Shown here: one piece after another, positions 1 through 16,826 of the stretch | Position numbering within the stretch: position 1 is the first letter of the stretch | Layout of the letters: every line of letters begins with the position of its first letter | Source: Candidatus Latescibacterota bacterium | Lineage (GTDB): Bacteria; Latescibacterota; Latescibacteria; Latescibacterales; Latescibacteraceae | NCBI GenBank assembly: GCA_041690195.1 | Contig: JAWLHT010000092.1 | Coordinates: 1-16,826 of the forward strand | Direction of reading: 5' to 3' | Length of the DNA: 16,826 nucleotides | Translations under genes and position numbers: made by a program | The notes under the pieces: model-generated | The model's database searches: none | Told to the model about the DNA's origin: nothing | The model's input: only the letters and a program-made list of their open reading frames with translations

Positions 1-2538
1 CAGCCGGACATCACGAATGGGTGGAGACCCGCCGCCCGGATTCATGGAAAAGTTACTGACGACTATATCTCCCCCGGGATCAGGGTCACCCAGGGTACCA
101 CCGATGGAAACATCGTATGAAACGAGCCCGGTCAAAGATTCGACACTGGGAACCATGTCCTCGAACCAGACAAGCCGAAGGCTGTCTCCGCGCGCGGAGG
201 CCCGGAAAGAGCTTGCTCCGGTCACCGTATAGAATCCCGGCGTATCGATCAATTCGAGACGCGCGCCCGCCACCGAGTAAAACTCATCCCGGTACAGCCG
301 CAACGAATCCACCGTGACCACTCCGGCGTCGAGAGCGGCATTTCCGCCGATAGAGTCCAGATAGGCCGACCGCCAGCTCGGTCGAAGGAGGGAAAACCGC
401 ATATCGGCCGAAGGATTCTCCAGGGTCCCGGAAAGGTCTCCCGTAAAAAACAGCGTTCCCTGTACCTCGGGAAACGCGGGGAGCAATGAGCGCAACAGCC
501 GCAGTTCAACGCTTTCTCCCCGCACGGATGCGGTAACCGCGCCAGCTTCCTGACCCAGGTCGAAATCAGCGGCGAACGTCCCACTCGCGGATGGTCCTTC
601 GCCATCCGCTTTCCGCAGGAGATCGAGGTTCACCGAACCGGCCAGGTCCGTGTAGTCCAGCACGCCCCCGGCCGCTATCCTCAGGGAATCGTTTTCCAGG
701 GTGACCTGTTCGACGCGGACGGTGTCCCCGCGAACCAGGGCATGCAGCGAACCTTCTCTGAACCGGATTCCCTGATAGGCGAGGTCATCCATGTCCGCCC
801 GCAACTCGCCGCGGATATTATCGAGAGGACCGTCCGCCCGGGCGGTGTACTGGAGACTCCCGAACAGGCTGTCCACATGGAGCGGCGGACGGAGCGCCGA
901 AAGGGAATCAAGGCTGCCGGAAGCCTGGAGATCGGAGAGGATGACAGTCTGGTTGCGGTATGCCACGCCGCCGGTCAGCTCTTCCACCGGAAATCCGGAA
1001 TACTGAATTGACCTTCCGTTCACCTCTGCCCAGATATCCGGTGAGGAAAATGTCCCGTTCACCGTTCCCTGGGCGAATACGGTCCCGGAAAAGTCCGGGA
1101 TTCCCAAAAGTGGAGTATAATCGGCGAGTTCCGCCACCTCCGCCGAGAAGGTGCCACCGAGCCTCCGGCCCGTTACATTGACGCGGGCGAGCACTTCGGA
1201 CTCGCCGCTCACGATCCGGGCATCGGCCACTCCCCTTTCGAGCGTGGCGAACCCGACGACATCCGGAATGCTCCGGGAGCGCCAGGCCGGGTCATCCACC
1301 TCCAGCGCAACCGTGGCGAGGAGACGGTCGAGATCATCCACGGGGCCTTCCACCTTGGTCCATCCGCTGATGGAACCGCGGTACAGCGCTTCCGGGTCTC
1401 CCAGGAATTCCGCCACCCGGGATGCGTTCAGCCCCTGAAATCGTGCATAGGCATTTTCTGCGGTCAAATCCCCGGTCCGGAGCGTTCCCCGACCCCAAAC
1501 GGACCCGCCGAAAGTCCGGACCGCCAGGCTGTCCACCACGACCGAGGCATCGCGCCACGCTCCATTCAGATAGGCTTCGTTCAGGAGAACGTCGGCCACC
1601 CGGAGTCCGGGCGAGGTCAGGGTGTACCCGACCCGAATATTCCCCGGATTCCCCGCCAATTCGACCCGGAGATCGACCTCGCCGGACATTCTCGGGATTC
1701 CCGTGGAAAAAGCGGCCCGGAGAAATTCCACAATGTTCTCCGACTGACCGGTGAGCCGGAAATCTCCTGCCAGCAGGGAGTCCGGGCCGGAGTGGTAGAG
1801 CAGGCTGTCGCCGACCAGAGTCGCCTCGGGGAGACGGAGCAGCAGGTCTCCCACCAGCAGCCGTCCCGAATTCCAGTTGCCGTCTCCCTCCAGGAACGTC
1901 CCGGTGAGCAGACCATCCTTGTACGCGAACCGGATTGAATCCGCCTGTACTTCGAAGTCATACCCTTCACGGCCCCGGTTGACCACCTGCCCCTGCAATT
2001 CCCGAATCGCGGTATCCAAAGGAACGGTCCGGTCGCCGTAGTGCAGGTATGAATCCTCGATGGAAACCCGGTTCAGCACGAACTGCACCGGCCCGGGGGC
2101 GGCCTCCTCCTCCGGCTCGCCGCCCAATTCCGGCAGATTTGAGCTTCCGGAGGAGTCGACTACCACGTTGAGCAGCAGACTGTCGACCCGGACGGACTGA
2201 ACCACGAACTTCCCTCTCAGAAGCGGGAGCAGACTGTAGTTTACCGTAGCGTGCCCCAGGTTCAGGAGCGGCAGTATATCACCATCCGGCTTTTCCTGAT
2301 ATATGCGTACTGAACCGACCTGAGCCCGGGTGAGCAGGTTTGTTTCGAATTCTCCGATGCGCACTTGCTGGCCGAGGAACTGCTGGAGCTGCCGCTGCAG
2401 GATTCCCCTGACATAGCTCTCGCCCGGAGGAATGGAAACCAGCACCCCCGCCAGGAACACCAGGACCAACGCAAGCCCCAGGATACCCAGAATGGAAAGC
2501 ACCACAAGGCGCAGAATCCTTTCCACCGCATGTTTCAT
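1..2538 (-). CDS. AsmA/TamB-like membrane protein, 3'-truncated by the window edge. It has one N-terminal TM anchor and then more than 800 aa of beta-rich sequence.
   Basis: Hand translation of the reverse strand from ATG 2538..2536 reads MKHAVERILRLVVLSILGILGLALVLVFLAGVLVSIPPGESYVRG... and continues without any stop to position 1. It is absent from the ORF track only because its stop lies outside the window. The single N-terminal hydrophobic helix followed by a very long Gly/Ser/Asp/Leu/Val-rich repetitive region is the AsmA-family/TamB architecture. The family call rests on architecture only; the C-terminal DUF490-like part would be outside the window. Confidence 0.5.
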   Translation of the reverse strand, partial: MKHAVERILRLVVLSILGILGLALVLVFLAGVLVSIPPGESYVRGILQRQLQQFLGQQVRIGEFETNLLTRAQVGSVRIYQEKPDGDILPLLNLGHATVNYSLLPLLRGKFVVQSVRVDSLLLNVVVDSSGSSNLPELGGEPEEEAAPGPVQFVLNRVSIEDSYLHYGDRTVPLDTAIRELQGQVVNRGREGYDFEVQADSIRFAYKDGLLTGTFLEGDGNWNSGRLLVGDLLLRLPEATLVGDSLLYHSGPDSLLAGDFRLTGQSENIVEFLRAAFSTGIPRMSGEVDLRVELAGNPGNIRVGYTLTSPGLRVADVLLNEAYLNGAWRDASVVVDSLAVRTFGGSVWGRGTLRTGDLTAENAYARFQGLNASRVAEFLGDPEALYRGSISGWTKVEGPVDDLDRLLATVALEVDDPAWRSRSIPDVVGFATLERGVADARIVSGESEVLARVNVTGRRLGGTFSAEVAELADYTPLLGIPDFSGTVFAQGTVNGTFSSPDIWAEVNGRSIQYSGFPVEELTGGVAYRNQTVILSDLQASGSLDSLSALRPPLHVDSLFGSLQYTARADGPLDNIRGELRADMDDLAYQGIRFREGSLHALVRGDTVRVEQVTLENDSLRIAAGGVLDYTDLAGSVNLDLLRKADGEGPSASGTFAADFDLGQEAGAVTASVRGESVELRLLRSLLPAFPEVQGTLFFTGDLSGTLENPSADMRFSLLRPSWRSAYLDSIGGNAALDAGVVTVDSLRLYRDEFYSVAGARLELIDTPGFYTVTGASSFRASARGDSLRLVWFEDMVPSVESLTGLVSYDVSIGGTLGDPDPGGDIVVSNFSMNPGGGSPPIRDVRL

Positions 2539-2774
2539 GATCCAACCAGAAGGAATGTGAATGCGTCGTGCCGGTGATTGTCTCCCGAGGGAGAAAACCG
2601 GAAAAGGGAATACGCACCAGACACCGGAGGTTACAACCATCCCCGGGAATACACCGAATCGGTGAAAAGCGCGGATTTCTGCAAAATGCGGCACACCGTA
2701 TTAGTTAGTCGGCCGGGCAGATGTTTCCGCGCTCCGGCTGACGCCTGCCTTTACCCGGGAGATCCGGACTGTCC

Positions 2775-2810
2775 GGATATATCATGTGCTATGAAGATAT
2801 ATAAATATCC
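2775..2810. promoter_or_regulatory. AT-rich nested palindrome GGATATATC-N12-GATATAT-aa-ATATCC in the ORF-free gap upstream of the AsmA-like gene
   Basis: ATATATC (2777-2783) and GATATAT (2796-2802) are reverse complements, as are the outer GGATAT (2775-2780) and ATATCC (2805-2810). It is the most AT-rich stretch in an otherwise GC-rich region, between the encapsulin stop (3090) and the AsmA start (2538). Confidence 0.3.
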
Positions 2811-3089
2811 TCCCCAAACCAAACCATAATCCGTTCGGCATTGCGGGAGGATAGTGTGAATTCCACGGAACCGCATCCGGCAGGGGAGACCGTCTGTCCG
2901 ATCCAGCCTCCCATCCCAAGCCACAATCAGCAGAGCAGGGGAATTGACAAATTCACCGGTTCACCGACGCCCCAATTCTTCCGGTATACGGCCCGTCCGC
3001 TGTTCACCCGCCCCGAACGCCGGCACACCCTGTACGGGGAATCGCGCCTGCACGCAGAAATCAGTGTCCGGTCGTCCCGTGGGCCCCGG

Positions 3090-3905
3090 TCAGGCGGTGA
3101 GAACACAGATGGCTTCCGGGACGTTAATCTTGAGGAACAGGCTCTCCGAGACTGAAAAGACATATCCGCTCCCCTCCGGCCCGATGAACCCGGCCGTAAT
3201 GTCCTGGCCGAGCACGATCGAGGCGAACTGGGAGCCCGCGGCCAGGAGTACGCCGCCGGAGCCGATGGTCGCCGACTTGTAAATGCCGCCGGTCACCATG
3301 ACCTGGATGTGCTGAAGTTCGGTCATCATCCCCTGCTGATACCGCCGGAGGAGCCGGTTATACAGTTCCGGGGCCAACGCCAGCGTGTACGGCCCGGGGT
3401 AACCGGCACGGTCAAGTGTCGTTACCGCCTCGATCACGGTTTCAGCAGCGCCCCCCACGGATTCCCAGCCGGAGATCGCCACCGTCTTGCCGCCGGGGAC
3501 ATTCAGAAGACCGTCAACTTTCATGTCGGCGTCACCATTGAAGACGAGGCCGTCTTCCATCCGGGCAACCTCGCGGGCGGCTTCCATTGCGGGACGGATA
3601 TTGAAAGGAACATTCCCGTCTTCAAAGGAGGCGATTTCCCGAACCGGTATCCGGAATTCGGCATGTAGAAACGCGAGCGGCCAGGGAGCGCTTACCGAGA
3701 TGCTCGATCCGGCAGCCTGATTCTCACGCACCGTCCGTTCCTGCATGGGAAGCGTCCGCAGCCCCAAACCATAGGGACCCTCGATGTCCAGCAGTTTACG
3801 ACCGGACAGAATTCCCCGGGCGGCCTCGACCACGGCGCGGTCCAGCACACTCCAAACGTTCTGCTCGAACGGAGCATCGCCTCGATTCAGGTACTTCCCG
3901 CTCAT
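3090..3905 (-). CDS. enc: Family 1 encapsulin nanocompartment shell protein (HK97 fold, linocin M18-like)
   Basis: From my recollection of T. maritima and M. xanthus EncA, the translation shares blocks with them. GRKLLDIEGPYGLG aligns with GRKFVDVEGPYGWEY, EDGLVFNGDADMKVDGLLN with EDEVIFRGCEKSGVKGLLS, GPYTLALAPELYNRL with GPYTLVINTDRWINFL, LGQDITAGFIG with LGQDLSIGYED, and NVPEAICVLTA at the C-terminus with VNPEALILLKF. I prefer the second in-frame ATG (3905) because it has the SD AAAGGGG and gives MSGKYLNRGDAPF..., which aligns with the known N-termini. The ORF-track start at 3926 adds 7 aa and has no SD. The stop is at 3090. Confidence 0.9.
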   Translation of the reverse strand: MSGKYLNRGDAPFEQNVWSVLDRAVVEAARGILSGRKLLDIEGPYGLGLRTLPMQERTVRENQAAGSSISVSAPWPLAFLHAEFRIPVREIASFEDGNVPFNIRPAMEAAREVARMEDGLVFNGDADMKVDGLLNVPGGKTVAISGWESVGGAAETVIEAVTTLDRAGYPGPYTLALAPELYNRLLRRYQQGMMTELQHIQVMVTGGIYKSATIGSGGVLLAAGSQFASIVLGQDITAGFIGPEGSGYVFSVSESLFLKINVPEAICVLTA

Positions 3906-3929
3906 GGGCACCCCTTTCTGGTTCATTGT

Positions 3930-4286
3930 TCATCGCATGCTTCCAACGGTGCTGGGTGTATCGTCCGGGGAACCCACGGCACCGGTTTTCACCGCTTCGG
4001 CAATTTCCTCCACCTCCCGGGCGCCCTTGTCGAGAAGGTCCTGCTCGTCGGAAAGGAGCATGTTCAGGAGCTTTTGGAATTCTCCCACATGCACCCGCTC
4101 CTCGTCGGCTACATCCCGGAGCACCGCCGCGGCAAGCGCGTTGTCGGTGGCGTCGGCGAGCGCCTCATAGAGGTGAACCGCCTCCTCTTCCGCCGAAAGG
4201 CTCAACCTGAGCCCCCTGGTCAGTTCATGGAGAGTGATTTTTCGCCCCGGAACAACTCCGGAGAACGGATTCACGAATTCCGGCAT
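3930..4286 (-). CDS. Encapsulated ferritin-like protein (EncFtn) cargo with a C-terminal targeting peptide ...STVGSMR
   Basis: The ferritin-like four-helix core EEEAVHLYEALADATDNALAAAVLRDVADEERVHVGEFQKLL aligns with the EncFtn pattern EELEAV.WYDQR......DPEL..IL.H.RDEEKEHAAM.LEWL. The C-terminal tail GSPDDTPSTVGSMR matches the Family-1 cargo-loading motif of the (T/G)(V/I)GS(L/M)(K/R) type. The gene ends 3 nt before the encapsulin start codon region (TGA ACA ATG). Start 4286 (MPEFVNPF...) is preferred because of the purine-rich SD GGAAAGGAAAAGG. Alternative starts are 4304 (MGKGKG...) and the ORF-track start 4388. Confidence 0.85.
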   Translation of the reverse strand: MPEFVNPFSGVVPGRKITLHELTRGLRLSLSAEEEAVHLYEALADATDNALAAAVLRDVADEERVHVGEFQKLLNMLLSDEQDLLDKGAREVEEIAEAVKTGAVGSPDDTPSTVGSMR

Positions 4287-4311
4287 ACCTTTTCCTTTCC
4301 CCATACCGGTT

Positions 4312-4327
4312 CCGGAAACAATTCCGG
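4312..4327. promoter_or_regulatory. Perfect 6-4-6 palindrome CCGGAA-acaa-TTCCGG in the EncFtn 5' leader (candidate operator or 5'-UTR hairpin)
   Basis: Exact inverted repeat seen in the sequence, between the candidate -10 and the purine-rich SD of EncFtn. It does not resemble the Fur box; which regulator or RNA function it serves is unknown. Confidence 0.3.
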
Positions 4328-4340
4328 CCGCATATGGTTG

Positions 4341-4349
4341 ATTATGACA
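4341..4349 (-). promoter_or_regulatory. Candidate extended -10 promoter (TGTCATAAT) for the EncFtn-encapsulin transcript; no recognisable -35
   Basis: Minus strand GGGTGTCATAATCAACC: TG-n-CATAAT. It lies 55-60 nt upstream of the EncFtn start, and the palindrome CCGGAA-acaa-TTCCGG (4312-4327) sits between it and the SD. Confidence 0.3.
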
Positions 4350-4463
4350 CCCGCTGCTCCGGGTCGCGCCGAACGCGGCCGGAAACACGCGTCATGATGT
4401 AACCTGCCCGGCCGCATACGACGGGTGCACGGGTACAGCGGTGTCGGCGAGGAATACGACTGA

Positions 4464-4646
4464 TCACATGTTTCCCACAGTGTCCGGAGGAGCGATGGTG
4501 GTGGTATCCGGCATCGGCTCGGTCATGGTAGTATCGGCTCCGTCCATGCCCGGGGCCGGAGTCTCTTCCTGCTGCCCGCAGGCTAAAGCAATGAACGACA
4601 CGAATGTTACGGCGGCCAGTGTCTTCAGAAAATTCTTTCCTCTCAT
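4464..4646 (-). CDS. Small (60 aa) putative secreted lipoprotein, hypothetical. Its C-terminus DTVGNM resembles the EncFtn targeting tail.
   Basis: The internal ATG at 4646 is preceded by a perfect SD GGAGGA with a 7-nt spacer. The N-terminus MRGKNFLKTLAAVTFVSFIALAC|GQQ has n-, h- and lipobox-like regions (ALAC fits the PROSITE-style lipoprotein pattern). The mature part is acidic and Thr/Pro-rich. The extra 17 residues in the ORF-track version (4697) lack an SD. The ORF is small, hence the modest confidence. Confidence 0.4.
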   Translation of the reverse strand: MRGKNFLKTLAAVTFVSFIALACGQQEETPAPGMDGADTTMTEPMPDTTTIAPPDTVGNM

Positions 4647-4662
4647 CTCGATTTCCTCCAAC

Positions 4663-4679
4663 GAACGGATTTCCCGTTC
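4663..4679 (-). promoter_or_regulatory. Hairpin GAACGG-atttc-CCGTTC 4 nt upstream of the SD of the small lipoprotein-like ORF
   Basis: 6-bp inverted repeat abutting GGAGGA (4659..4654). A similar GGAACG-N6-CGTTCC hairpin occurs at 4815-4832 next to an A7/A4 run. Either could be a shared operator motif (core GAACG) or RNA structure. Confidence 0.25.
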
Positions 4680-5024
4680 CAGGTTGACCGGTTTCATGCC
4701 GCGCCGTCAGAAAACCTGATGCAGCATCCCTTTCACCTCGCGGAGCAACGACCCGCCATTGCCGAAAGTTCGCGGCAGTGCTTGAGGTGGAGCGGAGTGG
4801 TTCCCGCCTTCCGGGGAACGGCATGTCGTTCCGCAAAAAAACAAAATAGCGCGGAACATCTTCCTTTTGCCGCCCAGAGCCTCCTTTCACTGAAGGTTCA
4901 TATCACACCACCCATACCGTACACCCGTGCCGGGGAGAACGGCGCCCGGTTTGGCCGCTGAAAACGACCGTGATTCATACCCATCCACCATGACTCGTCA
5001 CCGTATCCATCATACCCGGAATCG

Positions 5025-6035
5025 TCACCTTGGCGGAAGGTTGTTTCCCAATCGCACCGCCTCCCTGACCATCTGATTTGAATATCCCCATTCATTATCG
5101 TACCAGCTCATAACTTTTACGAGATCTCCATCCACCACCTGTGTCATGGTAAGGTCCACGATGGATGCCCGGGGATCCTTGATAATGTCGGAAGAAACGA
5201 TCTGCGCTTCGTTCGCCCCCAGGATACCCCGGTACCGCTCGCTTTCCGCCTCTTCGCGGAAGATGGCGTTGATCTCTTCCGCCGAGGTAGACCGGGAAGC
5301 CAGAATGATGATATCGGAGATGGAGCCCACCGGAATCGGGCCGCGTACCGCCACCCCGTTGAACCGGCCGGCAAGTTGGGGGAGCGCCCGGGTTGTGGCG
5401 ATGGCCGCACCGGTGGATGTGGGAACGAAGTTCTGTGCGCCTGCTCTTCCCCGCCGAAAGCTTTTGGCCGGAGCATCGACAATGGACTGGGAGGAAGTAT
5501 AGGCATGAATAGTGGTCATTATTGCCTTTTTCACTCCTATCCGGCGATCCATGATCTCCATTACCGGGGTGATGCAGTTCGTGGTGCAGCTCGCGCAGGA
5601 CAGTACCCTCACCGAAGAATCGGAACGATCATTCACCCCGTACACAATGGTCTCGACTTCCTCGCTTTTGGACGGTGCCGAGAGGATGACGCTCCGCGCG
5701 CCGGCCCTGATGTGACGCTCCATGTCTTCCCGCCGGGTGAACTTCCCGGTGCATTCCAGAACGATGTCAACCCGGAGATCTCCCCAGGGTAGAGCCTCGG
5801 GATCCTTCTCGTGAAAAACCTTATAGGGCTTGTCATCTATAATCAGGGTATCGTCCTCCGAACGAACCGTCCGCTCATACCGGCCGTACACCGTGTCGAA
5901 TGACAGCAGGTATGCGAGGTTATCCACCGGAACCAGATCGTTGATCGCCACAAGCTCAAGTTCCTGGGTTTCAAGAATTACCTTGAGCGCTGCTCTTCCG
6001 ATTCTCCCCAACCCGTTTATCGCCACTTTTGCCAT
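5025..6035 (-). CDS. gap: Glyceraldehyde-3-phosphate dehydrogenase, type I (NAD(P)-binding GIGRIGR, catalytic SCASCTTNC)
   Basis: MAKVAINGLGRIGR Rossmann motif, catalytic Cys motif ASCTTNC, VPTSTGAA and WYDNEWGYS C-terminal blocks. The true start ATG 6035 is preceded by SD AAGGAGGA with a 7-nt spacer. The 83 upstream residues of the ORF-track version (6284) are junk. Confidence 0.93.
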   Translation of the reverse strand: MAKVAINGLGRIGRAALKVILETQELELVAINDLVPVDNLAYLLSFDTVYGRYERTVRSEDDTLIIDDKPYKVFHEKDPEALPWGDLRVDIVLECTGKFTRREDMERHIRAGARSVILSAPSKSEEVETIVYGVNDRSDSSVRVLSCASCTTNCITPVMEIMDRRIGVKKAIMTTIHAYTSSQSIVDAPAKSFRRGRAGAQNFVPTSTGAAIATTRALPQLAGRFNGVAVRGPIPVGSISDIIILASRSTSAEEINAIFREEAESERYRGILGANEAQIVSSDIIKDPRASIVDLTMTQVVDGDLVKVMSWYDNEWGYSNQMVREAVRLGNNLPPR

Positions 6036-6290
6036 ATATTCCTCCTTGCTTCTCCGATGGTACACAGTGGCTCCGAGAATAAAAAAGCAGGGCATACCGG
6101 GGTTACTCTCCGGCTCCGGTCCTTTCCTTCGTCTTTTCCCTACATCCCTGTTCCTGCTTTTTCGATGCTTCACGTGTGTAACCACCGGAACAATCAACCG
6201 GGCGGGAAATGCGTTTTCACCCGCCCACATTCGAAACCACTCGTCACCTGTCACAGGAAACGACGTATTCCCGCTTCCGGCCATCCAGAC

Positions 6291-7094
6291 TCAGACACTA
6301 TGCTGTACGTAATACTCGTATACCTCGTCCTCGAAGGCGCGGTCGGGCATCCGGGACGGGTCATACTCGGGTCCGAGTTTCACCACGTCTTTCCGGACGG
6401 TGATGAACACCCTGGATTCAGCCCAATCCACCCGGAGAATCATGTGGGGCAGGAGCAGAACATGTTTCCCGGGAAGAAAAGTACGGGTATCCACCGAGAG
6501 ATACCGGATCGCCCAGGTATCGTCGTCTATGATGAGATTTTCGAGATGTCCGATCTCACCGTCAGTGGCCTGGATGGGCCCGCCGATGGTATCCTTGACG
6601 CTCCGGATGTTGAATCCAATCCCTCCTACCGCCTCTGTTCCAGCTTCCCGGCGGTGCTGCTCCTCGGACGAGGGGGAATAATACCCGCGCGCCGCTCCGA
6701 AATAGCCCGGTTTGCGAATCTCCGGATAGCCGGGTTCGCTCACCCCGGGATATTCAGGGTAGCGGTTGATATCCCAATAAACCGGCCACTGGAAGAACGT
6801 ATTGATTTCCTCTTCCTTCTTTCGGGAAACGGGACGGCCGAAATCCACTTCCGGGCTGTTCCGGAGCGCATCCCGAGTCAGAGAGACCCCGAACCGGCGT
6901 GCATTCCAGTCTTTTTCCCCAAGAGCCTCAACGGATAGCAGCGCTTTACGGCTGGAAAACCACGAGTCCATATCAACCCGAAGGTATCGGATCACCCAGT
7001 AGTCCTCATCAAAATACAGATCGTCGACTTTCCCGATCTCTCCCTCTGCCCCATACACGCTGTATCCAATGATATCCTTTGCCTTTCGGAGCAT
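6291..7094 (-). CDS. Tandem PRC-barrel domain protein (two PRC barrels joined by a Tyr/Pro/Gly-rich linker)
   Basis: Two copies of the PRC-barrel signature. The first is KDIIGYSVYGAEGEIGKVDDLYFDEDYWVIRYLRVD. The second is KDTIGGPIQATDGEIGHLENLIIDDDTWAIRYLSVD. The start ATG 7094 (MLRKAKDIIGY) is preceded by SD AAGGAGGG. The ORF-track 5' extension to 7199 is Gly/Arg junk. Confidence 0.8.
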   Translation of the reverse strand: MLRKAKDIIGYSVYGAEGEIGKVDDLYFDEDYWVIRYLRVDMDSWFSSRKALLSVEALGEKDWNARRFGVSLTRDALRNSPEVDFGRPVSRKKEEEINTFFQWPVYWDINRYPEYPGVSEPGYPEIRKPGYFGAARGYYSPSSEEQHRREAGTEAVGGIGFNIRSVKDTIGGPIQATDGEIGHLENLIIDDDTWAIRYLSVDTRTFLPGKHVLLLPHMILRVDWAESRVFITVRKDVVKLGPEYDPSRMPDRAFEDEVYEYYVQHSV

Positions 7095-7272
7095 CAATCC
7101 CTCCTTGCGTGTTCTGAAAGCATCTCGATCACCTGTTCCTCCGATACCCGCACCGCGTCTGATAACCCCCCCGGCGACCAGGGGTCCACCGCGCATCACA
7201 GACGGTCACAATCTTTCTCACAGCCGCTCCCGGGCCGGGTCATGACAACCCCGCATCCGCCGAAGCCAGAGG

Positions 7273-7317
7273 TCACAAGAATGAACCGGGCCAAGACCCG
7301 GGTTACCCCGGCCCGGC
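7273..7317 (-). terminator. Candidate intrinsic terminator for the MarR gene, overlapping its stop codon
   Basis: Minus-strand RNA GGCCGGGCCGGGGUAACCCGGGUCUUGGCCCGG forms a CCGGGCC/GGCCCGG 7-bp GC stem, extendable by two G-U pairs. It is followed by UUCAUUCUUGUG (7 U of 12). Moderate quality. Confidence 0.3.
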
Positions 7318-7809
7318 CGGTGCAGGCGTATCCACGGGAGGGCGTCCGGGTTCCGGTTCGGGCGGATGCTCGTTCTCAAGCTCAAGCATGGCAGCCACCC
7401 GCTGCAATGTGGACAGGATCAGCGATTGCTCCCACTCGTTCAGCTTCCCATATTCCCGAAAAAACCGTTCCTGAAGGAGCGGAGGAGACTTCCGGATGAT
7501 TTCCAGGCCCGCCTCGGTCACCGATAACGGCGAATGAATCAGATCCTCCGCCTCCGCGCTCCGCCGAACCAGTTCACGCTTTTCCAACCGGTCCAGAATA
7601 TCGTTTACCGCGGGCACGGATATTTCCACCGTGGATGCCAGTTCACCGGCCGAAATTCCCGCATGTCTGCTGATTTCGCGCATCAGGAACAGCTGGGGAC
7701 CGGTCAGATTATGCGCGAGGAAGATGTTTCTCGAGTGTACATCGATGGCATGGGTGATCCGCCGAAGCGCAATGAGAACCAGTTCGTTCCGGGTATGGTC
7801 GGCATTCAT
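7303..7809 (-). CDS. MarR-family transcriptional regulator with a Pro-rich C-terminal tail
   Basis: Winged-helix MarR pattern (LTGPQLFLMREISRHAGISAGELASTVEISVPAVNDILDRLEKRELVRR). The ORF track begins at a TTG (7833). ATG 7809 (MNADHTRNELV...) has the SD AGGAAAAGGAA and lies a suitable distance downstream of the -10 of a near-consensus promoter. The tail ENEHPPEPEPGRPPVDTPAPAGPG is unusual for MarR. Confidence 0.85.
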   Translation of the reverse strand: MNADHTRNELVLIALRRITHAIDVHSRNIFLAHNLTGPQLFLMREISRHAGISAGELASTVEISVPAVNDILDRLEKRELVRRSAEAEDLIHSPLSVTEAGLEIIRKSPPLLQERFFREYGKLNEWEQSLILSTLQRVAAMLELENEHPPEPEPGRPPVDTPAPAGPG

Positions 7810-7831
7810 GGAGCAGTTCCTTTTCCTGTTC

Positions 7832-7861
7832 AATATACGCGCGGCACCACCTCTATGTCAA
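7832..7861 (-). promoter_or_regulatory. Sigma70-type promoter of the MarR gene: -35 TTGACA (7861..7856), 18-nt spacer, -10 TATATT (7837..7832)
   Basis: Read on the minus strand: TTGACA-tagaggtggtgccgcgcg-TATATT. It is followed ~20 nt later by the SD and ATG 7809. It sits in an AT-rich divergent intergenic region. Confidence 0.55.
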
Positions 7862-7942
7862 CACTATAAATATATATCAATACTTATCTATATGCAAAAC
7901 GTATACGCTCCGATCAGCCTCAAAATTCATTTATGATTTCAC

Positions 7943-7971
7943 TTGACACCCCAATATGACTGTACTACCTT
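7943..7971 (+). promoter_or_regulatory. Sigma70-type promoter of the GntR gene: -35 TTGACA (7943-7948), 17-nt spacer, -10 TACCTT (7966-7971)
   Basis: The -35 hexamer is consensus. The -10 keeps the T1, A2 and T6 positions. It lies 64 nt upstream of ATG 8035 and is overlapped by two GT-N3-AC boxes. Confidence 0.4.
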
Positions 7972-7987
7972 ATTATTACAGTACCAC
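7962..7987 (+). promoter_or_regulatory. Two direct GTAC(T/C)AC boxes (GT-N3-AC, GntR-type operator half-site pattern) spaced 19 bp apart over the -10 and TSS of the GntR gene
   Basis: tGTACTACc at 7962-7968 and aGTACCACa at 7981-7987. Most GntR-family operators follow (N)GT-Nx-AC(N). A position overlapping its own promoter suggests autoregulation. Confidence 0.3.
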
Positions 7988-8034
7988 AGGAGCCTCCGGA
8001 CACATCGTCCGGAATTCACTGTTCCGAGGCTGCC

Positions 8035-8439
8035 ATGACCGAACATTTCGACCCCAACCGTCCCATCTACCTCCAGGTTATGGAGGAGATCAAGCGCCGC
8101 GCCGTCCGGGGCATCTACCGTCCAGGCGACCTGCTCCCCTCGGTGCGCGACCTGGCCCGGGAAACCGGGGTCAATCCCAACACCATCGCCCGGGTATACC
8201 TCGAACTTGAGCGCGAGGGGTTCATCTCCACCCGGCGAGGCCAGGGGACCTACCTCACCGGGGATGTTTCCCGAATTGACGCGGAGCGCGGCCGTATGGC
8301 GGCCGAGGCGGCCGACCGCTTCATCGCCGAAATCCGCGGTCTAGGGCTCGACGATAGCACCGTCACCGATGTACTCGAACATATGGGGAGCGCGCTCGGC
8401 ACGGCAAAACCCGCGCCCTCAGCCGGGAAGAAGAAATGA
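8035..8439 (+). CDS. GntR-family transcriptional regulator, short YtrA-like subfamily (134 aa)
   Basis: N-terminal GntR wHTH (IYRPGDLLPSVRDLARETGVNPNTIARVYLELEREGFISTRRGQGTYL) followed by a short two-helix C-terminal region typical of YtrA-type regulators. GAGG SD 6 nt upstream of the ATG. Confidence 0.85.
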   Translation: MTEHFDPNRPIYLQVMEEIKRRAVRGIYRPGDLLPSVRDLARETGVNPNTIARVYLELEREGFISTRRGQGTYLTGDVSRIDAERGRMAAEAADRFIAEIRGLGLDDSTVTDVLEHMGSALGTAKPAPSAGKKK

Positions 8440-8548
8440 CATGCTTGGAGAAAAAAGGCACGATACGCGCGATTCGGGGATAACTGAAGGCAGGATTTGA
8501 AGAGAGCTGAAGAATCATTACTTCGGCGGGTTTTCACGCCATAGCTGT

Positions 8549-8692
8549 ACAAGAATTTGTGTGGACCACCACAATCGAATCGTTCCGATTCGACTTGAGG
8601 CCCCGGAGAAGCATAATGAACTCCCGGTGAACTGCCCCTCCTGATCTTTCATCGGCTTTTATCATATGCATCACACGCATCATAATTCAGAC
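8549..8692. repeat. Degenerate second copy of the same MITE-like element (about 70-75% identity by eye, same orientation)
   Basis: GGACCACCACAATCGAATCGTTCCGATTCGACTTGAGGCCCCGG (8563-8606) matches GGACCACCCCAATCGAATCGTACCGATTCGGTTGGGGACCCCGG of the complete copy. The right end CGCATCATAATTCAGAC (8676-8692) matches CGCATCCCAATTCAGAC. The left TIR is eroded (aaGAATTtGtgtGG against ctGAATTgGgatgcgcgGG). Internal segments share ttttcatc.g..ttt.atcat blocks. The stem shows compensatory-looking differences between copies. Confidence 0.45.
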
Positions 8693-8736
8693 AGATTATT
8701 ACCGCTGTCAACAGGGATGGCGCAAACATTACCCCC

Positions 8737-9351
8737 TCACCCCATCCACACCCGGACGGCGTCGAGGAGGAATTTGCCGCTGAAGAAGATGAGGAAGACG
8801 CCGCAGACCGCGAGCACGACCTTCTGGAAGATCGCGCCGAAGACCGCGCCGCCCCGGTGTGAGGCCGCGGAGAGGAAATAGAGCCAGACGAGGTCGCAGC
8901 ACCAGTGAACGAGGGCGAAGAGGAGAAACCCCGCGAGGCCGTAGCCCACCGCGCCGGCAATGAGCGTGGCCCCGACTGTGGCCCACCAGACGAGGAAGTA
9001 GGGATTCCAGAGGCTGAGCAGGACGCCGGTGGCGAGGGGCGTCCCGGCGGAGGCGGAAGCCTCGTAGCGGGCGGTCCGGATGCTCCGGAGCATGCCGAGA
9101 CCCATCCAGAAGAGGAAGGCCCCGCCGAGGGCGAACACCGCCATTTTGACTGGGTCCAGGGCGAGCACCCGTCCCGCGCCGAAAAAGATAGCGGCCATGA
9201 GGGGGAATTCCACCAAACCGTGCCCGACCGCGACCATCACCCCGGCATGGGGCGACCGTCCGCCATGCCCGATGGTGACCGCGGTGATGGGCCCGGGCGA
9301 CATCACCCCGGAAAGGGAGATGAGCACGGTCTGGAGAAGAAAAGACAGCAT
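8737..9351 (-). CDS. LysE/RhtB-family amino-acid/metabolite exporter (six-TM translocator)
   Basis: N-terminal ISLSGVMSPGPITAVTIGHG (the SPGP motif of the LysE/RhtB family) and an overall six-helix hydrophobic profile, 204 aa. No clear SD upstream. The gene is bracketed by two MITE-like repeats (listed below). Confidence 0.85.
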   Translation of the reverse strand: MLSFLLQTVLISLSGVMSPGPITAVTIGHGGRSPHAGVMVAVGHGLVEFPLMAAIFFGAGRVLALDPVKMAVFALGGAFLFWMGLGMLRSIRTARYEASASAGTPLATGVLLSLWNPYFLVWWATVGATLIAGAVGYGLAGFLLFALVHWCCDLVWLYFLSAASHRGGAVFGAIFQKVVLAVCGVFLIFFSGKFLLDAVRVWMG

Positions 9352-9390
9352 TGAGAAGTCTCGCGCAGGGTTGGTTCAGGATGGAATACG

Positions 9391-9539
9391 GTCTGAATTG
9401 GGATGCGCGGGACCACCCCAATCGAATCGTACCGATTCGGTTGGGGACCCCGGGATGCATGGGATAAAAAGATGACGAAAGACAAGGCCTTTTCATCAGT
9501 ATTTCATCATGCCTTTATCGCGCGCATCCCAATTCAGAC
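9391..9539. mobile_element. MITE-like non-autonomous element, 149 bp, with perfect 19-bp terminal inverted repeats and an internal 14-bp-stem hairpin
   Basis: Left end GTCTGAATTGGGATGCGCG (9391-9409) is the exact reverse complement of the right end CGCGCATCCCAATTCAGAC (9521-9539). Inside, CCCCAATCGAATCG-tac-CGATTCGGTTGGGG (9416-9446) pairs 13 of 14. No coding capacity. A related copy lies 800 bp away (8549-8692) and a third partial copy at 16570. Confidence 0.55.
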
Positions 9540-9611
9540 AGGCTTTCCCGTTTTTTCGAATCTGATGCAAGATACCCCTTTCTCCTCCGAAACTCAAGGG
9601 GTACCGCACGG

Positions 9612-11201
9612 TCAGCGCGCGCCGGCGGTGACCATCGGCCAATCGTCAGTGCGGAAGGGCACGGCGGGCAGGCCCTCCCGGTTCATGAGAGTGCAATCGG
9701 GGTCGTCGTCCCAGGCATAGCGTACCGCGACCGGCGCGGGAACGGCGTCGCTCCAGACCACGACCTCAGTTCCTTTGAGTTCCGCTTTGGCCCACACGAA
9801 ATTACGGTTCGCGCCCGCAATGGAGAATCCTGTCAGGGACTTGCCGTCCTTCGCGGCAAGACCGCCGCCGTTGCTGGTGAACTTCAGCCGGATTCTGCCG
9901 CCGGCCGCCTCCATGGAGGCGTATACCGGCCCGGAGTGGACGATGTCGCGGCCATAGACCGTCCGGAGCGCCCCGAGGGCCAGACGGCGGCCCACGTCCT
10001 GCTTGTTCCGGGGATGGATGTCCGCGCCCTCGCCGATGTCAATGGCGCAGGCCATGGCGGTGTTGGGGAGGGAAAGGGTCATGGTCTGGGCTTCGCGGAG
10101 TTCGGCCCAGGCGCATTCCACGGGCTGGTCGTGCCGTTTACCGAAGTTGGCGAGCTGGACGAAGAGGAAGGGGAAGTCGCCCTGCCCCCAGGCCGTTCGC
10201 CAGTCGGCGATCATGGCCGGGAACAGGGTGCGGTACTGCTCGGCGCGCCCGGCATTGGACTCGCCCTGATACCAGATCGCCCCCCGGATGGCGAAGGGAA
10301 CCAGCGGCGCGATCATGGCGTTCCAGGACCAGCCCGGCTCGGAGGGGGCGAAGGAGACCTTCACCGGCTCAACCGGCTGACCGTCGGGAAACGGCAGGAT
10401 GGGCTTCCCGGCATAGAGGACATGGTGGACATCCTCTTCCCATTCGCGGACGCGACGGTGCCAGGCCAACATCTCGGGGGTCTTCGCTCTGATGGCGGGG
10501 GCCCAGTGGTCCAGGATGGGACGGAGCTCCGGATGGGCCCGGAGCGCTTCGGGACGGGTCCAGGCCTCGGCGGTGGTGCCGCCCCAGGAAGCGTGGATGA
10601 GTCCCACCGGGACATCCAGCTCACGACGCAGTTCCCGTCCGAAGAAGTAGGCCGCGGCGGAAAAGAGATAGGCCGTGCTCGGACGGCAGGCTTCCCAGCG
10701 TCCCTCGCAGTCCTTCTGGGGCTCGGCGGCGACCTCGTTGGTGATCTGAAAGAGACGCATGGAGCGGTCGAGCGCCCCGGCGACCTCATTGGCGGCATCC
10801 TTCACATGGCAGAGCCGCATTTCCATGTTGGACTGCCCGGAGCACACCCAGACCTCGCCGACGAGAATATCGTCGAGCCGGAGGGTGTTCTTCCCCCGGA
10901 CCACCATCGCGAACGGGCCTCCGGCGGACATTGGCGCGAGCGTGACCTTCCAGGCACTGTCCGCGCCCGCCGTGGCGGTGACGGTCTGTGCGCCGAACGT
11001 GACGGTCACCTTCTCTCCGGGAGCGGCCCAGCCCCACACCGGAACCGGGATTTCCCGTTGGAGCACCATGCGGGACCCGATCACCGAGGGCAGACGCACA
11101 TCGGCAAATGCCCCGGTCACACCAGACAGTATGGTCACCATAAACAGGACCGCACCGCGAAGCCCATCCATTCTCCGGCAGTTCTTCTCCATTCTTCCCA
11201 T
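9612..11201 (-). CDS. Secreted SGNH-type carbohydrate esterase of the sialate O-acetylesterase (SASA/DUF303) family
   Basis: VWVCSGQSNMEMR, the GQSNM catalytic-serine block that defines SASA-type 9-O-acetylesterases, plus ASWGGTTAEAW and WYQGESN blocks. Signal peptide MDGLRGAVLFMVTILSGVTGAFA|DV. The start is set at ATG 11201 (MGRMEKNCRRMDGL...), downstream of the purine-rich SD region GAGGAAAAGAGAG. ATG 11171 and the ORF-track ATG 11297 are alternatives. Confidence 0.8.
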   Translation of the reverse strand: MGRMEKNCRRMDGLRGAVLFMVTILSGVTGAFADVRLPSVIGSRMVLQREIPVPVWGWAAPGEKVTVTFGAQTVTATAGADSAWKVTLAPMSAGGPFAMVVRGKNTLRLDDILVGEVWVCSGQSNMEMRLCHVKDAANEVAGALDRSMRLFQITNEVAAEPQKDCEGRWEACRPSTAYLFSAAAYFFGRELRRELDVPVGLIHASWGGTTAEAWTRPEALRAHPELRPILDHWAPAIRAKTPEMLAWHRRVREWEEDVHHVLYAGKPILPFPDGQPVEPVKVSFAPSEPGWSWNAMIAPLVPFAIRGAIWYQGESNAGRAEQYRTLFPAMIADWRTAWGQGDFPFLFVQLANFGKRHDQPVECAWAELREAQTMTLSLPNTAMACAIDIGEGADIHPRNKQDVGRRLALGALRTVYGRDIVHSGPVYASMEAAGGRIRLKFTSNGGGLAAKDGKSLTGFSIAGANRNFVWAKAELKGTEVVVWSDAVPAPVAVRYAWDDDPDCTLMNREGLPAVPFRTDDWPMVTAGAR

Positions 11202-11240
11202 CTTTTCTCTCTTTTCCTCTCTCTGTATCATCTCCGCGTC
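11183..11240. repeat. Polypyrimidine (plus strand) / polypurine (minus strand) tract, ~58 nt, with a pure 24-nt CT run at 11201-11224
   Basis: ttcttctccattcttcccatcttttctctcttttcctctctctgtatcatctccgcg. On the coding (minus) strand it forms a GA-rich leader and the extended SD of the esterase gene, in the 58-nt gap after the beta-helix gene. Confidence 0.4.
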
Positions 11241-11259
11241 TCTGCGAGAAACATCTTTT

Positions 11260-13284
11260 CTATTTCCGCTTTCTCGGCCCCACGTCCCGCAGGTCAATCG
11301 GCTTGAACCCCATCGCGAAGGCCGGAGAGCCGGGGCGGAGGGTGAAATCCCCCTTTTCCGGGTTCACGAAACGAGGGTCGGCGATGCGGGAATGGATGTC
11401 CTGACCGCGGGCCCGCCAGTCCGAAAACGTCCAGGAGGCGAAACGGACCGAGTCCGCCGGAAGGCCGGGATTCCAGTAGAGATTGGAGTCGAGACGGTAA
11501 CGGTCGTCGGACCAGTTGCTCCCGAGGAGGGGGCCTTCGATCCAGTATACGATGTTACGCTCGAAAGTGAAGCTCAGGTGCGGCTCCATGCGGGTGCGGA
11601 TGACCTGCCCGATGAGGGAATAGGCGAAGATGTTGTTCCGTACGGTGTTCATGCGCCCGTAATGCTGGTGGAACCCACCGGACTTGGTGCGGTAGACAAG
11701 GTTGTTCTCGATGAGGATATGGCTGGAGCCCTCGTCGGTGTAGATTCCCCAGCCGCCGTAGCCGTGGGAGGTGATGTCATGGAAGAGATTATTGCGGATG
11801 ACCGTCCCCGGCTGCACCCCGAGGTTGTAGTTCCCGCCCATGTCGGAGAGCATGCCGCGCCCGATGTGGTGGACATGATTGTATTCGATGACGTTCTCCC
11901 CGGCGTTGGTGGGGCCGTACCCCCAGGTCCAGCCGTTGGAGATGCCGGTATAGTAGGTGTCGTGAATGTGGTTGTGAGCGATGCGGTTCTTCCCGCTCTG
12001 AAAGATGATGATGCCGCAGGCGGCGGGATAGACCTCGCCGATGTGGTGGATATGGCAATCGGAGACGGTGTTCCCGAATGTCTTGTCCGGATCGTCCCGT
12101 CGCACCCGTGGTTCACCGATCTTGACCCCGCCCGCGCCCATGTCGCTGATCTCGCACCCGACAATCCGGATGTCCCGGCAGCCCCGGGCGAACTCGACGC
12201 CGTACTTGCCGTGATGGCGGATGGCGCAGTCCTCCAGAACGATATCCTCCGCAAAGTCGCCGCGGATCACTCCGGGGATGTCATAGGCGGCCTGGACATC
12301 CACATAGCCGTGCTCCGGGAGCGTCCAGTCGGAGTGTTCGAAGGCGATACCCTGCAGGCTGATGCGGGACACCCGCGAACCGGACCCGGAATCCCCCTCG
12401 AACCGGACCAGTTCATCGAGCACCGGCGCGACGACTTCGGCATTCTCCATATCCTCGCCGGGACGGGGGATATAGGACAGAACGCCGCTTGTCCGGTCCA
12501 GGAAGAACTCCCCGGGAGCATCCAGCGCTTCGGGGACATTTTCCACCCAGTACCGGGCATCCTTTTCCCGGTTGGAGGGAGCGCACTTGTGGGAGAGCAC
12601 CGCGATGGACGAATCGGCCTCCACGCTCCGGATAAGCATGCGGAACTCGGCCCAGGACTGGAGCGCGATTACCTCGACATCGCTCCGGGCGGCCCATTCC
12701 GGCCGGATGTCGTCGTTCCGGTACCTGAGCCTGGCGCGGTCGTCCATGGTAATCGAGCCGTCCGCCTGAAAGAATTCGCCCGCGTTGGGGATGCGGGCCC
12801 GGACCGCGCGTTTCCCGTTCACAAAGAGCTGACGGAAACGCCACTCTCCCGATTTCACTTCGGGGATGGCGACAGTCCAGACGCCGTTCTCACCCTTTGC
12901 GAACCCGGTGACCTTCCTCCCGCCACTGACCACTGGCTTCTCATTCCGGTATGCGCGCCAGGTCACCGGGGTTTTCTCCGTACCGGAGTCCTCCGGGGTG
13001 AACACCACCGGCTTGGATATTTCGTACACCCCGCCGCGCAGGTATACCGTCACCGGGGCGGCTTTCCCCGAGGCGTTCAGTTCCCGGACCGCCCGCTGCG
13101 CCCGTTCGATGGTCCGGAAGGGGCCGTCGGAAGCGGAAACCTCCGCCCGCGTACCGCTCCAGGCGTCATCGCCGGAGGGTGAGATGTAGAACGAGGCGCC
13201 GGCTGCAGTCCCGGCGAAAAATGCCGCACAGATGCCGAGCACCGCGAGCGCCCGGACCGGAATACCCCTGAAAATCCGGTACAT
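11260..13284 (-). CDS. Secreted right-handed parallel beta-helix (pectate-lyase fold) protein. It has a DUF1565-like N-terminus and is a probable polysaccharide hydrolase or lyase.
   Basis: Sec signal peptide MYRIFRGIPVRALAVLGICAAFFAGTAAGA. The N-terminal motif FYISPSGDDAWSGT...PFRTIERAQRA is typical of beta-helix/DUF1565 proteins. There are multiple PbH1-like repeats (HNHIHDTYYTGIS, EYNHVHHIGRG, RNNLFHDITSHGYGGWGIYTDEGSSHILIENNLVYRT, VRNNIFAYS). SD GGAGGA lies 8 nt upstream of ATG 13284. The specific CAZy family is not assignable by eye. Confidence 0.75.
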   Translation of the reverse strand: MYRIFRGIPVRALAVLGICAAFFAGTAAGASFYISPSGDDAWSGTRAEVSASDGPFRTIERAQRAVRELNASGKAAPVTVYLRGGVYEISKPVVFTPEDSGTEKTPVTWRAYRNEKPVVSGGRKVTGFAKGENGVWTVAIPEVKSGEWRFRQLFVNGKRAVRARIPNAGEFFQADGSITMDDRARLRYRNDDIRPEWAARSDVEVIALQSWAEFRMLIRSVEADSSIAVLSHKCAPSNREKDARYWVENVPEALDAPGEFFLDRTSGVLSYIPRPGEDMENAEVVAPVLDELVRFEGDSGSGSRVSRISLQGIAFEHSDWTLPEHGYVDVQAAYDIPGVIRGDFAEDIVLEDCAIRHHGKYGVEFARGCRDIRIVGCEISDMGAGGVKIGEPRVRRDDPDKTFGNTVSDCHIHHIGEVYPAACGIIIFQSGKNRIAHNHIHDTYYTGISNGWTWGYGPTNAGENVIEYNHVHHIGRGMLSDMGGNYNLGVQPGTVIRNNLFHDITSHGYGGWGIYTDEGSSHILIENNLVYRTKSGGFHQHYGRMNTVRNNIFAYSLIGQVIRTRMEPHLSFTFERNIVYWIEGPLLGSNWSDDRYRLDSNLYWNPGLPADSVRFASWTFSDWRARGQDIHSRIADPRFVNPEKGDFTLRPGSPAFAMGFKPIDLRDVGPRKRK

Positions 13285-13396
13285 GCTGTTTTTCCTCCGG
13301 TTGTGGATTTCGCGAAAGAACGACTGTCCTGCCGTATCATCCGGAAAGCTAACACAATCGGATTCGGAATGGAAAGCGCTTTTTCCGGAAAACCTC

Positions 13397-13425
13397 TTGA
13401 CGAGGCAAAATGACGCACGTATACT
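13397..13425 (+). promoter_or_regulatory. Sigma70-type promoter of the 13462/14148 operon: -35 TTGACG, 17-nt spacer, -10 TATACT
   Basis: cctcTTGACG-aggcaaaatgacgcacg-TATACTgcg. The spacing is canonical and it lies ~37 nt upstream of ATG 13462. Confidence 0.55.
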
Positions 13426-13461
13426 GCGATAAATGTATTCCAGTTGCAGGGGAATCGGGCC

Positions 13462-14151
13462 ATGCGGTTTTTTACCTCACACTCCATGCCGTTCCTTTGG
13501 ACGGCATTGCTGATCACGGTTGGAACAGTCCTGTCGCTGGCAGAGCCGCCGTCCCCCGGTTCGGACAGCGTGGTCACGGACTTCCGGGCCAATCTGCGCC
13601 CGCTTCCCGCCGAAGCCTCCGGGCCGGTGCGATTCGTTTCGGAAGAAATTGACCTGCGCGTCACCGGGGGCCGGGTTACAGTCACCGGGCGCTATCATCT
13701 CCATTCCGACCTCCCCGAAACCCGCGCCATCCCTCTCGCCTACCCCTTTCCAGTGAATGCCGGGGCCGATTTCCCCGACACCATCCGGGTGTACCAGGGG
13801 AAAGGCCGCATCCCGGTTCCCTTCGAGGAAGACCGGAACGGAGCCGCCGTATTCTTCCGCATCGAGGCCGGACGCAATTTCGAGTTCACCGCCGTCTATT
13901 CCCAAAAGCTCGGGGCGGGCGAGGCCACCTACATCCTGACCACCACCAAAGCCTGGGGCGCGCCGCTCCGGAGCGCACGGTTCACGGTCACCCTGCCGGA
14001 CAGCCTGGTCCCGGTGTTCTGGTCATACCCCCCGGACCGCACCGAGCGGAAAGCGGAGGGAGTCACCATGTATTCCATCCACCGGACGGATTTCCTCCCG
14101 GACCGCGATCTCACCCTCCGCTGGAAACCCCGGAAAGCGAGGACACCATGA
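13462..14151 (+). CDS. Hypothetical exported protein (230 aa, Sec signal peptide), translationally coupled to the downstream T9SS cargo gene
   Basis: ATG 13462 is preceded by GGGGAA with a 7-nt spacer. The ORF track begins at an upstream TTG (13444). Signal peptide MRFFTSHSMPFLWTALLITVGTVLSLA|EPP. The stop TGA overlaps the next ATG (ATGA at 14148-14151). A strong sigma70 promoter lies 30-65 nt upstream. I recognise no family. Confidence 0.6.
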   Translation: MRFFTSHSMPFLWTALLITVGTVLSLAEPPSPGSDSVVTDFRANLRPLPAEASGPVRFVSEEIDLRVTGGRVTVTGRYHLHSDLPETRAIPLAYPFPVNAGADFPDTIRVYQGKGRIPVPFEEDRNGAAVFFRIEAGRNFEFTAVYSQKLGAGEATYILTTTKAWGAPLRSARFTVTLPDSLVPVFWSYPPDRTERKAEGVTMYSIHRTDFLPDRDLTLRWKPRKARTP

Positions 14152-16484
14152 AGAACGGTATAAGGGCGATGCTGTTCGTTTTCTGGACGATGGCGCTCGC
14201 TCCAACCGGGACATCCGCCAATCCAGTCATGCCAGGGGGCATCACGGAGTTCTCCGTGGACCCGGACTGGATCGAGGTGAACACCAATCCCTGGCCATTC
14301 GGCGTCAACAGACCGATCATCATTGACGGGAAAGAGGTCGCCATAGACTGGGATGCAGTTGCGGCGAACGAAAACTTCGGGAGACAGGTCGTCTTCGACA
14401 GCACGAACACATCCGGATTCGACCTGAAGCCGGAGGGCGGGTATATCTATATTTCCGTCCTGTCGGACACCCTGTTTTATGGTCCGGGGCAGATGTGCCC
14501 GTCTCCATTGCCCGGGGAGAGCATTTCCCTCAACGGCGAATGGCAGTACCGGGGTTCCCGGTATCCCTGGAATTTCGATCCGACGCCCACACCACGCGAA
14601 CCGAACGACGCCCCGGACCCGAAATATGGAAGCGGAACGGTTTTCATCAACGAGGTCTTCCCCGGCAGTGAGGGCCAACCGGCTTTCATCGAACTGTACA
14701 ACCGTGGAGATTCCCCGGCGGATATCGGCGGGTACTCGCTGATCACGCTCGCCCGGTATCGCGTTCCCGGTGGTACGGTCATCCCGGCCCGCGGGTTTTT
14801 CACCCTTTCCGCGCCGGAATTCCCCGTCGGGTTCGCACTATCCCCGGAGGGCGGGACGGTATACATCCAGAATGACCGGTACGAACTGGTGGACCAGATG
14901 GGCTGGCCGGGCGGGATGGAAGCCGGAATCTCGGTGAACCGCGTTCCCGATGGCCTCGCGACCGAGTTCCGGGGGTATGATTACGCCACATCCCTCGATT
15001 TCCGGGAGGGGAATGCCTCGCCGGACGCGACGAATTCGGGATTCCCCATTCTCTCCATGTCCATGGAGAAAACGAACGACCTGCTCTGCCCGGGAGCGCG
15101 GAAACAGTACTGCTGCCGGGGAACGGACAGCCGGGGCCGCACCGCGCGGATGCTCCCGGAGTGGAGCATCCGCGGAGGCTTCGCCGAGGTGGACGGGTAC
15201 GGCGTGGTCACCGGCATCCGGTGCGGAGAGGGCGTCCTCACCGCTCAATATGAAGCGTTTACCGACACTCTGTTCATCCGGGGTGCGGCGGGGGGAAGTC
15301 TGTTGAATGACGCGGTGTGGAAAAACGAATATAATCCATATCGAGTGGAAAGTCAGTTCTGGATTGGGAATGGAGTAACGTTACGGATAGAGCCTGGAGT
15401 GGTAATCGATTTTTATGGAGACAGCCCGGTTTACGTATCGGGAACATTGCTCTGTATGGGTAATGCGGAACAGCCAATTTCCTTTTCCGCCCAACCGCCA
15501 CGAGATCCCGACCGAAGCAGCGGTATTAACTTTTATGGTGGATCAAGCATTCTCAAGTATTGTATGTTCGACCGGACTGAGACACAGATAAACATAACCG
15601 AGTACGCGGATTCCACGAAAGTTTCCCATTGCGTTTTTCGTGGCGGAAAGAACTCGATATTGATATCCGGAGAGGCGATAATAGAACACAATTTGTTGGT
15701 CGGTTCTTTTGCAGAACAGGAGCCGGGGATACGAATCAGCCGGATGGCACGGGAAGGAACATGGGAATGGCCGGGAACCGCACGCGTGGTCAACAACACG
15801 CTCATCGACTGGAACAAGGGAATCACCATTGACCGCGCCTCCGAAACGGTCATCCGCAACAACATTATCTCCAACTGCACCACCGGCATCGACGGTTCCG
15901 CCGATATCGCCCACAACTGCATCGCCGCCTCCAATCCCTTCGTCAATGGTCCGGAGGGCGCGGGCGTCCTCTCCGGGGTCAACGCCCGGGGGACCGCCTG
16001 CGATGCGTTCCGGAACATCTTCGTGAATCCCGGATTCACGGACGCCGCCGGGGGCGATTACCGTCTGGCTGCAAACTCTCCCTGTATCGACGCCGGAGAC
16101 CCCTCCATTCTGGATGAAGACGGCAGCGTTTCCGACCTGGGCATGTATGGCGGCGGGGGTGACATCGTGCCGGTGGTGGAAGAGCGGGAGGACGACGCGC
16201 TGCCACGGACGCTCCGGGTGGAACGGAATTATCCCAATCCCTTCAATCCCTCAACGACCATCGGGTTCACCCTGCCGGAGGAAGGCCGGGCCAGCCTGAC
16301 CGTATATGCCATCACCGGCGGGAAAGTCCGCGAACTGGTCTCCGGCGCGCTCCCGGCGGGGAAACACGAGGCGCGGTGGGACGGCCGCGACGACCGGGGG
16401 CATGCCGTTTCCTCCGGCGTCTACCTCGTCCGGCTCACGCAGAAAGGTCGGGTTTCCACCGCCAAGATGCTGCTGATAAAGTAA
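14148..16484 (+). CDS. Large secreted protein with a lamin-tail domain (LTD), parallel beta-helix repeats and a C-terminal T9SS (Por) sorting domain
   Basis: Signal peptide MKNGIRAMLFVFWTMALAPTGTSA|NP. LTD signature GTVFINEVFPGSEGQPAFIELYNRGDSPADIGGYSL...GFFTL...VDQMGW. Beta-helix repeats (NNTLIDWNKGITIDRASETVIRNNIISNCTTGIDGSADIAHNCI). C-terminal ~80 aa (RNYPNPFNPSTTIGFTLPEEGRASLTVYAITGGKVRELV...GVYLVRLTQKGRVSTAKMLLIK) match the T9SS type A C-terminal sorting domain. SD GAGGA 5 nt upstream. Confidence 0.8.
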   Translation: MKNGIRAMLFVFWTMALAPTGTSANPVMPGGITEFSVDPDWIEVNTNPWPFGVNRPIIIDGKEVAIDWDAVAANENFGRQVVFDSTNTSGFDLKPEGGYIYISVLSDTLFYGPGQMCPSPLPGESISLNGEWQYRGSRYPWNFDPTPTPREPNDAPDPKYGSGTVFINEVFPGSEGQPAFIELYNRGDSPADIGGYSLITLARYRVPGGTVIPARGFFTLSAPEFPVGFALSPEGGTVYIQNDRYELVDQMGWPGGMEAGISVNRVPDGLATEFRGYDYATSLDFREGNASPDATNSGFPILSMSMEKTNDLLCPGARKQYCCRGTDSRGRTARMLPEWSIRGGFAEVDGYGVVTGIRCGEGVLTAQYEAFTDTLFIRGAAGGSLLNDAVWKNEYNPYRVESQFWIGNGVTLRIEPGVVIDFYGDSPVYVSGTLLCMGNAEQPISFSAQPPRDPDRSSGINFYGGSSILKYCMFDRTETQINITEYADSTKVSHCVFRGGKNSILISGEAIIEHNLLVGSFAEQEPGIRISRMAREGTWEWPGTARVVNNTLIDWNKGITIDRASETVIRNNIISNCTTGIDGSADIAHNCIAASNPFVNGPEGAGVLSGVNARGTACDAFRNIFVNPGFTDAAGGDYRLAANSPCIDAGDPSILDEDGSVSDLGMYGGGGDIVPVVEEREDDALPRTLRVERNYPNPFNPSTTIGFTLPEEGRASLTVYAITGGKVRELVSGALPAGKHEARWDGRDDRGHAVSSGVYLVRLTQKGRVSTAKMLLIK

Positions 16485-16569
16485 TCAAGAGATCACTTGG
16501 TGACCTTCCCCGCGAAGAAAGAGGGTTCACCGGAACAAAGCCTGAGAATAGACGCCCGGGAAGAAATAT

Positions 16570-16690
16570 GTCTGAATTGGGATGCCGCTGATGCCTAAGC
16601 AACACCAAGCAGTGCGCGAGCGCTTCCCTGAAATCATCGGAATTCGGCCGCCGCAAACTGCACTCACACAGTCGCATCCAGTCGGCGGCA
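16570..16690. repeat. Third, diverged copy or remnant of the MITE-like element (left TIR conserved 16 of 16)
   Basis: GTCTGAATTGGGATGC at 16570-16585 is identical to the first 16 nt of the 19-bp TIR. Downstream, AATCATCGGAATTCGGCCG weakly resembles the hairpin region. GTCGCATCCAGTC (16671-16683) weakly resembles the right TIR (CGCATCC..TCAGAC). The boundaries are uncertain. Confidence 0.3.
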
Positions 16691-16700
16691 CCATACAGGG

Positions 16701-16745
16701 CAAGGGCTTACGGAAACATGACCGTAAGCCCTTGTTGTTTTATCT
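16701..16745 (+). terminator. Rho-independent terminator with a perfect 12-bp stem CAAGGGCTTACG / CGTAAGCCCTTG, a 10-nt loop and a TTGTTTTAT tail
   Basis: Seen directly in the sequence. The stem is GC-rich and is followed by a U-run on the plus strand only. It lies 215 nt downstream of the T9SS-cargo gene stop, beyond the MITE-like remnant, so it terminates plus-strand transcription. Confidence 0.75.
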
Positions 16746-16826
16746 GGATATTTGCAACCAGCGTGTTTTCTTTCTCATTCTAACAAGCTCGAACCCCGAC
16801 AGATGCTTTTGGCCAATGATGGCGCA

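Follow-up and report, generated by a model that had tools for sequence, protein, structure and literature searches.

We identified a two-gene locus on the minus strand (3090–4286) of the window, the whole 16,826-nt contig analyzed here, that is very probably a Family 1 (classical) encapsulin iron-mineralizing nanocompartment, with encapsulation, ferroxidase activity and iron storage assigned by way of characterized homologs. A ferritin-like cargo gene comes first (EncFtn, FLP-TP class and EncB/EncC-like; 3930–4286, minus strand, 118 residues plus stop) and the Family 1 encapsulin shell gene follows it (3090–3905, minus strand, 271 residues, or 278 from an alternative in-frame ATG at 3926). The first-pass annotation of this DNA had located both ORFs correctly at 3090–4286, to which we add that they lie on the minus strand. 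Its main call, that this is a Family 1 core operon whose encapsulated-ferritin cargo has a C-terminal loading peptide, was borne out: curated HMM cutoffs were passed, the ferroxidase residues are invariant, and 81 of 82 related loci, drawn from many bacterial and archaeal phyla, have EncFtn directly before the shell gene. Family membership, catalytic residues, predicted folds, targeting peptide and gene pair are shown by the present analysis. Comparison with the related locus L083 gave pN/pS values of 0.30 and 0.24 for the EncFtn and shell gene pair, indicating purifying selection on both. A literature search found no paper on encapsulins in Latescibacteria; the system type itself is already well known and widespread, and the present pair is one more example of it.

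The longer shell ORF (3090–3926, 278 residues) matched PF04454, the search proposed earlier for this protein, at 222.1 bits (cutoff 24.3, E-value 8.9e-66), and the shell matched NF041155 encap_f1 at 218.5 bits (cutoff 100) over the entire model (1–261 of 261); the encap_f3 model reached only 16.8 bits against a cutoff of 180. The HK97 fold of the protein comprises an N-terminal helix, P-domain, E-loop and A-domain, and it carries neither the N-arm nor the E-loop insertion domains of Family 2. The HK97 fold is common to the shell and phage capsids, and there were weak matches to the phrog_264 major head protein (43.7 bits) and, under its cutoff, to PF09950 (21 bits); nevertheless, there is next to no chance that the gene encodes the HK97 major capsid protein of a phage or prophage instead of an encapsulin, given that encapsulin models outscore phage models 5–10 times on this protein and that a gene for a cargo bearing a targeting peptide lies upstream of it. 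In addition, our search of the 16.8-kb contig for phage genes found no portal, terminase, protease or tail gene anywhere, which places the shell outside a phage morphogenesis module.

Of the two in-frame ATG codons available to this encapsulin shell, at 3926 and 3905, the second (M8) is the likely translation start, based on the length of its four closest homologs (271 residues each, query coverage 97%), on the L083 shell, which has GTG at the equivalent start and an in-frame TGA five codons upstream, and on the cargo-shell spacers of relatives, which are 19–20 nt long and contain AGGGGG. The spacer of the window is therefore probably 24 nt (3906–3929, minus strand), with a Shine-Dalgarno-like purine-rich AAAGGGG that precedes the 3905 ATG by 5 nt; the 3-nt spacer described earlier is valid solely for the upstream ATG at 3926. 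An EncFtn ending in TVGSMR beside a shell gene, at a spacing of 24 nt, is the Family 1 layout.

The cargo passed the cutoffs of both ferritin-like models that matched it, as the check proposed earlier had anticipated: NF058679 EncB_fam (100 bits, cutoff 90, spanning 1–117 of 117 model positions) and PF02915 (30.4 bits, cutoff 22.8). It scored 63 bits against TIGR04535 ferrit_encaps, under the cutoff of 125, so the classical EncFtn subfamily implied by the first-pass annotation does not hold; by sequence the cargo is of the Myxococcus xanthus EncB/EncC-like subfamily, and kinetic details may as a result differ from those of the EncFtn proteins of R. rubrum and T. maritima. The core motif quoted earlier was approximate only, the real sequence being AEEEAVHLY...RDVADEERVH. 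The cargo aligned without gaps, at an offset of 1, to Pyrococcus furiosus EncFtn (5n5e), such that E33, Y40, E63 and H66 correspond to Glu32, Tyr39, Glu62 and His65, residues with ferroxidase-centre roles (EXXH; R. rubrum numbering) (PMC11202242). Across an alignment of 45 cargo homologs, E33, E35, Y40, E62, E63, H66 and E69 are invariant. The start at ATG 4286 is supported by the EncB_fam model, which begins there, by the MPEF or MAEF start of 43 of these 45 homologs, and by the L083 cargo, which has a stop two codons upstream of its start.

An AF2 model of the cargo contains helices at residues 19–46, 50–77 and 81–100 and no secondary structure after residue 100, where block pLDDT values for the tail were 57 and 51. 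The best 50 Foldseek matches to this model were all encapsulated ferritins, and the closest solved relatives were M. xanthus EncC (7s8t) and P. furiosus EncFtn (5n5e). The FLP-TP class is defined as a half-ferritin of ~100 residues with a disordered tail of 10–40 residues carrying a targeting peptide (PMC11202242), and the cargo has such a ~100-residue helical fold and a disordered tail bearing a conserved peptide. Between the two lies a flexible linker (residues 101–111; 3954–3986, minus strand), the columns of which are variable and gapped in the homolog alignment (A3). The cargo-loading (targeting) peptide is STVGSMR (residues 112–118; 3933–3953, minus strand); the sequence reads ...PSTVGSMR*, exactly as reported earlier for this C-terminus. 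The family consensus in the 45-homolog alignment is (T/S)(V/I)Gx(L/M)(K/R), with G115 invariant, and the cargo end matches both the M. xanthus EncC/EncB peptides RLTVGS(N)L(M) and PLTV(I)GS(T)L (PMC11202242 Table 2) and the native peptide PLTVGSLRRGG (PMC7925596).

A motif of this kind, [TS][VIL]Gx[LMI] within the last 12 residues, was found in only two of 230 six-frame stop-to-stop segments, EncFtn and a small lipoprotein of 60 residues encoded between the GAPDH gene and EncFtn (4464–4646, minus strand), against a total of 0.37 such C-terminal motifs predicted from shuffles. The lipoprotein gene is real: an ortholog with 71% amino acid identity is kept in L083, together with a GGAGGA Shine-Dalgarno, the signal peptide and the lipobox Cys, and pN/pS between the two is 0.32. 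That this protein is a second cargo, its DTVGNM end presented behind a Pro/Thr-rich linker, is nonetheless very improbable. The L083 ortholog ends in DTTGNM, with loss of the hydrophobic anchor, more distant relatives end in ...DTTTVQ and ...DTTGAVK, and the tail belongs to a PDTTG repeat, such that the resemblance appears to be a coincidence and we rejected the candidate. Furthermore, the signal peptide and lipobox Cys predict export from the cytoplasm, and the gene is missing in the related loci L001, L002 and L084. The small lipoprotein is probably outside the encapsulin system.

Upstream of EncFtn there is a ribosome-binding region, GGGGAAAGGAAAAGG (4288–4302, minus strand), before the ATG, and the motif GAAAGG(A/G)A is conserved at this site in the window as well as in four relatives (alignment A2). 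No sigma-70 promoter was called in the 177-nt spacer that precedes EncFtn, though the promoter type of this phylum may differ, and the best matches to a Fur/PerR box upstream of EncFtn were no better than those in shuffles. A 22-nt complementarity between the EncFtn leader (4297–4318) and the shell coding region (3635–3656) was judged to be chance. At the other end, no intrinsic terminator was found directly 3' of the shell stop, where the initial 166 nt fold less well than shuffled sequences do (z +1.97). An inverted repeat, ATCCTCCC-N30-GGGAGGAT followed by TTTATATAT (2792–2852, minus strand), lies ~240 nt downstream of the shell stop; its stem has 9 pairs, only one of them covarying. L083 and L001 also have the repeat 3' of their shell genes, and L084 has it in degenerate form. 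We infer that it may terminate the operon or else serve the next gene as a regulatory site.

By analogy with characterized homologs, the system probably works as follows. A single message, with the cargo gene leading, would serve for the translation of both proteins, each from a purine-rich ribosome-binding site of its own. The ~100-residue half-ferritin would form dimers, as in solved homologs, with a di-iron ferroxidase centre at the dimer interface composed of E33, E63 and H66 with Y40 nearby, and the dimers would assemble into ring-shaped decamers. The disordered tail of ~18 residues with its terminal TVGSMR would load the cargo into the shell; shell pores would admit Fe2+, the cargo would oxidize it, and the Fe3+ mineral would be retained inside. 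The expected outcome is an iron store and the removal of Fenton-reactive iron during oxidative stress.

The size of the particle, likewise approached through homologs, is where the shell sequence gives mixed signals. There is perhaps an even chance that the same system builds a larger cage, T=3 or T=4 (~32–42 nm, 180–240 subunits), instead of the ~24-nm T=1 particle expected in the first-pass annotation. All solved shells in the 113–164-bit range (9i8e, EncA, 6nj8 and 9fy6) were deposited with 3–4 chains in the asymmetric unit or are known to form T=3/T=4 particles, whereas the T=1 shells reached at most 88 bits against the query shell (Haliangium ochraceum 88, Thermotoga maritima 81, Mycobacterium tuberculosis 67). 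An EncB/EncC-like cargo also fits a larger cage, for which M. xanthus, Dendrosporobacter quercicolus (T from chain count) and Q. thermotolerans are precedents. However, T number depends on E-loop conformation (PMC11664910), the 9-residue insertion found ahead of the E-loop in 9i8e and EncA is absent from the query shell, the shell length of 271 residues resembles that of T=1 shells (264–266 residues), and EncA itself forms T=1 (7s21) as well as T=3 (7s20) shells. Nor does the locus resemble an M. xanthus-type multi-cargo T=3 system, as this pre-E-loop extension is lacking and one supported ORF bearing a targeting peptide was found on the contig. The shell belongs to a large, uncharacterized clade of 262–271-residue proteins, about 50% identical, from Chloroflexota, Planctomycetota, Verrucomicrobiota, Fibrobacterota and methanogenic archaea, and a metagenome scan for close relatives returned a single match (46% identity). 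Judged by sequence, this clade is intermediate between the T=1 shells that have been solved and the T=3/T=4 ones. It would be a useful test case for what determines T number, resembling T=3/T=4 formers overall yet having no pre-E-loop insertion.

The gene order MarR, PRC-barrel, GAPDH, EncFtn, shell, found also in three or four close relatives, is the one less ordinary feature of the locus. At the head of this co-oriented cluster is a gene for a MarR-family regulator without cysteine (7303–7809, minus strand; PF01047, 47.1 bits), and upstream of it is a sigma-70-like promoter match, TTGACA-18-TATATT (7832–7861, minus strand), that agrees at 11 of 12 consensus positions and is a consensus match only. 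There follow the gene for a 267-residue double PRC-barrel protein (6291–7094, minus strand), matched by PF05239 in two stretches, and that for a type I GAPDH of 336 residues (5025–6035, minus strand; TIGR01534 388.1 bits, cutoff 367.2). GAPDH is an enzyme with an oxidation-sensitive thiol. The MarR orthologs of L001 and L002 start at the equivalent of M9 and also lack Cys, 267-residue PRC-barrel orthologs occupy the matching position in the same two loci, and the GAPDH gene adjoins EncFtn in L001, L002 and L084.

These neighbors raise the idea, which we consider unlikely, that the encapsulin pair forms the distal end of a larger MarR-controlled stress island, with GAPDH and the PRC-barrel protein functionally coupled to the compartment by co-regulation or by physical association that uses no canonical targeting peptide. 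The co-oriented five-gene order is present in the window, L001 and L002, and GAPDH-EncFtn-shell on the short contig of L084; in L057, from Anaerolineales, a GAPDH gene (67% identity) and a double PRC-barrel gene lie 1.4 kb and 6 kb upstream of EncFtn, respectively, and GAPDH is the conserved partner of the Family 4 A-domain encapsulins of Thermococcales (PMC8346489). Yet the four close loci probably inherit one ancestral arrangement, and GAPDH occurs within 10 kb in 1 of 80 loci of the genome collection, which we take to be about chance level. The cluster is also loose in the window, with gaps of 208, 255, 378 and 177 nt, and is broken up by a terminator-like hairpin after marR and by the inserted lipoprotein gene. 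The MarR protein, having no cysteine, is not an OhrR-type peroxide sensor, and thiol sensing of that type was ruled out. We similarly rejected GAPDH as cargo: the targeting peptide is absent from all four C-termini checked, which show no conserved extension and no TVGSL-like motif. For this Latescibacterota lineage, a ferritin encapsulin that is not a stand-alone two-gene operon but the end module of a conserved stress island, with a dedicated GAPDH that is co-regulated or physically associated with the compartment, is improbable; if true, it would echo the encapsulin-GAPDH pairing of Family 4 in Thermococcales.

The FCB-group and T9SS remark made earlier is consistent with the closest named relatives, which are Candidatus Latescibacterota, and with a T9SS type A sorting domain (TIGR04183, 26.9 bits, cutoff 23) in the protein encoded at 14148–16484. 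Scanning the window for Rfam families and tRNAs gave no match. A reading of 1–3090 as non-coding was rejected, since translation and the GC periodicity by codon position reveal a DUF748/TamB-like gene there that continues past the end of the contig. As it stands the significance of the locus is small, one more Flp-type Family 1 encapsulin in an uncultured FCB-group lineage, and the synteny with GAPDH, PRC-barrel and MarR genes would gain moderate interest only if it proved functional.

Among the closest known systems is that of M. xanthus, an EncA shell with EncB/EncC ferritin-like cargos (PDB 7s20, 7s2t, 7s5c, 7s8t). Its shell is likewise of Family 1 (147 bits, ~30% identity), EncC is the closest solved cargo (57.5 bits, 44–46% identity in Foldseek), EncB and EncC share with the query cargo the NCBIfam EncB_fam type, a TVGS(L/M)R-type peptide and the EXXH ferroxidase motif, and the EncB gene adjoins the shell gene as the query cargo gene does. 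In contrast, the query shell is 16 residues shorter than EncA and without its 9-residue pre-E-loop insertion, and the 16.8-kb query contig has a single cargo, where M. xanthus has EncB, EncC and EncD, and no EncD-like flavin reductase. The D. quercicolus encapsulin (9i8e, 278 residues), on which a literature search found no paper and whose T number is read from 4 chains per asymmetric unit, also bears the insertion, unlike the query shell. The T=1 EncFtn encapsulins of T. maritima and R. rubrum/H. ochraceum (3dkt, 5da5, 7odw) have the two-gene architecture, the ferroxidase residues and a similar shell length (264–266 residues) in common with the query; however, shells of the T. maritima/H. ochraceum type are far less similar to the query shell (81–88 bits), R. 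rubrum EncFtn had no phmmer match to the query cargo at E<0.1 and only 19–25% identity in Foldseek, and the T. maritima peptide is GGDLGIRK, as against TVGSMR. The P. furiosus EncFtn domain (2e0z, 5n5e) aligns to the query cargo without gaps (43.7 bits, 37% identity; TM 0.83, normalized by target), but there it is fused to the shell, whereas the query EncFtn is a separate protein with a targeting peptide. Finally, in Thermococcales a GAPDH gene adjoins the encapsulin-type gene of the Family 4 A-domain encapsulins (PMC8346489), as at the query locus; in those operons GAPDH is the direct partner of a truncated A-domain protein, whereas the query shell is a full-length Family 1 protein with a ferritin cargo, and its GAPDH is a neighbor without a targeting peptide.

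The window is one complete contig of 16,826 nt (60% G+C), in which the ORF listing places two ORFs head to tail (3930..4388 and 3090..3926) where the first-pass annotation had correctly located an encapsulin operon (3090-4286); both genes lie on the minus strand, and the strand is corrected here. The shell ORF scored 222.1 bits against PF04454 Linocin_M18 (cutoff 24.3) and 218.5 bits against NCBIfam NF041155 encap_f1 (cutoff 100), covering the whole of the latter model. The cargo ORF scored 100 bits against NF058679 EncB_fam (cutoff 90; the alignment starts at the Met at 4286 and spans positions 1-117 of the model) and 30.4 bits against PF02915. With PF04454, NF041155 and NF058679 all above their cutoffs, the proposed operon of a Family 1 encapsulin shell and a ferritin-like cargo is upheld; the cargo subfamily is revised to EncB_fam, as the score against the classical model TIGR04535 (63 bits) is below its cutoff (125). 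The pair is an authentic encapsulin operon of an ordinary, already known type (Family 1 Flp/EncFtn). Any step of the mechanism that goes beyond sequence, predicted fold and synteny is presumed from characterised homologues.

The cargo gene begins at 4286 (3930-4286), based on the alignment, in which 43 of 45 homologues open with MPEF or MAEF, and on the closest relative (contig L083), which has a stop codon two codons upstream of this start. For the shell, the in-frame ATGs at 3926 and 3905 are both candidate starts. The four closest shell homologues are 271 residues long and their alignment begins at the second Met; L083 has a GTG at the position equivalent to 3905 and an in-frame TGA five codons upstream; and the cargo-shell spacer is 19-20 nt in all relatives, with a purine-rich AGGGG(G) motif. 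Because these three lines of evidence favour the ATG at 3905, we place the shell gene at 3090-3905, and a spacer of 24 nt replaces the 3 nt originally proposed.

By phmmer the cargo matched EncC (7s8t, 57.5 bits) and EncB of M. xanthus, as well as the EncFtn domain of P. furiosus (5n5e, 43.7 bits). No gap interrupts the alignment with 5n5e and the numbering is shifted by one, so cargo residues E33, Y40, E63 and H66 correspond to Glu32 (the bidentate Glu), Tyr39 (the conserved Tyr), Glu62 (the bridging Glu) and His65 (the His of the EXXH motif); in R. rubrum EncFtn, mutating these residues weakens ferroxidase activity or eliminates it (PMC11202242). These four, together with E35, E62, E69 and G115, are invariant across the 45 homologues. 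An AlphaFold model (pLDDT 86.7) has helices at 19-46, 50-77 and 81-100, with low confidence for the tail that begins at residue 101, and all 50 of its best 50 Foldseek matches in the PDB are encapsulated ferritins. The C-terminus, STVGSMR, had been read correctly; the tail ends in the family consensus (T/S)(V/I)Gx(L/M)(K/R), agrees with the M. xanthus EncC/EncB peptides (PMC11202242 Table 2) and with the native peptide PLTVGSLRRGG (studied in PMC7925596), and in several cargo homologues too the chain ends right after the K/R. Many close EncFtn homologues (100-105 residues; P0135, P0152 and others) have no linker and no targeting peptide at all, resembling the short "s-FLP" class.

Between the GAPDH and EncFtn genes lies a minus-strand gene for a 60-residue lipoprotein (4464-4646) with a signal peptide, a lipobox Cys and a Pro/Thr-rich tail, common only to the window and L083 (71% identity, pN/pS 0.32; Shine-Dalgarno sequence, signal peptide and lipobox all conserved); two distant relatives (P0242 and P0243) were found in 1.8 billion representatives. 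Its C-terminus, DTVGNM, is targeting-peptide-like and statistically unusual; it lies within a PDTTG repeat, its L083 counterpart is DTTGNM, and P0242 and P0243 end differently. We rejected it as a coincidence.

Our scan, with one genome per species, identified 350 relatives, and the best 80 of these plus four close metagenomic contigs entered the locus analysis. By tblastn, 81 of 82 loci have EncFtn directly upstream of the shell gene, the exception being a locus that ends at a contig end. The loci spanned Chloroflexota, Planctomycetota, Verrucomicrobiota, Fibrobacterota, Armatimonadota, Thermodesulfobacteriota, Methanomicrobiales and Hadarchaeota. Close shell relatives were rare: four contigs at 66-76% identity, one named as Candidatus Latescibacterota, with a single addition from a metagenome scan at 46%. 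Relative to L083 both operon genes evolve under purifying selection (pN/pS 0.30 and 0.24).

Upstream on the same strand are genes for a type I GAPDH (5025-6035; TIGR01534, 388 bits, cutoff 367), a double PRC-barrel protein (6291-7094) and a MarR regulator (7303-7809) preceded by a sigma-70-like site (7861-7832; 11 of 12 positions); a divergent GntR gene also lies upstream. An in-frame ATG at 6284 would lengthen GAPDH by 83 non-conserved residues. The order MarR, PRC, GAPDH, EncFtn, shell recurs in two Latescibacterota-like relatives (L001 and L002), and GAPDH-EncFtn-shell in a third (L084). Among the 80 genome-collection loci a related GAPDH occurs only in an Anaerolineales locus (L057; 67% identity, 1.4 kb upstream), roughly the chance expectation; this locus has a PRC-barrel gene 6 kb upstream and looks like a stress island, with a DUF2267-like gene and phosphoribosyltransferases. 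A functional link of these neighbours to the encapsulin, noteworthy solely because Thermococcales Family 4 encapsulins are paired with GAPDH (PMC8346489), is improbable: no GAPDH C-terminus carries a targeting peptide, the MarR protein has no cysteine, a search upstream of EncFtn detected no Fur/PerR-like box, and in the window gaps of 208, 255, 378 and 177 nt break the cluster. We regard the conserved order as a lineage-specific neighbourhood. The gaps at 6036-6290 (255 nt) and 4647-5024 (378 nt) are 12 and about 70-90 nt in L001/L002; the cluster's spacers have expanded in this genome.

No terminator was found directly after the shell stop. About 240 nt past it, in minus-strand sense, is an inverted repeat, ATCCTCCC-N30-GGGAGGAT then TTTATATAT (2792-2852), kept 3' of the shell gene in L083 (1981-2040) and L001 (4501-4565) and degenerate in L084 (~2620-2690), the close relatives reaching that far; its stem has one covarying pair only. 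It may terminate the operon or regulate the next gene, which encodes a large membrane-anchored DUF748/YhdP/TamB-like protein (1-2535, minus strand, starting at 2535; the N-terminal 845 residues, the rest off the contig). The ORF listing's ORF-free first 2.5 kb is rejected, since this gene exits the contig there.

Elsewhere, MITE-like copies (8563-8697 and 9391-9541) flank a LysE transporter gene as direct repeats 847 nt apart with 84% identity, the second with 22-nt terminal inverted repeats (GTCTGAATTGGGATGCGCGGGA, 95% complementary), and a further arm copy (16565-16597) is close to the contig end. An FCB-group origin is supported by a secreted beta-helix/lamin-tail-domain protein (14148-16484, plus strand) that carries a T9SS type A sorting domain at its C-terminus (TIGR04183, 26.9 bits, cutoff 23); its gene adjoins GH141-like and SASA esterase genes.

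In the shell anatomy comparison the D. quercicolus encapsulin (9i8e) gave 29.6, followed by those of B. linens (26.5), T. maritima (23.4) and P. furiosus (23.2), the best phage major capsid protein (17.1) and Family 2 shells (about 14.5-14.9). A phage capsid is excluded, as the best PHROG match scored only 43.7 bits and no phage genes were found on the contig. Against solved shells the protein scored 164 bits (9i8e), 147 (M. xanthus EncA), 138 (Q. thermotolerans), 132 (B. methanolicus), 88 (H. ochraceum, T=1), 81 (T. maritima, T=1) and 67 or less (mycobacteria, T=1), and by sequence T=3/T=4 formers are its nearer relatives, T=1 shells the more distant ones. Its length (271 residues) matches that of T=1 shells, and a 9-residue insertion present in 9i8e and EncA just ahead of the E-loop is missing from it. 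E-loop conformation sets the T number (PMC11664910; PMC6668986); fold comparison gave no separation of the two classes. We give the T=1 particle (~24 nm) originally expected and a T=3/T=4 particle about equal chances; EncA itself forms both T=1 and T=3 shells.

Follow-up and report, generated by a model that had tools for sequence, protein, structure and literature searches.

A MarR, tandem PRC-barrel, and GAPDH gene set joined to a Family 1 encapsulin system in Latescibacterota

Results

Organization of the cluster

The 16.8-kb window (the whole stretch of DNA analyzed, 16,826 nucleotides) contains a cluster of six genes, all on the minus strand, which encode, in gene order, a MarR-family regulator, a tandem PRC-barrel protein, a type I GAPDH, a 60-aa lipoprotein, an encapsulated ferritin (EncFtn), and a Family 1 encapsulin. 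Identities and shared orientation had been proposed in an earlier sequence-only reading, in which the lipoprotein gene figured as a small ORF, and they are confirmed here, with Pfam and NCBIfam matches for the other five proteins. Gene starts were refined by comparison with relatives, and the gaps from MarR to the encapsulin gene measure 208, 255, 378, 177, and 24 nt, with Shine-Dalgarno sites of the AAGGAGG type visible 5' of the PRC, GAPDH, and lipoprotein genes. Antisense ORFs matched no Pfam family, no Rfam family matched the region, including the structured spacer at 4287 to 4463, and no further ROS-defense gene was found in the rest of the window.

The cluster is headed by a sigma-70-like promoter (TTGACA-18-TATATT, positions 7832 to 7861, minus strand) that matches the consensus at 11 of 12 positions, 22 nt 5' of the MarR ATG. 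No other site in the window reaches 11/12 or better, and block shuffles give an expectation of 0.09 such matches; this confirms the earlier claim of a near-consensus promoter at this site. The related loci L001 and L005 keep the promoter's position as well as its core TTATAnTGTTnnCA..GAG, and a conserved AT-rich tract (about 7862 to 7900) precedes it. The regulator itself (168 aa, 7303 to 7809, minus strand) is a winged-helix protein (PF01047, E = 2e-12); although its ORF can be extended to TTG 7833, ATG 7809 agrees with the orthologues and is the most likely start. The gene opens the cluster in L001, L005, and L006. No NCBIfam equivalog model reaches its cut-off for this protein, the nearest weak matches being to ligand-binding MarRs, HpaR and BilQ among them. 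Cysteine is absent from all three orthologues (window, L001, and L005), which rules out an OhrR-type thiol sensor of oxidants.

The tandem PRC-barrel protein (267 aa, 6291 to 7094, minus strand) matches PF05239 in two stretches, and its AF2 model (pLDDT 81) consists of two barrels, each at about 90 or higher, joined by a disordered linker of ~50 aa; in the PDB it is matched best by the tandem-PRC proteins CdpB1/CdpB2 and by reaction-center H subunits. The GAPDH (336 aa, 5025 to 6035, minus strand) is of the phosphorylating NAD type, scoring 389 bits with TIGR01534 (cut-off 367), and Cys149, His176, Arg231, and Asp32 of the catalytic site are intact in an alignment to 1hdg; the protein P0001 is identical to it. 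The ArsJ-type model was rejected, scoring 342 against its cut-off of 450. GAPDH orthologues have variable C-termini unlike TVGSL, and no encapsulin targeting peptide was found in the window enzyme. Its clade is ~70% identical across phyla, the NCBI name in many MAGs being "type I GAPDH," and pgk adjoins the gene in only 4 of 80 clade members.

The small lipoprotein precursor (MRGKNF...IALAC|GQQEE..., 4464 to 4646, minus strand, ATG at 4646) matches no Pfam or NCBIfam family. Outside the window, only L167 has this gene, with a protein that is 70% identical (dN/dS 0.21, with an in-frame indel); L001, L005, L006, and L168 lack it. The EncFtn/Flp cargo (118 aa, 3930 to 4286, minus strand), which starts at MPEFVNPF as judged from relatives, reaches 91.4 bits with EncB_fam (cut-off 90) and is Rubrerythrin-like in Pfam; it carries the ferroxidase motifs EEEAVHLY and EERVH and ends in the targeting peptide TVGSMR, the orthologues ending in T[VI]G[SG]L[RK][ED]. 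The shell protein (3090 to 3905, minus strand; PF04454 Linocin_M18, E = 9e-66; NF041155 encap_f1, 218 bits against 100) comprises 271 aa from M8, the residue from which homologues align, and falls in one clade with the encapsulins of L167, L005/L006, and L168. On these sequence features, the pair qualifies as a genuine Family 1 system, targeting peptide included, and the encapsulin itself is ordinary.

Spacers and transcription units

Hairpins had been proposed in each of the gaps of 100-380 nt, but only the spacer 5' of EncFtn (4287 to 4463, minus strand), with an imperfect palindrome or hairpin at 4301 to 4337 (CCATATGCGGCCGGAATTGTTTCCGGAACCGGTATGG), folds more stably than its shuffles (z = -3.46; 1 of 200 shuffles as stable). 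The PRC-GAPDH spacer (6036 to 6290, minus strand), which holds a GGGCGGG...CCCGCCC hairpin, is marginal (z = -1.83; 9 of 200), and folding in the remaining two tested spacers is not significant against shuffles. A GC-rich hairpin of 14 pairs over the MarR stop codon (7284 to 7318, minus strand) is terminator-like with a weak T tail, the whole spacer 3' of MarR being no more stable than shuffles. The suggestion of promoters in the internal gaps found no support, as a consensus scan gave no sigma-70-like promoter in any of them, and neither did a link between MarR and the 4301-4337 palindrome, which by eye has no evident motif in common with the MarR promoter region and is missing from L001, L005, and L168; in L167 this position is occupied by a hairpin whose sequence differs. 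Given the long spacers, the hairpin 3' of MarR, and the lack of detected internal promoters in the window, the operon structure is uncertain.

Conservation in relatives and recurrence elsewhere

The synteny that the earlier reading had proposed to check was found in relatives. The order MarR-PRC-GAPDH-EncFtn-Enc is kept, in tighter packing, in three complete related loci, namely L001, annotated Latescibacterota, and L005 and L006, which are near-identical to each other; there the stop-to-ATG spacers are 8-9 nt between PRC and GAPDH, as against 255 nt in the window, and about 75-85 nt between GAPDH and EncFtn. Conservation is partial in L168, a short contig carrying GAPDH-EncFtn-Enc, and in L167, the closest relative, which has lipoprotein-EncFtn-Enc in common with the window. 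Protein identities of 66-82% indicate real divergence among these loci, which may represent only a shallow clade.

Among 80 EncFtn-encapsulin loci from other species, a GAPDH of the window clade lies within 10 kb in one, which is close to chance expectation; as a rule, EncFtn-encapsulin operons do not have GAPDH as a partner. On the other hand, GAPDHs of the same clade recur in peroxide- and superoxide-defense clusters of other lineages, including some with EncFtn or EncFtn-Enc. For example, L088 reads OsmC-GAPDH-desulfoferrodoxin-EncFtn-Enc-flavoprotein reductase (Pyr_redox_2), L099 reads GAPDH-OsmC-EncFtn, with a targeting peptide on EncFtn, and L054 reads PRC...GAPDH...EncFtn-Enc. In L002-L004 the order is Dfx-Rbr-POR-GAPDH-POR-FDP-DJ-1, which places GAPDH among genes for desulfoferrodoxin, rubrerythrin, PFOR, a flavodiiron protein, and DJ-1, and an encapsulin gene is located 4 kb upstream. 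Different subclades are represented among the encapsulins of these loci. A tandem PRC gene directly adjoins a GAPDH gene of this clade in the Latescibacterota loci and, in either order, in two further lineages, L103 and L151/L162; PRC homologues are found in unrelated contexts too.

Discussion

The core of the locus resembles the Family 1 Flp/EncFtn systems of Rhodospirillum rubrum, Haliangium ochraceum, and Thermotoga maritima, which likewise have a two-gene core (in the window, EncFtn lies 24 nt upstream of the shell gene), ferroxidase ExxH motifs, and a C-terminal TVGS(L/M)R, and the window proteins pass all model cut-offs. It differs in that co-directional MarR, tandem PRC, and type I GAPDH genes precede the core. 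PMC8346489 names no such accessory genes in its account of Family 1, and PF00044 does not appear in the part of its Family 1 neighborhood table covered here. The sequence-only reading had taken an oxidant- or iron-responsive island with a glycolytic enzyme beside a nanocompartment to be an undescribed association; this needs correction in that GAPDH-encapsulin operons are known for the Family 4B A-domain systems of Pyrococcus and Thermococcus (Andreas & Giessen 2021, PMC8346489), but those are a different system. In both, GAPDH lies upstream of the encapsulin-family gene, in one operon in Family 4B, whose shell-related protein is a truncated A-domain lacking ferritin cargo and whose GAPDH is an archaeal gluconeogenic enzyme, whereas the window has a full-length Family 1 shell, EncFtn cargo between GAPDH and shell genes, and a bacterial type I GAPDH (TIGR01534). 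The PRC protein shares with archaeal CdpB1/CdpB2 the fold of two PRC barrels in one chain, with only 11-13% sequence identity and no cell-division genes near the window gene. PRC-barrel genes have been reported in stress regulons, namely Anabaena AvaK and a member of the Sphingomonas EcfG regulon (PMC9804601; PMC6599016); AvaK combines PRC with DUF2382, unlike the tandem PRC protein here, and GAPDH as a recurrent neighbor is described in none of the CdpB, AvaK, or EcfG-regulon papers.

We propose, giving it about an even chance, that the locus is a lineage-specific (Latescibacterota) stress operon or cluster in which a PRC-GAPDH pair has been fused with a nanocompartment that sequesters iron. 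The conserved order, the promoter, unique in the window and conserved in position, the ROS-defense contexts of same-clade GAPDHs, the tandem PRC-GAPDH adjacency in other lineages, the scarcity of pgk neighbors, and the match of the PRC model to the protein-binding tandem-PRC scaffolds CdpB1/B2 argue for it, as does the reported role of EncFtn-Enc in iron storage and oxidative stress (PMC8346489). The idea of a stress island nevertheless stands only in part: 79 of 80 other-species loci lack a nearby GAPDH, PRC homologues occur in unrelated contexts, the window holds no other ROS-defense gene, the compared loci may form only a shallow clade, the GAPDH has every look of a canonical enzyme and is as highly conserved across phyla as a housekeeping one would be, and the regulator, cysteine-free and matching no characterized subfamily, leaves the inducing signal to be inferred.

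The strongest competitor, which we regard as possible but doubtful, is that a housekeeping GAPDH, perhaps the organism's only one, ended up by chance with a MarR/PRC pair on one side and an encapsulin operon on the other, without functional coupling to the nanocompartment, the order being conserved merely because the compared contigs form one fairly shallow clade. The equivalog match with all catalytic residues, the cross-phylum conservation, the strong Shine-Dalgarno site, the single near-chance hit among 80 loci, and the 177-378 nt between genes in the window would all fit; the short spacers of L001 and L005, however, point to co-transcription, the canonical gap-pgk context is rare, PRC-GAPDH adjacency recurs independently, and three or four other lineages with non-sister encapsulins likewise combine GAPDH with EncFtn. 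It is improbable that the cluster instead serves iron homeostasis or responds to a ligand rather than to oxidants, with MarR sensing a small molecule or metal, the compartment storing and releasing iron, GAPDH supplying NADH or moonlighting in iron handling, and the PRC protein acting as adaptor. EncFtn-Enc is primarily a system of iron mineralization and storage (PMC8346489), and the lack of redox-active cysteines and the weak HpaR and BilQ matches favor ligand sensing, but no iron-uptake, Fur/DtxR, or siderophore gene was identified in the window outside its unannotated stretch at 13.3-14.1 kb, no Fur-box-like sequence was noticed by eye, and related GAPDHs keep company with OsmC, desulfoferrodoxin, rubrerythrin, and flavodiiron protein, not iron transport. 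Very unlikely, in our view, is that GAPDH, the PRC protein, or both are physically associated with the nanocompartment, whether as cargo of a non-canonical kind or docked on the shell. A T=1 EncFtn shell has little space for a GAPDH tetramer (about 145 kDa), the C-termini of both proteins are unlike the T[VI]GSL[RK] targeting peptide of EncFtn, and the gene association is missing from 79 of 80 other loci. In its favor are the protein-binding scaffold nature of tandem PRC proteins, the tight linkage of the genes in relatives, and, in the Family 4 A-domain systems of archaea, the GAPDH gene immediately ahead of the shell-related one (PMC8346489).

Under the proposed stress-cluster reading, two modules would have been joined behind one MarR-controlled promoter, the PRC-GAPDH pair that recurs in other phyla and a standard Family 1 encapsulin system. 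A ligand or signal of MarR, possibly linked to oxidants or iron, would relieve repression at 7861-7832; EncFtn, loaded into the shell via its C-terminal TVGS(L/M)R peptide, would oxidize Fe2+ and the shell store the mineral, limiting Fenton chemistry, and fresh GAPDH, with the PRC-barrel protein as a putative binding partner, would restore triose-phosphate flux after inactivation of the oxidant-sensitive catalytic cysteine of the existing enzyme. Oxidative-stress regulons do include replacement or auxiliary enzymes of central metabolism, such as zwf, fumC, and acnA in E. coli SoxRS. The likeness lies in the combination of a transcription factor, ROS or iron-defense genes, and a central-carbon enzyme whose housekeeping form is oxidant-sensitive; the differences are that the window regulator is a cysteine-free MarR and that its genes are physically clustered, not dispersed. 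In the window sub-lineage, a once-compact operon would have loosened, a 255-nt spacer replacing one of 8-9 nt and the lipoprotein gene and structured leader being inserted 5' of EncFtn, so that transcription may now be split into units. Together, the arrangement is conserved in relatives and recurs in part in oxidative-stress clusters elsewhere, without being a general encapsulin feature, and its MarR, PRC, and GAPDH accessory genes make it an undescribed variant of the encapsulin locus.

The cluster and its surroundings

Family searches backed the identities of the six minus-strand genes that the sequence-only reading had placed at 3090-7861. In cluster order, these encode a MarR-family regulator (7303-7809), a tandem PRC-barrel protein (6291-7094; PF05239, in two stretches), a type I GAPDH (5025-6035), a small lipoprotein precursor without family match (4464-4646), an encapsulated ferritin (EncFtn, 3930-4286), and a Family 1 encapsulin shell (Enc, 3090-3905). 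Start codons were revised from the relatives, to M8 for Enc, MPEFVNPF for EncFtn, and MRGKNF for the small ORF, and antisense ORFs (e.g. 6057-6938, plus strand) were without family match and were treated as GC-rich artefacts. The G+C content is 0.55-0.58 at 4500-8000 and 0.60-0.67 in the flanking genes; the lower value could reflect acquisition by transfer or gene-specific composition.

Downstream of Enc, a DUF748/YhdP-like (AsmA-like) gene of at least 850 aa (1 to ~2540, minus strand) runs off the left contig end. Upstream of the cluster lies a divergent gene for a short GntR/YtrA-like regulator (8035-8439), which is also present in the related Latescibacterota locus L001. Just upstream of the GntR gene, at about 7958-7986, is a GntR/YtrA-type operator-like palindrome, GGTACTGTA..N..TACAGT, and a similar one is found in L001 at about 2256-2290. 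Behind its GntR gene, L001 carries genes for an ABC ATPase and a membrane protein; a tblastn search of the window showed no trace of either. The remaining contig genes encode a LysE-type exporter (8737-9351, minus strand) and SASA and GH141-like enzymes. The T9SS sorting domain is matched by one contig protein, weakly and below threshold (20.1 bits; cut-off 27); this is consistent with the closest homologues being labelled 'Candidatus Latescibacterota' by NCBI. The LysE gene is bracketed by two direct copies of a ~130-nt element (8563-8694 and 9410-9541), roughly 84% identical and 847 nt apart, each containing the palindrome CAATCGAATCG..CGATTCG, the second copy being flanked by a 22-nt inverted repeat (9391-9412 / 9518-9539). 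This element has no match in Rfam and could be a duplicated regulatory leader or a small mobile element.

Conservation, promoter, and spacers

Synteny across relatives, the check suggested by the sequence-only reading, showed that the MarR-PRC-GAPDH-EncFtn-Enc order is kept in L001 (a Latescibacterota MAG), L005 (a JGI metagenome), and L006 (a Logan assembly near-identical to L005), with GAPDHs 81-82% identical, and that the 2.7-kb contig L168 carries GAPDH-EncFtn-Enc. The co-directionality of the genes, together with an order retained in these diverged loci (protein identities 66-82%), speaks for an operon. In the related loci, PRC and GAPDH are separated by 8-9 nt (stop codon to ATG) and GAPDH and EncFtn by about 75-85 nt, and because these spacers are short, the ancestral state looks like a compact operon from which the long spacers of the window are derived. 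The small ORF also occurs in L167, whose encapsulin is the nearest to that of the window (76% identity); since the two ORF products show 70% identity, the reading frame is kept across an indel, and dN/dS is 0.21, the ORF is judged from its sequence to be real, a predicted 60-aa lipoprotein precursor inserted in the window/L167 sub-lineage. The C-terminus of this lipoprotein, PPDTVGNM, resembles the PSTVGSMR of EncFtn (15/21 nt identical), a resemblance that is probably coincidental because the L167 orthologue has DTTGNM; with a lipoprotein signal peptide also present, DTVGNM was rejected as a second targeting peptide.

The near-consensus promoter said to head the MarR gene was borne out. The site, TTGACA-18-TATATT at 7861-7832, agrees with 11/12 consensus positions, lies 22 nt before the MarR ATG, and is the sole match that good in the window (0.09 expected by shuffling); L001 and L005 share its position and core, as well as the AT-rich tract ahead of it. 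The strong Shine-Dalgarno sequences ascribed to the downstream genes are likewise found as AGGAGG-type ribosome-binding sites before PRC, GAPDH, and the small ORF. The intergenic gaps, in cluster order, are 208, 255, 378, 177, and 24 nt, and those of 100-380 nt were each proposed to contain hairpins and possible promoters. The hairpins were recovered in part: the spacer 4287-4463, containing the palindrome 4301-4337, is more structured than its shuffles (z=-3.46), the excess is marginal for 6036-6290, and two other spacers are not significant. Internal promoters were not recovered, as a consensus scan of the gaps gave no sigma-70-like match of at least 9/12. A GC-rich hairpin overlaps the MarR stop codon. 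The window has one strong promoter-like site, yet also this hairpin and spacers of 177-378 nt. Rfam gave no family in the cluster region and, for the spacers, none even at E<=1.

The MarR protein has a winged helix-turn-helix domain (PF01047, 47 bits against 24.6; PF12802, 41 bits against 27), matches no characterised MarR subfamily, and is the obvious candidate for a repressor of the conserved promoter. It cannot sense oxidants directly through thiols in the manner of OhrR/MgrA, because the proteins of the window, L001, and L005 are all without cysteine; its score with the OhrR model is 23 bits, far from the cut-off of 200. The palindrome 4301-4337 found no support as a MarR operator: by eye, it has no evident motif in common with the MarR promoter region, and it is absent from L001, L005, and L168, none of which has a hairpin at this position. 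L167 does have one, of different sequence, and an RNA hairpin therefore fits better than a DNA operator.

Encapsulin core, GAPDH, and PRC-barrel protein

The core of the cluster is an ordinary Family 1 EncFtn system. The shell is a full-length, 271-aa HK97-fold encapsulin (PF04454, E=9e-66; NF041155 equivalog, 218 bits against a cut-off of 100), and 24 nt separate its gene from that of EncFtn, which precedes it. EncFtn itself matches EncB_fam (NF058679) only marginally (91.4 against 90) and TIGR04535 below its cut-off (61.6; 125); the ferroxidase Glu/His motifs EEEAVHLY and EERVH are kept in the window protein and all its orthologues. Its C-terminus reads PSTVGSMR in the window and T[VI]G[SG]L[RK][ED] in the relatives, so that TVGSMR is, by motif, the predicted Family 1 targeting peptide. 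By analogy with the established working of Family 1 systems (PMC8346489), EncFtn would be loaded via this peptide and would oxidise Fe2+, and the mineral would be stored in the shell.

The GAPDH is a type I phosphorylating enzyme (TIGR01534 equivalog, 389 bits against a cut-off of 367). Aligned to the Thermotoga maritima structure 1hdg, its SCASCTTNC, HAYT, RRGRA, and AVRGP segments line up with the corresponding residues, and Cys149, His176, the phosphate-binding Arg residues, and Asp32 are retained, the last of these (NDL) indicating a predicted specificity for NAD. It is not an ArsJ-associated GAPDH (NF033735, 342 bits, below the cut-off of 450), and the cluster is without an ArsJ-like transporter gene. 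Nor is it encapsulin cargo, because it has no targeting peptide and its C-termini, unlike such a peptide, vary between orthologues.

The model of the PRC protein contains two confident barrels joined by a disordered linker, and its closest structural matches are the archaeal tandem-PRC scaffolds CdpB1/B2 and reaction-centre H subunits. Given these scaffold-like matches to the predicted fold and the recurrent adjacency of the two genes, a partnership between the PRC protein and GAPDH would be the simplest inference.

Generality beyond Latescibacterota

On the encapsulin side, 80 EncFtn-Enc loci from GTDB representative genomes were compared (encapsulin identity 45-52%; Anaerolineae, Planctomycetota, Methanomicrobiales, and others), the representatives holding no relative of the window encapsulin above 52% identity. 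A GAPDH of the cluster clade was found within 10 kb in one of them (L054), which is about the chance expectation, and a MarR homologue also in one (L015). A general GAPDH-encapsulin association was rejected on this count. In L054, tandem PRC, GAPDH, and EncFtn-Enc genes lie within 8 kb amid genes for Fpg, DUF2267, and phosphoribosyltransferases. The full co-directional array of this Anaerolineales locus (L054:1346-9528) runs Fpg, DUF72, tandem PRC, DUF2267, PRPP-synthetase-like, MBL-fold, three phosphoribosyltransferases, GAPDH, archaemetzincin, and EncFtn-Enc, and looks like a dormancy/stress island.

On the GAPDH side, 80 metagenome loci (GAPDH identity 58-71%) were surveyed. In L088, OsmC-GAPDH-desulfoferrodoxin-ORF-EncFtn-Enc-flavoprotein reductase are all co-directional, and L099 carries GAPDH-OsmC-EncFtn, the EncFtn (L099:11228-11566) having a clear targeting peptide, ETTIGSLKN, and no adjacent encapsulin gene. 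The gene after this EncFtn encodes a glucose/sorbosone dehydrogenase-like protein, and the shell may be encoded at another site of the genome. A tandem PRC gene adjoins GAPDH directly before it in L103 and directly after it in L151/L162 (one organism). From the PRC side, a general PRC-GAPDH association was rejected, all three sampled PRC homologue contexts being unrelated and without GAPDH. Other recurrent neighbours among the 80 GAPDH loci are flavoprotein disulfide reductases (9), transaldolase (6), DUF488 (6), HhH-GPD glycosylases (5), OsmC (3), and G6PD (3).

The closer P0009 GAPDH (75% identical; L002-L004) sits between two PFOR genes, in a block with desulfoferrodoxin, rubrerythrin, flavodiiron protein, DJ-1/PfpI, and hemerythrin genes, and with an encapsulin gene 4 kb upstream. 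The GAPDH gene here splits the alpha/gamma from the beta genes of a pyruvate/2-oxoacid:ferredoxin oxidoreductase (L002:1482-5214, L003:3391-7123, L004:2792-6524), an unusual place for a glycolytic gene. Because the L003, L088, and L054 encapsulins fall into different subclades of a neighbour-joining tree, apart from the Latescibacterota clade, the GAPDH-encapsulin linkages probably do not go back to one inherited event.

Discussion

The two-gene make-up of encapsulated-ferritin compartments is well characterised, and their regulation and cellular wiring are little understood. The MarR-PRC-GAPDH block found here is an undescribed, lineage-restricted accessory variant of such a system. The encapsulin census places GAPDH solely beside the Family 4B A-domain encapsulins found in Pyrococcus/Thermococcus and links OsmC to Family 4A; MarR has no occurrence in it, and GAPDH is not named as an accessory of Family 1 Flp systems (PMC8346489). 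In the Family 4 operon, an archaeal GAPDH gene immediately precedes the gene for a truncated shell homologue consisting of the A-domain only, whereas the window has a full-length Family 1 shell and a bacterial type I GAPDH, with EncFtn between them. The portion consulted of the Family 1 neighbourhood table of this census contains no PF00044 and no Latescibacteria, and two PF05239 entries, both distant (PMC8346489). A literature search returned no paper pairing 'encapsulin' with 'PRC-barrel' or with 'Latescibacteria', and the sole co-mention of PRC-barrel and GAPDH concerned a purple sulfur bacterium on pyrite, whose abstract is not on a PRC-GAPDH gene pair. Published stress regulons include PRC-barrel genes, namely a member of the Sphingomonas EcfG regulon and Anabaena AvaK (PMC9804601, PMC6599016), although the domain architectures of these proteins differ from the tandem PRC of the window.

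The sequence-only reading had taken the cluster for an oxidant- or iron-responsive stress island. Comparative genomics supports this in part; the results speak against a MarR that would act as a thiol oxidant sensor and against a general link of GAPDH to encapsulins. In its narrower form, a lineage-specific stress operon would join iron sequestration to a fresh supply of a glycolytic enzyme that is labile to oxidants, and of its partner; this is the reading we favour, at about even odds. The main rival, that a housekeeping gap gene happens to sit in a neutrally conserved neighbourhood, appears less likely; the near-chance count of linked GAPDH genes among the EncFtn-Enc loci speaks for it, and the rarity of the classical gap-pgk pair, which occurs at only 4 of the 80 GAPDH loci, against it. 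A bolder extension of the stress-operon reading, which we regard as a long shot, would make the tandem PRC protein and this GAPDH clade a dedicated two-protein module, recruited repeatedly into oxidative-stress and iron-sequestration operons by anaerobes and microaerophiles of several phyla and fixed as an accessory of the EncFtn compartment in Latescibacterota, the PRC protein being a binding partner or regulator of GAPDH.

Because the organisms are uncultured and the evidence is one of gene neighbourhood, the immediate impact of these results is modest. The cluster does supply a concrete candidate regulator (MarR) and a candidate operator region for EncFtn-Enc, and it supports the view that, in anaerobes, spare copies of central enzymes prone to oxidative damage are grouped with defences against ROS and iron. 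If the two-protein module were real, triose-phosphate flux would be tied functionally to iron sequestration, and no such connection is described for Family 1 encapsulins. The most transferable lead is the PRC-GAPDH gene pair, whose recurrence may give a widespread tandem PRC-barrel family of unknown function a first partner.

Follow-up and report, generated by a model that had tools for sequence, protein, structure and literature searches.

The similar stretches of non-coding DNA on both sides of a LysE exporter gene, and once more 7 kb away, raise the question of whether they are copies of a mobile element, parts of a LysE unit, or scars of rearrangement. The window analyzed here is a complete contig of 16,826 nt from a Latescibacterota-like metagenome-assembled genome (MAG), and for its LysE and GntR proteins the closest relatives that have a name come from Candidatus Latescibacterota MAGs. 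A first-pass annotation of the window had proposed a MITE-like family with terminal inverted repeats (TIRs) and an internal hairpin, present as three intergenic copies. The three sites, called A, B, and C below, are indeed related, and 3/3 lie between genes (Table 1). The reading that we favor, at a rough probability of 0.55, is that the copies form a small family of non-autonomous, MITE-like TIR DNA transposons in a Latescibacterota-like lineage and its relatives, mobilized in trans.

Table 1. Genes and element parts in the window, in order of position
Feature	Position	Strand	Remarks
MarR gene	7303-7833	-	
Short GntR gene	8035-8439	+	
Copy A, decayed	8544-8692		Downstream of LysE stop 8737; orthologous to L112 1347-1460
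A outer 19 nt, TIR position, unrecognizable	8544-8562	+	4/19 identical to B in register
A hairpin module	8563-8606	+	84% identical to B's, stem weakened; dG -9.5
A core (67 nt)	8607-8673	-	Inverted relative to B core; global alignment
A inner-side TIR, GTCTGAATTATGATGCGTG	8674-8692	-	16/19
LysE exporter gene	8737-9351	-	Start 9351, stop 8737
Copy B (TIR, hairpin module, core, TIR), 149 nt	9391-9539		Between SASA stop 9612 and LysE start 9351
B left TIR, GTCTGAATTGGGATGCGCG	9391-9409	+	
B hairpin module, 44 nt	9410-9453	+	64% GC, 14-bp stem, 3-nt loop; dG -14.2
B core, AT-rich, near-palindromic	9454-9520	+	Oriented like L112 element; global alignment
B right TIR	9521-9539	-	
SASA-type esterase gene	9612-11297	-	Stop 9612
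GH141-like beta-helix protein gene	11260-13284	-	
Secreted beta-helix protein gene	14148-16484	+	
Copy C, TIR and about 11 nt of backbone	16570-16598	+	nhmmer model positions 1-29, E = 0.01 within window

Copy B is the intact element, and its TIRs and hairpin are as annotated. The two TIRs, GTCTGAATTGGGATGCGCG and CGCGCATCCCAATTCAGAC, are exact inverted copies over 19 of 19 positions and extend to 22 nt at 95% identity. With up to three mismatches allowed, the window contains four occurrences of the 19-mer, whereas 0.01 are expected from shuffled sequences. The internal stem-loop, CCCCAATCGAATCG-tac-CGATTCGGTTGGGG, which had been described as a 14-bp hairpin, consists of 13 Watson-Crick pairs and one T.G pair and has a DNA folding energy (dG) of -14.2. 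Folding of both strands of the whole copy with RNA parameters, a check that had been suggested together with the annotation, gave -78.5 kcal/mol for the plus strand (z = -10) and -74.9 for the minus strand (z = -8). The minus strand has an AT-rich hairpin followed by TTTTTAT. The GC content is 0.457 for B outside the hairpin module, 0.636 for the module, and 0.60 for the contig. As had been claimed, there is no coding capacity: an open reading frame that runs through B gave no protein-family match, and the frame is not conserved in L112, the closest related locus. When translated B was searched against 1.8 billion proteins, all matches were to tandem-repeat proteins that share a short RFGWGP motif with it, and they were set aside as irrelevant. 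The suggested search for a target-site duplication was negative, with no direct repeat of ≥3 nt in the flanks of B when boundary shifts of up to 4 nt were allowed, and nothing consistent was found at the other copies.

The single other member of the 90% cluster of the LysE protein is encoded by L112, a 2.4-kb contig from the Logan assembly of SRR26038645. The nucleotide identity between L112 and the window is 85% at the 3' end of the SASA gene, 89% for LysE together with the 127 nt beyond it, and 73.5% for MarR; GntR is absent from L112. This contig contains an element of ~114 nt (1347-1460), GTCCGAATGGGGATGCGTG ... CATGCGCATTCTCATTCAGAT, situated 45 nt past the LysE stop, with both TIRs and no hairpin module. 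Its TIRs have 13/19 Watson-Crick matches by hand count and form a closing stem. The five known copies (n = 5) include one orthologous insertion that is represented twice, as copy A and as the L112 copy. In the SASA-LysE spacer, the window and L112 agree over ~57 nt at the start and ~10-25 nt at the end. Between these shared parts, the window has 196 nt including B, whereas L112 has 130 unrelated nt that include a perfect 15-bp GC-rich hairpin. Judged from this alignment, B appears to be absent at the orthologous L112 site by replacement, not as a clean empty site. On the favored reading, copy B is a recent copy, with its TIRs perfect, its long hairpin perfect, and no counterpart at the site of the nearest relative.

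Copy A appears to be old and decaying, inherited from before the split with L112. The annotation had placed a degenerate copy at 8549-8692, and a second copy does lie here, at 8544-8692, but it is not collinear with B, because its core is inverted and its left TIR is unrecognizable. The outer end (8544-8562) contains no match to the TIR within three mismatches. Two blocks of A, the module (8563-8606) and the right end (8670-8694), each align to B with 84% identity at the same offset of 847. In global alignments of the cores, the minus strand of A is identical to the plus strand of B at 45 of 62 positions (score 55, versus 26.5 for the plus strand of A). The L112 core matches B in the plus orientation (56/62 identical, score 79; opposite orientation, 36) and A in the minus orientation (52/64 identical, score 76; opposite orientation, 32). 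The nhmmer backbone profile likewise found A on the minus strand with E = 5e-25, A itself being in the profile. When the modules of A and B are placed in one orientation, as in the annotation, their cores are inverted relative to each other. Folded as single-stranded DNA, A is weakly better than its shuffles (z = -1.95).

These comparisons divide the unit into a TIR-bounded, AT-rich, near-palindromic backbone of ~105-115 nt, which we call E, and a separable 44-nt GC-rich hairpin module. The unit is composite because the module lies at opposite ends of the core in A and B and is GC-rich, in contrast to the AT-rich remainder of B. The TIRs of E are 17-19 nt long with an approximate consensus, derived by eye, of GTCYGAATKGGGATGCG; the ends of the copy in a further locus, L114, are much more diverged. 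The module consists of a 31-nt GC-rich imperfect palindrome within the 44-nt unit. It is positioned exactly 19 nt inside the outer end in both A and B and in an identical orientation to that end, and it is missing from C and from the L112 and L114 copies. The hairpin thus seems to be dispensable, an add-on that shows no sign of being a selected core feature.

The annotation had read the differences between the stems as partly compensatory and the hairpin as being under selection, and neither claim is supported by the two modules. In A relative to B, a C-G pair is changed to A.A, the T.G pair is changed to T-A, and a one-base bulge is added, and these changes weaken the pairing from -14.2 to -9.5. 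A net weakening in only two module sequences gives no evidence for compensatory change, and two hairpin copies are too few to support a claim of selection.

An nhmmer profile was built from three module-less sequences (L112, A, and B) and searched against 0.84 Mb that included about 100 unrelated control loci. This profile, which excludes L114, recovered positions 2421-2521 of L114 with E = 1.3e-3 for the 0.84 Mb searched. L114, a JGI contig from a more distant relative than L112, encodes a LysE with 70% identity to that of the window and has different neighboring genes (MFS, Rnf); its copy begins about 20 nt after the LysE stop and is module-less. L121 encodes a LysE that is 85% identical to that of L114 and has no copy at the corresponding position, where the entire flank is different and bears an IS5-like DDE_Tnp_1 fragment. 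The ends of this fragment are unrelated to the TIRs of the element. No copy was detected at the LysE loci L110, L113, L115/L116, L117/L118, and L119. The presence of a copy in L114 and its absence from several LysE loci indicate that the element is neither a private duplication of the contig nor an obligatory part of a LysE unit. Nor are A and B a local tandem duplication, which had been named as the alternative in the annotation: the orthologue of A occurs in L112 without B, and the L114 copy lies among different neighbors. Two independent sites are located just downstream of a LysE gene, and this proximity could mean linkage and not random dispersal.

Two of the loci without a detected copy keep part of the gene order of the window. 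In L110, LysE is 74% identical, the order GH141-SASA-LysE is kept, and the SASA-LysE spacer is 70 nt. A palindrome downstream of LysE in L110 shares CTGAATTATGA with the TIR of A; it was detected by neither profile and was for this reason not counted as a family member. In L115, the adjacency of SASA and LysE is kept without the element. Inverted copies of a different repeat are present on both sides of the L115 LysE gene.

The remnant that had been noted at 16570 was confirmed, with a TIR (16570-16588) that is exact at 16/19 positions. Global alignment of C with the module-less copies gives z values of about 4-5, partly driven by the TIR, and by this measure C may extend to about 16687 as a degenerate full copy without the module. 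Of the TIR ends, one only is kept in A and one only in C. The gene adjacent to C has a nearest relative that is only 54% identical. An open reading frame from 16582 to the contig end was considered as the N terminus of a transposase and rejected, because it has no Pfam or NCBIfam match and a strong terminator lies inside it. When the copies were folded as single-stranded DNA, only the L112 copy kept the long closing stem (z = -2.3), and C and the L114 copy folded no better than their shuffles. Like A, these two copies have decayed. The fold series, with z = -10 for B under RNA parameters and weaker values for the others, is that of a young copy among decaying ones and not of a selected structure. 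Outside the window, copies occur in two related uncultured bacteria, and taken together the independent sites number at least three, spread over two or more lineages.

The homology between related strains is interrupted at these elements. Collinear homology between the window and L112 (9351-8610, 89%) stops at 8610, which is the junction of the core and the module of A. In L120, a second relative with a GntR that is 86% identical to that of the window, the MarR promoter is followed by GntR and then, overlapping the stop of GntR, by an ABC ATPase gene. Because L120 has the ABC gene and its homology with the window ends at 8446, we conclude that the window lost the ABC gene; the junction of this loss (8447-8606) adjoins copy A. 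The elements thus seem to mark sites of local rearrangement, with breakpoints of strain homology at or beside A and B. Such breakpoints are expected, since they are usual for dispersed repeats, and they are uninformative on the mechanism. A profile of the TIR element would help to explain contig breaks in such MAGs, would point out rearrangement hotspots, and would flag possible polar or promoter effects, B being located near the LysE exporter gene.

A transposase supplied in trans would recognize the TIRs and move E; we infer both the transposition and the kind of enzyme. The IS or RAYT transposase that the annotation had recommended searching for was not found in the contig, as no open reading frame of its 16.8 kb contains a transposase, Y1_Tnp, or RAYT domain. 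A BLAST search of copy B against plasmids gave no match. In viral contigs, a 16-mer of the TIR gave 10 matches with no similarity past the 16-mer, which were judged to be chance. The same 16-mer gave at least 99 single matches in a genome collection; among the matches listed, there is no similarity past the 16-mer and no Latescibacterota-like genome. By exact matching in the JGI metagenomes, the 19-mer TIR gave one match, in coding DNA and judged to be chance, and a pattern of the hairpin core and the right end gave none. A full-text literature search yielded no paper that names Latescibacter (in any ending) together with MITEs, and no account of repeat families in this phylum came to light.

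The positions of several copies would also suit a cis-acting element of LysE (an operator or small RNA, for example, or a structure in the 3'-UTR or at a terminator) that is inherited with LysE and of which B is a local secondary copy. In three loci that represent two lineages (the window and L112, which are orthologous, and L114), an element stands 20-45 nt past the LysE stop, and B is placed 40 nt upstream of the LysE start with its AT-rich hairpin and TTTTTAT on the minus strand. The flanking of LysE in L115 by inverted copies of another repeat also fits. We regard this explanation as improbable, because no element is present downstream of LysE in L113, L117/L118, L119, or L121 and none was detected in L110 or L115, because C adjoins an unrelated gene, and because A and B are not oriented alike with respect to LysE. 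Nor do A, C, and L114 keep the fold. A scan for the intrinsic-terminator consensus gave no hit within A or B, the closest ones being at 8470-8458 on the minus strand and 16699-16736 on the plus strand, and the whole window has no Rfam match at E-values up to 1. The window also contains no tRNAs. It could be argued instead that there is no mobile family at all and that the similarities are scars of duplication, inversion, and deletion around LysE in a recombination-prone spacer. This proposal accounts for the ends of homology at or beside the elements (L112 at 8610, L120 at 8446), for the GntR-linked ABC gene that is missing from the window, for the B site being a replacement and not a simple insertion relative to L112, and for the inversion of the core between A and B. 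It does not account for C, which has the same 16-nt terminus 7 kb away beside an unrelated gene, or for the L114 copy in a different genomic context, and a rearrangement scar would not yield the perfect 19-nt inverted copies at the ends of B; we therefore hold it to be quite improbable.

The annotation had also offered a REP-like element served by a RAYT enzyme. In such a case the GC-rich hairpin would be the REP unit of a REP/REPIN-type element, and a RAYT (Y1 HUH) transposase would have spread it. The 31-nt palindrome in a 44-nt module is within the size range of REPs, missing target-site duplications suit single-strand HUH transposition better than DDE transposition, and the position and orientation of the module are fixed relative to the adjacent TIR. 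Against this, the modules are single and never form an inverted doublet as in REPIN, they have no GTAG-like head, and the L112 and L114 backbones exist without them. Only two module copies are present in all, both inside E elements, with none free in the 16.8 kb of the window or in the related loci; the pattern of the hairpin and the end had 0 exact matches in JGI metagenomes, and the contig has no Y1_Tnp or RAYT gene. The REP/REPIN assignment is accordingly very improbable. The likeness to REP/REPIN-RAYT systems (PMC3116915) extends to the short, hairpin-forming GC-rich palindrome and the lack of a target duplication, whereas doublets, a high copy number, and a RAYT gene are not seen in the available sequence. 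Also unlike REP, the backbone here is TIR-bounded and AT-rich.

The reading of the copies as a MITE-like TIR transposon family can be compared with well known elements. The Correia elements (CREE/NEMIS) of Neisseria are prokaryotic MITEs of comparable size, TIR length, and hairpin fold. With MITEs such as Correia and QMITE2, the family shares an overall length of 100-160 nt, a TIR length of about 19-26 nt, the lack of coding sequence, an AT-rich backbone, positions near gene starts and stops, a hairpin formed by the whole element, and copies that range from perfect to decayed. No sequence similarity to any of these MITEs emerged, as judged by the negative plasmid BLAST. Unlike known MITEs, it shows no duplication of TA or another target, has an optional GC-rich hairpin module, and resides in an uncultured Latescibacterota-like host. 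Prokaryotic MITEs are described as AT-rich, intergenic elements of <500 bp with TIRs of 4-30 bp and stable stem-loops (PMC10969869). The assignment to MITEs that the annotation had favored agrees with this published description in size, TIRs, AT-richness, intergenic position, and the fold of the young copy: the copies are non-coding units of 105-149 nt with TIRs, an AT-rich backbone (GC 0.46), and, for B, a stable fold, but no target-site duplication was found. In size, TIR length, and hairpin fold, the family resembles prokaryotic MITEs such as QMITE2 of Coxiella (PMC10969869, PMC5896051). The MITE reading has two real gaps, in that neither a target duplication nor a partner transposase was found. 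The findings leave the current understanding of MITEs unchanged.

Larger units bounded by such elements were also considered. In Acinetobacter, integrons are bracketed by identical MITEs, according to the legend of Fig. 3 in PMC10969869. The location of LysE between two copies with inverted cores resembles such MITE-flanked composite units. It differs from them in the degenerate outer end of A and in L112, which has the same synteny with one copy. A composite transposon A-LysE-B was rejected on these grounds and because L110 has the SASA-LysE synteny with no copy; since one copy only accompanies this synteny in L112, LysE was not delivered by the pair of A and B. An integron attC site (R'' RYYYAAC ... 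R' GTTRRRY) was likewise rejected, as the element ends are GTCTGAA / TTCAGAC and synteny is kept in L110 and L115 without the element.

The position of the hairpin module at mirror-image ends of A and B poses a small, testable puzzle on how palindromic elements gain or exchange internal modules. The two ends of the core are alike in reverse complement (GATGC..G.GATAAA), and pairing is therefore possible in either orientation. Two copies could have acquired the module independently, by an insertion beside the TIR that is specific in site and orientation. Alternatively, recombination or repair that used the palindrome as a template could have moved the module from one symmetric arm to the other or from copy to copy. 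A version of the former, which we put forward tentatively and consider doubtful, is that the 44-nt hairpin is itself a tiny mobile element whose insertion site is the inner border of the TIR, 19 nt away from the element end, and which faces inward. If true, the module would be a parasite of a parasite that struck two copies at mirror-image ends, and a single-strand (HUH-type) mechanism would account for its fixed orientation and for the missing duplications. The ERIC/IRU elements of enterobacteria are imperfect palindromes of ~127 bp that also occur in longer variants, which have insertions at fixed positions inside the palindrome. They are vertically conserved in enterobacteria, and we know of no demonstrated TIR-dependent transposition of ERIC. 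Like ERIC, the family described here is a near-palindromic intergenic unit with short and long forms that differ by an insert at a defined internal position. Unlike in ERIC, the insert is a strong hairpin and occupies mirror-image positions in two copies.

L120, a relative's locus, contains a short GntR gene and, next to it, an ABC ATPase gene that overlaps its end, in the manner of a ytrA-like operon. Comparison of window 8440-8606 with L120 660-941 shows that the homology ends 7 nt past the GntR stop codon and that the ABC gene is missing in the window. The resulting deletion junction adjoins element A, the copy of the MITE-like repeat that lies between GntR and the exporter gene LysE. L112, the contig of the closest relative, does not contain any GntR gene. 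The MarR gene (window 7340-7882 versus L112 1720-2257) is only 73.5% identical at the nucleotide level, compared with 85–89% for the esterase gene SASA and LysE, and because of this difference the sequence comparison suggests a recombination boundary close to element A.

Other repeats and motifs were observed around LysE in the relatives, and their positions are listed in the table. The LysE gene of L115 (69% identity) is flanked on both sides by inverted copies of a repeat, GCTTCGACAGGCTCAGC..., that is different from the element of the window, and short tandem units are present downstream. In the same locus, the region upstream of SASA recurs upstream of LysE. Palindromic repeats seem to accumulate in the spacers around this LysE gene. 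In L110, where LysE and the next gene converge, a strong palindrome directly follows the LysE stop codon. The 11-mer CTGAATTATGA is common to this palindrome and copy A's TIR, but no match was found between the palindrome and the family profile of the window's element.

Two relatives share a conserved CTTTTCAC/CTTTCAC repeat motif immediately 5' of LysE, possibly a regulator binding site. The motif is not present in the window, where copy B is found upstream of LysE instead. In L112, the SASA-LysE spacer, where the window has B, holds a perfect GC-rich hairpin, TGCCCCCTCTCCAGC tcc GCTGGAGAGGGGGCA, that may belong to a further family of palindromic repeats or act as a terminator. Downstream of LysE in L121 there is an IS5-like transposase fragment, and an IS5-type end, GAAGGTGCTGAACG, that occurs there is unrelated to the TIR of the window's element.

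Coordinates of features in the window and in the loci of relatives
Sequence	Feature	Position	Property
Window	Encapsulin shell gene with rubrerythrin-like gene upstream	3090-4388	shell gene: Linocin_M18, E = 9e-66
Window	Open ORF	16582 to contig end	probably spurious
Window	Terminator-like hairpin	16699-16736	15 pairs, then T-run
L110	CTTTTCAC/CTTTCAC motif	2520-2565	
L110	Palindrome	3187-3311	120 nt; z = -7 (DNA fold)
L112	Hairpin	582-614	15 bp
L115	Region recurring upstream of SASA and LysE	3-166 and 1890-2157	
L115	Inverted repeat copies bracketing LysE	1998-2047 and 3061-3144	92-96% complementary
L117	CTTTTCAC/CTTTCAC motif	395-425	
L121	DDE_Tnp_1 fragment	2280-2801 (-)	IS5-like
L121	IS5-type end	near 2305-2320	

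Just 3' of copy C, ~215 nt beyond the point (16484) where the gene at 14148-16484 stops, the window contains a strong hairpin resembling an intrinsic terminator. The ORF that remains open to the contig end spans this hairpin and is probably spurious.

When copy B was translated, the match of its hairpin to the library entries P0125 and P0126 rested only on a short RFGWGP / GTT motif. These "proteins" are a tandem repeat of ~159 nt (53 aa) translated in shifting frames.

Elsewhere in the window, a rubrerythrin-like gene is situated directly upstream of the encapsulin shell gene on the same strand, and the two are probably an encapsulin-cargo pair.
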